Positions 1 to 64,000 of a stretch of 64,000 nt of DNA are shown in pieces. Source of the DNA: a virus; IMG/VR virus record IMGVR_UViG_3300045988_119718, positions 188,611 to 252,610 of that record; one strand, given 5' to 3'. Positions within the stretch are counted from its first letter, which is position 1; each line of letters begins with the position of its first letter. Under the pieces are notes generated by a model, which worked only from the letters and a program-made list of their open reading frames with translations, made no database searches and had not been told where the DNA came from. The position numbers and the translations under genes were made by a program.

Positions 1-643
1 TTACAAAGCCAAGATAGCAATCATCACTTTCATAACCATCTTTCTTGTTTCCTCTAATATTAAGTTTCTTATTAATATCATCAATATTATTATTATGAAG
101 ATTAATCAGGATATCAGTTACAGGAAGCTTATAATAAACATGAGCCATATTAAATACAGTTTTCTGACATTTCTTAATAAACTCTTCTAGTTCTTTAAGA
201 TGTACTTTATCAATAGTACCCTGAATATCTTTAGTAAGATAATAGAGCATAGAATACCAATATCTATCAAAGATAATGATAGTAGGTTTAGAGAATACTT
301 TATTCACTCTCATACTTTCATACCAATCATACATATCAAGCAAAAACAGATTAGATACAAACTTAAGATAATCCATAGATTCTGGATTAATATCTACTTT
401 TGGATGATCTACAAACTTATTAGCTAAATGACGTTTAACAAAATAAGATGCTTCAGATTTATATCTAGGAAAAGATACAATCTTAATCTGTAAATCAACT
501 GAATCAATATATTTCTTAAAATCTTCTTTAAGATAACTAGCAATAGCTTTAGCATTAGTTTCCTTATAAGTAGCATCTAATCCTTCTAATGTAATAAAAA
601 GATTATACTTACTATAATCTGGAAGAATAGGTTGTCTTTTCAT
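1..643 (-). CDS. Hypothetical protein, truncated at the left window edge (C-terminus lies beyond position 1). Start ATG at 643-641.
   Basis: Manual translation of the minus frame from ATG 643 (MKRQPILPDYSKYN...) stays open through position 1. It is absent from the ORF track only because it has no stop inside the window. The plus ORF 200..427 is antisense to it. Confidence 0.6.
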   Translation of the reverse strand, partial: MKRQPILPDYSKYNLFITLEGLDATYKETNAKAIASYLKEDFKKYIDSVDLQIKIVSFPRYKSEASYFVKRHLANKFVDHPKVDINPESMDYLKFVSNLFLLDMYDWYESMRVNKVFSKPTIIIFDRYWYSMLYYLTKDIQGTIDKVHLKELEEFIKKCQKTVFNMAHVYYKLPVTDILINLHNNNIDDINKKLNIRGNKKDGYESDDCYLGFV

Positions 644-1103
644 AATAAACTCTCCTTTGCATAAAAACACTTATGAAAAAAGCCTTTTATTCTAAAGTGA
701 TTATAATTTTATATATCTATTTTCTATAAATAACGCATAGAAGATTTTCTATATGTCCGGAAAATTAACAAAGGTTTTTAAACTGGAATAGTTCAAAAGT
801 GTAATAGACTTCTACAACTTTATAAACTATTCTTTACTGAAGAAGTGTAAAACTTTTATTTTTATTGAAAGGAGAAAACTTTATGAACTCTATTATTGAA
901 AAAAGTATATATGCTATTTTACTATTTCTCTGGAGTATTATTATCTACGATATTATTTCTGGTAATATTATTGAAGAACTTTTATAAACTTTCTTAACTT
1001 CTATAACTTTATTGGAGTTTTTAACTATTAGGTTGATTCTAGGAAAGGATTTGTGCGACTGAAAGGAGCAACAAAACTTTCCGCCATTAAAAATGGGTTC
1101 TAA

Positions 1104-1150
1104 CCCCCGTGAGGGGGTGGTGATTGTAGATTCCTACCCCCTGGAGGTAG
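1104..1150. other. GC-rich paired hairpins: CCCCC-GTGA-GGGGG and CTACC...GGTAG, in an otherwise AT-rich intergenic region.
   Basis: Read directly from the sequence. Local GC is far above the surroundings. Confidence 0.4.
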
Positions 1151-1202
1151 ACTAGCTTTTAAACTTTTACCAAGTTTTATACTTTATAAACTTTTTTAAT
1201 TA

Positions 1203-1228
1203 CCATCTTCGGTATATACCGAAGATGG
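1203..1228. promoter_or_regulatory. 26-bp perfect palindrome CCATCTTCGGTATATACCGAAGATGG (candidate operator, protein-binding site or bidirectional hairpin).
   Basis: The reverse complement is identical to the forward sequence. It lies in the noncoding island upstream of the gene that starts at 643 (minus). Confidence 0.5.
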
Positions 1229-1624
1229 GTTATATTCTTTAAAAACTGTATTTTTAGAAAGAATTCTTAATATATCAATACACTTATATTGAATTAAGGT
1301 TTAGAACTCTTATATTAAAAAATGCAGTGTTATATTTCTATTATATTGGATAGGTTTAGAACAGTATTATTTTGAAAAATACTTATAAACTTGTTTTTAT
1401 TGGTATTTTATTTACACTTCTTAATTGAAGAGGTTTTATAACTCTTTTCAATTAAAAATAAAATTATAAACTCGTAGTTTATAAAGTTTAGAAAAAGTTT
1501 ATAATTATAGTATTTTTTCAATAAATTCTTTTTTGTTATTATTTAATAATTCATGTACATTTTCGTAATGAAATTTTTTTGACTACTTTTATAGTTTGTA
1601 TTCTTTTTTCTTTCCCTCTTTTTG

Positions 1625-1669
1625 GAGGGAAAGGGGGATGGGGGTTCTAGGGGGTAGGGGGGGGAAGGG
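1625..1669 (+). other. G-tract cluster GGAGGG-AAA-GGGGG-AT-GGGGG-TTCTA-GGGGG-TA-GGGGGGGG-AA-GGG (potential G-quadruplex), flanked by C/T-rich tracts.
   Basis: Read directly from the sequence. Compositionally extreme for this AT-rich genome. The track ORF 1596..1778 is merely a translation of it. Confidence 0.5.
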
Positions 1670-2086
1670 AACCTTTTTCTCCCTTTCTTTTTTCAACTTC
1701 ATAAAAATGTATAGATTCTTTTCTATCTTTATAAGTTGTATTTCAATGTATTCTAATAGAAATATGGCTATTCAGTAGTAAAAAATAAAACGATTTTTCT
1801 TATAACTTCAGTGTAAAAACAAGGGTATGAGATTGATTCTCATACCCATATCTTACCTCGTATATTGCTTTCATACAAAAAATGCTATATCTCAAAATAT
1901 AGTATCGTATTCCTATTAAAAATAATAGTCATAGGAGCATGGTTTAAAAATACAACATTACATACTTCCTATAGAAAAATGATTTTTTCATGGATTTTTA
2001 CCTAAATATCAATAATTTCTGTCTAAATGCGAATCATTCGCATTTGTTAGAAAAAGTTTATAATTATAAACTGAAAAAATCGCTAA

Positions 2087-2330
2087 TTTTTTAGTTAAAA
2101 ATTAAAAATCAACTAACATACCCTTTTTTCGCTATTTTCGTATTCCTATTAGTTTTAATGGAAATATGACTTTCTCATACCTTGCTAAAAATTTAGTTAA
2201 AATTGAAAAACCAATTAACATACACTTTTTTAGCCATATTCGTATTCCCATTGGTTCTAATGGAAATACGACTTTTCAATTTTTTCTAAAAATTTAGTTA
2301 AAATTGAAATACCAATTAACATGTGGTCAC
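2087..2330. repeat. Tandem direct repeat of a roughly 104-nt unit, about 2.4 copies. Each unit carries an imperfect inverted repeat CGTATTCC(C/T)ATT(G/A)GTT(C/T)TAATGGAAATA(C/T)G.
   Basis: Copies at about 2087-2190, 2191-2290 and a partial copy at 2291-2330 align with few substitutions. Confidence 0.6.
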
Positions 2331-2415
2331 TACGAAATTATAAACAAAAGTTTATAATTAGTTTATAATTTATTTTTAAAGAAAATAAAAAACATGATAA
2401 AAGACAGCAGAAACC

Positions 2416-2438
2416 CAGTACAGGATAAACCTGTACTG
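2416..2438 (-). terminator. Hairpin CAGTACAGG-ATAAA-CCTGTACTG downstream of the 1448-aa gene stop, with a T-rich tract following on the minus strand.
   Basis: 9-bp stem. It lies about 50 nt past the stop at 2487. Confidence 0.35.
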
Positions 2439-2486
2439 AGTATTCACGCTATCTTCAGTTGGTATACTATAATGTAGGTAAAAATA

Positions 2487-5400
2487 TTAATCATGAAGAT
2501 TATCTACATTAGTAAGGTTATTCCACTTTATACCAAGTTTTTCCTTACACTGTCTAGATAATTCCATAAGTACTTTGTTCAATGAACCACTACTAATGAT
2601 AGAAGCTGTCATACGAGCATTAACCGATGCTGAAGTTAATAAAGCATCTATTGGTTCATCAGGTCTAAAATCAGTATATGGTTCTTTACCTTTAGGCATA
2701 ATATCTTTTACTACACCTTTGATTGCAGTGTTGTAAGTCAGCTTATCACCAACGCCCATCTTATCTTCACACTTGATGTAGAAGCAGAACATTACACCTT
2801 TTTCCAAGTTCTTGAATTTGCCTTCTGGTAATAACTTTTCTGTAGAAGGTACTGATTCATTAATTTCTATATCTGTTACTCCGTTATCTTTAAGATATTT
2901 CTTTTCTTTCTTTATAGAATTTTCATACTTAGAAACTATCTTCTTTAATGATGGAGATAATTCATCTAATTCACAAGTTCTAAATATTTTAATATCTTGA
3001 AGAGTACCAGTAATCTTAGAATGAACTTGAATTCTACCAAAGTCTGTAGCTAATTCTAATTCATCATCAGAAATATTCTTCATTAAAGTATTAGCTTCAT
3101 CATCAGTAAATGCATTCTGGAAGATTATTAATGGAGAACCTTCTTCTATAGGTTTACCTTTTTCAGCTAAGAAGAATACATTAGAACCAGCATCTAAAGA
3201 ACATGTTTTTTCTACACAATAGAATGAAGTAAGAGCATCTGAAATACGTTCATCTATAATAGAAGAATCTTCATATGCTTCATCTGTACACATTATAGCT
3301 ATTTTAGCCATAGTACCAATGTTAAATGCAACGTTTTTATTATCAGCGTTATGCCCTATAGAGGGACTGAACGAAGTTGGGTCATATGCTAAGATATCAT
3401 TATACTTTAAGGTTTGACCTTTCTTTACAAAAGGTTTAAGTTTAACTGTTACATAGAAACCACCATCAGAGTTCTTCTGTGTTTTCTCTCTTAAATCTAC
3501 AGAATGCTTGGATTTATTACCGTCTTTATCTACTTCTTCAAAGATAATAAAGTCATCAGTAATATTTAAAACTTTTCCTTTTACTCCTTTAAATTTATAA
3601 GAAAAAATATTAGAAGTAAAGTAAGGTAATGCCTCATCCATGCCATAAGTAATAAAATTCGGAGATGAAGATTTAACTCTCATAATATGCTTAGTAGTCT
3701 GAATATAGCCCATTGCAGTACGAATTGGGTCATCATGTGTAGTAGCATAAGGAGCCATAGCTTCATAAACAGACATACCATTCAATGTATTCAATTTAGA
3801 TTTATCATTACTTACTTTAAGTATACCTCTGCCATCAGCTATGGAAGAATTAATAGTAGCCTGTCTAGTAATACCTACATTACCAGCAAACCCAGTAGAC
3901 ATAGATAAGATACCTAACATGGAATCGTCATATACACGTTTATCTAATGTATAAGCTCTATCAGCATTCATACCAGATAAGCCTTTGAATGAGTATGTAT
4001 TAATAGCTTCAGCTTCTAATAATGGAGAAGATACCGAAAGATCAGATATACCAGGGTCTTTCATAACTGCATCTATAAGAGCAGACTGTTTAATGGTAAA
4101 CTTAACTCCTCTACCAGTTCTCTTCGATTTATTAGCATATTGACCATATGCATTAGCAATAGCTTGATATAAATAACCAGCTAATATTTCATTAGAACGT
4201 AATCTATTACCAGAGATATCTGCATGCTTATTATAAGAAGTAGAAGCTAATAAGCTACTAGCATAAGCTAATGCTTCTATATAATCGTATGGAATATCGT
4301 ACTTCTTGCAAATATCAATAGTCATAGGATCAAATTCGCAATCATAGAAGTTATCAAAACCATCAGCTTTAATTCTACCACCAAATTCATCTAAGATATC
4401 TAACCACATATTTTTTGTGTTGATATCTTTAATAGAGAATCTAGATAAATCAGTTTTAGCTAATCCTGCCATTAATAATGAATCTTCTGGCTTCTCATCA
4501 TTATAAACTAAATATCCATCACTAAATCTAATTACAGATTCTGTTTCAGTTACCTTAGGTCTAGTATCAGAGAATCTGTATTTAATCTTAGCTTTATCCA
4601 TAGACTTCTGTAAACCTTCAGAAAAAGCCATAAGAATAATAACTGGAATTTTAGTATTCATGATAGATGCTTGAGAGTAAGAAAGTTTATTAGATGGTTT
4701 AGCTAAAGCATAAGTTTCTGCAAATACTTTATCTTTAGAAGCTAAGAATTTACCAATAGTATAAGCTGCATTTTCTTTATTAGAATAGATAGCTTTTTTA
4801 GTTTTACTATCATACCCAATTAAGATATCAGTTTTTTCATTAAATTTTTTATCTACAGGAAGTTTCTTTAATGCATCATAGTCAAAAGCTATATAACTTC
4901 CATCAGCTGTAGTAATTTTAGAGTATAAAGCACCTAAGTCTTTAAATTCTATCGGCATATCATACTTGGAAAGAATAAAAGTATTATCACCGATATAAAC
5001 TTTAACTTTAGAATCTGTGTCTTTTAAGTTCTTTAAAGCTTTAGTAAGTTTAGATACACCTTTAGTAGACTTAGTACCACCAGAAGGATTAACTCTTGAA
5101 ATAAATATTTTATGATAAGAGGTAACTATCTGAGTTGTATCCTCTTCTGTTTTAATTATAGGAAGTAAAAGAATCTGTCCAGCTATAGTTTTAGTATTTC
5201 CTCTTAATTTCATAAATCTATGATTTATAAATTTAGGAATATCTATAGCTATATTTGATCTAGTACCATTAATATCTTCTAATTGTACTCTTAAAGTATA
5301 AATATAATCTTCATTAGTAGATTCATCTGTCATTTCCATACTAGCAACACATAATGGCCTAGACTTATTTCTAAGAGATTTAAATATAGCAATAATATCT

Positions 5401-6833
5401 TCATCTATATCATAGGATTTATTAAAGTCTAAAGCTGTTACATCTTTCCATTCTTCATTAATAGAATCAATGGGAATAGTTTCAGGCTTTAATTCTCTTT
5501 TCTTAGTATAGTAATTCTTTAATACATCTCCTACTTTTTTACCATGGATTACAGTTTTATCAAAATCTTTATCTAACTGCTCCATTCTCTTTTTTCTAGC
5601 TTCAGTTATTTTAGTAATAGGAGGATTATCTAAATCTAATATTACATCCTTGATATAATCTTCATCATTATCTACTGTAATTTCTTTTAATTCTTTTTCT
5701 TGAGATTCTTCTTCTTGTTCTTCCTCGGATTTTTCTTTAGGAGTCTCATCATCGTTGAATCCATCGTCATCTAAATCATCTGGATTAAAAGAAGCTTTAG
5801 CTGAAATAGAATCAGAATTATTTTTCTTTTTAGATTTAGTAGCACCAAATCTATTATCCATAACTATTGAATCAGAAGAATCTGGATTAATCTCAGCATC
5901 ATCTGCATTAGATAAGTCATTCTTTATTAATTTTTTAGTAAAGAATACAAATCTAATTAAATCTTTAATATCGAAATTAGAGAAGTCTACTTTGAAGTAT
6001 GCATTTTTAGAAGCGATAATAAAGTCTATACCACTCCAATAATTAGATATAATCTGTCTTTGTCTAACTAATCTATAAATCATAGAAAATGGGTTTATAG
6101 AATTATTAAAATCAAATATATCGCAGCCTTTAGGAATCCATGATTCTACAGGAATGATACAGGTCTTTCTAGAATAATATTGATTAATTCTAGAATCATC
6201 TAAGTATCTAGTGATAATATGATGAAGTAAGTCTAATCCTCTATCTCTTTGATAAACTTTATTATTTTTCAAGAATATATTTATATAATGGGATAAATCT
6301 ACGATAAGATTCTTTCTATTATATTGCTTTAGATTAACAAAAGTATTTCTAATAAATGGAACTTTAGCTTTAACTTTACTATAGATTTCAAATATTTCTT
6401 TTTGGTTTTTTATTCTTTCATTATAAAGAAGATTTCTAAATATACTTGGATAGTTTTGATTCATTCTAAAATCTTCATTTAATATTTCATCTACTTTATC
6501 AGGAAAGAATACTCTACTATCATCTAAGTCATAATATAAATCATTATTATCACCATCAAATTTAGACTCTAACATAGTCTTCATAAACGGTTCATTTATA
6601 GTAGAAGCTTCATTAGTGAAAAATGTGAAATCCTTTTCTGTATAATATGAAATAAAAGTATTTCTATTAACAAGAAACTTATTATTATTTAAAAAGCTAA
6701 TAGTATCATCAATATCCTTGGTTAATATAAACAAAGCACTATTATGATAAATATCATTTTGCGTATATGCTGGGTAAAATAGTTTTGTTTTCATTAACCT
6801 TAAAGGAATGAGTTTTTCTATCGTATATGGCAT
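2487..6833 (-). CDS. Large (1448 aa) multisubunit-RNA-polymerase beta-prime-like protein (C-terminal module: bridge-helix and trigger-loop-like segments). Highly divergent, with a long acidic low-complexity insert.
   Basis: The segment STSYNKHADISGNRLRSNEILAGYLYQAIANA resembles the beta-prime bridge helix (..[31 protein letters not shown]). The segment GILSMSTGFAGNVGITRQATINSS resembles beta-prime region G ([24 protein letters not shown]). Recognised by eye only. Confidence 0.4.
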   Translation of the reverse strand: MPYTIEKLIPLRLMKTKLFYPAYTQNDIYHNSALFILTKDIDDTISFLNNNKFLVNRNTFISYYTEKDFTFFTNEASTINEPFMKTMLESKFDGDNNDLYYDLDDSRVFFPDKVDEILNEDFRMNQNYPSIFRNLLYNERIKNQKEIFEIYSKVKAKVPFIRNTFVNLKQYNRKNLIVDLSHYINIFLKNNKVYQRDRGLDLLHHIITRYLDDSRINQYYSRKTCIIPVESWIPKGCDIFDFNNSINPFSMIYRLVRQRQIISNYWSGIDFIIASKNAYFKVDFSNFDIKDLIRFVFFTKKLIKNDLSNADDAEINPDSSDSIVMDNRFGATKSKKKNNSDSISAKASFNPDDLDDDGFNDDETPKEKSEEEQEEESQEKELKEITVDNDEDYIKDVILDLDNPPITKITEARKKRMEQLDKDFDKTVIHGKKVGDVLKNYYTKKRELKPETIPIDSINEEWKDVTALDFNKSYDIDEDIIAIFKSLRNKSRPLCVASMEMTDESTNEDYIYTLRVQLEDINGTRSNIAIDIPKFINHRFMKLRGNTKTIAGQILLLPIIKTEEDTTQIVTSYHKIFISRVNPSGGTKSTKGVSKLTKALKNLKDTDSKVKVYIGDNTFILSKYDMPIEFKDLGALYSKITTADGSYIAFDYDALKKLPVDKKFNEKTDILIGYDSKTKKAIYSNKENAAYTIGKFLASKDKVFAETYALAKPSNKLSYSQASIMNTKIPVIILMAFSEGLQKSMDKAKIKYRFSDTRPKVTETESVIRFSDGYLVYNDEKPEDSLLMAGLAKTDLSRFSIKDINTKNMWLDILDEFGGRIKADGFDNFYDCEFDPMTIDICKKYDIPYDYIEALAYASSLLASTSYNKHADISGNRLRSNEILAGYLYQAIANAYGQYANKSKRTGRGVKFTIKQSALIDAVMKDPGISDLSVSSPLLEAEAINTYSFKGLSGMNADRAYTLDKRVYDDSMLGILSMSTGFAGNVGITRQATINSSIADGRGILKVSNDKSKLNTLNGMSVYEAMAPYATTHDDPIRTAMGYIQTTKHIMRVKSSSPNFITYGMDEALPYFTSNIFSYKFKGVKGKVLNITDDFIIFEEVDKDGNKSKHSVDLREKTQKNSDGGFYVTVKLKPFVKKGQTLKYNDILAYDPTSFSPSIGHNADNKNVAFNIGTMAKIAIMCTDEAYEDSSIIDERISDALTSFYCVEKTCSLDAGSNVFFLAEKGKPIEEGSPLIIFQNAFTDDEANTLMKNISDDELELATDFGRIQVHSKITGTLQDIKIFRTCELDELSPSLKKIVSKYENSIKKEKKYLKDNGVTDIEINESVPSTEKLLPEGKFKNLEKGVMFCFYIKCEDKMGVGDKLTYNTAIKGVVKDIMPKGKEPYTDFRPDEPIDALLTSASVNARMTASIISSGSLNKVLMELSRQCKEKLGIKWNNLTNVDNLHD

Positions 6834-7141
6834 GGCTATTTTCCTTTCTTTACAAAAAGTAAAATTTTAATTAAGTGTTTCTCTATTCACATTAGAATTA
6901 ATGGGTATAGAAATTAAAAGTTTATATTCCTATTAACTTACATAGTAATAGAAATAGTTTAGAAAGGGTTATAAAGTATGGAAAAACAAGAGTTCTTAGA
7001 AATAGTTAAGGGTTTCTCTAGAGAAGATTTTAAGAAATACCTATATAGAGAAATTAATAAAAAAAGAAAATTATTAGTTGTTATTAAAAGAGTAACTAAA
7101 TCTAATAATAAAAAATAAAGTTATTTTTAGGAGGAAATATC

Positions 7142-7681
7142 ATGGAAATGGAAAAGAAAGAACCTACTGTTACAGAACTGCTTAATATCATTAAACAGGC
7201 ATCTACTTGCACCGCATCTAAGAAAGATGAAACTAGAGTAATGAAAGCAATGCTTAATGATACAAGCTATTCAGTAGATGTATACGCTGGTACAGGTAAA
7301 ATTGGAGAATTTAATCCATCTAAAGAAATGAGAAGTATGTGTACTTCTATTCTTAGTTCTGCCGCATCTATTCCATTGGCTGAAGCAAATAGCCTTATGG
7401 AGAAATATACTTTTAAGAAATCTGAAGCTACCAGTATGGTTAATATCAGTAAAGAATTTGTAAACACATACATTCATAGTGGTAGAAAGCTTAATCTTGG
7501 TGGTAGAGAAAAATCTAATATTTCTCTTGCATTGAAAGAAGTACCAGCAGGAGAAAGAACTTATCCTCAGTGTACTGGAACAGATAAAAAAGGTAATAAG
7601 ATTTATACCACTGGTAAAACTTATGTAAAAGGTTATGAAAGTATTAAAGTAACTGCACCTTCTCCAGAATGGGTAAAATAA
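7142..7681 (+). CDS. Hypothetical protein, 179 aa.
   Basis: ORF with SD TAGGAGGA 8 nt upstream of the ATG. Confidence 0.6.
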   Translation: MEMEKKEPTVTELLNIIKQASTCTASKKDETRVMKAMLNDTSYSVDVYAGTGKIGEFNPSKEMRSMCTSILSSAASIPLAEANSLMEKYTFKKSEATSMVNISKEFVNTYIHSGRKLNLGGREKSNISLALKEVPAGERTYPQCTGTDKKGNKIYTTGKTYVKGYESIKVTAPSPEWVK

Positions 7682-7690
7682 CAAAAAAAT

Positions 7691-7716
7691 AAAAGGTGCT
7701 CATATGAGTACCTTTT
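7691..7716. terminator. Bidirectional rho-independent terminator hairpin between convergent genes (AAAAGGTGCTCATATGAGTACCTTTT).
   Basis: Stem with one mismatch, flanked by A-run and T-run on both sides. Confidence 0.55.
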
Positions 7717-7728
7717 ATTTCGTCTGAC

Positions 7729-8070
7729 TTATTTCTTAATTTCGGTGAAATATTTCTCACCGAGTTTCTGAGCATCTTTAACGATGCTCTTGCTGAGAGA
7801 CATAATTGTCTTTACAGCATTAATGACTGGTTCATAGTAGCGTTCAACCAGATCACACGCCTCCTCAATGAAGTTCTGTTTGAACTTGAAAGAGACGAAG
7901 AAGAAGTCGCTCGTCTCAATCATGTTGCCTCTGAACCCAAGGGATTCAAATGAAGCCGACTTGCATTTCCTGAGAGCCAGCTTTGGGAACCTTTTAGAAA
8001 TGAAATTCTTGGTTTCCTGATCGATAGTAACGTTGATTGTGATCATAATGTTTGTCCTCCTTATAGACAA
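7729..8070 (-). CDS. Hypothetical protein, 113 aa. Its GC content is markedly higher than the flanks.
   Basis: ORF with SD AAGGAGG upstream (minus strand). Codon choice is visibly GC-richer than neighbouring genes. Confidence 0.6.
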   Translation of the reverse strand: MSIRRTNIMITINVTIDQETKNFISKRFPKLALRKCKSASFESLGFRGNMIETSDFFFVSFKFKQNFIEEACDLVERYYEPVINAVKTIMSLSKSIVKDAQKLGEKYFTEIKK

Positions 8071-8248
8071 ATGACTAGAACTTTTTGTTCTAGTAACATA
8101 GATAAATGAATACTTGATATGTATTCATTGTTATATTATACAACTATAAAATACGAGTATTACAAATTAGACTACCTTATATAAGGTAGTCTAATCCACC
8201 GCATTTGTGTTAGAATGAGCTTCCTCAACATATCATTAAACCTTACCT

Positions 8249-11200
8249 ATGAAAGGAGGAAATTCTATTTTGGATAAACTACCGAAAGTTAATAACTATA
8301 TGAAAAACTTAGGAAAGTCTATTAAGTATGTAGCTATTAACGAAATACGAGAAACCTTGCCAATAGTATTTGAAACTAAAGAAACTAATGAAGAAGCTAT
8401 TAGTTCAATACGTGCAAGTTTTCGTAATAAAAATAAATTAAAGACTATATCTACTATTGCTAAAGATAGCGAATTCTATAAAACTGGAAATGATATATAT
8501 AAGAACTTAAAGTCTTCTATAAAGACTGGGAATTTTTATTCTCAAAAAAGACAAGATAAAGCTGATAATGAATTTATGAAAAGCTTTATGGGAGAAGATT
8601 TTAACTTTGATGATGATTTCAAAGATGAAGAAGGCTTTGATGAGAGTGAAGATTCATTAAATGAAAATGCTGATAGCTTAAATGAATTAAATAATGATCT
8701 TAATTCTGGATTTGAAGCTAGTGCTACTGCTATATCTAATACTACTATAGAATCTGCTAGATATGTAGGAGAGACAGTAAAAGCTAGTGCTGCTATGGCA
8801 TATGCACAGAATAGTGAACAAACTTTTTTAATGAGAACTGGCTTTAAGAGTTTAGATGATGGATTAAAGAAATTAGTTCATTTTAATTCTGATATTCTTC
8901 AAAAGCATATTCAAAACTCTACTACATTCTTTGATAATACAAGCAAACTTTTAGCTGAGCAAAATGCTATGATGAAAGAAATGCTTGAAATGCAGAGAAA
9001 CGTATATAAAGCTAATCAAGCTAATGAAAATAAAACTGATTTTAATAAATACGCTAATATAGTTTCATCTGGTGGTGTAGTTAATTTATCTGAATACTTT
9101 AAAAATATTAAGTCCAACTTTAGTGAATGGTCAGAACCAATAATGATGATGCTTAACATGATAAAAGCAAATCCATTGGAAATGCTCATTCAAGGTGGAT
9201 TAAGCGTTTTAGGCTCAGATAGTATGAAAAAAGCTGGAGCCGATTTAAATAAAACTTTATCTGGTACATTTGGTAAGTATTTATCATTTTTAGAAAAGCA
9301 AGCTAAAAAGAATGGTGGTATTTGGGATACATTAAATGATATATTTGGTGTAAGAAACAGTAAAAAATTTGATATTGATACAGGCAATTATCAAAAAGGG
9401 CCTATGCAATTTAATGGTATTGCTAATAGGGCTATTACTGAAGTAATTCCTGGGTACTTAGCTAGAATCGAATCTGCATTAACCGGTGGAGAAGAAAGAT
9501 TCTATGATTTTGCTGGTGGTAGATGGACTAATGCCAAAAAGATACGTAATAAATATGATAAAGAAATAAATAATGCTAGAGAAAATGCTGGGTTATCTGA
9601 TTTATTTAGTGAGATAGGTAGTTCTTTAAATAAAATAAATTTTGATAATTATAATGGTACTAAAATAAGCTCTAAAGATAAAGATGAAATATTTAATAAA
9701 ATAATGCAAACCATTGTTGATAATAATGGTGATATGGATGATAAATTCATCGTTAAACGAAAAGGTAAGAATGGTGAAGGTAATATAGATTTTAAAGCTT
9801 TTTATAAAGCTTTTGGGTTTACACCTTCACAACTTACAGAATCCCAAAAGGCTATGATCAATGTAATGGCTACAGCATTAGCTAATACTTCTACATCTAC
9901 TAGAGCTAGTTTAAATAATAGTGTAAGACAAGCTAAAGGTTCTGATTCACGGTTCAAGCAAGAAATAGAAAATGATCCAAATAGTGTATATAGAAATATA
10001 GTTAATGGTCAATTATCTGGTTCTAGATTTGTACAATATGCTGCTGCATTTGGTGAAGGATCTATGGAAGCACCAGATAGATATATTCCTAGTGATAATT
10101 TAATAGAGGCTAATGGTAAAAATAAGAAAAACAAAGGAAGAAAATCTAATGATATTTCTAATACTTCTATAGTTGCTAGAAAGAATAAACCAGTAGATTA
10201 TGCTAAACAAGTATTTTATAAAATAAGTACTGTAGATGAATTTATAGAACTGCATCCTTCTAATGCTGAACCTATCATACGAGCAATGATTGGTTACTTC
10301 AATGGGTTAAAGTCTATAGAAGAACTGAATGAAAAAGATGAACCTATCGCTAATTTTATTTCTATGGCTAGAACATTAGACTCTTATGATTATCGATCTG
10401 ATTGTAAACAGTATGCTGATTTTATTGATCTAAAAAAAGGAAGAGGAAAATTTTCTATTAAAGAAAGTCAATATAATGAATTACCTTTAGTATGTAAAAA
10501 CTTCTATACGTTTATTATGAGCTTAGTATCTAAAGAAACTATTAGTACTTCTGAAGGATTGGCTAAGAGTGTTGATGATGCTCATAATACTAAACAAGAA
10601 TATAGCTACGATAAATATAAAGGTAATGGATTATTTGATAAATTAGATAAAGCTAAAGGTATAGATAAACTCGGTGTATTAATGAGCTATAGTAAGAAAT
10701 TAACTAGTATGCCATTTGATATACTTGGTAGTGTAATAGCTAAAACCGATAAAATTATCTATGATATGTTTTTTGGTAATGAGCAAATGACTGATAAAAA
10801 TACTGGTAAAAAAATTACTGGATTCTTTCAGTTAATGACTTCTAAAATTGGTGATACTGTAGAAAACTTATATAATGATATTAAAAAACGTATTTGGGGT
10901 AAAGAGCAGTGGAATACCTATAAAAATACTGTTTATGGTGCTTTTTCATCTATGGTAAATTATGGTAAGAGTTTTTTCGATGATGATGAAGAAGAAAATA
11001 CTAATACTGAAGAAGCAAAAACCGATGAAAATGCAGAGACTGCTGCTGAAACATCTAAAAATAAAGTTAATAAGAATAATAGAAAAAACTCTAGAAGAGC
11101 TGCAAGACGAAGAAGAAAGCGTAGAAATCGTAGGAGAGTAAGAGGTGCGGCATTTGGTTTAGGAATGGTTCCTGAAACTGATATCTATACTCTTCATAAG

Positions 11201-14200
11201 GGTGAAGCAGTAATTCCAGCATATATGAATCCATCCTATACTGGAACTGATATAGACCCAAATAAACACGCTAAAGATGAAGCGGCTGTAGCTAAGGAAT
11301 ATGGTTTAAATGTAAAAGGTTATGCTAAAGGTACTGTAGACGACGAATCTAAAAGAGAGAAAAAAGATAAAGAGTCTATGTTTAAAGTACTAAAGGAAAA
11401 ATATCCAGCAGCTTTAGGTGAAAGTACTGTAGGTGGTATATTAGGTACTATTATAGCAGGCCCATTTGGTTTAATAGGTGGTGCTACATTAGGTGCTGCT
11501 AACTATATTCTTAAGAATTCTACTACTGCTAATAAATTCTTATTTGGTGATACTGATAAAAAAAGCTTATTAACTAGAACTAAATCTGGTTTAAGAAAAA
11601 TATTACCTAAGAGTATAACTAACTTTTTTGATGAACAGACTAAAAAAGTTAAAGATATTGGTAAGTTTACTATTGCTGGTGGTTTAGGTGGCGTAGTATT
11701 AGGAGCTGTAGGCGGTCCAGTTGGTTTAATGGGCGGCTTAATGTTAGGTGCTACTACTGGGTTGCTTAAAAATTATGAAGGTGCTCAAAACTTAATGTTT
11801 GGCAACCACAATGTAAAAGGTAATATAGATAAAATATTAGATAAGAAGTATCTTAAATCTATAGGATTAGGGGCATTAGCTGGTGGCGTATTAGGTGGCC
11901 CGTTAGGGATGCTTGGCGGTGCTATGCTTGGTGTAGCTGGTAAATACGCTTCTGATTCTGAAAAGTTTAAAGACTTTTTGTTTGGTAAGAGAAATAAAAA
12001 AGGTAAAAGAAATTATAAAAATGGTTTCTTAGGTAAGATTGGTGAAAAGATATTAGCTCCATTAGGCACATTAAAAGATGATATTGTTAAATATATGGAT
12101 AAGAATGTATTCCAGCCAATTAGTAGAGCTTTAACACCTTTAACCAGAATTACTCAGTTAGGTATGAGAAAGTTATTTAGAGGTCTTCAAAAAGGGTTCG
12201 ATGCCATTACAAATCCTTCTTTAAAAATGAGATGGTATGCTAATCTTCCTACTTTAATGAAAGGACCAGCTGGTAGATATATAGGTCATGGCTTAGCTGG
12301 TGCAGCAGGTGGGTTTATGTATGGTGGTCCATTAGGTGCATTGATTGGCGGTGTACTAGGCGGAGCATCTGCATTTAAAGTTAAAGATAAGACTATAGCA
12401 AGTTGGTTAGGAAAAGGCATAGCTACTATTGGTACTGTACCTGGTAAAGCTTTAGATTTCGTTACTAGAAAACTTGATAAGAAATTAATAGCTAAAGGTA
12501 ATATGGATTCTATTTCTATGAGTGCTAAAGACAGAGTAGACTTCATGGAAAAACATGGGTATGCATATGCTAAAGAAGAGTATAAGCAGAACGATATAAC
12601 TTTAAGAGATTCATCTGCAAGTCAGTTACAAGCTATGAAAAGTACTATTGAGATAATTAAAGAGAACAAAAAGAAGTCTAATTATGATAGAGGTAAAATA
12701 GAAAAAGAAATTAAGAATGTAGTTAAATCCATTCCTAACTTGGATTTATCTGGAATGCAGAAAATCTTAAAGATTATCAGAAATGCTATTAAGAGTAAAG
12801 ATGAAAGATCTGTGCCAGAAGCTATTGATAAAATATCTAACTATCTACGCTTAAGAGGCTTAAGTGACGATCAAATAGAAAGTTATATTAGACCTTTAAG
12901 AATAGGTATGTCTGGGTTATCCGCTAATAAAGCAGTTAAGAATGCCATGGAACAGGATACTGCTAATAGAAGTGAATATCTTAAAAAGAATTTCAATTTT
13001 AACGTAGTAGATGGTGATATAGATAAAGCTCTTGAGCAAGTTGATAGTGAATTACAGAGTAGAAAGAGTAAAGGTGAAACAGTAGAAAAAGAATCACTTG
13101 ATAAAGGCGATGCTGCTATTGTAGAATCCACTAATAAAGTCAATGATTCGATAAGATTAAGTAATATATATTTATCTGCTATTACTGATTATTTAAAATA
13201 CGGTAAAGTATCAGATGAAACAGAAAGAAAACTTAAAAAGTTTACTGCTATGGATGGCGGTAATATAGTAGCTAAAACTGATAGTAAAGACAGCATGGAA
13301 GACTCAACTTATCAATTCTCTCAGAGAACTGGTACTATGGTTAAGATGGCTAAGACTTCTGATGGTGGATATAAACCTGATACAACTGATAAAGATACTA
13401 AAGAAGCTATTGAAAAAGCAGATGCAGAACGCGATGCTATAATGTCTTTAGGTCAGTACGCTAAATCAAAACTTAAAAGTATTAAAAAGTCATTAAAGAA
13501 TCGAGCCTCTAAATTTAAAAACTCAGCAATATTTGGTGGATTTAAAGACATATTTAAAAGTATATTTGGAACACCTTTAGGCATAGTAGGAGATATACTT
13601 GGTATGATTCCAGGTGCTAATCTTCTTAAAGGCAAATTAGCAAGATTTGCTGGTAATAAATTAGGTGGTTGGGCTGATAAATTAGCTAATAAAGCTCAAA
13701 ACTTAAAAGGTACTGGTAAATTCTTAGGTAAAGTAGGCGGAAAGCTTTTAGGTGTTGGTTCATTCTTACTTAAGAATGTGGCTGATGCTGCTAGTGCTGC
13801 TGCTGATGCAGAAGAATCTACTCCTGAATTTGAAACTGAATTAGAAGCATTTAATTATATGGCTAGAAAGATTTCTGGTGTTGAAGCTGCTGTAGTAGCT
13901 ATAGATCAGTTTACAAACAACCAGATGCCTAATGCTTTAAAAGCTCCTGGTAGTATACATACTACAATAGATCCTAAAACTGGTAAACCTGTTAATGCTA
14001 AAACTGGAAAAGGCTTCCTTGGTGGATGGTTATCTTCAGCATGGACTGGTGTTACTGGAGTTGCATCCTCAGTATGGAATGGCGTAAAAGCAGTTAGTTC
14101 TAAAGCTATGTCTGCTGTTGGCTCAGTAATAGGCTGGGTACAAAATGGGTTAAAGAAAGTATTCAATTTTGCAGCTAAATTCTTACCATCTAATATTGGT

Positions 14201-16552
14201 AATAAAATATCTTCATTTGGTTCTGCAATATTAAAGAAAGTATCTAATCCTAAAGTAGCAGTTAAAGTAGCTGAAAAAGCTTCTAGTAAAGGTATACAAT
14301 TAGGATTAGGGCCTATAGGTTGGGCTTTCTTAGCAGGTAGTATTGCAGTTAGCTTCTATCAAGGATATAATAATGCTGAAACCATTTGGAAGGGTGGATC
14401 TGCTAATACCTCTTCTGATGAAGATTTATCAATGGGTGATAAAGCAATATGCGGTGTTTGCTCAGTCGTAGCTAATGAATTACTTATGGGAATAATGACC
14501 CCATCTGAAGTACTTGGTATTGCTAAATCTATATTTGGTAAGATAAAAGGTGTTACTGATACTATTAAAGAAAAAGCATCTAGTATTATGAGTACTATTT
14601 CAGGATATAAAGATAAACTTCTTAATACCGGTAAAGAAATGTGGGATAAAGTTAAGACATCATTCGGTAATGTTTGGGATGGTATTAAGAATACAGTAGG
14701 AAATGCTATTCAAACTATTAAAGATACATTTGAAAAGTTTAAAAAAATTGGATATGATACATTAGTAGAAATTCTTAAATCTCCTATTGATTGGATAAAG
14801 AAGAAAGCTAGTTCTTTATTTGGCTTTGGTGGAGATGATAAGAAAACATCAACTCCTGCTACTAATAAAACATATACTTCTCCTAAACCAACAGCAGCTG
14901 CAATTCCAGCTGATACTAGTAAAGTTGATCCTAATGTAGACCCAGATAACGGTATAGGTACAGGTGAAAATGGAACCAATACGACAAAGACTTGGAGAGA
15001 AAAGTATGACGGTATTTATGTAAGAGGTAAGAAAGTTGCTACAGGTGGGCCATTGTCTGGTAATAGCTTACTTAGATATAGATTAGCTAGTATCGGCGGT
15101 GGAGATATGACACCAGCTGCAATCTGGGATATTCTTACTACCAAATATCATTATTCTAACCAAGCTGCCGCTGCAATTATGGGTAGTATGCAACAGGAAT
15201 CTTCATTTGATCCTAATGCTAGTCAGAACGGTGGTGGCATTGAAGCTTCTATTGCACAGGGTGAAGGTACAAACGGATTTGGTCTTTGCCAGTGGACTGG
15301 TTCTAGAACACAAGCATTAGTAAACTTCTGTAGTTCTAATAATCTTGATCCTACTACTGCTGAAGGACAGATTGCTTTCATGAACTATGAAATGGGACAA
15401 AGAGGTTCTAACGCTGCATTCAATAGTGCTGGTTCAGTAGATGATGCACTTAAAGTAATGCAACAATATGAGGGATATGGCGAAGTAGGTAATAGAGACA
15501 ATTATGCTAGACAAATATTCCAGAACCAAGGTAGAGGTATAACTACTTCTGGTTCAGCTAGTGGAGGCTCTGGTAGTAAATCTTCTGGAGATAATTCTAT
15601 ATTTGGTAGAATTGATAAATTATTTGATAAAGCATTTGCTCCATTTACATCTATTTTTGGTAATATATTCGGTGGCTCTTCGGATAGTAATAGTAACTCT
15701 AGTGGTAGTGGTGGAGCAGGTAGTGCTGCGACAGATATGTCTGGAACTATAGACTCTGGTTCTACTGCTGATAAGTTGCTTGCTAATCTTAAGTCTGAAG
15801 CTGGGGGAGACGCAGTAGTAAGTGCTCCATATGGTGAAGCAAATCACCAGGGTCATACTCATGGTGGTATTGATATAGCTGCACCAGAAGGAACCCCTAT
15901 TAAATCTCCAATAGCTGGTACTGTAATAGATAATCGCTATGGTGGTGGATATGGTAACTATGTTCAAATTAAAGATAAGAACAACATGGATCACTTATTC
16001 CCACATATGGTATCTCCATCTCCGTTAAAAGAAGGTACAGAAGTATCAGTTGGCGATACTGTAGGGTATATTGGTTCTACTGGTAATTCAACTGGTCCTC
16101 ATGTCCATTATGAAATAGATGATGATGCTGTAAATAGAGGTGCTGAAACTTCTAAACCACATATAAATCCTGGTAAATATATGGGTGGTCCATTATCTGG
16201 TGATAGTACACTTAAGTTTAGAAAGAAAGTTAATGATCTTGCTAATGCTGGTAATAGAGCTGCTATCAAAGCACTTAAGAAAGGATACGGCACTGATAAT
16301 GTCGGTGTTGGAGGCCCATTACCTGGAGATAACTTAGTTAATAACAATATAGCAGTTAAAGACTACTCAGATCAGTTAAATCAAATTATTTCATTACTCA
16401 GTATAATTGCAGGTGCGGTACAATCTCAAGCTTCTACCCCAGTTGCAGCAGCTAATGTACCAACTAACATGAGTGATACTATGAGTACTACAACTCCTAA
16501 TACTTCATTATTAAATATAGTAAAGAGTATGATGAATATTGCATCTCATTAA
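8249..16552 (+). CDS. Giant (2767 aa) tape-measure-like virion protein. It has an N-terminal alpha-helical region, an Arg-rich tract (RRAARRRRKRRNRRRVRG), repeated glycine-zipper hydrophobic segments, a C-terminal lytic-transglycosylase-like domain and an M23 peptidase domain.
   Basis: M23 motifs HTHGGIDIAAPEGTPI ... GYGNYVQI ... GSTGNSTGPHVHYEI. Transglycosylase-like segment MQQESSFDP ... GLCQWTGSR. Segments GGLGGVVLGAVGGPVGLMGGLMLGA are typical of tape-measure proteins. The start could alternatively be TTG 8270, which has the SD AAAGGAGGA just upstream. Confidence 0.6.
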   Translation: MKGGNSILDKLPKVNNYMKNLGKSIKYVAINEIRETLPIVFETKETNEEAISSIRASFRNKNKLKTISTIAKDSEFYKTGNDIYKNLKSSIKTGNFYSQKRQDKADNEFMKSFMGEDFNFDDDFKDEEGFDESEDSLNENADSLNELNNDLNSGFEASATAISNTTIESARYVGETVKASAAMAYAQNSEQTFLMRTGFKSLDDGLKKLVHFNSDILQKHIQNSTTFFDNTSKLLAEQNAMMKEMLEMQRNVYKANQANENKTDFNKYANIVSSGGVVNLSEYFKNIKSNFSEWSEPIMMMLNMIKANPLEMLIQGGLSVLGSDSMKKAGADLNKTLSGTFGKYLSFLEKQAKKNGGIWDTLNDIFGVRNSKKFDIDTGNYQKGPMQFNGIANRAITEVIPGYLARIESALTGGEERFYDFAGGRWTNAKKIRNKYDKEINNARENAGLSDLFSEIGSSLNKINFDNYNGTKISSKDKDEIFNKIMQTIVDNNGDMDDKFIVKRKGKNGEGNIDFKAFYKAFGFTPSQLTESQKAMINVMATALANTSTSTRASLNNSVRQAKGSDSRFKQEIENDPNSVYRNIVNGQLSGSRFVQYAAAFGEGSMEAPDRYIPSDNLIEANGKNKKNKGRKSNDISNTSIVARKNKPVDYAKQVFYKISTVDEFIELHPSNAEPIIRAMIGYFNGLKSIEELNEKDEPIANFISMARTLDSYDYRSDCKQYADFIDLKKGRGKFSIKESQYNELPLVCKNFYTFIMSLVSKETISTSEGLAKSVDDAHNTKQEYSYDKYKGNGLFDKLDKAKGIDKLGVLMSYSKKLTSMPFDILGSVIAKTDKIIYDMFFGNEQMTDKNTGKKITGFFQLMTSKIGDTVENLYNDIKKRIWGKEQWNTYKNTVYGAFSSMVNYGKSFFDDDEEENTNTEEAKTDENAETAAETSKNKVNKNNRKNSRRAARRRRKRRNRRRVRGAAFGLGMVPETDIYTLHKGEAVIPAYMNPSYTGTDIDPNKHAKDEAAVAKEYGLNVKGYAKGTVDDESKREKKDKESMFKVLKEKYPAALGESTVGGILGTIIAGPFGLIGGATLGAANYILKNSTTANKFLFGDTDKKSLLTRTKSGLRKILPKSITNFFDEQTKKVKDIGKFTIAGGLGGVVLGAVGGPVGLMGGLMLGATTGLLKNYEGAQNLMFGNHNVKGNIDKILDKKYLKSIGLGALAGGVLGGPLGMLGGAMLGVAGKYASDSEKFKDFLFGKRNKKGKRNYKNGFLGKIGEKILAPLGTLKDDIVKYMDKNVFQPISRALTPLTRITQLGMRKLFRGLQKGFDAITNPSLKMRWYANLPTLMKGPAGRYIGHGLAGAAGGFMYGGPLGALIGGVLGGASAFKVKDKTIASWLGKGIATIGTVPGKALDFVTRKLDKKLIAKGNMDSISMSAKDRVDFMEKHGYAYAKEEYKQNDITLRDSSASQLQAMKSTIEIIKENKKKSNYDRGKIEKEIKNVVKSIPNLDLSGMQKILKIIRNAIKSKDERSVPEAIDKISNYLRLRGLSDDQIESYIRPLRIGMSGLSANKAVKNAMEQDTANRSEYLKKNFNFNVVDGDIDKALEQVDSELQSRKSKGETVEKESLDKGDAAIVESTNKVNDSIRLSNIYLSAITDYLKYGKVSDETERKLKKFTAMDGGNIVAKTDSKDSMEDSTYQFSQRTGTMVKMAKTSDGGYKPDTTDKDTKEAIEKADAERDAIMSLGQYAKSKLKSIKKSLKNRASKFKNSAIFGGFKDIFKSIFGTPLGIVGDILGMIPGANLLKGKLARFAGNKLGGWADKLANKAQNLKGTGKFLGKVGGKLLGVGSFLLKNVADAASAAADAEESTPEFETELEAFNYMARKISGVEAAVVAIDQFTNNQMPNALKAPGSIHTTIDPKTGKPVNAKTGKGFLGGWLSSAWTGVTGVASSVWNGVKAVSSKAMSAVGSVIGWVQNGLKKVFNFAAKFLPSNIGNKISSFGSAILKKVSNPKVAVKVAEKASSKGIQLGLGPIGWAFLAGSIAVSFYQGYNNAETIWKGGSANTSSDEDLSMGDKAICGVCSVVANELLMGIMTPSEVLGIAKSIFGKIKGVTDTIKEKASSIMSTISGYKDKLLNTGKEMWDKVKTSFGNVWDGIKNTVGNAIQTIKDTFEKFKKIGYDTLVEILKSPIDWIKKKASSLFGFGGDDKKTSTPATNKTYTSPKPTAAAIPADTSKVDPNVDPDNGIGTGENGTNTTKTWREKYDGIYVRGKKVATGGPLSGNSLLRYRLASIGGGDMTPAAIWDILTTKYHYSNQAAAAIMGSMQQESSFDPNASQNGGGIEASIAQGEGTNGFGLCQWTGSRTQALVNFCSSNNLDPTTAEGQIAFMNYEMGQRGSNAAFNSAGSVDDALKVMQQYEGYGEVGNRDNYARQIFQNQGRGITTSGSASGGSGSKSSGDNSIFGRIDKLFDKAFAPFTSIFGNIFGGSSDSNSNSSGSGGAGSAATDMSGTIDSGSTADKLLANLKSEAGGDAVVSAPYGEANHQGHTHGGIDIAAPEGTPIKSPIAGTVIDNRYGGGYGNYVQIKDKNNMDHLFPHMVSPSPLKEGTEVSVGDTVGYIGSTGNSTGPHVHYEIDDDAVNRGAETSKPHINPGKYMGGPLSGDSTLKFRKKVNDLANAGNRAAIKALKKGYGTDNVGVGGPLPGDNLVNNNIAVKDYSDQLNQIISLLSIIAGAVQSQASTPVAAANVPTNMSDTMSTTTPNTSLLNIVKSMMNIASH

Positions 16553-16567
16553 AGTATAAAATGTTTG

Positions 16568-16592
16568 AGAAGCTCTATTTTAGAGCTTCTCA
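16568..16592 (+). terminator. Hairpin GAGAAGCTCTATTTTAGAGCTTCTC after the giant gene.
   Basis: 10-bp stem followed by an A/T-rich tract. Confidence 0.4.
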
Positions 16593-16633
16593 ACATATAT
16601 TTAAAATTTTAAACTATAAAGAAAGGAGTTATT

Positions 16634-18817
16634 ATGGATTTTATTTTAACTAAAAACGCCAAAGTATATACTGATTGCTCATTTGATTCTAAAGTAATTG
16701 ATGAGATAAAACAGAATACTACTTTACATAAATTATATTCAAATGGACCGTGGTTAAGAATAAAATATAATGATACTTTAGTATGGCTGTATCCATTTGA
16801 TAAAAATAAATTAATAATAAATCCTATTAATGTAGAAATAAATAAAGATAATGATTTAAAGATAGGAACTGTAGTATATATAAAGCCTAATCAAAATGAA
16901 AATAAATATTTGACTAAAGATAATAAGCTTATAGAAGTAATTGCAGAACGAGATAGAAGAAAGTTTTTTGTAATAGATAGTGTAAAAACAATAGATGGGT
17001 ATTACAAAGTTAAAGCTGAAGATAATACATATTTCTTTGTAGATGAATCAGATATTGATGATTCAATAGAAGATGATACGTCAAATATGATATCCACTTA
17101 TTTTTTAGGGTTTTTTGAAGATGATGATAAGAAAGATAAGGAAAATGAAGAAGACCCTAATAAAAAATCCCCATACGCAATAGAAGAAGTAACTGGGTTT
17201 GGTGAATATAATACAGTATTAAAAGATGCTTATAATCAACGGGTTAATACTAAATACAAAAATGCTGTGGATTTAGCTAAAGTTAATCTAACTAATCTTA
17301 GAACTGTATTTGGTATGCCATATCAATATATGCCTAATGCAGATTTACGAATGGATCCTGATGGTAGTACTTCTCCTAAATTAAAAACTTCAGAACTACA
17401 AGCTATAGGTATGAAGTATAGAGAAAAAATATTATCAAGAATGCCTTTATTAGTAATGATGCCTGGTATAGTAAACTTTATGCCTAACTATGGTTATCAA
17501 GCTAAAGAAAAAGCTATTCAAAATTTGATGTCTAATAGTGAAGATAGCTATGTAAATAATAAAGCTTTTGATTTTCTTGTAAATAAGCAAGCTAAATCCC
17601 GTAGCAGTTATTATACATTCTATCCAGCATGGACTGAATATTTTAACTATGTAAATAAAATGTGTGCAGCTGCTGCTGTATTTATGGGTGTAGCCGATGT
17701 AAGGTTTCCATATGCTGATGGTAGTAAATCTGATACTTTAGGAAGTTATAGATGGCAGGATGCTTTACCGTCTTCACTTAATTCCACTTTTTATAAAGGG
17801 TCTTGTGCATTCTATGTAAATTCTGAAACACAAATATCTGAAACATACAGTAACTCTACTACACAATCACAATTAGCAAGTAAAGTAAACTCTTATTCAG
17901 AAAAAGCTAGAGAATTAACTTTCTTATCTGGAGGTGTTTCAGATGCTGCTTCCGCATTAGGTAATATTGCATCAAGTGCAGCAACGATGTTTAGTGGAGT
18001 TACTGCTAAAGCAGAACAGATTGCGAGCCGTATAGCTGTAGGTGAATATGCATCTAAATTTAGATCTCAAGGTGTAATACAAGCTATAATGGGTGGTATA
18101 GGTAATTCAGTTACTGGTGCTAAAATGCAATTCCCTGAATTATGGCAAGACTCTACTTTTTCTAGAGACTATAGTGCTACCATAAAATTAGATTCCCCCG
18201 ATAATGATCCATTATCGGTATTCTTAAATATAATTGTCCCGTTAATTCATCTTACGGCATTTGCTGCCCCTAGATCTACTGGTTTGACTACATATGCTTC
18301 ACCATTCTTAGTGAGAGCATATTATCAAGGATTTTTTAATGTAAATATGGGTATTATATCTAGTATGGAAATTTCTAAGGGTGCTGAAGGTGCATGGACG
18401 TATAATAATATTCCTACTGTAGTTGAAGTAAGGTTAAGTATACATGATTTATTTGCTACTCAAACTATAACAATAGATGCAAATAATAATAGTAATCTTC
18501 TTGATAGTTTAACTAATCTTGATATGCTTACAAATCAACCATTAATGGAATACTTAGCTAACTTATGCGGTGTAAACTATAATGAACCTGAATGGAACAG
18601 ATTAATAGATTTAGCTATTACATTAGAAAAGAGAAAACCAATAGATTTCTTAAATAGAATTGAAGATTCTATTATTCAAGGATGGAATAATAGCGTTAAT
18701 AATATTTATAATAATGCTATCAATAGTACTAAATTTGGTATGGTATCTTTAATGGGTAACTATTTGGCGGATAAAGCAGCTAATAAAATTAAAAATGCTA
18801 TAACTGGTAGTCAGTAA
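16634..18817 (+). CDS. Hypothetical (probably virion) protein, 727 aa.
   Basis: ORF with SD AAAGGAG. Its position follows the tape-measure-like gene. Confidence 0.65.
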   Translation: MDFILTKNAKVYTDCSFDSKVIDEIKQNTTLHKLYSNGPWLRIKYNDTLVWLYPFDKNKLIINPINVEINKDNDLKIGTVVYIKPNQNENKYLTKDNKLIEVIAERDRRKFFVIDSVKTIDGYYKVKAEDNTYFFVDESDIDDSIEDDTSNMISTYFLGFFEDDDKKDKENEEDPNKKSPYAIEEVTGFGEYNTVLKDAYNQRVNTKYKNAVDLAKVNLTNLRTVFGMPYQYMPNADLRMDPDGSTSPKLKTSELQAIGMKYREKILSRMPLLVMMPGIVNFMPNYGYQAKEKAIQNLMSNSEDSYVNNKAFDFLVNKQAKSRSSYYTFYPAWTEYFNYVNKMCAAAAVFMGVADVRFPYADGSKSDTLGSYRWQDALPSSLNSTFYKGSCAFYVNSETQISETYSNSTTQSQLASKVNSYSEKARELTFLSGGVSDAASALGNIASSAATMFSGVTAKAEQIASRIAVGEYASKFRSQGVIQAIMGGIGNSVTGAKMQFPELWQDSTFSRDYSATIKLDSPDNDPLSVFLNIIVPLIHLTAFAAPRSTGLTTYASPFLVRAYYQGFFNVNMGIISSMEISKGAEGAWTYNNIPTVVEVRLSIHDLFATQTITIDANNNSNLLDSLTNLDMLTNQPLMEYLANLCGVNYNEPEWNRLIDLAITLEKRKPIDFLNRIEDSIIQGWNNSVNNIYNNAINSTKFGMVSLMGNYLADKAANKIKNAITGSQ

Positions 18818-18871
18818 ATAAATCCATTATTATATTTGAATATACATTTTAATAATAAATAGAATATATTC

Positions 18872-18899
18872 ATCAGAAGGGAATATATTCCCTTCTGAT
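18872..18899 (+). terminator. Rho-independent terminator ATCAGAAGGGAATATATTCCCTTCTGAT followed by TTTTAATT.
   Basis: Perfect 11-bp stem followed by a T-run. Confidence 0.55.
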
Positions 18900-18923
18900 T
18901 TTAATTAAGGATAAATTATAAAC

Positions 18924-19634
18924 ATGAAAAAAAGAAAAGATAAACAAAAAAAATACGATAAGTTATTTAATAATATACCTAGAGACTATAATGAACGATT
19001 AGAATGGTTATCTAATAATCTTCATTTAAATTCTATGAAGATGGATACTATTGTAGGTAAATATAATACTATGAAAGAAAGATTATATTTTAAAAGATTC
19101 TTTATAGTATTATATGAAATTCCAGAGGGTTCTCCTAGACCTAGATTTAGATTAGTAAATAGAAAGAATCTAAGGAATATGGCTATTGCTAATCCTAATT
19201 TTATCCATGTATATTCTCCAGTAGGAGCTGAAGATAATAAGTACATGAAGCGTTTACTTACTAAAGATGAATTTAAAGAATTTAGCAATTTAATTTATAC
19301 ACCTTGTATTGTAGATTATAAAGCTTTTTTTAAAACTCCATCTAGCTTTAATTCTGTAGAAAAATATTTAGCAGAATTAGGAGTATACACTCCTATTAGT
19401 AAACCAGATTGGGATAATATTGGTAAGAAGTATTGTGATATGACTAATGAGAATCTATGGGTAGATGATAGATTAGTAATTCAAGGAACTGTAGAGAAAT
19501 TATATTCTGTACTTCCTAGAGTAGAAATTACCATAGATTTTTTAAACATGCTACAAAATAGGCATCAAGCAGAATCAATAAGAAAAATATATAAAGATGA
19601 TATTAGGTATTTCGATGATGGGAGAGACGAATAA
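18924..19634 (+). CDS. RusA-like Holliday-junction resolvase with an N-terminal extension (236 aa).
   Basis: EGSPRPRFRLVNRK resembles the RusA GxPxPKxRPR motif. The downstream DWDNIGKKYCD ... WVDDRLV matches the RusA D-x-D-N-x-x-K ... DD acidic motifs. Confidence 0.45.
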   Translation: MKKRKDKQKKYDKLFNNIPRDYNERLEWLSNNLHLNSMKMDTIVGKYNTMKERLYFKRFFIVLYEIPEGSPRPRFRLVNRKNLRNMAIANPNFIHVYSPVGAEDNKYMKRLLTKDEFKEFSNLIYTPCIVDYKAFFKTPSSFNSVEKYLAELGVYTPISKPDWDNIGKKYCDMTNENLWVDDRLVIQGTVEKLYSVLPRVEITIDFLNMLQNRHQAESIRKIYKDDIRYFDDGRDE

Positions 19635-20036
19635 ATGTATAATAACACCATAATAGAAAACGGTAATGAGCTTAAAAAATGTTTAGCAGAAAAAAATAAA
19701 TTAAAACAAATTCATTTTTTTAATGATAATCATCTAAATCATTTATTTGAAATTTTGGAATTTCATAATCAATTAAAGAGTTATCTTAGTACTCTAACTA
19801 TTAATGAGAACTATATAAAAGCTACTTTTAGAAAAACATATTTTAAAAAATTTAATTTTAGTTTCGATTCTATGATGTTTTACAATATGATTAATGAAAG
19901 TTTGTTAATTTTATTGCAAGAAGAAAGTGATAATTTAAAATTTACTGAAGAAGAAATGAATACTATTTATAGTAATATTTCAAATCTATATACTATAACA
20001 AGACCTAATGAAAATACAATTATAATTACATTTTAA
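19635..20036 (+). CDS. Hypothetical protein, 133 aa (ATG overlaps the preceding stop: TAAATG).
   Basis: ORF, translationally coupled to the upstream gene. Confidence 0.5.
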   Translation: MYNNTIIENGNELKKCLAEKNKLKQIHFFNDNHLNHLFEILEFHNQLKSYLSTLTINENYIKATFRKTYFKKFNFSFDSMMFYNMINESLLILLQEESDNLKFTEEEMNTIYSNISNLYTITRPNENTIIITF

Positions 20037-20042
20037 AAATAT

Positions 20043-20068
20043 AGAGTAGAGCTATATAGCTCTACTCT
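20043..20068. terminator. Bidirectional terminator hairpin AGAGTAGAGCTATATAGCTCTACTCT between convergent genes.
   Basis: Perfect 11-bp stem. Confidence 0.55.
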
Positions 20069-20076
20069 AATAAAGG

Positions 20077-20991
20077 TTATTTTTGTTTTAATGAAGCAAT
20101 ATAAGCATCTGCTAATTTATTTGCATCTAAGAATCCAAATACGTTGCATTCTTCTAATACCGTATAAATAGCAGCAGTATCATCAATAATAGCATCCATA
20201 TTTAATCCAGAAGATTCATTCATATATCTAGATTGTAAATTTGGATTAATCATAGCAGCACTAGTTAAAGCTTCTACCATAGATTCAAATAAAGATTTTT
20301 GAGATTCTCTAATTTCTAATACTTGTCTACTAGCAGATTCCTCAACTCTCCGTTTAGCCTCATCACTAAATTTAGGATTAGCTGCAAACGATTTAGCTTT
20401 TTGATAGATATCTTTAATCTTTTCAATCTTAGCATTTCTATTATCAATAAAATTAGTAGTAGCTTTTTCTACTCTATCTGCAATAGTATCATTAATCTTA
20501 GATGGAGTAAATTTGCTAATAGTATCATTAAATTTATCAACAATACCTTCATGAGCAAGAGTAGTAGAGTCTTCTCTAATACCTTGAACACCATTTAATT
20601 CATAATTTAGACTACGAAGTTCTTTAGCATAATCTTCCATGATAGAAGCATATGTGTATTCAATAACACTAGTTTCTTCACTATTAGTACTTAATGCTTT
20701 ATAATGAGATTTATTTACCTCATCAGTAGATTTATCAATAATGGATTGAATAAAGTTAGCACCAGTATTTTTAGATTTTTGGTCTAATCTAAGTTTATTA
20801 GCAATTTTAATAAAGTTATTATATAATGCTTCTTTCATAAGTTCATCATATGCACTTACATCTTTAGCAGATTTAACTACTGGTTCTGGACTAGAAACCA
20901 TAGAATTGGCATTGTAGTCATTACCCATAATATAAGCATTATTTTGTTTATTGATTTTTTTCATTAAATTTATTGTATCATTAATATTCAT
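20077..20991 (-). CDS. Hypothetical protein (about 304 aa). The start is revised from track position 21042 to ATG 20991-20989 (MNINDT...).
   Basis: SD GGTGGTGA lies directly upstream of the internal ATG. The track's longer start would overlap the upstream gene by 32 nt. Confidence 0.55.
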   Translation of the reverse strand: MNINDTINLMKKINKQNNAYIMGNDYNANSMVSSPEPVVKSAKDVSAYDELMKEALYNNFIKIANKLRLDQKSKNTGANFIQSIIDKSTDEVNKSHYKALSTNSEETSVIEYTYASIMEDYAKELRSLNYELNGVQGIREDSTTLAHEGIVDKFNDTISKFTPSKINDTIADRVEKATTNFIDNRNAKIEKIKDIYQKAKSFAANPKFSDEAKRRVEESASRQVLEIRESQKSLFESMVEALTSAAMINPNLQSRYMNESSGLNMDAIIDDTAAIYTVLEECNVFGFLDANKLADAYIASLKQK

Positions 20992-21010
20992 GCTTTCACC
21001 ACCAATTCTA

Positions 21011-22084
21011 TTAGAATAAAGAATCATGATAATTTGGTTCATCTACTTCACCTTTAGATAAAGTAGTAACCTTATCTTCAGCTGTTTTCTTTAATGCTTT
21101 CTTTTCAGCTGGTACATATTCTACTGCTAACATATTAGCAATTTTACCCATTCTATTAGCCCATTCTAATTGGGATTTAGCTATTTCTTGGTAATCTTTA
21201 TCACTAGTACTCTTTAAAGATTTAAGTCTTAAAGCATTAGCTTCCAGTAAATCATGTTGAATAGCAAACCAATCAGATAAATGAGTTCTAAATGAGAAGA
21301 AGAGATATGCTAAGTCTCTAAGTATAGGAAGAATAGCATTAATAATAATAAAGAATACCCCACCAATAATAGCAGCAGGAATAAAGATAGCCATCTTACC
21401 TACAGATTTAGCAGTATCAACAAAGTCTTCATTATAATTATTAATTTCTACAGCTTCAAACTTAACACCTTGCATTTTATTATTATTCAATACTTTAAAT
21501 GCTTTTTCAATCTGACCTTTATCACAAGCAGTATTGAATGCTATTAAGTTCTTATGTACTAAATAGAATTTAGATTTATATTGCTGAAGATTATTAATTT
21601 CTAATGATACCGTAGAGTTAGGATTCTTAAAGAATTCTACACATACAGTAGTCATAAATCCAATATCAGAAATAAGTGCTAATACAATACTATCATAGAA
21701 ATATTTAATCATTTCTACATTATGTTTAAACCCATCTGTAAATACTGGTTTAAGCTTGATAATATTATATAAAGCTTTATCCATTTCATTTACTTCATCA
21801 ATACCAGAGTTAGATTCTCTAGCAATTTGGGTTAATACTTCAATGGAATCTTTAATCTGCTTATACTGTTTTAATTTAGTAATATCACCTTTAGAAACCT
21901 CTATTTCTTTAAAATCTGTATTTTCTAATTTATCAACAATCATTCTATAAAGCTTATTAGCAAGAATAACTATACCATTCTTCTGCTCAGCTTCAGTAAA
22001 AGAAGCTACAGTTCTAAATGTAACTAAATTAGAAAAATCTAACGATTCAGAATATATCTGTTCTATTTCTTTGGTAATAAACAT
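21011..22084 (-). CDS. Hypothetical protein, 357 aa, with one predicted transmembrane segment (GKMAIFIPAAIIGGVFFIIINAILPIL).
   Basis: ORF with a hydrophobic stretch. Confidence 0.6.
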   Translation of the reverse strand: MFITKEIEQIYSESLDFSNLVTFRTVASFTEAEQKNGIVILANKLYRMIVDKLENTDFKEIEVSKGDITKLKQYKQIKDSIEVLTQIARESNSGIDEVNEMDKALYNIIKLKPVFTDGFKHNVEMIKYFYDSIVLALISDIGFMTTVCVEFFKNPNSTVSLEINNLQQYKSKFYLVHKNLIAFNTACDKGQIEKAFKVLNNNKMQGVKFEAVEINNYNEDFVDTAKSVGKMAIFIPAAIIGGVFFIIINAILPILRDLAYLFFSFRTHLSDWFAIQHDLLEANALRLKSLKSTSDKDYQEIAKSQLEWANRMGKIANMLAVEYVPAEKKALKKTAEDKVTTLSKGEVDEPNYHDSLF

Positions 22085-22099
22085 GCTTTATCTCCTTTC

Positions 22100-23308
22100 T
22101 TATTTACCTGCTAAAAGATTGATTACCTTTTTATACTGGTTTTTATCTTCGCGCTCAAGGGAAGAATAAGAAAGCGTTTCAAAAGATAAATCATTATCAT
22201 CAAATAACATCTGTACTTTTTCAGTTACATCATTAGCAATAATGAATCCCATAGCACTATAATCAGTCATAATATTAATAAGTTTACCAGTATTTCTTTG
22301 ATTAAAGTTATGCTCTTTTTTAAGAATATCCATAGTATCTTGAGATACTAATAAAGTTGCTATAGCAGTACCAGCACCATTATTATTATTAAAGAAGCTA
22401 TTAGTTCTACTTACATTAGCTCTTCTTTCCAATAATTTCCAAATAGGAGAAGACTTAGCAGATTTAGAGAAGATATCTAATTTAGCTCTATCTAATGCAA
22501 ACATGAAATCTTTAAACATAGAAATTTCACCGGTAGTAGCTTTTAAGAACTCAAACAATCTATTTTGATCTCCAGATTTAAGAATAATTCTTTCAATCAT
22601 ATCTGCCTGATTTACATAAATAAGTTTTACTTTAACACCAATTACAGCAGTACCATCAACTTTATCATTATCACCTGATCTAAATTTAATCACCATTATT
22701 GATGGAACAGCTTCATTTGCTTTTTTAATTTCTGGCTGATCCAGTTTAGTATCGAATAAGGTTTCATCTTTTTTCTTATTAGTATTACCATCTTTATCTA
22801 ACGGTGGATTTATCCTATTAACAAGAGTCGCACGATCTTCTTTTATAATTCTAACTAAATCATTATTAATTTCATTAAAGTCTAAATTCACTGATTCTTT
22901 ATATGGCATACTATCCATTTTATTAATATATGATAATACATCATCAGATGTAATGTTTTTATGAATTTTACTTACGAAATCAAATGCATTTTTGTTATTA
23001 GTAACACTAATAGCTGAGAATAGCATTTGAAGCATTAATACAATTTTCTTTTCTACTGCTTTAGAAATCATACTAGCAGTTTCAATAGATACAGAATCGT
23101 CAACGATCATTGGAAATGTAAGAATTAAATTTGAAGTAGCTCTAGAAATATTTCTAAAGTATTTACTTGAACCTACTCTATCATTTATCATTTTGCCAAT
23201 AAATGATGTAGAATTACTAGGATTAATAATTCCATCCACATTATCTGAAAGAATTTCAACAATATCACGTAAAACTCCTTCTTGCATTGCAGAACTACGT
23301 TTTATCAT
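22100..23308 (-). CDS. Hypothetical protein, 402 aa.
   Basis: ORF, operon-like packing with downstream genes. Confidence 0.6.
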   Translation of the reverse strand: MIKRSSAMQEGVLRDIVEILSDNVDGIINPSNSTSFIGKMINDRVGSSKYFRNISRATSNLILTFPMIVDDSVSIETASMISKAVEKKIVLMLQMLFSAISVTNNKNAFDFVSKIHKNITSDDVLSYINKMDSMPYKESVNLDFNEINNDLVRIIKEDRATLVNRINPPLDKDGNTNKKKDETLFDTKLDQPEIKKANEAVPSIMVIKFRSGDNDKVDGTAVIGVKVKLIYVNQADMIERIILKSGDQNRLFEFLKATTGEISMFKDFMFALDRAKLDIFSKSAKSSPIWKLLERRANVSRTNSFFNNNNGAGTAIATLLVSQDTMDILKKEHNFNQRNTGKLINIMTDYSAMGFIIANDVTEKVQMLFDDNDLSFETLSYSSLEREDKNQYKKVINLLAGK

Positions 23309-23490
23309 TTATGCCTCCTATATTATAAAAAATAAATTATTAAAATGTTTTTAGCAAAAAAATAATCTTTTATCCCTTCCTTATAGTTATTTAATCTAAT
23401 GTGATTATGATTAAATAACTATAGATTTAGCTTGGTTACGCACTATACAGCCGAAGGATTTATATATCTTAAAGTATTTTATTTGTGGTT

Positions 23491-23766
23491 TCATTTATTG
23501 ATTTTTCTATTGCGGTTACGTTTAATAGCTGGTTTATAATTGCTATTATTGGAACTAATCATAATGACAGTTCTAAGCTGTCCTTCAATATTACTTACTT
23601 TATTGGATAAACGGTCATACTTATGGGTAAGACTATTAATATCTCCAACTAATTCGTTAATTTTATCAATAACTTCAGATAATGACTGTCTAAAAGTTTG
23701 CCATTCTTCCTCTTTTCTATTGCGTTCATCTACTGCATTTTCCCAATTAAATTTATCAATAAGCAT
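23491..23766 (-). CDS. Small coiled-coil protein, 91 aa.
   Basis: ORF with SD AAGGAG upstream. Confidence 0.5.
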   Translation of the reverse strand: MLIDKFNWENAVDERNRKEEEWQTFRQSLSEVIDKINELVGDINSLTHKYDRLSNKVSNIEGQLRTVIMISSNNSNYKPAIKRNRNRKINK

Positions 23767-23880
23767 AAATAATAATCTCCTTTAAAATTATATTAACTTA
23801 TTTTACTAAGTCATAAATATAATATACAATTAAAATTTATTTAAAGACATTTTAGTAAAGTTAAGGAGGGGTTAAAGATA

Positions 23881-25143
23881 ATGGATATACAAGACGTTAT
23901 TAATATGAGTAAGAAAACAACTGTTACCAATAACTCTCAATACGATGGAGATAATAAAATACAAGGTACTGATGATGTACGTGATAAATTAATACGAGAT
24001 ACTTTAGATAGAATGAAATACCCTGCAACCAAAGTTATAGTAGATGCTGCTGCTGATGCAGCAGATCAAGCTCAATTTGGTGTTACTTCTAGAGGGACTT
24101 CAGATAAAGATAATTTACACGATTTATTAAATGCCAATGGTATATTTAGACCAGAAGATTATGATGATTACAATAGCTTTTATGTGTTTCCTAGAAATGA
24201 TCCATATAAAATGCTTGGCGGTACTAGAGAATATATATTTATAACTAAACCAGATCTTCATATATTCGGTGCTAGAGGTAAAAATAATGGTGTTCCAGAT
24301 TATAATAGAGAAACACCATTGACCAATAATTATGATTTAAATCCTGAATTAAGATCTGTTCCATTTTTCTTGGATTTATATAATAGAGGCTATAGATCAG
24401 TACTTACTAGTTTACAAAAATCTGCACTTCCTTTAGACGGAGAGGTTAGATCTCCATTTGTAAACATACTGTCTAATTATAAAACGTCTAATCTTGATTT
24501 ATCGGATATTACTGTAGGGGAAGAAGAAACAGCTTCAAATATCTATGCTACTAAAATATTTTATAGAAAACCTTCTGATAGTGCGGATGAAGATAATGAA
24601 TTTAGTATAGAATTTAAAGATAATAAGTACTTAAGTTGTTATCTATGGTTTAAAGCATATGATTTGTATGAACAACAGAAATACCATGGTATGGTTACTC
24701 CTACAGATATAAACTATATTGTTTATAAGATACTTTCTGATCAAATGACAGTATTTAAATTTATTGTAGGAGAAGATGGAGAAACTTTGATATATTGGGC
24801 ATGCTTATGGGGTTGCTACCCTAAGTCTGTACCTAGATCTACATTTTCTGATTTACCTACAGATGGTAATTTAAAGTTTACTGTAAATTGGAAAGCTACC
24901 TTCCAACAAGACATGGATCCTATGATATTAACCCATTTTGATAATTTATGCAAAGAAGCTATAGCTGCTAACCAAGGTCAGTTTGTTGAAATGAATTTAT
25001 ATGATAGTAATATAGGTGCAATAACTGGTAGAAAAGCTACTATACCTGGAATATTAAAAACTCAATCTAGAGTATCTAGTGATGGGTATGACTTTAAACC
25101 TAAGTATGATTACTTACTTAAATGGTATTATTTAGATGAATAA
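23881..25143 (+). CDS. Hypothetical structural-module protein, 420 aa.
   Basis: ORF with SD AAGGAGGGG. Confidence 0.65.
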   Translation: MDIQDVINMSKKTTVTNNSQYDGDNKIQGTDDVRDKLIRDTLDRMKYPATKVIVDAAADAADQAQFGVTSRGTSDKDNLHDLLNANGIFRPEDYDDYNSFYVFPRNDPYKMLGGTREYIFITKPDLHIFGARGKNNGVPDYNRETPLTNNYDLNPELRSVPFFLDLYNRGYRSVLTSLQKSALPLDGEVRSPFVNILSNYKTSNLDLSDITVGEEETASNIYATKIFYRKPSDSADEDNEFSIEFKDNKYLSCYLWFKAYDLYEQQKYHGMVTPTDINYIVYKILSDQMTVFKFIVGEDGETLIYWACLWGCYPKSVPRSTFSDLPTDGNLKFTVNWKATFQQDMDPMILTHFDNLCKEAIAANQGQFVEMNLYDSNIGAITGRKATIPGILKTQSRVSSDGYDFKPKYDYLLKWYYLDE

Positions 25144-25160
25144 GAAAGGAGAAGTGAGAA

Positions 25161-28040
25161 ATGTCTGAATCATTAATAAATATTAACCCTAATGATTTAC
25201 AAGATCCAAAGGATTCTTTAACTATACAAGAAGAGACTCAATCTCCTCTTACTAGTAATATATATGAAATAGCTTCTTATGTAGACACATTAAAAAATAA
25301 GTATTTTGATGGTATTCCTACTGATACTTTAGCTATGGGTTTGTTTGGCTATATATCAGAATTAGGAACAAACATACTTGAAAATACTGCTATAATGTCT
25401 GCTGAGTATGCTAATGAAGCAGTGCCTACTCAAGCTAAATTTGAACGAAATGTATTATGTCATGCATTATCTTTAGGTATTAATAAGATTAGAGCTACAC
25501 CAGCTAAAATGACTATCAATATTGCTATACCAGAAGATAGATTAATCGAAAACATGGTAGATAATGAATTTATTTTAGATAAGAGTATTGATATTAATAT
25601 AGGTGTAACTAATGGTTCTTATACATATCACTTAGATCATGATATAAAAATTAGAAGAAACAAACTCCCTAATGGTAAATGGATATATACAGCTATGTAT
25701 TTAATGTATACTCATTATGATATGGGTGATGTAAATACTAATGAAATATCTGATATTACTAATCCATATTTACCAGCTATAGGAACTATTAGTATTAGTA
25801 ATACTAATATGATTGTTTTAACTACAAATATTAGGCAAACTAATCATTATGAAATTTATGAAAAAATATTAGTAGATAATCCATTAGAAAATAAATCATT
25901 ATCATTTACTTTTACAGACCAATTAGCATATTTCTATGTAGAAGTAGTAGAGCATACTACAGGTGGAGATGTAACTCATTATTTACAATGCTTATATGAT
26001 GGATTATATAATACCGGTAGTGATTGGGAATACTGTAATTATCAATATATTGATGAATCTACAATTAGAATTGTATTTAATAGAGACTCATATCAGCCTA
26101 GAGAAAACGCTGATGTAACTGTACATGTATTTACTACTAAAGGTAGTGAATGTAATTTCACATATAATAAGAACACAGTTTATGATTTAACTTCTAGTAG
26201 ATATTCATATAATAATATCTATATGGTAGTTATACCACAATCTAATTCAGAATATGGGGTAGATAAAAAATCAGTAGATGAATTAAAAGAAATGATTCCT
26301 AAGCAAATGCTTATGAGAAATAGTATAACCACATATACTGATTTAAATAATTTCTTTAACTCATTAAACACTGATAATATTAGATTGTACTTTTTACAGA
26401 AGATTCATAACCAGATTCAAAGAATATTCTTTTGCTATATGCTATTGAAGGATGAGAATAATAATAATATTATTCCTACAAATACTTTAGATGTAAAAGT
26501 AACAAGAGATATGTTTAGTAATATTAATAGAATAAATTATGTTCTACCAGCTGGTTCTTTATTCTATTTAGAGAATGGTGGTACTGAAGCTACTGGTTTA
26601 CCATTAGGAAGCTCAGCTAATAATGAAGATTTAAAAGCTAAAGAGAATAATGGATTCTTATATATCAATCCATTTTTAACGGTTATAAACAAAGAACCAT
26701 TTGTATTAAATTATTATTTAAATATATTAAACTATTCTAAACTTGCTGATTTTGATTACATCAATGATGAATCAGAATTACAATTTATTTGTACTAGTAC
26801 TACATCTAGCCCTATAGTAGTAGAGAAACCATTCTATCCAGAAACTGAGAGAGACTACTATACAATCAGCACTTTATTTACACAAAATATTTCTACTGAT
26901 TTTGATTTGGTTAGTACTGATGAGAATGGTCATATTATAAAGAATAATCTTAGAGTTATAGGTGTATTCTATAATAAAGATGAAGATGGTAATTATCAGC
27001 CATTTAGATACACCGAAGCAGAATTAGATGATGCTGATTATAGCTCAGTAGATTATTCATATAATTATAAATTTAGGCTTCATACTAATAATATTATAAA
27101 CAAAGATATTAAACTTTGTATAGATGATGGAATATATTATGTAGGAACTAGAACTAAAGCTATTACATATTTGCCTAATAATGTAAGATTTAAAATATTT
27201 ATATTAGCTAAATTTGACCAGCAATATGGTTCTCTTAAAGCTAATAATAATGATGAAGATGATATTTCATATATAGTACCAGGATTATATGAAGAAAAAT
27301 ACACATTGTGTAATATTTATGAAGTTAAGACTGGTTTAGATATGTTTATCGACTACACCAATATAATGGAATCTTATGCTAATTTATCTAGTGCTTCTAA
27401 CGGAGATTTAGATTTCCATATAAAGAGAATGCCATTAGTTAGATACAGCTATTTCTGGAATTTTGGTATAGACCCAACTGAAGATTATTCTGACGGAATA
27501 CAACCATACGGTATGAGAGATAGAGTAGATACGTTTATTCAATCTATTGATTATAGAAGAATTTATATTCAATCTGCATTATTATTACTTGAAGATAGTT
27601 TCGGTATTGATATGAAATTCTTTAATACATATGGGCCATCTAGGTTATACAATGTAGGATATGAAAAAGTTTCTATGCCAATAGATAGAATTAATATATC
27701 TCTTAAATTTGAAGTTAAATATCAAACTTCAGCTGATAAGAATTGTGAAAATGATATTATAAATTATATTAAGACTTATATGGAAAATATGAATTATATA
27801 TCAGACTTGCATATACCAAATCTTATTACAGCAATAAAGAATAAGTTCTATAAACAAATAGTTTATATTAAATTCATTGGATTGAATGATTATGGGTATA
27901 TCTATCAAAGTATATATAAGAATAATGAAAACGATGATTATCTATACTCTACTACAGTTCCAGAATTTATTAATATAAATATAGCCAAAGATTCTATAGG
28001 CAATGATATACCAGATATTCAAATAGAAGGAGTAGAATAA
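25161..28040 (+). CDS. Hypothetical large protein, 959 aa (head/portal-module candidate). The frame stays open for 84 codons beyond its TAA (see findings).
   Basis: ORF with SD AAAGGAG. Confidence 0.65.
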   Translation: MSESLININPNDLQDPKDSLTIQEETQSPLTSNIYEIASYVDTLKNKYFDGIPTDTLAMGLFGYISELGTNILENTAIMSAEYANEAVPTQAKFERNVLCHALSLGINKIRATPAKMTINIAIPEDRLIENMVDNEFILDKSIDINIGVTNGSYTYHLDHDIKIRRNKLPNGKWIYTAMYLMYTHYDMGDVNTNEISDITNPYLPAIGTISISNTNMIVLTTNIRQTNHYEIYEKILVDNPLENKSLSFTFTDQLAYFYVEVVEHTTGGDVTHYLQCLYDGLYNTGSDWEYCNYQYIDESTIRIVFNRDSYQPRENADVTVHVFTTKGSECNFTYNKNTVYDLTSSRYSYNNIYMVVIPQSNSEYGVDKKSVDELKEMIPKQMLMRNSITTYTDLNNFFNSLNTDNIRLYFLQKIHNQIQRIFFCYMLLKDENNNNIIPTNTLDVKVTRDMFSNINRINYVLPAGSLFYLENGGTEATGLPLGSSANNEDLKAKENNGFLYINPFLTVINKEPFVLNYYLNILNYSKLADFDYINDESELQFICTSTTSSPIVVEKPFYPETERDYYTISTLFTQNISTDFDLVSTDENGHIIKNNLRVIGVFYNKDEDGNYQPFRYTEAELDDADYSSVDYSYNYKFRLHTNNIINKDIKLCIDDGIYYVGTRTKAITYLPNNVRFKIFILAKFDQQYGSLKANNNDEDDISYIVPGLYEEKYTLCNIYEVKTGLDMFIDYTNIMESYANLSSASNGDLDFHIKRMPLVRYSYFWNFGIDPTEDYSDGIQPYGMRDRVDTFIQSIDYRRIYIQSALLLLEDSFGIDMKFFNTYGPSRLYNVGYEKVSMPIDRINISLKFEVKYQTSADKNCENDIINYIKTYMENMNYISDLHIPNLITAIKNKFYKQIVYIKFIGLNDYGYIYQSIYKNNENDDYLYSTTVPEFININIAKDSIGNDIPDIQIEGVE

Positions 28041-28275
28041 AATGAAACAAGTTTCAATAGTAGAAAATTATATTTTAACAGAAAATTTTATTATAATACA
28101 TTTTTAGAAAGTAGTGAAGAGATTGAAGGAATCGATGAAGCTTCAGTACTCGATGGGATTATTAGTAAGATTAAATCAATTCCTAAAGGAACTAAACTCG
28201 AAATTAAAAAGAGAACTCCAGAAGAACAAAAGAAGTTCAAAGAAACCAAGCAATATAAAAACTTAAAAGCTAAGC

Positions 28276-28671
28276 TTGAAAAAAAGAGCAGCTAAAACTA
28301 TTGCTAAAGAATCTAAATCAAAAGAATTTAACCTGAATGACCCAGAAGCAATGAAGAAGCATAAATTATTCATGCTAGTATCGGGGTTTTTAGAACTTAT
28401 AGCTGTATTTTATTGTGTTTTAGCTTTACCTCCTGTTAGTGGACTTATAGGGTTACTTGGTATTTTAGCATATCAAGCATTAAGATCTACTGAAACATTT
28501 AGTAAATTTTTGGATGCATGTAATGCACTTGTAAAATCTAAAACTCCATCAATATGGGAATGGTTAAACAAAGTAGAAAAAAATATTTTAGAAGCTGCTA
28601 AGAACGCTGCTAAGAATGAAAATGAAATCTCTGGTAAAGATGAGTCGTATACATTCGTATTAGATTACTAA
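28276..28671 (+). CDS. Small membrane protein with two TM helices (LFMLVSGFLELIAVFYCVLALPPVSGLIGLLGILAY). The track start is TTG. The first ATG is at 28351.
   Basis: ORF with hydrophobic helices. No clear SD. Possibly joined to the upstream frame (see findings). Confidence 0.45.
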   Translation: MKKRAAKTIAKESKSKEFNLNDPEAMKKHKLFMLVSGFLELIAVFYCVLALPPVSGLIGLLGILAYQALRSTETFSKFLDACNALVKSKTPSIWEWLNKVEKNILEAAKNAAKNENEISGKDESYTFVLDY

Positions 28672-28680
28672 TATACATAT

Positions 28681-28708
28681 AGAAAGGGTAGTGTATACTA
28701 CCCTTTCT
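28681..28708 (+). terminator. Terminator hairpin AGAAAGGGTAGTGTATACTACCCTTTCT followed by ATATTATT.
   Basis: Perfect 11-bp stem. Confidence 0.5.
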
Positions 28709-28768
28709 ATATTATTGATTAATAAAACATTAATATAATATTTTATTTATTTGAAAGGAGATATAAAT

Positions 28769-31150
28769 ATGGACTCTCAACTCTCTTTAGGAGATGTAAC
28801 TAAGAGTGTATTTACTCCTGATTTCTCTAGTACGTATAAGAGTTTATCAGCTGGTAGTACACTTTGCAATATGCTTACAACCAATACAATTAAACAATCC
28901 ATATCTGTAGATAGTTCTAATAAATCTGAAATTAAAGAATCTGAATATAAGATTAAAGAAGCAGAAAAGATTATTTCTAAAAATATTCTTTTTGCTATTT
29001 ATAACTTTAATGTTTCTTCAAAGTATTCTACATATTCTTCATATTTAGGGAAAAATATTCATACTTACGATTATACTAACTTAGATAATCCTGAAGTACC
29101 ATCTTTTAAGAAATTAAATCTTTATTTAGAACAAATTGATATCATTCTTGGTAATCATAGTAATATTGTAGCAAGTAAAGATACTGGCAATCAACTGTAT
29201 AATTCTCTTCAAGAATTTATTACTGAAATTAAATCCTCTACTGAAAATATCTATTCTATAGTAATGGATAATAGAATTTCTAATGTAACAGATGATGATT
29301 TCATTATTAATGCAGAAAAACTGTTTAAAGGTGAATCTTCATTTAAGACTAAGAAGTTTACCGGAAATAAGCAGAATATTGCTTCTTACTTTAATTCTGT
29401 TAAAGGTAAATACTTAGAAATTGCTAAATCTGTAGCAGGGTATAATGAAGGCTTACAGAAAACTTTAATTAAGTTTAATTCTGTTATGAATAAATTAGCT
29501 ACTAAATACAATTCTAGTTATTCTCAAGTAGTTATGCAAGTAGAATATAAAAAAGAAGAATTAAGAAATGTATTATATACATTTGCTATGAAGTATCTTA
29601 ACATTGCTAATATTTTATATTCTATTAAAGCAGAATGCATTAAAGAATATTTACAACCAAGCTATTCTGATTATGATGAATTAATTACTATGAAAGAAGA
29701 TAATTCATTAGACGAATATTATGATGATGAAGATTTCTTTAATAAATCAACGGATGTATTTGATGATGAAGTTATTTCTGGTGATGATAGACAGGTAGAT
29801 TTCTCTTATAGAACCATTGAATTAGAAGAAGCTTTCTTTGCTTATACCATCAAATCATTATTAGAAGCAGAGGAAGGAAATACCCCAGCTCCTACTGTAT
29901 CTGTAGCAAAAGATAAAGACGAGCAATCCCCTACTGGTACTGAAACAAAACCAGCTGATGCTACTAAGAAAGTAGCTGGGACTAAAGATAATCCTGCTTC
30001 TGCTGATAAAGAAGATCACTTTGATCCAGGTGGTAAAGTTGAAGGTTTTGGTAAGACATTAAAAGAGCTTTGGAATAAAATAATGGAGTTTATGCAGAAA
30101 CTTATTGAAAAAGTACAATTTTCTGTAAGTAATAGCAAGGATAAATTACTTGCTATTATTAATGATCTTGAATCTGTAAAGAAAATTAATGAAAATCTTA
30201 ACAATAGTGATGATGGATTTACATTTAGAGTTTATAATGGTGGTGCTAAAACTATTAATGGTCTTATTAATAATATTGGTTTAGATTCTGTTGATACTAT
30301 TGTTGGTATCAAGGATGCTAATGATGTAAAGAATTTTAATGTAGAAACCAAACAACAAGAATTTACTAGGATTATTAATGATATGAATAAAGGTATAATG
30401 GATTATTTTAAACCATTTACTGATATTAAGGTTTTAGATAACAATGCATACTTTAGTTCAAAAGAGGCTAAAATAGTATTAAAAAATTATTTTGCTGGTA
30501 ATAACGCTGCTGATGTAAAAAATGCTTTTAAAGATATCGAAAATAATACTGAAGGCAAAGCTAAGAATAATATTTTAGCATCTACTATGAATATTGCAAA
30601 GATTAAACAAGATTCTGTAAACGCTATTATTAATAATATCAAAACTATTCGCATAGATTCTTTAATAAATCAGTATAAGAATATTAAAACGAATGGAGCT
30701 AATTACGTTAATAAATTAGCTTCGTTCTATGACGCTCCTAATGCACAAGCTGAAGCTGCTAAAGTTACTATGGAGTCTGTAATGGCTGAATATTTCAGTG
30801 ATGTTATGCACGAAGATCCGGTTAAATCAGTGGAACAACCGAAGAACACTGAAACTAAAGTTGATATCAAGCCTGTTACTACATTATTGAATGCGTATAT
30901 CAATAATTATGCGATTCCGATCTTTACCTGTGCTAGTTGGGCATATAGCAATATGTGTGATAACTATTACAATATTTTTAATGCTTTATTAACTGCTCCA
31001 GTAAAAGTTGGGGAAGGTAATAAACCAGAAGAAAATAAAAAAGAAGAACAGTCTGACGCTAATCCGCAGACTCCTACAGCTAATGCAGCACCTCCGCAAG
31101 ATGAAAAAAAAAATAACGGCGTTCCTAATAAAAATATAAGCGGTCAATAA
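28769..31150 (+). CDS. Hypothetical protein of about 793 aa with a low-complexity K/N/E-rich C-terminus. The start is revised to ATG 28769.
   Basis: SD AAAGGAG lies 8 nt upstream of ATG 28769 (the track start 28751 has no SD). Confidence 0.6.
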   Translation: MDSQLSLGDVTKSVFTPDFSSTYKSLSAGSTLCNMLTTNTIKQSISVDSSNKSEIKESEYKIKEAEKIISKNILFAIYNFNVSSKYSTYSSYLGKNIHTYDYTNLDNPEVPSFKKLNLYLEQIDIILGNHSNIVASKDTGNQLYNSLQEFITEIKSSTENIYSIVMDNRISNVTDDDFIINAEKLFKGESSFKTKKFTGNKQNIASYFNSVKGKYLEIAKSVAGYNEGLQKTLIKFNSVMNKLATKYNSSYSQVVMQVEYKKEELRNVLYTFAMKYLNIANILYSIKAECIKEYLQPSYSDYDELITMKEDNSLDEYYDDEDFFNKSTDVFDDEVISGDDRQVDFSYRTIELEEAFFAYTIKSLLEAEEGNTPAPTVSVAKDKDEQSPTGTETKPADATKKVAGTKDNPASADKEDHFDPGGKVEGFGKTLKELWNKIMEFMQKLIEKVQFSVSNSKDKLLAIINDLESVKKINENLNNSDDGFTFRVYNGGAKTINGLINNIGLDSVDTIVGIKDANDVKNFNVETKQQEFTRIINDMNKGIMDYFKPFTDIKVLDNNAYFSSKEAKIVLKNYFAGNNAADVKNAFKDIENNTEGKAKNNILASTMNIAKIKQDSVNAIINNIKTIRIDSLINQYKNIKTNGANYVNKLASFYDAPNAQAEAAKVTMESVMAEYFSDVMHEDPVKSVEQPKNTETKVDIKPVTTLLNAYINNYAIPIFTCASWAYSNMCDNYYNIFNALLTAPVKVGEGNKPEENKKEEQSDANPQTPTANAAPPQDEKKNNGVPNKNISGQ

Positions 31151-31254
31151 TTTAGTACATAATAGACTACTCTTATATAGAGTAGTCTATTTCTCTTTAT
31201 ATTGGTATTTTAAAAACATACTTATAATTATTCATTATAAAAGGAGGTTCTAAA

Positions 31255-32115
31255 ATGCTTAATACAGATAAACCTGTAGCATATATTATAAATGAATCAT
31301 TAGAAGATGCTATTAGCTTTGATATAGTAGATGAAAACAAAACAACTGGCTTTGTTACTGCTGAAGGTATTATTCAGCAAGCTGGTAAGATGAATCGTAA
31401 TAGGAGATATTATACTCAAGAAGATCTTCATAAAGAGATTTATTCTGATAGACTTAGAGAATTGATTACGACTGGTAACTTTAAAGGTGAAGCTGGTCAT
31501 CCATTAGATATGAATCTTTCTAGACAGCAGAAAGTAGATCCAACATTAGAACAAGTTTGGTATACTAAAGTATGGATGGATGGGGATTATGTAAAAGCTC
31601 AATTTAGAGGAACTAATAATGAATTAGGTAAAGCCTTTAATGAAGATTTAAAATGTGGTCAGAAACCATCATTCTCTTTAAGATCTCTTGGTTCTATTAG
31701 AATTGTAAATGGTAAGTCCAATGTAACTAACCTTAGAATTATTACCTATGATAGAGTATATTATCCATCATATGACAATGCATACACTGAAAGAATAGTA
31801 TCTGAATCTACAGATTACAAACCATCTTCTTATCCATATGAAGAATACTTAAATTCTATGGGTAATAAACAAGTTATAGAAGAATCAGCAGATTCTATTG
31901 CTCCTATTTTGAATAAAGATGTAACTGATTTATTACTTAGAGAAAATTATAGCTTTAATCAGATTTGTGAAGACTTCTCTCCTATCTATAAATCTATTAA
32001 ACTTTCTGATGATAAGAAGAAAGTAGTTATGGTAGATGAATCTTATAATACTATTATAGTTCCTATTGATAGATATGTAACTAATAAGATTGATGAATTC
32101 TGCTCTAGATTATAA
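31255..32115 (+). CDS. Prohead core protease, T4 gp21-like (286 aa).
   Basis: EGIIQQAGKMNRNRRYY resembles T4 gp21 EGIFMQAEVVNRNKRLY. GEAGHP resembles GELNHP. LRSLGSIRI resembles SRGLGSLTD. SD AAAAGGAGG. Confidence 0.55.
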   Translation: MLNTDKPVAYIINESLEDAISFDIVDENKTTGFVTAEGIIQQAGKMNRNRRYYTQEDLHKEIYSDRLRELITTGNFKGEAGHPLDMNLSRQQKVDPTLEQVWYTKVWMDGDYVKAQFRGTNNELGKAFNEDLKCGQKPSFSLRSLGSIRIVNGKSNVTNLRIITYDRVYYPSYDNAYTERIVSESTDYKPSSYPYEEYLNSMGNKQVIEESADSIAPILNKDVTDLLLRENYSFNQICEDFSPIYKSIKLSDDKKKVVMVDESYNTIIVPIDRYVTNKIDEFCSRL

Positions 32116-32124
32116 AAAATAAAA

Positions 32125-32160
32125 ATATATACTTAGACCCATATGGGTCTAAGTATATAT
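32125..32160. terminator. Bidirectional terminator hairpin ACTTAGACCC-ATAT-GGGTCTAAGT with an AT-rich extension.
   Basis: Palindrome between convergent genes. Confidence 0.55.
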
Positions 32161-32178
32161 TTTTACATAAGTAAATTA

Positions 32179-32853
32179 TTACTTATTTTTTTGCTCTTGC
32201 TGTAGAGCTTCATTCATGAAAGCAACTAAAAGTTTCTCCATGCAATGATCTCCTACGGACTTAATCTCTTCTGCTGTAAATGTTCTTGTATACAGTTTAG
32301 AATTAGGAAAATCAATAGGCTCTTCTTCACCATTTTCGTAGAAATCTAAGTCATCGTCATCAGCATATGGATTCCATAAAATGAAATCAATAGAACCGTC
32401 TTTCTTAATATATACAGTAACGGCAAGAGGTCCACAGTGCCGATAAGAACTTGTGCTAGATTCGATTCTAACATCATTAAAATCGATAGAGCAGATATAT
32501 TTATCGGTCATTTCATACAAATATAAGAACTGATTGACATCAGTATCTGAAGGATCAATAGTAAACTCCCTATCTTCATTAGTAATGACTCTTTTACTTG
32601 ATTGCATTGGCTGCTGAGGAGGCATAAACGGATTGCATGGAAACTGCTGCTGAACAGTGGAAGGATGCCACCAATAAGTTGGCTGATACATTGGCTGCTG
32701 AGGTGGAACAGGTACACCTGGGTTATATGGAAACGGCCACGGCTGATACGGTGGGTATGGAACACAGTTTTGAGGCATACACGGCGGATATGGCTGTGGC
32801 ATAGTATTTGGTCTTTCCTCTTGACGGGTTGTGAACTTGTAATTAGTGTTCAT
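32179..32853 (-). CDS. Protein with a Pro/Gln/Tyr/Trp-rich N-terminus (224 aa).
   Basis: ORF with an unusual composition (MPQPYPPCMPQNCVPYPPYQPWPFPYNPGVPVPPQQPMYQ) for an AT-rich genome. Confidence 0.5.
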   Translation of the reverse strand: MNTNYKFTTRQEERPNTMPQPYPPCMPQNCVPYPPYQPWPFPYNPGVPVPPQQPMYQPTYWWHPSTVQQQFPCNPFMPPQQPMQSSKRVITNEDREFTIDPSDTDVNQFLYLYEMTDKYICSIDFNDVRIESSTSSYRHCGPLAVTVYIKKDGSIDFILWNPYADDDDLDFYENGEEEPIDFPNSKLYTRTFTAEEIKSVGDHCMEKLLVAFMNEALQQEQKNK

Positions 32854-32939
32854 GATATTTTCTCCTTTGGAAATAAAACATTATTATGGATAGCTAAATT
32901 GCTATCCATAATAATAGTATACAATCGTATTTCTATTTA

Positions 32940-33221
32940 TTAATACCCATTCATAGCAGCATCAGGATACATTTTTTCTCTTAAATTGGCTTCGCCTAAT
33001 ACATAAATTAATAAAATAGTAATTAAATCCTTCCCATATATATCGTAGAATATCTCAACTCTATCGGATTGAAATACTCTACGATGTACATATAAAAATT
33101 CATCATTACCATCGGTATCTTTATCTTTTTGGTTTACATATATCTCAATAGAGTGGTCTTTATTCAAAGTCACATTCGCAAATATAGGTTCATTTTGAAG
33201 TAGGCCATTTTTATATTTCAC
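32940..33221 (-). CDS. Hypothetical protein, 93 aa.
   Basis: ORF only. Confidence 0.35.
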   Translation of the reverse strand: MKYKNGLLQNEPIFANVTLNKDHSIEIYVNQKDKDTDGNDEFLYVHRRVFQSDRVEIFYDIYGKDLITILLIYVLGEANLREKMYPDAAMNGY

Positions 33222-33353
33222 AGAAAAAGTAAGCGTTAAAGCTTTATCATAGTTGTCTGTGTCATACTCAGTAGCCTCTGAATTAAGTGTATTAACTTCA
33301 AAATCTTTATGCCTTATAGGTTTATAATATACTTTTATTTCAATTCACCTTTA

Positions 33354-34034
33354 TTACTTAATTCTAAATACAGGGCTACTCATAATTGCATCGATAGCTT
33401 TGTCATTATATACATGATATTTTTTAAGACGTTTAAATAATCTATTAGCTCTTTCCCCTGTTTTATTTAAAACGAGTTTATAGCAATTCATATATCTACC
33501 ATATTCATGTACCCCTACTGAAGCTAATTTACTAAATTCAATAGTATCAGAACGATACATTTTGGTAATTACAAAAGCAATATAAATATCATTGCTATTT
33601 TTTGGAGAAATAGTACTCATAAAAACATCAGAATCATTATCTCTACAAGTTGTATTCACAATATCTAATTTATCTTTATATGAGAGCTGTACTTCATCAA
33701 GCATTCCTTCTAATTCTTGAATATAAAGCTCGAATAATAAGGATGAGGATACATCTAATAATTTAATTTTATTAAAAGTTTTATGACCTAAACAAAAGAA
33801 TTCATAAATAGCATCAGAGATATCGTTACCTGGGTCAGCGATTGCTAAAGAAATAAATGTAATTAATATAGGAAGTTTAAATTTATTAACTGTTGTGCTT
33901 AATTCTGGAAATTCTTTTCCACCAGCAACCATTATTCTTGTAATAACAAATGGAGCATCAAAATCGTCTCTTTCAATTATAATTGAATACTGATCAATAT
34001 TGCTTCCCTTATCTTTAGGCATAATATTAATCAT
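33354..34034 (-). CDS. Hypothetical protein, 226 aa.
   Basis: ORF only. Confidence 0.5.
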   Translation of the reverse strand: MINIMPKDKGSNIDQYSIIIERDDFDAPFVITRIMVAGGKEFPELSTTVNKFKLPILITFISLAIADPGNDISDAIYEFFCLGHKTFNKIKLLDVSSSLLFELYIQELEGMLDEVQLSYKDKLDIVNTTCRDNDSDVFMSTISPKNSNDIYIAFVITKMYRSDTIEFSKLASVGVHEYGRYMNCYKLVLNKTGERANRLFKRLKKYHVYNDKAIDAIMSSPVFRIK

Positions 34035-34173
34035 TACTCCTTTTGGAAGTTCATCGTTTTCAGATGAAGTTGGTAAAGCTACTACTGTAATTCCATCAAA
34101 TTTAATAACTTTATCTTTTTTAATTTTTTCATAAATTTGTTAAAGCTAATCTGGTTGTTATCGGTTTTCATTT

Positions 34174-34590
34174 TCATTTCTCCTTATAATTATCCACTAT
34201 ATACTGCATACCACTAAATTTATGAGTATCAATATACCCATAATTATTTATAAAATATTGTTTATTAGATTCTATAATTTTAATAGTATGAATATCACAA
34301 TCTGCTTCAATATTACCAACCATAAGTTGGTTAATATGGCATAACTCATGACCTACTATACGTAATATGAAAGCTCTAATTTCTTCTTCAGATTCTAATC
34401 TTTTGGTTTCATAGAGATATTTTATCATACCATATAGATTAAATACAATAGAATTATCACTATCATATTTGACAGCAATAAAATCTGCATATTCATTATT
34501 GATAATACTAATCTTTACAGCACTAATATCTAAATTAATAAGATTAGAAAAGCTATGTATAGCTCTAGGTATTACGTTCTGTAATAACAT
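34174..34590 (-). CDS. Putative HExxH zinc metallopeptidase-like protein (about 138 aa). Start revised to ATG 34590.
   Basis: Motif VGHELCHINQ. SD GAGGT upstream of ATG 34590. It overlaps the upstream gene's 3' end by about 26 nt. Confidence 0.4.
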   Translation of the reverse strand: MLLQNVIPRAIHSFSNLINLDISAVKISIINNEYADFIAVKYDSDNSIVFNLYGMIKYLYETKRLESEEEIRAFILRIVGHELCHINQLMVGNIEADCDIHTIKIIESNKQYFINNYGYIDTHKFSGMQYIVDNYKEK

Positions 34591-34972
34591 TTTTACCTCG
34601 ATATAAATTTTCAGATAAAACTTCATCAATAAATTCATACAGCCAATCGTAAAAACGACTATCGCTATTAAATGAGGGGTCAATGCCATTAGTATTTGCA
34701 AAGTATCTAGAAAATGATTTGCTATTACCATCATAGAAAGTAAATTTCATATACTGATATTCATATGGATCATAAGCTGGCATATTAAAGCCAGATAGTG
34801 GTTTTTTAAAAACACTAATAAAGCCTTTTTTACCTGCTAAATCACCTTTCTTAAAATAAATAGTGTATCTGCCTTCAGAGTTTTTTCTTAAATATACTTC
34901 GTAAGTATGCTTGTAATCTGTAAAAACTTTTTCACCATTCTTATAAAGAATCTGATAAAAATCATAATTCAT
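34565..34972 (-). CDS. Hypothetical protein, 135 aa.
   Basis: ORF only. Confidence 0.45.
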   Translation of the reverse strand: MNYDFYQILYKNGEKVFTDYKHTYEVYLRKNSEGRYTIYFKKGDLAGKKGFISVFKKPLSGFNMPAYDPYEYQYMKFTFYDGNSKSFSRYFANTNGIDPSFNSDSRFYDWLYEFIDEVLSENLYRGKNVITERNT

Positions 34973-35114
34973 TTTAATTTCCTCCTTATAAAAGAAACAA
35001 TAATAAAATTAACTTAGACTAAATATCTAAGTCATAATAATAATATATAATTTTAAAGTTTATTAAAATATGCGAATTTTAGTTTAAAACAATAATATAA
35101 GTGAGGTGATTATA

Positions 35115-35882
35115 ATGCCGATGTCTAATAGGGTTTCTCGTTTATTAGATTTAATAGAAATGCGTTTAGGAACTAAACAGCTTAATCTACCAGAATCTTT
35201 AGATAAAGATACATGGATGCATGTTATAGATATATCTACTTTAAATACATTTTCTAGATATTTTCCAGTTAAGATGCCATACTATCTTACTAATGATAGA
35301 AGAAAAGGCCCTTATTATTTAATAGATGAAAAGACTGCTGCATCTGTAGATATTATAGGTGTAGGGGATATAGATTGGCATCTGTTATCTAAAAATGCTC
35401 CAGCATTTGGATTTGGTTATGGATTCTATTCTACTTATGACTTCTTTTTAAATGGTATGGATGTAGAAGGTATAGCTGAGCAGCAAATGCTTACAGACCA
35501 TGCTAGTCTGTATAAGTGTGGTGTATATGTAGAATTTGAACCACCAAATATGGTAAGACTAGAATCTAATCTTAGTAATAATATGCTAGAAATGCTAAAA
35601 TCTATTCCTATATCTTTATTTGTAAAACATTCCCCTAACTTAATGACTATAGAGCCTACTAAGATGGAGCTGTTTGAATCACTAGCTATTTGTGATGTAG
35701 CAATATACTTGTATAATAATTTAAAGTATTATCAGAATATTGAAACCCCATATGCTAGTGCAGAATTAAATATAGATATACTTCAAGATTACTCTAATAG
35801 ACGAGATGATATAGTACAACGTATGCAGGATAGCTATGTAACATTTGCTAATAAGTCTCAACCTATGATTATGGCTATATAA
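35115..35882 (+). CDS. Hypothetical protein (about 255 aa). Start revised to ATG 35115.
   Basis: SD GTGAGGTGA lies before ATG 35115 (the track start 35106 is GTG, inside the SD). Confidence 0.55.
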   Translation: MPMSNRVSRLLDLIEMRLGTKQLNLPESLDKDTWMHVIDISTLNTFSRYFPVKMPYYLTNDRRKGPYYLIDEKTAASVDIIGVGDIDWHLLSKNAPAFGFGYGFYSTYDFFLNGMDVEGIAEQQMLTDHASLYKCGVYVEFEPPNMVRLESNLSNNMLEMLKSIPISLFVKHSPNLMTIEPTKMELFESLAICDVAIYLYNNLKYYQNIETPYASAELNIDILQDYSNRRDDIVQRMQDSYVTFANKSQPMIMAI

Positions 35883-35886
35883 CAAT

Positions 35887-35927
35887 AAAAGTATACCACA
35901 AAGGTATACTTTTATATTTTATTTTTT
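35887..35927 (+). terminator. Rho-independent terminator AAAAGTATACC-ACAA-AGGTATACTTTT followed by ATATTTTATTTTTT.
   Basis: Perfect stem followed by a T-run. Confidence 0.6.
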
Positions 35928-35944
35928 AATGAGGAGGGTTTAAT

Positions 35945-36734
35945 ATGCCGCAAACTTTAAAAGGAACTATATGGGGGGGGGGTAACCTTTAGTGCCTCTC
36001 CTGCTAAGAAGAAAGGGCAAATCTTTGTAGCTAAAGGTAGTGCTCCGTGGTATAATACTGAAGAAACATGGTATGATGTCGATGGAGTTACTAATGTGGA
36101 TGAATCTGTACCTGGTCAAGCTACAGTTACATGCGATGGTAAAGTATTTAACATGAATAATATGTTTTATGGTTGTTCTGAACTTACTTCAATAGATTTA
36201 TCCACCTTTGATACTTCTAAAGTAAACACGATGAGTGGTATGTTTGAAAACTGCAATAGTCTTGTTTCAGTGGACTTATCTAACCTTAATACCTTCAATG
36301 TACGTAGTATGATTAATATGTTTTATGGATGTAGCTCTCTTATTTCATTAGATTTATCTAGCTTTAATACTTCTAAAATAACAAATATGCGTAATATGTT
36401 CTATTTCTGTAGCTCTCTTACTACATTAGACTTATCTAGTTTTGATACTTCTAATGTATATAATATGTACATGACGTTTAGAGGATGCTCTGGCATTGGC
36501 ACAATAGATTTATCTAATTGGGACACTTCTAAAGTAACTAATATGAATTCTATGTTCTGTAATTGTAATAATCTTACTACTATCAAAGGTGTAATTGATA
36601 TGAAGTCTTGTACTGAATACGCACAGATGTTTAAGGGATGCACTAGTCTTAAAAATGTTAATATTAAGAATCCACCTGCGGACTTTGAAAGTATGAGTGG
36701 TTTATCCTCCTCACAATACACTATAGTTAGTTAG
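35945..36734 (+). CDS. DUF285/BspA-like 26-residue surface-repeat (LRR-like) protein, a candidate receptor-binding or adhesin protein. The SD/ATG start at 35945 is out of frame with the body (36096..36734 in the track) across the G10 tract at 35973-35982.
   Basis: Repeats FxxCxxLxxIDLSxFDTSKVTNMxxMF recur about five times. SD GAGGAGGG precedes ATG 35945. The frame-0 body is open from 35961 with no start codon before GTG 36096 (which has no SD). Confidence 0.5.
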
Positions 36735-36863
36735 TATAAGTTTTCTTTTTTTTTGATACATTTATGTAATACTATATTTAGTATATATAAATCATAACAA
36801 TATATTTATAATGGAGGTTTATACTATGATTTATACAGAAGAAGATTTGAAACAAGCATATAC
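36714..36863 (+). repeat. Copy 1 of a 150-bp duplicated module (promoter-like TTGATA...TATATT region, RBS and the first 13 codons of a small gene). Copy 2 lies at 63851..64000.
   Basis: Near-identical alignment with 3 indels or substitutions. Confidence 0.7.
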
Positions 36864-37209
36864 CATTGGTTATAATGAAGCTGTAGACGATGTAAACAAA
36901 TACATTGATCAAGAGTCTATGGAATTTAGCTTAGATGAATCTTATGATGATGCTTGTGATACTCATAGCGTAATTGAAGATATGGTAGCTAATGAATCCG
37001 CAGAAACTTCTCGTAGTGCTATAGAAGAGGTAATAACGGAAGCTTTATCTAAAGATAAAAAAGATCGTATCATGAAGAAACACCTTGCTAATAAATTTGA
37101 CGATATGGATCCGAAGCAAAAAGAAGGTGCAGTTGATGCATTAATAAAGCAAACCAGTGATAAAATGGGCAATAAAACTAAATCTAGTCATGGTGAAAAA
37201 AAGATCTGA
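36826..37209 (+). CDS. Small acidic hypothetical protein (about 127 aa). Start revised to ATG 36826 (MIYTEEDLKQAY...).
   Basis: SD GGAGG lies 7 nt upstream of ATG 36826. It is a paralog of the truncated gene at the window end. Confidence 0.55.
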   Translation: MIYTEEDLKQAYTIGYNEAVDDVNKYIDQESMEFSLDESYDDACDTHSVIEDMVANESAETSRSAIEEVITEALSKDKKDRIMKKHLANKFDDMDPKQKEGAVDALIKQTSDKMGNKTKSSHGEKKI

Positions 37210-37252
37210 TCCTCATTATCATTTAAAAATTAAATGATTATAATACATAAGT

Positions 37253-37284
37253 ATATCTCTACTAGGATATCCTAGTAGAGATAT
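37253..37284. terminator. Bidirectional terminator palindrome ATATCTCTACTAGGATATCCTAGTAGAGATAT.
   Basis: 16-bp arms between convergent genes. Confidence 0.55.
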
Positions 37285-37289
37285 ATATT

Positions 37290-39893
37290 TTATTTTCTTA
37301 ATTTATTATATGATTTTTCTATACTTTTAGCATTATCCATTATAGTACCAATATTTCCTATAGATAAATTACCAGATTTAACTGTATTCAATATATTCTG
37401 GGAATTATTTAATATATCTTTTAATTGTTTTTCCTTTTCTGTAACACTACCACCTTCCCCTACTTTGATTAAGTCTAGTTTAGTAGATAATGTAAATCTA
37501 TCACCAGCTTTAATAAAGTAATCTATTTTTCTAGTTAATAAGAATACTCCATCATTATTACTATGAGCATCATAGTTTTTAACTATGTATCTTTTATTAG
37601 GAGTGATTATAGTAGTATCTAAACTTGTTTTACTGATAGACAACTGATTTACATGATTCTCTAAATCTGCTTTAATATTTTTAATCATATTAGCATTATC
37701 ATTACTAAGTCTTATTAGTTTAGTACCGATATTTGCAGAATCACTAGTTGTATTATCTTTTTTATCAGAATTTTTTAAATTTAAATTTACTGCAAAGTTA
37801 GATATACCAAGCATACCTATATTAGATATATCTTTAACCATATTAATATTCTTTTGTAAATCTTGTAAATCATTTATAGAGAAACTTAATGATTTTACTC
37901 TATCTGCTAATTGATTAGCAGACTTTACAATATTCTGTAAAGATTCTTTAGCTGTTTTACTAATATCTCTAAGTTTATCCCAAGTGCCAGTTATAGTAGT
38001 TTTAATATCATTTTTAAATTCTTTTAAATCTTTAATTTGTGGAGATACTTGTTCTATAGCATTATTAATACTAAGATTAGCAGATTTAAATCTATTTACA
38101 GCATCTAGTATTCTAGTAGCAGAATCATCTATCATAGTTGTAGCTGTACTTAGATTACTAATAGATCTATCAGATTTAAAAGGATTAGGTTTAGCTTTAT
38201 TACCACCAGTATCACTATTTTGTAAAGCTATATAACCGTCCCATAAATCACTAGCATCTTTAATTATAGATTTACTAGCATTAATATAATTCTCTATTTT
38301 AAAGCATGAATTTACTCTTTCTATTAATTCTGTATTTATAGAAGTAGTATGAGAAGCAGATTGAGTTTTTAAGCTATTTACTTTATTTAGCATACTAGAT
38401 ACATTATCAGATATATTAATAGGAGATACAGAGTTAATAAAAGATGATATTCTACTCACATTGCTAGCTATGCCTATTAAGTTATTAGCTATATTCTGAT
38501 ACTTTTCAGGTAATGAATTTACTATACTATTATCAGTATTAATATTAGCTATATATGTATTTAATGTTTTAATCCATTCTTCACAACGCTCAATTTGACT
38601 ATCTGTAAGATATCTTTCAGTCCTAGTAGTAGTTCCACCAGATTCACTGCTACTAGTAGTAATAGTAACTTCTAATTTTTCCAATTCTTTAATATAATTA
38701 ATAGACCTTTTTATTAAATCTATAGCTCCATATTTATTAAAGCTATCATTAGAATCATACTCTGTTTTACCATCATATATTTGACCTAAACTATTTATAA
38801 TATCATACTTATTATTTTTTACGTCATCTGGTAAAGTTAATATACTATTGATTATATCGGTACCACTGTTTATAGCACATTTATAATCAGTTAAAGCACT
38901 AGGTATACTTTTTATAGTATTATTAGCTTTCTTTAAAGTATTATTAATACTATCTTTCATTTTATTTACAGTATTGATAGCTTCATTTACAGAGCTTAAT
39001 AAAGTTACAGACTGTTCTATAGATGGGTCTATTATTGCTTGTATTTCTGTATATAGCTTTTCAGTATCTGAATCTATAGTATAATAGCTATCTTTTACAT
39101 TTACATCAGCATAGTAGCATCCTATATCATCATTAGATTCCATACCTTCTGCTAATGCTGCTGTACTATCTAATGACCTTATATTAAACATACATGTATC
39201 ATAATCTTCACCTTGTTTTTGTACTCCATTACCAGAACTGTCTAATAGATACATACATCCAGGTTCTATATAGAATCTGTATGGGGTATCATAAAATACT
39301 TTAATATCATTAAAGAATTTTATAGTTTTAGATAATGAATCCATAGGTGGTACTATAAGCTGACTAATAGTATCATTATAAGTAAATGGAGATACACAAT
39401 ACGGATATCTAGACAAAAAATAACAAACAGAATTGAATCTAGTAGAGTTTACTAGAGTAGTATTGATAGTCTGTTTATTTGCATCTATACATTCACTAAA
39501 CATCATACCTATAGTAAAATCTATAAAGTTATCTTTCTTTTCTTTATTATCAGAGTAATCTATTTCTTTATTATAGTTTATATCTTGATCTACAAAATAT
39601 GTAGCTTTACCATAATATGGAGTAAGTTGTTTTAATTCAAGATTAGTTACTTCATTCATAAACAGCTTATAGATACTTACATAAAAACAAGCAGTTTTAA
39701 CATTAGTAATTATCTTATCCATATCATTCTTATCAGCAGTTAATGTAACTGCTAGCATTGGCATATTGGATTGCTCGTAATCATTAGTTAGCATTAAACT
39801 AGATATATTCTCATTATTAAAATTTATAGTGTCTTCAGTACCATCATCTTTGATACTAGACCATTTAAGTTCTATGAGATAGTCATATTTCAT
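37290..39893 (-). CDS. Large coiled-coil-rich structural protein, 867 aa (tail fibre or tail-associated candidate).
   Basis: ORF with long N/S/I/K-rich heptad-like regions. Confidence 0.6.
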   Translation of the reverse strand: MKYDYLIELKWSSIKDDGTEDTINFNNENISSLMLTNDYEQSNMPMLAVTLTADKNDMDKIITNVKTACFYVSIYKLFMNEVTNLELKQLTPYYGKATYFVDQDINYNKEIDYSDNKEKKDNFIDFTIGMMFSECIDANKQTINTTLVNSTRFNSVCYFLSRYPYCVSPFTYNDTISQLIVPPMDSLSKTIKFFNDIKVFYDTPYRFYIEPGCMYLLDSSGNGVQKQGEDYDTCMFNIRSLDSTAALAEGMESNDDIGCYYADVNVKDSYYTIDSDTEKLYTEIQAIIDPSIEQSVTLLSSVNEAINTVNKMKDSINNTLKKANNTIKSIPSALTDYKCAINSGTDIINSILTLPDDVKNNKYDIINSLGQIYDGKTEYDSNDSFNKYGAIDLIKRSINYIKELEKLEVTITTSSSESGGTTTRTERYLTDSQIERCEEWIKTLNTYIANINTDNSIVNSLPEKYQNIANNLIGIASNVSRISSFINSVSPINISDNVSSMLNKVNSLKTQSASHTTSINTELIERVNSCFKIENYINASKSIIKDASDLWDGYIALQNSDTGGNKAKPNPFKSDRSISNLSTATTMIDDSATRILDAVNRFKSANLSINNAIEQVSPQIKDLKEFKNDIKTTITGTWDKLRDISKTAKESLQNIVKSANQLADRVKSLSFSINDLQDLQKNINMVKDISNIGMLGISNFAVNLNLKNSDKKDNTTSDSANIGTKLIRLSNDNANMIKNIKADLENHVNQLSISKTSLDTTIITPNKRYIVKNYDAHSNNDGVFLLTRKIDYFIKAGDRFTLSTKLDLIKVGEGGSVTEKEKQLKDILNNSQNILNTVKSGNLSIGNIGTIMDNAKSIEKSYNKLRK

Positions 39894-39942
39894 TTTTACA
39901 CCACCTAATAAAAAATAAAGAGTATACCATATGGTATACTCT

Positions 39943-41019
39943 TTAGAAGAACTCTAGATTTAATGGAGAATCTTTGAAATATGTATTGTTAATATATTGA
40001 ACTCCTTCTACATCATCTAGATCTTGTTTAATAAAACTTTCCTCTTTATATTCTGGTAGTAACTTGTAAAGTTTATATTGATAATTTAAATCTACACATT
40101 TGAAAGTTCTAATAAATTGTTCCTTTATTATAGGAACAGACTTTCTATTTTTGGATTTATAATAATCAGTACAAACATCATATAGTACTTCAGAATCATA
40201 TTCGCATCCTAAAGGGACTAGTTTAGATATAGATAGAGCAGTCGGATATGCACAAAGGCTTTTTATGTTACGCTTAGGTATACCTATTAAGGTCATCATA
40301 AAAGAAATCGTTTTTTGATTTAGATACTCTCTAATATTTTTCTTTTTTAATTCATAAATATATGCATGCAAAGAGTTAGTATGATTATAAGAATAAGTTC
40401 TATCTCTACCATCAGGAATACGTAATCTAAGGTCTTTTCTAATAACTACTGTATCTTTATTATTAATAGGTAATTGATACATTAGCTGAGAGTTAGAAAG
40501 GACTAAAGAAGGATTATCTCCTAATAATTTCTTTTGTATGATATTATGAATTATAACTGAAGATTCTACTGTACCTTCTTTAAGAAAAACATTAGGGAGA
40601 TATGGAACTAGTAATCTAACTAGTTTCATATTCTCCTCTACATTATCTTTAATCTTAACGTTAAACTTTATCCTAGTATTATACTCGTAATTATAAGTAG
40701 GTACAAATTGTGTATTATTAGTAGAATCATTACTAGAATATACTAGACATATATTAGTATAAACTTTATGTCTAGTATTAAAGTAGTTTCTTATATGAGC
40801 ACAGTAGTTTACTATGCAAGAGCATATATTAAAGAAATTCCCTATTCTAGTATACCTAAATGCTGTAACGAGAAATTGATATAAGTCTATATATACATTA
40901 ATAGTTTTAGTATTATTATCTCCATTAAATTCTCGTGGTATAATCTTTTGTAATTCTTTATAAGTAATGAATTCATTATATAAAACCATATCTAATGGGG
41001 TTTTAGTATCATATAGCAC
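39943..41019 (-). CDS. Hypothetical protein, 358 aa.
   Basis: ORF only. Confidence 0.55.
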   Translation of the reverse strand: MLYDTKTPLDMVLYNEFITYKELQKIIPREFNGDNNTKTINVYIDLYQFLVTAFRYTRIGNFFNICSCIVNYCAHIRNYFNTRHKVYTNICLVYSSNDSTNNTQFVPTYNYEYNTRIKFNVKIKDNVEENMKLVRLLVPYLPNVFLKEGTVESSVIIHNIIQKKLLGDNPSLVLSNSQLMYQLPINNKDTVVIRKDLRLRIPDGRDRTYSYNHTNSLHAYIYELKKKNIREYLNQKTISFMMTLIGIPKRNIKSLCAYPTALSISKLVPLGCEYDSEVLYDVCTDYYKSKNRKSVPIIKEQFIRTFKCVDLNYQYKLYKLLPEYKEESFIKQDLDDVEGVQYINNTYFKDSPLNLEFF

Positions 41020-41030
41020 TATATATCACC

Positions 41031-41504
41031 TCAAATAGTATGACGCCATCCTCTTCTACCTCTACTCTTGTAAAACATAATAAGTCCTCTCATTGCATCT
41101 GCACAATCATCACAGATACCACTAAACATAAGTTTAGCTGGAGAATTAATTTGTCTACCACAGAAGATGCATTTATGAGGAAGCTCTTCAGCTTTATTCA
41201 TTCGCTGTATGCATGAATCACAGAATGGAACAATCATTTCTTCTGGCTTACGTGCAAAATCTCTTTTACAGATTAAGCATTTAGTATACCATAAATCTTG
41301 TCTCATTGGATCTATTGTATCCATAACACAAGTTTCATATATACAACAGCCATTTACATCTTTCCATTTGCACTGATAATCTTCACCATGCCTACATTTT
41401 TCAAACTGTTCATAAGGAGGCTCTCCGGTAGAACCTTCTAATTTACTTTTATCATTACTTTTCTTATCATTATTAATCCCTTTAATAGAATCTTCTAAAC
41501 TCAT
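41031..41504 (-). CDS. Cys-rich zinc-ribbon protein, 157 aa (four CxxC pairs).
   Basis: CLICKRDF ... FCDSCIQ ... CIFCGRQ ... ICDDCADA. Confidence 0.5.
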   Translation of the reverse strand: MSLEDSIKGINNDKKSNDKSKLEGSTGEPPYEQFEKCRHGEDYQCKWKDVNGCCIYETCVMDTIDPMRQDLWYTKCLICKRDFARKPEEMIVPFCDSCIQRMNKAEELPHKCIFCGRQINSPAKLMFSGICDDCADAMRGLIMFYKSRGRRGWRHTI

Positions 41505-41542
41505 ATTCGTTACACCTCCTTATTAAACAGTGCTAATAAATA

Positions 41543-41914
41543 TTAAGCAATAATTTCTTTAGGGTCATAATAAATTGAGTTCTTTTTACCCGTTTTCTTA
41601 TGTCCTAGAGAATCAAGTGATTCTTTAAAGTCTTCTCTTTGAGACAGAATTTCTAATAATTCATTAGTATGACCATAGCCAAGTTCTACTAATTTATTAG
41701 CTAATACATGAGGGCCTTCATCAGTTAAGAAAGTACATCCTTTCAATGGAGTTTCTTTATTGATATCCATTACCCATCTTCTTAATTCAAGCTTCTCTTC
41801 TCCATCACCCCAAGCAAGTTTACGAAGAAGTACTACTGAATTACCTTTAGTATCAATAACTTCATCTACGTCTCCTACATGATAAGTGAATGATTTGTTA
41901 TTATCTCTTTTCAT
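41543..41914 (-). CDS. Hypothetical protein, 123 aa.
   Basis: ORF only. Confidence 0.5.
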   Translation of the reverse strand: MKRDNNKSFTYHVGDVDEVIDTKGNSVVLLRKLAWGDGEEKLELRRWVMDINKETPLKGCTFLTDEGPHVLANKLVELGYGHTNELLEILSQREDFKESLDSLGHKKTGKKNSIYYDPKEIIA

Positions 41915-41919
41915 TTTAT

Positions 41920-42927
41920 TTAGCTCCTTTTTGGATAAATAATTTCATCATAATAGTGTTTAATATCTGGATGGAATATATACTGCCTTAAAGATAAACT
42001 CCAATATGGATAATAGCAATTACAATTATCGATTTCATCAATAATAACTATAGGTTGATTTATATTATATCTCCACCAACTATAAAAATCTTTATGAGAA
42101 TTTTTGTACTGTTTAAACTCTTCATAAATTTTAGTGTTGGAATCCATAAATAAATGATTAATTTCTTTTATAAACTGATTATAGTTTTCATCATTACTAT
42201 AATACAGTTTAGCTCTAGTTCTAATAGTAATAAAGTTTCTATCATTTATATTACTAATTTTATAACCAATCTTATAGATTTGATTATTATACTTCTCAGC
42301 AATATAATGAACTTTTTTAATGAAATCATTATTAGCTTTATTCAAATACTGTTGAGCTTTTCTTTTATAATGAAAATACTTATTGCAGTATTCAATAGCA
42401 GTCTTTACATTAGGTTCATGAAAGGCTTTTTCCCTAAATAATAAATTAGGAGAATCTGGTTCTTCTATATTCAAATATAAAGCTACTTTTGGATTTCTCA
42501 TAATAGCTTTAGTATATTGAACACATAAGTCAAATGAAGACTCCAATTTATTCACTGCACTAACTGCAATGTATGATCTACTATAGCTAAAAGCATCAAA
42601 AGTTTCATAATTTTCTACTAAAAATTCTAAATCGTCTAATTCTTTATCTTTAGCTTTAGATAATACAACATCATAAATATATCCACTGAATCTGTATACA
42701 AATCCTTCAGTTCTATAACTTTGGAAAGTGATATCAGGAGAGTATTTATATTTTACTTCAATATTATAAATATCTGGTAGGTAATAACTAAGTTTAATAA
42801 AGTATTTCAATACTTTATCTAAACCTAAATATTTACCTTTATACTCATTATATACTTTTTCTACTTCTGGCTGTAATTTACTATCAGTAGAAATTATATT
42901 TTTAATACGTTTTGTCATAGCAATCAC
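41920..42927 (-). CDS. Hypothetical protein, 335 aa.
   Basis: ORF only. Confidence 0.55.
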   Translation of the reverse strand: MIAMTKRIKNIISTDSKLQPEVEKVYNEYKGKYLGLDKVLKYFIKLSYYLPDIYNIEVKYKYSPDITFQSYRTEGFVYRFSGYIYDVVLSKAKDKELDDLEFLVENYETFDAFSYSRSYIAVSAVNKLESSFDLCVQYTKAIMRNPKVALYLNIEEPDSPNLLFREKAFHEPNVKTAIEYCNKYFHYKRKAQQYLNKANNDFIKKVHYIAEKYNNQIYKIGYKISNINDRNFITIRTRAKLYYSNDENYNQFIKEINHLFMDSNTKIYEEFKQYKNSHKDFYSWWRYNINQPIVIIDEIDNCNCYYPYWSLSLRQYIFHPDIKHYYDEIIYPKRS

Positions 42928-42998
42928 CTACTAAAATTTATAAAAAATATAAAGAGACACATATGTGTCTCTTTATATTTCATTGTACTAAAATACGA

Positions 42999-43934
42999 TT
43001 AGGCATTAACCAAGAAACCAAGCTTATTAGTATTAGTGGTTACACCATTTTCGTTGGCCACTTTCTGTACCCGTTCACCATTGATCTGAACTACGTTGAG
43101 CATGTAGTTATTGGTTCTAACCTGTTCAGCGAATACAGACGGTGCTTTCGGAACAACAAAGTTGAATTCGTATTCATACTTCTGATTGCTACCTTCTACA
43201 TTCTTACCATGAATCATGGAGAAGAATCTATTGATATCAATCGGAATCATTACTACGTTATACTGCTTCTGATAATAACCCATATTGTAAAGGTCGTTAA
43301 TAGTCCTTACATCATAAAGATTATCCCAGAGAATACCCTGTTTGCTATTATATGCTTCTTTGTTATTCATTGGATTTCTTCTAGGAACGAATCCTTCAAG
43401 GCATTTCTTAGCATCTGCTGTAATAGCGAGATACTTATAATCGTTTCTAGAATTCCATGCATTAATCCACCCACTCATCTTATCAGTGCTGGATTCTTTC
43501 ATGATCTTATCTTTTGGTTTAATAAACTTAACTTTGCCTTCTCCTTCTCTTCTGTCTTCAAAATAAAGGCATACATAGGACAAAGCACCATTCGGTTTAA
43601 GCTTATTATTTTCTTCTGCATTGATATAATTTCTAATGATATTAGATACCTGGAACAGAGATGCTTTTTCTTCATTAGAAGCTTTAGCATCAATGAAATG
43701 ATCAATATCATTCAGTCTTGCATTGAGGAACTCAGATGCAATCTGTGGAACTCTATCAACACGGACAAATCTTGCACCAACAAAATCATCAGTCATTGCT
43801 GCGAAGGTTTTGCAAATCTGTTTTACAAGCTTATTGGTGCTGATGAGCTTGTATTCAAGTTCTCCATTAAATTCGCTCTTTTCAAAAGTCACATTGAGAG
43901 CTTCGGTGTTTTTTGTTTCATTAATAGTAGCCAT
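42999..43934 (-). CDS. Hypothetical protein, 311 aa. It has visibly higher GC and a different codon usage, so it is either a highly expressed structural gene or an acquired gene.
   Basis: ORF with SD AAAGGAGGAAATAAC before the ATG. The antisense track ORF 42963..43973 is rejected. Confidence 0.6.
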   Translation of the reverse strand: MATINETKNTEALNVTFEKSEFNGELEYKLISTNKLVKQICKTFAAMTDDFVGARFVRVDRVPQIASEFLNARLNDIDHFIDAKASNEEKASLFQVSNIIRNYINAEENNKLKPNGALSYVCLYFEDRREGEGKVKFIKPKDKIMKESSTDKMSGWINAWNSRNDYKYLAITADAKKCLEGFVPRRNPMNNKEAYNSKQGILWDNLYDVRTINDLYNMGYYQKQYNVVMIPIDINRFFSMIHGKNVEGSNQKYEYEFNFVVPKAPSVFAEQVRTNNYMLNVVQINGERVQKVANENGVTTNTNKLGFLVNA

Positions 43935-44069
43935 GTTATTTCCTCCTTTAAAATAATTACATGGTGTGATTAAACAATCGTTTAATTTACAATATTGTTT
44001 AATCTGAAATTAAATATGACATTTTATAATGTCATAAATATAGTATGTATTTATTTTATTATTTACACA

Positions 44070-45059
44070 TCACGTTCTGTATACTACTCTACCAGTCTTA
44101 CAAAGTATGATGAATAAATCCCCATTATTGCTATTACGTATTAAATGGTATTTATATGTAAACGCTGTAATATCTATATCGTACCAATACTTAATTATCA
44201 TGTAATCATAAATAGTTCTAACGAAAGTACCTTTAACGATACTCATCATAGTTTCATGATCGAACGTATATAATGTATTAAGATCATTCTCTTTAATAAC
44301 AGGTTTAGCTTCTTTGATTGGATACTCGTCTATATTTAATCGTACATCCATACTTGGAATAAAACAATAAAGCTCTAAAAGCTGTTTAAGATTAGTAAGC
44401 TTAAAATCTATTTTTGATATTTTATAAATTTCTTTAAAAGTAGAAGTAATTAAATTATTGTACATTTGTAGTTTAGGCTTTAGCAAGTTTATTATACTAT
44501 CATAATAATCGTCTATATAAATTGCCAGTTTAATACTATCTTTAATCTTTACTTTTTCGTCTTCTTCCCATAATTTACTTTCATATGCATCATAGTTTTC
44601 ATCTTCATCTACAAATCTATCCATTATTTCATTGAGTTTATTTTGGATTGGTTTGTTAGGATCATCTAATATATGATAATTTTCTTTTATTAATGATTCT
44701 GTAGAATCTATCAATAAATTCAATCTAGTGAATATAGTACTATACATACTATAGCCATATTCATACTCTTCTGCTATTTGGGCTTCATCAGTATATACAG
44801 AATTCTTATTTAGATAAAGCTCTATAACCAAATCATCCATATTTCTAGAAGCACTATTAGCTTTAACTACAGTAAGATACATAAAAGCTGCTGGAATAAG
44901 TTTTCTATAACAATATTCAATATCGTTTACTTCCATCCATTTATATTTATTAAAAGTCTCAGAATAAACTTTAACTTTCTTTTTATATATACTATTTTTT
45001 ACATCAGTCATTATTCTAATGACCTCTTCATTATTAAACCATTTCTCTCCTAAAATCAT
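44070..45059 (-). CDS. Hypothetical protein, 329 aa.
   Basis: ORF only. Confidence 0.55.
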   Translation of the reverse strand: MILGEKWFNNEEVIRIMTDVKNSIYKKKVKVYSETFNKYKWMEVNDIEYCYRKLIPAAFMYLTVVKANSASRNMDDLVIELYLNKNSVYTDEAQIAEEYEYGYSMYSTIFTRLNLLIDSTESLIKENYHILDDPNKPIQNKLNEIMDRFVDEDENYDAYESKLWEEDEKVKIKDSIKLAIYIDDYYDSIINLLKPKLQMYNNLITSTFKEIYKISKIDFKLTNLKQLLELYCFIPSMDVRLNIDEYPIKEAKPVIKENDLNTLYTFDHETMMSIVKGTFVRTIYDYMIIKYWYDIDITAFTYKYHLIRNSNNGDLFIILCKTGRVVYRT

Positions 45060-45142
45060 TTTTAATCTCCTATATTATAATTAATTTGTACCAAGGTTGT
45101 AAAACCTTGGTACAATGATACTGTCATAAATATAATATATAG

Positions 45143-46849
45143 TTAAAAACCTTTTTTGAAATTAAGTATTCTTTTAATCCATTCTAATGTATGGTCTAAT
45201 GTAGAAGTTGGTATTCTAATTTTGTCATCATTAAATGGAGAATTTTGATATGATTTAATAATATCAAAGTTAGGGTCTTTTTTTAATACAATTTGACTAT
45301 ATTTAGTTATGTCATTAACTATTTTAGATCTAGCTTTTTCAGCTTTTCTTTTTTCTTCTATAGTAGTTTTTTTATCATGTATCTTTTCTTCCAGTTTAGT
45401 ATTTAAATACCATAGCTTACAAATACAATACTTCATTCCTACTATGTTATTATTCTTTTCATATATTTTTAAAGCTAAATGAGTTCTAGAGTATTCACCT
45501 TCAAAATCTATTTTTCTTCCTTTACTAATTAATAGATCTCCATCTTTATTGAATTCTACAGGAAATTCATTGGTAGTATTAGCTTCTGAAAATATATTAG
45601 CAGATTCTAATGATGACATATTATTTTTATCATTATAAAGATGATAAAGAATATGCAGCCCAAGGCAATCCTTATTAAATTTTCTATATTCTCCAGAAAA
45701 AACTTTGAATATAGAAATTGGTTCATTGAAATTATTTACTAATGATGCTAATAAATATTTGAGTGTTACTGTAGACGGATATCTATTTCCATCATGATTT
45801 TTAATCAATTCATGCCATTCTGGTAATCTTGCACAATATATATCCACGGTATCAGCTCTACTAGTTACATCATTATATGATATAATATCATTATATGGTA
45901 TAATGCGAGAGAAAGATACAGTTATTGTACTAAAAGATCTATTATCGATTATCCATAACCCCATGTTTGTTACGAAATCATTAAAACGTTCATCTTCATA
46001 GCGGCGGTTATCTTTTATTGATTCTTCTGTATCATTTACTGTATATATTCGTATATTACTATACATGCTGGATATAGCATTCTTAACTCTTTCATTTTGC
46101 TTAACTAAACTATAGTTAGATATAGGCAGAGAATAATTACAGCCTAAATTTAATAAAGCTTTATTTTTAATATCTTTATTTAATTTAGAATCATTAATTT
46201 CTTCTACTTTATCTTTCCATTGATTACTCAATGCTTTAAATTTATTAAAATCACCAGTTTCAAATCCTTCATTATAAGCTTTTTTCCATTTAGATACAAA
46301 AAGTGATTCTTTTAAAGGAAGTTTTACATCTTTAAAATATTTTTTATCATAGTACTCTATTTCTTTAGGAGTATAGTATGGATAAATGACTGATTCATCT
46401 ATAATGTCTGGGTTATCATTTAATATCTTACTTTCTATATTTGAGATATAGTCCTCAGATGGAGTAAATTCATTTATAGATTCTTGAATAGAAGCAGACA
46501 TATACTTTCTATAAAAATATCTATCTTTATCGAAGTTTATAGTAAAATACAAATCATCAACTTCTTGATCGACATCATGCTTATCTTTGTTAAACTGAAA
46601 TTCGTTATTATTAATACTATCTTCATCATAAAATTTATGAAGCATTATTTCATATCTATCTTGGTTAGTATTACCAAATAATTCTATACTCTTTTCATCA
46701 GAATCATTTTGCAAATCTTTATTCATTGCTATGAAATTATCCCAATCCATTTCTAAGTCTGAAATATTTTCATATTTAGGATACAGCAAAACTATATTGC
46801 TATCTAATCTCCAGTCTTTTACTTGCTTAGCTAATATATCAATATTCAT
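45143..46849 (-). CDS. Hypothetical protein, 568 aa.
   Basis: ORF only. Confidence 0.55.
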   Translation of the reverse strand: MNIDILAKQVKDWRLDSNIVLLYPKYENISDLEMDWDNFIAMNKDLQNDSDEKSIELFGNTNQDRYEIMLHKFYDEDSINNNEFQFNKDKHDVDQEVDDLYFTINFDKDRYFYRKYMSASIQESINEFTPSEDYISNIESKILNDNPDIIDESVIYPYYTPKEIEYYDKKYFKDVKLPLKESLFVSKWKKAYNEGFETGDFNKFKALSNQWKDKVEEINDSKLNKDIKNKALLNLGCNYSLPISNYSLVKQNERVKNAISSMYSNIRIYTVNDTEESIKDNRRYEDERFNDFVTNMGLWIIDNRSFSTITVSFSRIIPYNDIISYNDVTSRADTVDIYCARLPEWHELIKNHDGNRYPSTVTLKYLLASLVNNFNEPISIFKVFSGEYRKFNKDCLGLHILYHLYNDKNNMSSLESANIFSEANTTNEFPVEFNKDGDLLISKGRKIDFEGEYSRTHLALKIYEKNNNIVGMKYCICKLWYLNTKLEEKIHDKKTTIEEKRKAEKARSKIVNDITKYSQIVLKKDPNFDIIKSYQNSPFNDDKIRIPTSTLDHTLEWIKRILNFKKGF

Positions 46850-47669
46850 ATTTTAAATCATCTCCAATCACTATATCAGAAATTTCACTATAGTACTTGG
46901 TTCTTCTTAAAGTCTTTCTATTAGTAGCAAAATATCCTAATTTACTATCTTCCAAAATGACAATATCTTTAGATTGGTTTAGTAATGCTTTATAAGATTC
47001 ATCGTTAGAAACTATTTTATATTTATTAGCTATATTTGGTATAGACATAAAGATAGCTTCATTTAAAATACTATAAGCATCATTCTCTATAGTTCTTTTG
47101 ATTTCATCAAAATCTATAAGTTTAAAATCTTCATCGTAATCTATCTGGTCTTCGTCTAATAATTCTCTACCAGTTAATGCTTCATATATATATTCTAAAC
47201 TGTCAACTTTCTTATCTACAGAGTTAAGAATAGTCATAAGTTTCTTATTAGGGTCTTCACCCACATATTTATACATTTTAATCTTCTTATTCTTTAAATA
47301 AGAAGATGGATATTTTTTTAATACTTTATGTGGATTAGGCATAAGTATATTATCAGTTATAATATCATTCTGCACCCCATATCTAGGCTTAATGAAAGTA
47401 GGGTCTTGTACTTTAGATACAAATACATTACCATTAATTCCTACAGGAGGGTTTATACCAGCTAACCCCATCATTTCTAATTTAGATGAGAATATAGATT
47501 TATTTGTGGTTAAAGAAGATTTATTAAATCTTAAAAATTTATTATTTTGAGAATTCTTTCTAAATATTTTAGGTTTAGAAGAAAGTTTCTTTAATTTAGG
47601 TAATGATCTTCTAATAGGTTTATTCTTTACTTTAGTAGGATCAGTTATTCTCTTATCTTGTTCTATCAT
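46839..47669 (-). CDS. Hypothetical protein, 276 aa.
   Basis: ORF only. Confidence 0.5.
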   Translation of the reverse strand: MIEQDKRITDPTKVKNKPIRRSLPKLKKLSSKPKIFRKNSQNNKFLRFNKSSLTTNKSIFSSKLEMMGLAGINPPVGINGNVFVSKVQDPTFIKPRYGVQNDIITDNILMPNPHKVLKKYPSSYLKNKKIKMYKYVGEDPNKKLMTILNSVDKKVDSLEYIYEALTGRELLDEDQIDYDEDFKLIDFDEIKRTIENDAYSILNEAIFMSIPNIANKYKIVSNDESYKALLNQSKDIVILEDSKLGYFATNRKTLRRTKYYSEISDIVIGDDLKYEY

Positions 47670-47690
47670 TATTATATCATCTCTTTTCTA

Positions 47691-48626
47691 TTATTGTAAT
47701 TTGAATACATAATCTTCAAGCATAGGCTTTACTGTATTACTTCTATTCATTGTTTGATTTATTTCTTTTTCAAATGAGTCTTCATAGCTATTTAATGGAG
47801 ATAAATGAATACCATCTAATACAGCTTCATGCACTAGATTGGTATCTTCATTAACTCTAATTATAGCTTTTCTAGTTTCTTCATTATCGTTTAGCATTTG
47901 CATTTTAAGTTCATATAAAATCTCTATTAGTTGCTCAAACTGATTATTAGTTAATCGGATATAGTTATAAGTACCCATATTAGTAATCATTTCTTCTTTA
48001 GCTATTTGCTTTTCTCTATAGGTAGTCATAACTCTCTTATTAGGATTATCTCCACCATCTTTTACTTCTATTACCAGATTATATGGTACTATTAAAGCAT
48101 CAGTAATCCATTTATGATGCTCTCCTTTATATACGTAATCTATAGTAGGACCAGGCATTATGATATCATCTGGGTCAAACCCCATTATCTTATCTAAGAA
48201 TTCTAGCATTTTCTTTTCATATGAACCAGTATATTCTTTTAGCTTACCATTCTGAAAAGTATAAACACCAGAAATTCCTCTATTAGCTAACATCTTCTTT
48301 TGCTGATTAGCATCATTAAGAAGTGTAGTTTTACCATATACTTTCAACATATTTTTCTTATACATTTCTCTAAGCTTTTCTCTACACTTAGGGTTATTGC
48401 ATAATCTTTTATATTTATTAGTATTTTCATTCCATTCAGTAGGTTGCTTGCATACTACACATGTACCATGGTCTATATGATGGATAGAATTGAATAATAC
48501 TCTAGCAGCAGTATATCCTTCAGGGATTAAGTCCTCATGTTTTTTATCTATATGAGCTATTACTTTTTCTTTTGTATTTTTAAAGCTACAATATGGGCAT
48601 TTAACCTTTCTAGTATTAGAAGGCAT
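47691..48626 (-). CDS. Zn-finger protein with a possible PD-(D/E)xK nuclease-like core, 311 aa.
   Basis: N-terminal CPYC...H...H and CVVCK...C..C. TDALIVPYNLVIEVKDG resembles a D..E.K motif. Confidence 0.4.
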   Translation of the reverse strand: MPSNTRKVKCPYCSFKNTKEKVIAHIDKKHEDLIPEGYTAARVLFNSIHHIDHGTCVVCKQPTEWNENTNKYKRLCNNPKCREKLREMYKKNMLKVYGKTTLLNDANQQKKMLANRGISGVYTFQNGKLKEYTGSYEKKMLEFLDKIMGFDPDDIIMPGPTIDYVYKGEHHKWITDALIVPYNLVIEVKDGGDNPNKRVMTTYREKQIAKEEMITNMGTYNYIRLTNNQFEQLIEILYELKMQMLNDNEETRKAIIRVNEDTNLVHEAVLDGIHLSPLNSYEDSFEKEINQTMNRSNTVKPMLEDYVFKLQ

Positions 48627-48693
48627 TTTGGTTTCCTCCTTTTATATATGAAATAAATTACTTGTATGTCAAAAAATAAAAAAGATAGAATTT

Positions 48694-48718
48694 GGGTAAG
48701 AGCATTACGCTCTTACCC
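48694..48718 (-). terminator. Terminator hairpin GGGTAAGAGC-ATTAC-GCTCTTACCC downstream of the small-paralog array, with a T-rich run following on the minus strand.
   Basis: Perfect 10-bp stem. Confidence 0.5.
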
Positions 48719-48774
48719 AGTTTTAGGTTTATTAAATATAATTATTCTAGTAACTATAAAATAAACCTAGGAGT

Positions 48775-48945
48775 TTATACTTCGTTCCGAAGTTCATTCA
48801 GTGTCTTTCCACTTTGCTTAAGTAGAAGACTGAATGCGTACAGCTTGGACTCTTCGTCATTAGACTTACTACAATCTTTCATGATGCGACTATAGTAGTC
48901 TAAGAGTTTAAATCCGAACTCTTTTTTGCTTTCATTGATAACCAT
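48775..48945 (-). CDS. Small paralog A (56 aa): MVINESKKEFGFKLLDYYSRIMKDCSKSNDEESKLYAFSLLLKQSGKTLNELRNEV.
   Basis: Manual translation. The leader TATAACCTAGGAGGTGATTAGT-ATG is identical in all three paralogs. Confidence 0.5.
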   Translation of the reverse strand: MVINESKKEFGFKLLDYYSRIMKDCSKSNDEESKLYAFSLLLKQSGKTLNELRNEV

Positions 48946-49104
48946 ACTAATCACCTCCTAGGTTATAACGGCTTATATATGCTATATTTGGAGTATAGCA
49001 TATATAAGCAAAAGCATAATATATTTTAACCATACCCAATATTGGGTATGGTTAAAATCAATGTGGTAATTAAGAATAATTATAGGAATAACTATTAAAT
49101 AAAC

Positions 49105-49278
49105 CTAGGGTTGATTTAATACTATATCTTCTATAATTCCTTTATATCTGGGTATTATCTGATCAATTACCCATTGTTTAGATTCTCTATCACTTGAATC
49201 TTTTAACCCTATCATAATAGAATTATAGTAATCAAGCAATTTCAAACCAAACTCTTCTTTTGTTTCATTGATAACCAT
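49105..49278 (-). CDS. Small paralog B (57 aa): MVINETKEEFGLKLLDYYNSIMIGLKDSSDRESKQ...
   Basis: Manual translation with the same leader and SD. Confidence 0.5.
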   Translation of the reverse strand: MVINETKEEFGLKLLDYYNSIMIGLKDSSDRESKQWVIDQIIPRYKGIIEDIVLNQP

Positions 49279-49424
49279 ATAGTATCACCTCCTAGGTTAT
49301 AACAGGGTATGTAGCTAATATTTTAGGTATATTAGCTACATACCTAAAACTATTATACTAATTTCTATACCAGATATCTGGTATAGAAATTAATAACTAA
49401 AAGAACTAGTAAGTAAATCTAGGA

Positions 49425-49598
49425 TTACTTAGCAGAACAACATATATCATCAAGTATGTTTTTACTCTGTTTAAGTAATATGCTAAAAGCATAGTGCTTA
49501 GTTTTTTCATCCTTAGAATCATTATATTCGGTCATTAACTTTGTATAATGATTAAGAAGTTTCAAACCAAACTCCTCTTTAGTTTCATTGATAACCAT
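49425..49598 (-). CDS. Small paralog C (57 aa): MVINETKEEFGLKLLNHYTKLMTEYNDSKDEKTKHYAFSILLKQSKNILDDICCSAK.
   Basis: Track ORF 49425..49607 trimmed to ATG 49598 behind the SD AGGAGGTGA. Confidence 0.5.
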   Translation of the reverse strand: MVINETKEEFGLKLLNHYTKLMTEYNDSKDEKTKHYAFSILLKQSKNILDDICCSAK

Positions 49599-49794
49599 AC
49601 TAATCACCTCCTAGGTTATACAACGGCTTATAGTTAATATATTCCTAGTATATTAACTATAAGCAAAATGAAATTTATTTTAACTCTATCCAATATTGGA
49701 TAGAGTTAAATACTGTTTATCATAAATATGATATATAATCGAAAAAGAAAATAAATATTATCCCAGCCTATTATTAGGCTGGGATAATACCTTG

Positions 49795-50052
49795 TTATTT
49801 TTTAAAGGTATTGTATAAAGTTTTACACCATGCTCCAATACCTAATAATTCTGACATAGAAAGGAGCCATAAAAATTCTTTCCAACTATTCACGCAATAA
49901 TAAGAGCCATCATAAACGAATGTGATAGCTTTATAATACATGAAACCATAAATAGCTATTGCAGCTAGCAATACAGCTAAAGAACCAATGAGGGCATTCC
50001 TATCTTTATTAAAAAGTGCAGCTACAATTACGAATAAAGAAAGTAAAATCAT
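49795..50052 (-). CDS. Small membrane protein, 2 TM, 85 aa (holin-like candidate).
   Basis: Hydrophobic helices. Paired with a similar neighbour. Confidence 0.45.
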   Translation of the reverse strand: MILLSLFVIVAALFNKDRNALIGSLAVLLAAIAIYGFMYYKAITFVYDGSYYCVNSWKEFLWLLSMSELLGIGAWCKTLYNTFKK

Positions 50053-50066
50053 AATTCAATTCCTCC

Positions 50067-50312
50067 TTAATGCTTGAATACATAAATCAGATACACTACT
50101 TCTGTAGCTAATAAAGCTGTGAAGAGAGTATAAAAACCATAAATGAAAGTGACTGCATACCAGACTAGAAGTATGATTACACTAACGATGAAAAATGCTA
50201 AAGCAACTCTATCGTTGCTTAAACGAGTACCTGTATGGTAATCGTTTGTAGTTTTAGCGATAGCAATATCGCTAATAACTTCGTAAATAGTTAATAATAA
50301 ATACAGAATCAT
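50067..50312 (-). CDS. Small membrane protein, 2-3 TM, 81 aa.
   Basis: Hydrophobic helices. Confidence 0.45.
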   Translation of the reverse strand: MILYLLLTIYEVISDIAIAKTTNDYHTGTRLSNDRVALAFFIVSVIILLVWYAVTFIYGFYTLFTALLATEVVYLIYVFKH

Positions 50313-50439
50313 AATAATCGTCCTCCTTATAGAATGAAATGAAATACTTATATTCTATTCACTTCTATAATATATAAGCAAGATTCTTCAATATTACAAA
50401 GACTAACTTTATAGTAAACTCATGTAAGGTGGTGAATGT

Positions 50440-50868
50440 ATGGATATACAACGTGCTGCTAATAAAGAAATTATTAGTGATAAATATGCTGAATACTCTT
50501 TATCTATAACTGAATTTAATCGACCGGAAATAGCTACCGGTGCTAAAGCCATTATACAGAAAATCATTCAACTTATCTTTATGAATCCTGGTACGTATCC
50601 TACTAAACCTTATATGGGAATAGGGTTTATAAAAAAATATAGATACTCATTTATGGATAATATTGATGAGCTGAATGAAGAAGTTAAAGAACAAATAAGG
50701 ACATATTTACCTGAGTTTCAAACAGTAAATGTAGAGTTTAGTAATATGAATGAAAAAGTTAATCAGTTAGTTATTTTTATTACAGTGGATTATATGACGT
50801 ATTCTTTAGTATTAGATACTAGTAAGAAAACTTTAAGTTGGTTAAACAATGGGAGATATAATTTATAA
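50440..50868 (+). CDS. gp25/GPW-like baseplate wedge protein candidate, 142 aa.
   Basis: Size and the motif IIQLIFMNPGTYPTKPYMGIGF resemble the gp25-family core (..GER...PxFG..L). Confidence 0.35.
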   Translation: MDIQRAANKEIISDKYAEYSLSITEFNRPEIATGAKAIIQKIIQLIFMNPGTYPTKPYMGIGFIKKYRYSFMDNIDELNEEVKEQIRTYLPEFQTVNVEFSNMNEKVNQLVIFITVDYMTYSLVLDTSKKTLSWLNNGRYNL

Positions 50869-50886
50869 TATTTAAGGAGGATAAAC

Positions 50887-52590
50887 ATGGAAGATAGAAA
50901 TATTGCACCAAATACTTCTACTAAAAAAGAAAAAATATCTTTATCAGATATTGTTAGAGCTAAGGGTGTAGTAAAACCTCTTAGTGAACAAAACCTTGAT
51001 AACGTAACTAGAAGTGATGTTAAGGTTAAACAAGTAGAAGACCCAGCTATGAAAACTAGAGATGAATATCTCAAAAAGATTGATGATGGGTTTGATAGAG
51101 TAAAGAAGTCAATATATGAAGAACGTATTAAACCGTATATTGATGAACAGAAGCAAATAGCTGAAGAAAAAGAATTCGATGGAGAAATTGATGTTGCTAG
51201 TTTAGCAGATATTGCTGCATATAAAGCTCAGCATAAAGAAGCTAATAAACAACAAAAAGTTTCGATAGAGAATTTGCCAAAAGAAGAAGCACTTTCTACT
51301 ACTAACGAAGTAAAAGAAGAACCCAAATCTTCTACCCCAGATTTCTTAGATAAACCAATTAGCGAAATCGATTTTGATGAAAATGATTTCAACTATGATC
51401 TTATTTCTGATGAAGAAGATACATCTGATGAAGAATTAGATGAAGATGCTAATGATGAAAAGTTAGAAGATGAAGAAGATACTGAAGCTAAAGAAGTTGA
51501 ACAGAGAGAAAAAGAAAAAGAAGAACTTAGACAGAAAAGTGAAATTGTTAAACAGTTTATTACACCAGAATCTATAGATTTATCTGGATTTACAGAATCT
51601 AGCAAAACTATTAATATTAATACTGCTATTAATCATATTAGTGAAGTAGATCCTAAGTTTACTGAATCTAAATCAGTAGTATTATATAATACTGGTAAAA
51701 CTATTTCATTTACTCCTCTTACTGGTTCTGAAATTGTAGCTCTTTCTTCTGATAACTTTAGCTCTGAATTAGAACTGTATAAGAAATCATTCTATACTAT
51801 GTATACTCATGATGTATCTCCAGATAAACCAAAGAGCTTTATTGCATGGGCTAAAAGTATTGATGCTGGTGATTTAAATCAGTTATTCTTTGGTTTATAT
51901 AATGCTACATTTGGTGATTCTAACTATATCGGTTATCAATGCCCAAAATGTAATGCATTCTTTATGAAAAAATACTCAATCGATAAGATGTGGGATTTTG
52001 CTAAGGATGCTATAAAAGAACAGAAAGAAAGATATACTTTTATTAAAGAACATGGTGAATCAGAAGAGAACTTTAAATCTAAAATCAAAAGATACAATCT
52101 CTCCAAAGATTATATAATTCAGCTTAAACCAAGATCAATTTATAATTTGCTTGAATTAGATTATCTCGATAATGATTTTAAACGTAAATATAGTTCTATT
52201 GTACAAGCTATAGGATATATTGATAAAGTATTCTTTGTAGATTATTTGCACCATCAGCTTACACCAGTAGATTTTAAAGTAGATAGAGATTCTATCGTTA
52301 AAACTATTAAGAATAAATGTATTGTCCTTTATAAAGTATTATCTTCCATTACACCAGATAATTACTCTTTGTATAGTGGTATGATTTATAATTATTATAT
52401 TGAAGAAGCTAAATGCTTATCATTAATTAATTATCATATCCCAGCTACAGATTGCAATGAAAAAATTAAAGAAGGTGCTAATAAAGGTATGCTGTGCAAT
52501 GAGCATATCAAAGAATTAGAAATTAGCCCTTATAATATGCTTTTTACACGGCATCAGTTGGTAATGCAGAGCACCTTACACGTCGATTAA
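50887..52590 (+). CDS. Hypothetical protein with an acidic middle region, 567 aa.
   Basis: ORF with SD AAGGAGG. Confidence 0.6.
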   Translation: MEDRNIAPNTSTKKEKISLSDIVRAKGVVKPLSEQNLDNVTRSDVKVKQVEDPAMKTRDEYLKKIDDGFDRVKKSIYEERIKPYIDEQKQIAEEKEFDGEIDVASLADIAAYKAQHKEANKQQKVSIENLPKEEALSTTNEVKEEPKSSTPDFLDKPISEIDFDENDFNYDLISDEEDTSDEELDEDANDEKLEDEEDTEAKEVEQREKEKEELRQKSEIVKQFITPESIDLSGFTESSKTININTAINHISEVDPKFTESKSVVLYNTGKTISFTPLTGSEIVALSSDNFSSELELYKKSFYTMYTHDVSPDKPKSFIAWAKSIDAGDLNQLFFGLYNATFGDSNYIGYQCPKCNAFFMKKYSIDKMWDFAKDAIKEQKERYTFIKEHGESEENFKSKIKRYNLSKDYIIQLKPRSIYNLLELDYLDNDFKRKYSSIVQAIGYIDKVFFVDYLHHQLTPVDFKVDRDSIVKTIKNKCIVLYKVLSSITPDNYSLYSGMIYNYYIEEAKCLSLINYHIPATDCNEKIKEGANKGMLCNEHIKELEISPYNMLFTRHQLVMQSTLHVD

Positions 52591-52595
52591 TTGCT

Positions 52596-52886
52596 TTGCA
52601 GAATGCCTTTAGAAGAGGGTTTGATTTAATCGCCGCTAAAGACCAACCAATGGGATTTATTCATACTTTATACTATTATCAAGTAGAAAAATCCATAGAA
52701 GATGCTAAAAAAGAGGAAATGCGAATTGCTAAAGAAAAACAACAGCAAGCTGTAAATGCCAGATTAAATAGAAGGCAACAATTAATGGGTCGAAGACCTG
52801 TTAATAATTCTCCTGCTGTTAATGATTCTTATAGTGATTCTGCAAATATCGACGCTGAAGACTTAGAAGATGCTTTCGGTATATAA
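52596..52886 (+). CDS. Small hypothetical protein (weak TTG start; the frame is open from 52536).
   Basis: ORF with no convincing SD. Confidence 0.3.
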   Translation: MQNAFRRGFDLIAAKDQPMGFIHTLYYYQVEKSIEDAKKEEMRIAKEKQQQAVNARLNRRQQLMGRRPVNNSPAVNDSYSDSANIDAEDLEDAFGI

Positions 52887-52961
52887 TCCTAATATAAATT
52901 TTTGGAGGAATTGAAATTGACTTTAATTCAATTTGCTGAGAAAATAAATGTTAGGAGTAAT

Positions 52962-53243
52962 ATGAGTATATTTTGTAATCACTTTGAAGAGATTATAGTT
53001 CTATATAAAGTATTATCATACTATATAGATATCTATAATCTCTCAGTGGTTATAAGCACCAAACAATTATCCAATAATACAGTTAATCTTAAAGCTAATA
53101 TTTCTTGTACTAATATAGAAGTATTGAAAGAATTAATAGAAAGATTCAATAATAGTTCTTTTATTATATTTGAAAGAAATCTTAAATGTAAGATAAACTT
53201 ATTAAAGAATAATACTATAAATATCATTATTACTAAAAGATAG
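52962..53243 (+). CDS. Small hypothetical protein (start ambiguous: ATG 52962 behind TAGGAG, or TTG 52902).
   Basis: ORF only. Confidence 0.3.
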   Translation: MSIFCNHFEEIIVLYKVLSYYIDIYNLSVVISTKQLSNNTVNLKANISCTNIEVLKELIERFNNSSFIIFERNLKCKINLLKNNTINIIITKR

Positions 53244-53329
53244 AGTCTATATAGGCTCTATCTCTATTTTAGTTATTTAGGGATAACTATGACATTATTA
53301 TAATTTATAAGAAAAGGAGGTAATTAAAG

Positions 53330-54865
53330 TTGGCTGAACAAAAAGACTTCTTATCTATTAATCCTTTAGATATAGAAAAGTTTATTAAGGTTAATGAGCT
53401 TAAAGAAGTTACAAATCCTATATTCTTTTCTGCTAATAATGTACCTACATCAGATGGGTTATTATCCAATGAAATATTTGGTATTACAATGAATTCACGC
53501 TCTAATGTATTTGCATATATTAATCTAGGGGGTAAATACTTTATACACCCTATGATATATGCAATATGGAAGAAAGTAGACCGTAATATAGTGAAGTGCG
53601 TTCACTCTGTTTCTAATTTTAGATTATCTAATGAAGGCTATTTGGAAGAAAACGAAGACGGAGAAACAGGTATAGATTTCTTAAGAAAGAATATATCTAA
53701 AATCCATTTTAAACAATCAGATTCTTTCGTAAGAAAAGCTAATATAGCTTTCTTAGAGAAATTTAAAAATATTATGTTTATAAAGAACTATATAGTTATT
53801 CCAGCTTACTATAGAGATGTATCTACGGATGGAGGCAAAGTAGGTGTAGGCGATATAAACAAATTATATCAATACTTACTTATGGCTTGTAATTCTTTAA
53901 AAGAAATGGATCAATTAGGTATTACTACTTATGATGCTACTGTAGGAAGAATACAAGATTTATTATTAGAGATATATAGTTATTTTACTAAAGGTGAAGT
54001 ACAAGGTAAAACTACAGGTGCTGGTATAGCGGGTAAATTTGGTATATTACAGCATGGTGTGCAATCTAAGACAACAGACTATTCATCTAGATTAGTCATC
54101 TCTGCTCCTAATTTAAAAGTAGAAAGTATGGATGACTTACTTACTGATGTAGATCATGTAGCTTTACCATTAGCATCTGCTATTACCAATTTCTATCCTT
54201 TTGTATTAGCATATGTAAGACAGTTCTTTATGAATGAGTATAATAATAACCCTATAAGAAATGTATACTCTTCATCTACTAATACTAAAGAATTTAAAAA
54301 AGTAAAACTTAAAGATTATAGAATCAGTTTCTCTGATGATGTATTGAAAGAAGAAATAGATAGATTTATTCATGGTATTGCAAATAGATTTAGGCCTATA
54401 GAATTACCTACAGAAGATCCAAAATATCCTGTGGTATATATTAACTTTAAAGGTAGACATGCTACAGAAGAAGAAGTTACTAACGATTTAGAAAAAGAAG
54501 ATGATAATAGAGTACCTATTACTGAAAGAGTAATGACATGGTGTGATTTATTATACATGGCAGCTATAGAAGTAACAGCTGATAAAATGGTATTGATAAC
54601 AAGATATCCTATTGATAGTTGTTATAACCAATTCCCATGTGGTATTAATGTATCTTCTACAATTAAGACTGAACCTATGGTAATTAACCATAAGCTGTAT
54701 AAACATTATCCATATATTAGAACTGAAGATATTGGTAAGAATACTACTAATAAATTCATAGATACTTTAAACATCAGTAATGTTTATTTAGGTTCTATAG
54801 GTGGAGATTATAGAAAACCCATTGTAATCTCGTTAATCAACCTACTAAACTGCGGGGAACTCTTT
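53330..54865 (+). CDS. Multisubunit RNA polymerase beta-prime subunit, N-terminal part, exon 1 (up to ..NLLNCGELF). The track ORF continues to a stop at 54892 inside the intron.
   Basis: GKFGILQHGVQSKTTDYSSRLVISAPNLKV matches beta-prime [28 protein letters not shown]. IPAYYRDVSTDGGKVGVGDINKLYQYLLMACNSL matches [47 protein letters not shown]. Confidence 0.6.
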
Positions 54866-55724
54866 AAAAACCTAATAACCAAGCTATTATAGTAATATAA
54901 TAGTGGCGATTAGTAACGGAATCGGTATGGTAAAATCATTAGGTATTTAGACAATCAAACGCAACCAAGCTTCCATTCTAATTACTAGTATGGAAGAAGG
55001 CTCATCGACTATCGAACAGCAATTATTAAATTAATTGAACTTAGTAGAGTAGGGTTAATAACTGGCCCGAAAGAGTAGGCTATTATAAATTGCCATACAA
55101 TATTATAAAATACTTATTGGAGGATTTTATAATATGATAAAAATTTTAAATATTTTAGATATAAAACCAAATATGTACTCTATAAATGAAAACGGTATAG
55201 TTAAAAATATTAGAAGAAATAAAATATTATCAACACAATTATTCGTAAACGGGTATTTTACTGTTCATTTACAAACTACAACTAACGGAAGGCATTCATA
55301 TTACATCCATCAACTAGTAGCATATGCATTTTTACCCAAACCCAATTCAAAGGTAATAGTAAATCATAAAGATTTAAATAAGCAGAATAATAATGTAGAT
55401 AATTTAGAGTGGACTACTTATTCTATAAATAATAAATGGGAAAATAGAAATAATAATCCGCCTATTATAAAAACCAGAGGGTTGTGGAGTAAAGGCGAAA
55501 CTACATGTGGTGAAAATAATGGAATGCATATATATTCAAACGAAACGATAGAGTTGATTTGTAAAGCATTAGAAAAAGGGCTTAACTATACCGATACTTT
55601 AAAATATGCTAAATTACCTATAACAAATAACAATAGATATTTAGTTAGTCATATAAATAGAGGAAGTAGATGGAAATGTATATCTAAAAAATATAAATTG
55701 GCATATAATAGATAATATAGTCAG
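54866..55724 (+). mobile_element. Group I-like intron (about 859 nt) interrupting the RNAP beta-prime gene and carrying an HNH homing-endonuclease ORF. P7 is formed by GACUAU (55007-55012) and AUAGUC (55717-55722). Boundaries are approximate to within a few nt.
   Basis: Exon 1 ends in U, the intron ends in G (55724), and S-like AAUAUAGUC and R-like GACUA elements are present. Exon 2 starts exactly at the codon boundary encoding NSTDLDGDQ. Confidence 0.55.
55134..55715 (+). CDS. HNH homing endonuclease (I-HmuI/NUMOD-like), 193 aa, intron-encoded.
   Basis: NGYFTVHL...GRHSYYIHQLVAYAFLPKPNSKVIVNHKDLNKQNNNVDNLEW matches the HNH_3 pattern. SD GGAGG. Confidence 0.65.
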   Translation: MIKILNILDIKPNMYSINENGIVKNIRRNKILSTQLFVNGYFTVHLQTTTNGRHSYYIHQLVAYAFLPKPNSKVIVNHKDLNKQNNNVDNLEWTTYSINNKWENRNNNPPIIKTRGLWSKGETTCGENNGMHIYSNETIELICKALEKGLNYTDTLKYAKLPITNNNRYLVSHINRGSRWKCISKKYKLAYNR

Positions 55725-55946
55725 AATTCAACTGATTTGGATGGTGATCAGGTTACAGTTAAATCTGTATATTCTATAGAGGCTAATAATGAACTTAGAA
55801 ATCAATTAAATTCTAAGAGACATTTTATAGCTTTAGGTGGTAATAATATAATGGAAACTACTAATGAAGGTGTAGCTGCATTATACGCACTTACTATGAA
55901 TCCTACTTCTGAAAAAGAAGGAATATATACAGACCCAATATTTTAA
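55725..55946 (+). CDS. RNAP beta-prime N-terminal subunit, exon 2 (NSTDLDGDQVTVKSVYSIEANNELRNQLNSKRHFIALGGNNIMETTNEGVAALYALTMNP...). It contains the catalytic Asp triad.
   Basis: Aligns with [57 protein letters not shown]. The track starts it at TTG 55737, which would delete the first Asp. Confidence 0.55.
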   Translation, partial: NSTDLDGDQVTVKSVYSIEANNELRNQLNSKRHFIALGGNNIMETTNEGVAALYALTMNPTSEKEGIYTDPIF

Positions 55947-55970
55947 TTAGTATATAAGTATATACAAATT

Positions 55971-55994
55971 GGTAATAGGCATATGCCTATTACC
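55971..55994. terminator. Perfect 24-bp palindrome GGTAATAGGCATATGCCTATTACC followed by a T-rich tract.
   Basis: Lies just after the beta-prime exon-2 stop and is likely a terminator or operator. Confidence 0.45.
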
Positions 55995-56025
55995 AATTAT
56001 ATTTTATTATAAAGGAGGAGTAATT

Positions 56026-56817
56026 ATGATATCAGCATTTTCTAATGAAGTAAGAGATCTAATATATAAATTAGATTCTATTCCAAGAAAACAGGATTTA
56101 TTAATTTCATCTATTGGCACTGATAGTTTAGTAAAGAGAATTGACACCAGTATTGAGCAGGCTATTGCTAATAAACCAAGTCGGTTGAGAAAAGTACATT
56201 ATGACTTGTTTAAAGGTGACTTTGTACCAGTTATAGCTTTTTCTAGTAAAAAAAAGCTTGTATATGTTTTGTATTATAAAGATAAGACTTATTCACCTTC
56301 CGATACAATTTTTGATAATACATCTGATTCAGATATAGTACTTAGTACTTTAATAAGTAATAGTTGCCCTGTAAAAATAATTGATAAAAATACAGGTAAA
56401 AGTAATGTTAAAAATAAAACTGTATATATAATCACTTCAGAGTATGCTAGGTATTTATCAGAGAAAGATTCATATCAGTATTACCCAGCTTTTATCCAAT
56501 ATATTTATACTCTTCTTAGAGATCATATTTTGTATGGTAAAAAACAGTACGGAATACCATATCTCTTTTTTGGGACTCTTCCAAATGGTAGAGTTTATGA
56601 AGAAAGAATTATAGAAGATAAATACTCGCACTTTTCAGTTCGTGTTTATATGTATTATTATCTTGCTATAGTTTATCATTTATATTGTAAATATGCTAAT
56701 GATATTGATGATTTACCGTTACAAAGATTCTATAGTTCTATAAAAGAAATGAAACTATACGATTCATATGAAGATTTTGTAGAAGAGAATAAGAAACTTA
56801 AAGAAATATTAAATTAA
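56026..56817 (+). CDS. Hypothetical protein (about 263 aa). Start revised to ATG 56026.
   Basis: SD AAAGGAGGAG lies before ATG 56026. The track start 55969 sits inside the palindrome. Confidence 0.5.
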   Translation: MISAFSNEVRDLIYKLDSIPRKQDLLISSIGTDSLVKRIDTSIEQAIANKPSRLRKVHYDLFKGDFVPVIAFSSKKKLVYVLYYKDKTYSPSDTIFDNTSDSDIVLSTLISNSCPVKIIDKNTGKSNVKNKTVYIITSEYARYLSEKDSYQYYPAFIQYIYTLLRDHILYGKKQYGIPYLFFGTLPNGRVYEERIIEDKYSHFSVRVYMYYYLAIVYHLYCKYANDIDDLPLQRFYSSIKEMKLYDSYEDFVEENKKLKEILN

Positions 56818-57043
56818 AAATAATTACACAAGTAACTACATAGTATGAATAAAAAATATTATTTTTTAAAATAGTATGTACTATTTAGTAAGTATATATG
56901 TTTAGGCTCATACAGCAATATTATTATAACCACTATAAGAAGAATTGGTAATTCTATCTAAACGAGCCTAGTAAAAATGTTAGACTGTAACAGCAACTCT
57001 TTATAAATATGAATAGGAAACTTCGTATAAACAATCTAGATTT

Positions 57044-57118
57044 GGTCCTATAGTTCAACGGTTAGAACGCATGCCTTATAAGCGTGTCATGAAGTTTCGA
57101 CTACTTCTAGGACCACCA
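57044..57118 (+). tRNA. tRNA-Ile (anticodon UAU) with encoded CCA.
   Basis: Manual cloverleaf: acceptor GGTCCTA/TAGGACC, anticodon arm CATGC-CTTATAA-GCGTG, T-loop TTCGACT. Confidence 0.6.
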
Positions 57119-57138
57119 TTTTATTATATACTTACAAC

Positions 57139-57226
57139 GGATGTATGGCCGAGTGGTTTAAGGCACCAGTCTTGAAAACTGGCATAGAGAAATCTATCTG
57201 GGGTTCAAATCCCTATGCATCCGCCA
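57139..57226 (+). tRNA. tRNA-Ser (anticodon UGA), long variable arm, with CCA.
   Basis: Acceptor GGATGTA/TGCATCC, anticodon arm CCAGT-CTTGAAA-ACTGG, discriminator G. Confidence 0.65.
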
Positions 57227-57233
57227 TTTTTAT

Positions 57234-57309
57234 TCCTGAATAGCTCAGTCGGTAGAGCGTGTGACTGTTAATCACAATGTCGTAGGTTCGATCCCTACTT
57301 CAGGAGCCA
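57234..57309 (+). tRNA. tRNA-Asn (anticodon GUU) with CCA.
   Basis: Acceptor TCCTGAA/TTCAGGA, D-arm AGCTCAGTCGGTAGAGC, anticodon loop CTGTTAA, T-loop TTCGATC. Confidence 0.7.
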
Positions 57310-57310
57310 T

Positions 57311-57385
57311 CGGGGAATAGTACAAAGGTCAGTATGCTTGGCTTTGACCCAAGAGATTTGAGTTCGATTCTCAATTCCCCTGCCA
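57311..57385 (+). tRNA. tRNA-Gln (anticodon UUG) with CCA. There is a 1-72 mismatch.
   Basis: Anticodon arm CTTGG-CTTTGAC-CCAAG, T-arm TTGAG-TTCGATT-CTCAA, discriminator G. Confidence 0.55.
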
Positions 57386-57661
57386 TTTTATATACTCCCT
57401 TATAGTTTTATTTTCTTGTTTTTCTGGTTTCTATAAGGGTTTATATATACAGATTTGGTCATTATAGAGTCTTTCTAGATAAGGCTCACCGGTAATGATT
57501 TTAGATTCATACAGCAACAACTAAACACATAGATTTGTTCCAAAGGGGAAGAACTTATGCCTTCTACGGGAGCTAAGTTCGATACATAAGTCCAAGGACT
57601 ATCTTTTAGAATCTAGCAAATCAAAACTAGATAGTTACAGACTTATGTATTTTATATCTCA

Positions 57662-58083
57662 TGGCCGATTGATGAAATTGGAAAACATAAGAGACTTGAT
57701 TTCAAAAACAAAAAATTATATTGGGATATATCGTAAGATTATTCTCAAGAATTTTAATGGAAGAAAATTTAGGTTATCCATTAAAGCCTGATGAAGATGC
57801 TCATTATAAGTATCATTATCAGGTAACATGAGCAGAATAGAAGAGATTCTATTGCTGAATGCGAGCTAAACGGTGAATCCTTTCCTAATGGTAACGCCGT
57901 GCCAATCAATAATAGAAAAGTTATTGAGTGCGTAGAGACTGTACACTCGCTGTCCTAACTATTTATAGAAGGATGAAGACACAGTCCAGACCACAAACTA
58001 TATCTATAGGTAGTGAAAACTATAGTGGTAGGAAAATCTCTCGGTAGTTATACCTTCTGGGTTCGAGTCCCAGATCGGCCACC
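57662..58083 (+). tRNA. tRNA-Leu (anticodon UAA) interrupted between anticodon positions 34 and 35 by a group I intron. Exon 1 is 57662..57696, the intron is 57697..58031 and exon 2 is 58032..58083 including CCA.
   Basis: Acceptor GGCCGAT/ATCGGCC, discriminator A, D-loop AAATTGGAAAA, anticodon loop CTT|AAAA with stems AGAGA/TCTCT, long variable arm CGGTAGTTATACC, T-arm CTGGG-TTCGAGT-CCCAG. Confidence 0.65.
57697..58031 (+). mobile_element. Group I intron (about 335 nt, no ORF) within tRNA-Leu(UAA). R-like element GCGUAGAGACUGUA (about 57929-57942) and S-like AAGACACAGUCC (about 57976-57987). The terminal G is at 58031.
   Basis: The core resembles the cyanobacterial/plastid tRNA-Leu intron: GUGCAGAGACUCG ... 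AAGAGAGAGUCC. Confidence 0.6.
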
Positions 58084-58176
58084 AATTAATCACTTCATTA
58101 TTTTCTCCTTTTAATTATGTATCTATAGACTGATAGCAGTCTATAGATACATATACTCTTTAGAGGTGTTGATATT

Positions 58177-58530
58177 ATGATAGAGATATATGTGCCTAAT
58201 AATGTACTATATGATGAATTAGTCATAAGAACCATTACAAATATTACTATAAAACAATTATGCTTTATAAGTGAAGAATTAGAAGATGTAAAGCAAGCAT
58301 ATGATTTAATAGAAAGAAGAAAGAAAAATAAAGTATCTGATATAGACTTCTATTATATTCGTAATTTAGAATCTAAGTATAGTAAAAATATACGTACTCT
58401 TGCTTCTATATACGAGAAATACTATATGTATATAGCTTTAGAAGAAATACGTAATATGGGAAGATGTTTCTTTAAAGACCATCATACAGAATTACTTGAA
58501 AAGTTAAATGAAATGATAAATGATGATTGA
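58177..58530 (+). CDS. Hypothetical protein, 117 aa.
   Basis: ORF only. Confidence 0.5.
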   Translation: MIEIYVPNNVLYDELVIRTITNITIKQLCFISEELEDVKQAYDLIERRKKNKVSDIDFYYIRNLESKYSKNIRTLASIYEKYYMYIALEEIRNMGRCFFKDHHTELLEKLNEMINDD

Positions 58531-58621
58531 AGCTATAGCTCTAGTCCATATGGACTAGAGCATATTATTTTCCTAAAACATTGTTATAATACTCTAGTAT
58601 AAAAGAGAGGTGATATTTAAA

Positions 58622-60094
58622 ATGGGTACTTTTGCTAATGGCAAGATGATTAATCAAGATTTATCTACTAGCTCTATTACTAATAGATCTACTATAGCTG
58701 CTACTGCTATTAGTGATCCTAATGGTAATAGTAGAACTAATATTATTGAAAATATTACTAATTCTAAGATAAAACGTATCACAGACAATCCATTTTATTT
58801 CTTTACTAATATGCCTATGACCAAAGTTACATTCTATAATATCGATAAGAATGAAACTACTTTAGATGAAGTTATAGACAATACATATAATTTTATAGGG
58901 CCAGCATCCGGTTTAAGATTTGATAAAATAAATGGAGTTATCTTATACGGTATTCAGCGTATGGAATTAAACATAGATATGGGAGAATGGGGTACTGAAG
59001 CAGATCCTATAGAAGGGGATGCTGTACTTCCTCCTAATACATTTGTACCATATGTAAATTCATACTTTTCTATAGACTATATTAATCAACCAGGTAAAGA
59101 AGTACTATTTAGAGTAACTAGTGTCAATATAGATACATTCCCTAATGGTTCTAACTTTTATAAGATGAATTATAAATTGGAATCTATAGGAGAAGATATA
59201 TCCCCACAAGTTGTAAAAGAATACCAATATTTATCATCTAATGTAGGTAGAGGAAATGTATTAGTAGATTCAGAGACTTATAATATGATGAATTCTTATT
59301 CTATTATTATAGAGAATCTTAAACAAGCATATTTTGAATTATTCTTTCAAGAATCTACTCAAGCATTTGTATTTAAATATGGATTTTATGATTACTTTTT
59401 CTATGATCCATACTTGATAGAATTTATGATTAGAAATAAAATATACTCTGCTTCTGATGATAAATACATTTATTTATCTCAACCTGCATGGCCTCCTAAG
59501 TATTTTAATATAGATTACAATCATACTATATTTAAATATGTAGAAGATTTAAAGTCTACTATATGCTATTTCTATGGATATGGATTATTAGTGCAAGACC
59601 CAATGTCATTATTAACCCATAGACTAGAACCATACTACATGATTACAGTTAGAGATGATGATGGCACTAATCTAGTAGGATGCCCATTATTAGAAAGAAT
59701 ACCATTATTTGATACTGATTTGGTAAAACTATTAGGATATGGTTTAGATAAAGATAAGAATAAAATATGTAAATGCGGTTGTGATTGTAATTCTGTATTA
59801 AAAGACCTTCCGAATTATAAAAAGTATTATGAAATACTTTATGATTATTTTAACGGTATACCGATATCATATAATTTAATTGAAACTATTAATGATATTA
59901 AGTTTGTACCATGCAAAGAGTTATACTATACTATACCTTTGCTTATATATATTATTCAAAAAACTGTATCTGATTTAAGCAATGTATCTAATGATGGTAC
60001 TAATGGTTTAGATGAAAATACTAATTATAAAGATGCTAATAATACTAGGACTAACTGTCCTAAAGGATGCTTAGAATGTACGAATAACCGTTAA
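58622..60094 (+). CDS. Hypothetical protein (about 490 aa) with a C-terminal Cys cluster (CKCGCDCNS ... CPKGCLECTNN). Start revised to ATG 58622.
   Basis: SD AGAGAGGTGA lies before ATG 58622. Confidence 0.55.
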   Translation: MGTFANGKMINQDLSTSSITNRSTIAATAISDPNGNSRTNIIENITNSKIKRITDNPFYFFTNMPMTKVTFYNIDKNETTLDEVIDNTYNFIGPASGLRFDKINGVILYGIQRMELNIDMGEWGTEADPIEGDAVLPPNTFVPYVNSYFSIDYINQPGKEVLFRVTSVNIDTFPNGSNFYKMNYKLESIGEDISPQVVKEYQYLSSNVGRGNVLVDSETYNMMNSYSIIIENLKQAYFELFFQESTQAFVFKYGFYDYFFYDPYLIEFMIRNKIYSASDDKYIYLSQPAWPPKYFNIDYNHTIFKYVEDLKSTICYFYGYGLLVQDPMSLLTHRLEPYYMITVRDDDGTNLVGCPLLERIPLFDTDLVKLLGYGLDKDKNKICKCGCDCNSVLKDLPNYKKYYEILYDYFNGIPISYNLIETINDIKFVPCKELYYTIPLLIYIIQKTVSDLSNVSNDGTNGLDENTNYKDANNTRTNCPKGCLECTNNR

Positions 60095-60151
60095 ATCTAA
60101 TAAAAATAAACATATATGTAAAGAAATTTTTATAAGAAAGGGGATTAAAGA

Positions 60152-60355
60152 ATGACACTTACTGATGATTTTGTCTCTCTTATAAAAGAATCTATGGATA
60201 GTGAAGATAATTTAGAAGAAATAATTTCTTTAGATGAAGATCTATCTATTCCAGATAATTTCTATTCAGGCTCATATTTAGAAGAGGAAATTCATAATCT
60301 ATTTCCAGATGATACTATGAGTGCTGAAGTTCTCAAAATTTATGAAACTAACTAA
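60152..60355 (+). CDS. Small acidic protein, 67 aa.
   Basis: ORF with SD AAAGGGGA. Confidence 0.4.
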   Translation: MTLTDDFVSLIKESMDSEDNLEEIISLDEDLSIPDNFYSGSYLEEEIHNLFPDDTMSAEVLKIYETN

Positions 60356-60366
60356 AGGAGGAAATT

Positions 60367-61749
60367 ATGGATTTTGATAATTCTTTCCTTGATTCAGTAT
60401 TAGAAGGTGCAGAAGAAGCTATTGATATGACCTTAGATACTGTTCAAGAACAAGATACTGAAATAGAAGAGACTATATCCACCGATGTAGATGATGTAGA
60501 AATTGATTCTATTATCGGAGATGATGGTAAAGGTTCTTCTGCTTTAATTTCAGATGATGATATTGAAAAAATAGATTCTGGTAAAGACCCAGACTTCGAT
60601 ACTGTAGATGCAGATGCTGCTAAAGGTGCTAAAGATAAAGAAATTAATGATTTAGAAAAAGACATTGAAGATGGGTCTATTATCACTAAGAATGAAATAA
60701 AAGAACTTAAAGAAGGTCAAGAATTATTAGACTTTGTAGGAAGTGTTGTATCTGAAGATTTTGAGTTACCATCTACTGGAGAAGAGAGTATTGGTGAACA
60801 TGAATGTGGTGTATGCCATTGTACTCCGTGTATCTGCAAAGAACGAGTAGATATGATTACTCATCCATCTGAAGAAAACCAGCAACCAAGATTGATTTCT
60901 AATAAAGTTCCTACAGATGGAGTTATTTTTAGTGACGATCATGAATATGATGACTATACTGGAGAAAAACCAACGTTTTCTATGAATCAGCCTCATACAG
61001 TTGAAGAAGATGATTTATTTGATAATACCAATCAGGATTTAACTGGAGTTGAATCTGATGATAAAATTCATGGTAATGATTCTCATGAATTATTCTCTGA
61101 CGATGATGATGATACTGGTTTAGATGATGATGGTGAAATTCCTACAATTCCAGTTACTCCTAAATACAATCCAGAAGATGATAATGAACCGGCAGGCCCA
61201 GTTCAGCCATTAACCGATTGCAAAGAACAAAATCAATATGGATTTAGATTTGAAAATAATAATGAAGAAGGAGACTTAAATATGTTTGAAGATGAAGAAT
61301 TACAATTACTTGATGAATCTTTTGAAGAAGATTTATTAGAAATTGAGGATATCGCTGATGAATCAGCAGAAGAACAAGAACGCAAAGAAGAATATACTTT
61401 CTCTTTAGATGAACAAGCTGAATCTGTAGAAGAAGATCATCCAGATTTTCCAGTAGAAGAGGAAGCTCAGTTTACTCTTGATGAAGCATCTGATTGTTCT
61501 GATGAAAAAGCAGAAGATATTACTGGATCTATGGATGGGTTAGAAGATGTAGATATGTTTAACTCATTTGAAGGCTCTGGCATTAATACTAAACAGTTTG
61601 GTGAAGATGATTTTCTTACTGGTATGAATAAGAATGTTGATGAACCGTCTGGTTCTTTTGCCTCTCAGGATTCTCTTAAATTTTCCCAGGTAGATACTAG
61701 ACCATTTGGTAAAGCAGATGATCCATCTATTGCTGATATGATAAAATAG
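60367..61749 (+). CDS. Extremely acidic (D/E-rich) protein, 460 aa.
   Basis: ORF with SD AAAGGAGGAAATT. Composition is dominated by D/E. Confidence 0.6.
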   Translation: MDFDNSFLDSVLEGAEEAIDMTLDTVQEQDTEIEETISTDVDDVEIDSIIGDDGKGSSALISDDDIEKIDSGKDPDFDTVDADAAKGAKDKEINDLEKDIEDGSIITKNEIKELKEGQELLDFVGSVVSEDFELPSTGEESIGEHECGVCHCTPCICKERVDMITHPSEENQQPRLISNKVPTDGVIFSDDHEYDDYTGEKPTFSMNQPHTVEEDDLFDNTNQDLTGVESDDKIHGNDSHELFSDDDDDTGLDDDGEIPTIPVTPKYNPEDDNEPAGPVQPLTDCKEQNQYGFRFENNNEEGDLNMFEDEELQLLDESFEEDLLEIEDIADESAEEQERKEEYTFSLDEQAESVEEDHPDFPVEEEAQFTLDEASDCSDEKAEDITGSMDGLEDVDMFNSFEGSGINTKQFGEDDFLTGMNKNVDEPSGSFASQDSLKFSQVDTRPFGKADDPSIADMIK

Positions 61750-61944
61750 TTTTATGATTTAATTACTATCATCGAATATTCGATGATAGTAATTATTAGA
61801 GTTTGAAAAGATATATTAAATTATTTTTTATAAAAAAAAATAATAACTATATTATAAAATATAAGCATTTTATTTTATAATAATTCATCCCCATGCTTAT
61901 AAAATAAAATAATAAAAATATTTCTTTAAATGGAGGAATAATAA

Positions 61945-62994
61945 ATGGATAATGAAATGATTATCGATTTCATCAACAATGTAGAACCAGATTTCTCTTA
62001 TGGTGCTTCCGATAGTATGTCTAGAGCTATGGTAGAATCTGCTGAAAATATGGCTCTCATTAATGAATACATCGTTGAATCTACTTATAATGTTTATACT
62101 GAAGCAGAGAACGATGATGATAGTGATAAAAAACTTGGTTTTTTTAGTAAACTGAAACAAAGAATTTCTGCATATTTTACTATATTTATGAATATAGTAA
62201 AAAAATTCATTGCAAAAATTAAAGGGTTTTTTATGACTCTTAAGAGAAAACTTACTGCGGCTTTTGCTAAAGGTATTAAAGCTATTGGTAACTTTGTTAA
62301 TAATCGTATTAACAATAATAGATCTAAATTTGATGCTAAAGATGCTAAAGACGAAATTAAGATTTATGAATGGAATACTGAAAAATATAATTCTTTGCTT
62401 AAATTCTTTGATACTTACAGTGATATTGGTTTTAAATCATACGATGCAGACAATGCAACAGAAAGTATGAATACTAGTATAGAACATATTAAACAGATTT
62501 TTGATGAAAAATTTAATATTGATAAAACTGATAGTGCTAATAGCTTATTAAAAGAAAAAACAATTACTTTTTCTCCAAAAACTTCTTTAAATTTTTTAAA
62601 GGAAGAATATAAATTAAATATTGATAAAAAAATTGATGATATGTATAATGCAATCATGAAGTCTTGTAAAAAAACTATAGAAAACCTTAATACATCTGAA
62701 AAAGAATTAACCAAAATGCTGAAAACTGTATCTCGTAAAGGTAATAAAGAAGATTTTGATTATATTAAAGATAATTTAAAAGCTACAAATAAAGCAATCA
62801 ATGCGGTTAATTCATTAAAATATAAAGCATCTCAAAAAATCGCATCCGCATGCTTAAAATATTACAAAAAATTATTCTCCGCCGTTAGAGGTGTATTTGG
62901 GGGGATTAATCTTTTTGGTGATTCTGATGACGCTGCTAAAGTTAAAGGTAAAAAAAAAATTGATGAGTCTGGAATAATTGATTGTATTAAATAA
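61945..62994 (+). CDS. Hypothetical K/N-rich protein, 349 aa.
   Basis: ORF with SD AATGGAGGAA. Confidence 0.55.
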   Translation: MDNEMIIDFINNVEPDFSYGASDSMSRAMVESAENMALINEYIVESTYNVYTEAENDDDSDKKLGFFSKLKQRISAYFTIFMNIVKKFIAKIKGFFMTLKRKLTAAFAKGIKAIGNFVNNRINNNRSKFDAKDAKDEIKIYEWNTEKYNSLLKFFDTYSDIGFKSYDADNATESMNTSIEHIKQIFDEKFNIDKTDSANSLLKEKTITFSPKTSLNFLKEEYKLNIDKKIDDMYNAIMKSCKKTIENLNTSEKELTKMLKTVSRKGNKEDFDYIKDNLKATNKAINAVNSLKYKASQKIASACLKYYKKLFSAVRGVFGGINLFGDSDDAAKVKGKKKIDESGIIDCIK

Positions 62995-63056
62995 TAAATA
63001 AAAAAAAATAATTAAGTCATCCACTTTCTAGTGGATGACTTAATTATTTTTTAAGT

Positions 63057-63794
63057 TTATGAAATATAGCAATCATAATTATGATTATTATTTAATACGC
63101 AATGAAGTCTATTATTATTATTATTAATTAATGTAAATTCATTAATATTCGCTATAGTATTGTTACTAAATTTCATATTGGTGAAAAGTTTTTTATTAAA
63201 TGATAATGGTAATTTGTTAATAATAATTGATAATTTATTAGCAAATTTTTTTCGATCGTTCTTAGTCCAATAATGATTAATAATCGAATTTGTTAGTGGG
63301 TCATTAAAATCAATAAATTTATTTAAATTATTTTGCTCAGCATTAGTATTAATAACAGCTCTATTACTATTATCGATAATATAATCATTGTTATAGTAAA
63401 AAATATTATTATTATACATAATAGTTTTTTTATTAAAGTCAATTAATAATGAATCATTATTGATACTAAATGCAATAGTATTATCATTATCATCCTCAAT
63501 TACATTATTAATAGAAATATTTTCCAATAGTGTTTTTATCATATCATTGTTATGAATAATTTTAATAAGTTTTAAAAGATTGGTTTTACCATAGCGAATA
63601 TTCATTTTTATTAATAAAGAAAATTGCTTATTTTTAAAACAATTCATATTAATTAAAGAATTTGCTATGCGATTTTTTAAAAAATCATATGATACGCTAA
63701 TTTCATTGTAATTACATAATTTCATAATAGGTTCCTCCTTTAGGAAATAAAGTCTAATAATGATAATTAGACTAAATATAATAATGAATCTCAT
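63057..63794 (-). CDS. Hypothetical Asn/Ile-rich protein, 245 aa.
   Basis: ORF with SD AAAGGAGGAA upstream on the minus strand. Confidence 0.5.
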   Translation of the reverse strand: MRFIIIFSLIIIIRLYFLKEEPIMKLCNYNEISVSYDFLKNRIANSLINMNCFKNKQFSLLIKMNIRYGKTNLLKLIKIIHNNDMIKTLLENISINNVIEDDNDNTIAFSINNDSLLIDFNKKTIMYNNNIFYYNNDYIIDNSNRAVINTNAEQNNLNKFIDFNDPLTNSIINHYWTKNDRKKFANKLSIIINKLPLSFNKKLFTNMKFSNNTIANINEFTLINNNNNRLHCVLNNNHNYDCYIS

Positions 63795-63850
63795 ATGAGA
63801 TTCATTATTATATTATATAATTGAAAAAATTTATACAACTATAAAAATCT

Positions 63851-64000
63851 CAATACACTATAGTTAGTTAGTATAAGTTTTCTTTTTTTTGATACATTTA
63901 TGTAATACTATATTTAGTATATATAAATCATAAACAATATATTTTTAATGGAGGTTTATACTATGATTTATACAGAAGAAGATTTGAAACAAGCATATAC
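63851..64000 (+). repeat. Copy 2 of the 150-bp duplicated promoter/RBS/5'-coding module (matches 36714..36863). It extends to the window edge.
   Basis: Near-identical alignment. Confidence 0.7.
63963..64000 (+). CDS. 5' end of a paralog of the 36826 gene (MIYTEEDLKQAY...), truncated by the window edge.
   Basis: Identical first 13 codons and RBS. Confidence 0.5.
   Translation, partial: MIYTEEDLKQAY

Follow-up and report, generated by a model that had tools for sequence, protein, structure and literature searches.

A jumbo phage tRNA-Leu(UAA) gene split by a group I intron of a bacterial tRNA-intron lineage

At the end of a phage tRNA cluster, two halves of a tRNA-Leu lie 335 nt apart. Do they make up one functional gene, and is the sequence between them a group I intron that removes itself from the transcript? 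We examined the locus in a 64,000-nt stretch of viral DNA (the window, to which all coordinates refer), for which an earlier reading of the sequence alone had proposed both. We put the probability at roughly 88% that this is a functional phage tRNA-Leu(UAA) gene split by an IC3-like group I intron of a bacterial tRNA lineage, with an intact ribozyme, a decayed HNH endonuclease gene and presumably continued splicing.

The split gene and its phage setting

The sequence-only reading had joined the halves into a type II tRNA-Leu(UAA) gene at 57662-58083. Each part that it named is present: the acceptor strands GGCCGAT and ATCGGCC, the D-loop AAATTGGAAAA, the anticodon stem AGAGA/TCTCT, the loop CTT|AAAA, the long variable arm CGGTAGTTATACCTT, the T-arm CTGGG-TTCGAGT-CCCAG, A73 and an encoded CCA. 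Run with -i for introns, ARAGORN returned a tRNA-Leu(taa) gene at the same locus on the + strand, with coordinates one base off from those first given (57663-58084). The joined exons, 87 nt without the intron, were separately called tRNA-Leu(taa). The marks of a type II tRNA-Leu (cloverleaf, long variable arm, UAA as anticodon, A73 as discriminator) were found by ARAGORN in both the split and the spliced form, and seven alleles show compensatory changes. The gene is the last of an Ile-Ser-Asn-Gln-Leu cluster, in agreement with the cluster setting described earlier. Its four upstream members are intact, span 57044-57385 and score 58-72 bits with the Rfam tRNA model. The features of the locus are as follows (upstream tRNAs from ARAGORN and the Rfam tRNA model; exons and intron from ARAGORN -i).

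57044-57118, + strand, tRNA-Ile(UAU)
57139-57226, + strand, tRNA-Ser(UGA)
57234-57309, + strand, tRNA-Asn(GUU)
57311-57385, + strand, tRNA-Gln(UUG)
57663-57697, + strand, 5' exon of tRNA-Leu(UAA): acceptor 5' strand, D arm, anticodon stem AGAGA, loop C32 U33 U34
57698-58032, + strand, intron of 335 nt between U34 and A35 (gaCTT|g…g|AAAAt)
58033-58084, + strand, 3' exon: A35 A36 A37 A38, anticodon stem UCUCU, variable arm, T arm, acceptor 3' strand, A73, CCA at 58082-58084
58116-58153, + strand, 17-bp hairpin followed by a T-rich tail, from a consensus scan (1 site versus 0.6 expected)

We suggest that the hairpin downstream of tRNA-Leu may terminate the tRNA operon. At the split gene, neither default ARAGORN nor the Rfam tRNA model made a call; in the window they reported only the four upstream tRNAs. 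TTA accounts for 64.5% of Leu codons (46.6 per 1000 codons in 13 long ORFs); the interrupted tRNA is thus the one that reads the most frequent Leu codon of the phage.

The window is ~28% GC. Its RNA polymerase subunit is 30-33% identical in amino acids to those of Listeria LPJP1, Staphylococcus S6/Madawaska and Bacillus AR9/PBS1-like jumbo phages, which makes the virus a remote member of the jumbo phage group that has multisubunit RNA polymerases. A crAss-like origin, suggested by first DNA matches to Crassvirales DnaB introns, was rejected on the strength of these nearest relatives and of sister contigs of 227-231 kb. When 14 kb of the window was compared with deposited phages, megablast gave no match.

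Fold and boundaries of the intron

The intron occupies anticodon positions 34/35, the insertion site of the bacterial tRNA-Leu(UAA) intron (Leu.3Ug). It begins with G and ends with G335, the omega G at 58032, which falls in the same alignment column as the final G of Crassvirales DnaB introns. This terminal G had been noted from the sequence alone, together with an R element (GCGUAGAGACUGUA, found at 57930-57943) and an S element (AAGACACAGUCC, 57976-57987). Our P1-P9 model was defined on a compact family member (L003) rather than on the window and was mapped onto an alignment of 33 sequences. In the MAFFT alignment the P3 of the window was shifted by one column, so the window was threaded on its own. 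All twelve helices of its intron proved fully paired. Positions below are from this threading; P8 and the P4-P6 domain also draw on covariation.

57695-57698, + strand, P1 5' strand: C32 U33 U34 plus intron G1
57829-57832, + strand, internal guide sequence (P1 3' strand): U132 G133 A134 G135
57837-57852, + strand, P2 hairpin AUAGAA-GAGA-UUCUAU with GNRA loop
57861-57865, + strand, P3 5' strand GCGAG, pairing with CUCGC at 57946-57950
57870-57931, + strand, P4-P6 domain, also present in the minimum-free-energy fold of the whole precursor
57870-57875/57895-57900, + strand, P4
57879-57880/57890-57891, + strand, P5, flanked by A-rich J4/5 (AAU) and J5/4 (UAA)
57901-57902/57930-57931, + strand, P6
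57906-57913/57920-57927, + strand, P6a
57935-57941, + strand, P7 5' strand G(A)GACUG with bulged A at 57936, within the R element, pairing with CAGUCC at 57982-57987 in the S element
57946-57950, + strand, P3 3' strand CUCGC, pseudoknotted with P7
57951-57956/57970-57975, + strand, P8 hairpin (57951-57975)
57976-57987, + strand, J8/7 and P7 3' strand (S element)
57990-58032, + strand, three-way P9 domain: P9 (57990-57994/58025-58029) encloses P9a (57998-58009) and P9b (58010-58023)

All parts of the conserved group I core are present: P3-P8 and P4-P6 domains, a P3/P7 pseudoknot, the P7 bulge and A-rich J4/5 and J8/7. P7 is, we presume from general knowledge of group I introns, the guanosine-binding helix. 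P9b is capped by a GAAA loop, and the P9 domain, which holds a 22-mer (GGTAGTGAAAACTATAGTGGTA), is followed by AGG leading to the omega G.

P1 is short, with three exon pairs, and consists of C32-G135, U33-A134, U34•G133 and G1•U132. Its U-1•G wobble to the internal guide marks the 5' splice site and joins U34 (57697) to G133 (57830). The guide position is homologous to UUUGAGU/UUGAGC of the family. GAGU or GAGC occurs there in 32 relatives, and the GAGC form is common to four compact ones. Two other P1 partners were considered and rejected, since the homologous GAGC guide is evident from the family alignment. AGGUU at intron positions 74-78, which would put a U-A pair at the splice site, lies in an endonuclease remnant. 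The P2-loop GAGA, which would give a 7-bp P1 in the sister contig L123, belongs to the conserved GNRA hairpin.

Several helices of the window are small. P1 is minimal, with three exon pairs, one intron pair and an A·C mismatch at -4, where most relatives have four plus three pairs. P5 and P6 have 2 bp each, with a C·U mismatch in place of the third P6 pair of relatives. In the L1 remnant, GCUCAU (57799-57804) can pair along its full length with the guide AUGAGC (57828-57833) and, judged by its sequence, could compete with P1.

Comparison across the family supports the model. In the 33-sequence alignment, 94.2% of cells form a standard pair, compared with 33-43% when 3' partners were slid. Changes on both sides were seen at 30 of 51 pairs (14-24 in the slid-partner controls), and the covariation score was 0.418 (0.05-0.12 in the same controls). 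None of 500 shuffles attained the observed pairing or covariation score. All 6 pairs of P2 and all 6 family pairs of P3 change on both sides; the window P3 (GCGAG/CUCGC) is fully compensated relative to the family CCCGUC/GGCGGG. In the family, P7 pairs at 100%, and 4 of its pairs are compensated. Its GACUG/CAGUC in the window is matched by GACUA/UAGUC and GGCCA/UGGUC in the Crassvirales DnaB introns, again compensatory.

Searching with Rfam Intron_gpI (RF00028), the check that the sequence-only reading had itself proposed, gave a result formally below threshold. Nothing in the whole 64-kb window reached the gathering score of 50, and a search of a 551-nt region gave 30.9 bits (local E 4.7e-6) at 57793-58009. 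The same model gave no match at E<=0.01 in L123, whose 651-nt intron is described below, nor in 52000-57100. That it misses L123 and larger stretches indicates that the generic model is insensitive to this intron family. The Rfam group I model had no bacterial seed sequences, and tRNA introns have been mined at 18-20 bits (10.1101/2020.01.27.920355).

Because the family had been gathered with the 22-mer of the window itself, we built a covariance model, R1, from 32 other members, leaving out the window and the 22-mer search key and confining the model to the P3-P8/P7 core, which lies upstream of the key. R1 matched the window at full length at 57855-57997 with 77.2 bits (E 1.9e-13), its sole match in the 64 kb. 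It also found the Crassvirales DnaB introns (58 and 50 bits) but nothing in an intron-less allele of the gene. The complete P1-P9 fold, family covariation, this match and an allele series at one site together bear out the proposal of a group I intron at U34/A35. The absence of P2.1, P5abc and P7.1/7.2 and a J7/3 of 4 nt fit an IC3-like subgroup, an assignment based on architecture and on the literature label, classical bacterial tRNA introns being placed in IC3 (10.1101/2020.01.27.920355).

Alleles at the same site and an endonuclease remnant

Sister contigs of the window turned up in searches with the tRNA 3' half: L123, a viral contig of 231 kb, and L211-L216, six contigs from metagenomes. 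The Ile-Ser-Asn-Gln-Leu cluster is present in all of them except the short partial L214, with its Asn position disrupted in L123. Three allelic states were distinguished.

Intron-less: L213 (227 kb), 86-nt gene, …GGGACTT AAAATCCC…, junction CTT|AAAA
Intron with HNH ORF: L123 (651 nt), L212 (649 nt) and the partial L214
Intron with endonuclease deleted: window, L211, L215 and L216, 330-337 nt

The empty-site junction of L213 exactly equals the predicted exon junction, so the allele series fixes the junction independently of the fold prediction. Nearly all differences among the seven mature tRNAs of these alleles are paired substitutions: AUG/CAU, GCG/CGC or ACG/CGU in the D stem, AGAGA/UCUCU, AGGGU/ACCCU or AGGGA/UCCCU in the anticodon stem, with further ones in the variable arm.

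Comparison with L123 also revealed what the earlier group I account, sound in its essentials, had overlooked: ~130 nt of L1 are a wrecked HNH homing-endonuclease gene.

57699-57828, + strand, L1 insertion with the endonuclease gene remnant (alignment with the 651-nt L123 intron; tblastn)

In pairwise alignment, the window intron equals the L123 intron minus stretches of ~72 and ~240 nt, with the ATG lost. What remains of the gene is 27 codons (57727-57807) that match residues 33-59 of the L123 endonuclease with 78% identity (tblastn). The HH…N…H region and the start codon are gone from the window, whereas the L123 ORF, which begins 9 nt into the intron and extends into the ribozyme core, passes Pfam HNH_3 (27.6 versus 24.8 bits). 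From about intron position 114 onward the core of the window is nearly identical to that of the endonuclease-bearing L123 copy. The few differences within the ribozyme keep or improve pairing (G1•U132 versus G1-C132; U216•G223 versus C-G). Invasion, fixation and decay of the endonuclease make up the expected cycle of a homing intron, and the allele series matches it.

An HNH gene appears to have destroyed the tRNA-Asn of L123. We considered and rejected a second intron of this family at that tRNA-Asn, as the locus has no ribozyme-like flank and gave no Rfam or R1 match. In tblastn searches the L123 endonuclease had no detectable relative at bacterial Leu(UAA) intron loci; a weak 32% match lies in the viral contig L042.

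Spread, splicing and relation to known systems

Exact copies of the P9 22-mer are found in at least 120 IMG/VR viral contigs. At least 104 of the IMG/VR copies lie in split tRNA genes (104 of 125 copies among the matches listed; intron-aware ARAGORN). Among these listed matches, the host genes are mostly tRNA-Leu(UAA) at CUU|AAAA, with others including Arg-UCU, Met-CAU and Asn-GUU. Intron sizes are mostly 180-215 nt with some of 340-750 nt, and the intron end implied by homology coincides with the ARAGORN exon boundary in 82 of the 104 tRNA genes. The 22-mer was also found in 87 bacterial genome contigs from many phyla, where 68 of 81 copies are in split tRNA genes. Ten bacterial tRNA-Leu(UAA) introns at CTT|AAAA, cyanobacterial ones included, have it in common. 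Leptolyngbya, Flavobacterium, Paludibacteraceae and others have tRNA-Leu(UAA) introns of this kind. The likeness to the cyanobacterial tRNA-Leu intron site, first drawn from the insertion point and motifs, accordingly reflects one intron lineage at the same site. The window core itself matches R1, which was built from tRNA-borne members in viral contigs. This spread identifies the lineage as the widespread bacterial tRNA-intron family (10.1101/2020.01.27.920355; PMC13011429).

Three named phages also have tRNA genes split by this lineage. Agrobacterium jumbo phage Atu_ph07 (MF403008) and the 735-kb phage LR756501 have unannotated tRNA-Leu(UAA) genes with introns of 278 and 205 nt, both at CUU|AAAA. 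In Microcoleus phage My-WqHQDG, an annotated 286-nt tRNA-Arg holds a 213-nt intron. The sequence-only reading had called such an intron in a phage tRNA gene unusual. That is fair to the literature we searched but not to the sequence data, given the IMG/VR copies, Atu_ph07 and LR756501. A 2014 review placed all phage introns then known in protein-coding genes (PMC3984707). In 2019, Devoto et al. reported that Lak megaphages have introns in their tRNAs; they knew of no earlier case in a phage tRNA and called these introns 'enigmatic' (PMC6784885), and later papers repeat this. Within the literature searched we saw no paper that assigns an intron of a phage tRNA gene to group I, and none that describes the tRNA introns of Atu_ph07, LR756501 or My-WqHQDG.

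We infer the following course for endonuclease activity, transcription and splicing. An HNH homing endonuclease whose gene sat in the P1 loop would once have spread the intron between related phages by cutting intron-less tRNA-Leu alleles. Its gene would then have decayed to the ~130-nt remnant in the window genome, with the ribozyme retained. The tRNA cluster would be transcribed as one precursor, and the intron would fold into P1-P9. An external guanosine would attack after U34, the point that the U34•G133 wobble marks within P1. G335, the last intron base, would then move into the guanosine site of P7, and the 5' exon released in the first step would attack after G335, joining CUU to AAAA. 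The predicted product is an 87-nt tRNA with encoded CCA that would decode UUA and UUG, the former being the dominant Leu codon of the phage.

This is an ordinary mechanism, that of a textbook group I intron at the textbook tRNA-Leu(UAA) site, and splicing has precedent at the same bacterial site (10.1101/2020.01.27.920355; PMC13011429). For the Anabaena intron, the title of a study cited in PMC3984707 states that exon pairing in the anticodon stem is needed for splicing. The compensatory anticodon-stem changes in the sister alleles fit such a requirement. The earlier claim that the phage must rely on self-splicing to supply this tRNA would hold for its own tRNA-Leu copy, the host presumably having its own tRNA-Leu(UAA).

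Three other accounts of the locus can be set against a functional split gene. The intron might be a true group I relic that lost splicing after endonuclease decay, leaving a tRNA-Leu pseudogene in a phage that uses the host tRNA. We regard this as very unlikely. The short P1 with its mismatch, the 6-nt complement to the guide in the L1 remnant, the weakened P5 and P6 and the Rfam score below threshold speak in its favor, as does L123, where the seeming destruction of tRNA-Asn by an HNH gene implies that tRNA loss is tolerated in the lineage. However, all helices are intact, and the core is nearly identical to that of the endonuclease-bearing copy, with differences that keep pairing. Four independent contigs have kept the deleted form. 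Its exons keep compensatory substitutions, and the intron-less allele is under the same constraints. Four compact relatives also have a GAGC guide.

A dependence of splicing on protein help, from a host or phage RNA chaperone or a maturase, is a highly improbable substitute for true autocatalysis; loss of the intron ORF might then matter. Some group I introns do need protein cofactors, and a weak P1 with a large L1 might require chaperoning. On the other hand, HNH endonucleases are not known to serve as maturases, and compact ORF-less relatives form the majority of the family among the matches listed. Self-splicing in vitro is on record for bacterial tRNA introns of this site (PMC13011429). 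As for a chance juxtaposition or assembly artefact of tRNA halves and R/S-like motifs with no intron at all, the silence of default tRNA finders and of Rfam at its gathering threshold would suit it. This account is already refuted, with practically no probability left to it, by the family covariance-model match (E 1.9e-13), by the same arrangement in six independently assembled contigs plus an intron-less allele with the exact junction, and by hundreds of homologous split tRNA genes.

The functional split gene that we favor has consequences for how phage tRNAs are counted. Default ARAGORN, the Rfam tRNA model and Rfam Intron_gpI at threshold all miss it, which implies that phage tRNA repertoires are under-counted; the tRNA missed here is the decoder of the most used Leu codon of its phage. 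In contrast to the 2014 review (PMC3984707), a single group I lineage turns up commonly in tRNA genes of phages, a cultured jumbo phage among them. The sister genomes form a natural, site-identical series (empty, with endonuclease, with decayed endonuclease) suited to tests of homing and of competition between jumbo phages. A broader proposal is that phage tRNA group I introns are widespread, overlooked and selective rather than passive. Endonucleases homing on conserved anticodon-arm DNA would bring about marker exclusion of tRNA clusters between co-infecting jumbo phages, and GTP-dependent splicing might gate the timing of the main Leu decoder or shield the anticodon loop from host anticodon nucleases until maturation. 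We think this unlikely to hold as stated.

Among known systems, the cyanobacterial and plastid tRNA-Leu(UAA) intron resembles that of the window in its CUU|…G|AAAA site between U34 and A35, its U-1•G wobble and its terminal G. It also has a compact IC3-type core without P2.1, P5abc or P7.1/7.2, the Anabaena and plastid introns being set alongside by description. The P9 22-mer of the window is present in Leptolyngbya tRNA-Leu(UAA) introns (L135, L152). Unlike the cyanobacterial intron, that of the window resides in a jumbo phage and has an HNH remnant in L1 and a shorter P1; classical cyanobacterial Leu introns, to our knowledge, have no ORF. The Azoarcus tRNA-Ile (IC3) intron presumably shares the core motifs CAAAUUCGGNGAA, CCGAGCCAAG, GUGUAGAGACUAGACGG and CCUAAGG as well as GNRA loops, and differs in tRNA and insertion site, in P9 and in having no ORF. 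HNH homing endonucleases have been described in tRNA-Leu(UAA) group I introns of Bacteroidota (PMC13011429). Those introns share tRNA, site and endonuclease superfamily with the window, whose copy differs in being a non-coding remnant. Long Leu(UAA) introns of the window's own lineage (684-752 nt) occur in Paludibacteraceae, Succinivibrionaceae and Armatimonadota contigs.

The Lak megaphage introns (PMC6784885) likewise lie in phage tRNA genes and are present or absent between genomes; compared by description, they are unclassified, with group I status not established there, and some appear to encode tRNA. Crassvirales DnaB introns (OQ198718, MT774387) and the capsid-gene intron of Pelagibacter phage HTVC120P belong to the same ribozyme lineage (R1 58, 50 and 124 bits). 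In blastn against deposited phages, only the last 60-70 nt of the window intron match, with 82-86% identity to the corresponding ends of the introns that split the DnaB helicase gene of Crassvirales; across all these protein-gene introns, identity over the 3' 60 nt is 82-89%. In contrast to the window, these introns sit in protein-coding genes, the usual phage intron site (PMC3984707), and have other endonuclease types at other positions, GIY-YIG in the case of DnaB. In Atu_ph07, LR756501 and My-WqHQDG the same lineage splits phage tRNA genes, the two Leu cases at the same CUU|AAAA site; their introns are compact and ORF-less (205-278 nt), unlike that of the window, and their phages are unrelated. 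The intron of the window is a further case of a known bacterial tRNA-intron family, in a type of host where that family is common but barely described.

The intron endonuclease: possible early decay in a sister allele, and the remnant in the window

240-802 of L212, minus strand: endonuclease ORF of this sister allele's tRNA-Leu intron

The L212 ORF was compared with the HNH protein encoded in the tRNA-Leu intron of L123, a 231-kb sister viral contig. Two overlapping matches were found, covering residues 1-51 and 38-188 of the L123 protein in different frames. This two-frame match suggests that the L212 ORF carries a frameshift, which would represent an early stage of decay.

Within the window's own endonuclease remnant, GCUCAU (57799-57804) perfectly complements the internal guide AUGAGC (57828-57833), the 3' strand of P1. 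The Rfam alignment of the window's intron takes this pairing as the first helix. The L123 counterpart, GUUCAC, pairs more weakly with the guide. GCUCAU could act as a competitor of P1 in the window.

Other interrupted genes in the window and in L123

2860-3417 of L123: disrupted tRNA-Asn region, counterpart of tRNA-Asn 57234-57309 in the window
54808-55760 of the window: insert in an RNA polymerase beta'-like gene, containing an HNH ORF (55134-55715)
about 1076-1397 of L123: insert in the same gene

The tRNA-Asn(GUU) gene is intact in the window and five sister contigs, and disrupted in L123. At this position in L123, an HNH_3 ORF (2914-3363; 45 bits) separates two pieces of the tRNA: a 5' fragment that extends as far as the D-loop and a 3' fragment that begins close to the anticodon. 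The 3' strand of the D-stem and the 5' strand of the anticodon stem were not found, and the flanks of the ORF lack ribozyme-like sequence. The tRNA looks to have been destroyed by a free-standing endonuclease gene. ARAGORN reported a 'tRNA-Stop(tta) with intron' here, a call that is probably spurious.

Separately, the RNA polymerase beta'-like gene is split within its catalytic motif in both the window and L123, with exon 1 ending in …LGSIGGDY and exon 2 starting with DGDQVTVK…. The insert spans about 950 nt in the window, including the HNH_3 ORF (38 bits), and only about 320 nt, without an ORF, at the same position in L123. Searches with Rfam (E<=0.01) and with the covariance model of the tRNA-intron family's core gave no match to the insert, which is therefore probably an intron of a different family from the tRNA introns.

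The intron family in other viruses

IMG/VR loci L053-L056, L067, L089, L097, L105, and L117: family intron in tRNAs with an unusual 3' exon
563-924 of L217 (MF403008, about 112890-113251): split tRNA-Leu(UAA) of Agrobacterium phage Atu_ph07
591-719 of L220: sequence between capsid CDS of Pelagibacter phage HTVC120P (MH598807)

The 3' exons at these IMG/VR loci start with CAAAACC… and the extra arm is very long. ARAGORN labeled the tRNAs SeC(tca) or Ala, and they may be intron-bearing suppressor or selenocysteine-like tRNAs.

Among deposited phages, the cultured jumbo phage Atu_ph07 (490 kb) carries an unannotated tRNA-Leu(UAA) that is interrupted at CUU|AAAA by a group I intron of 278 nt; a 'hypothetical protein' CDS overlaps part of the split gene in its GenBank record. 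In the podophage HTVC120P, the annotation divides the capsid gene into two CDS, gp29 and gp30, and the model of the tRNA-intron family gives the sequence between them a score of 124 bits. This structural gene thus holds a group I intron that belongs to the lineage of the tRNA introns and is missing from the annotation.
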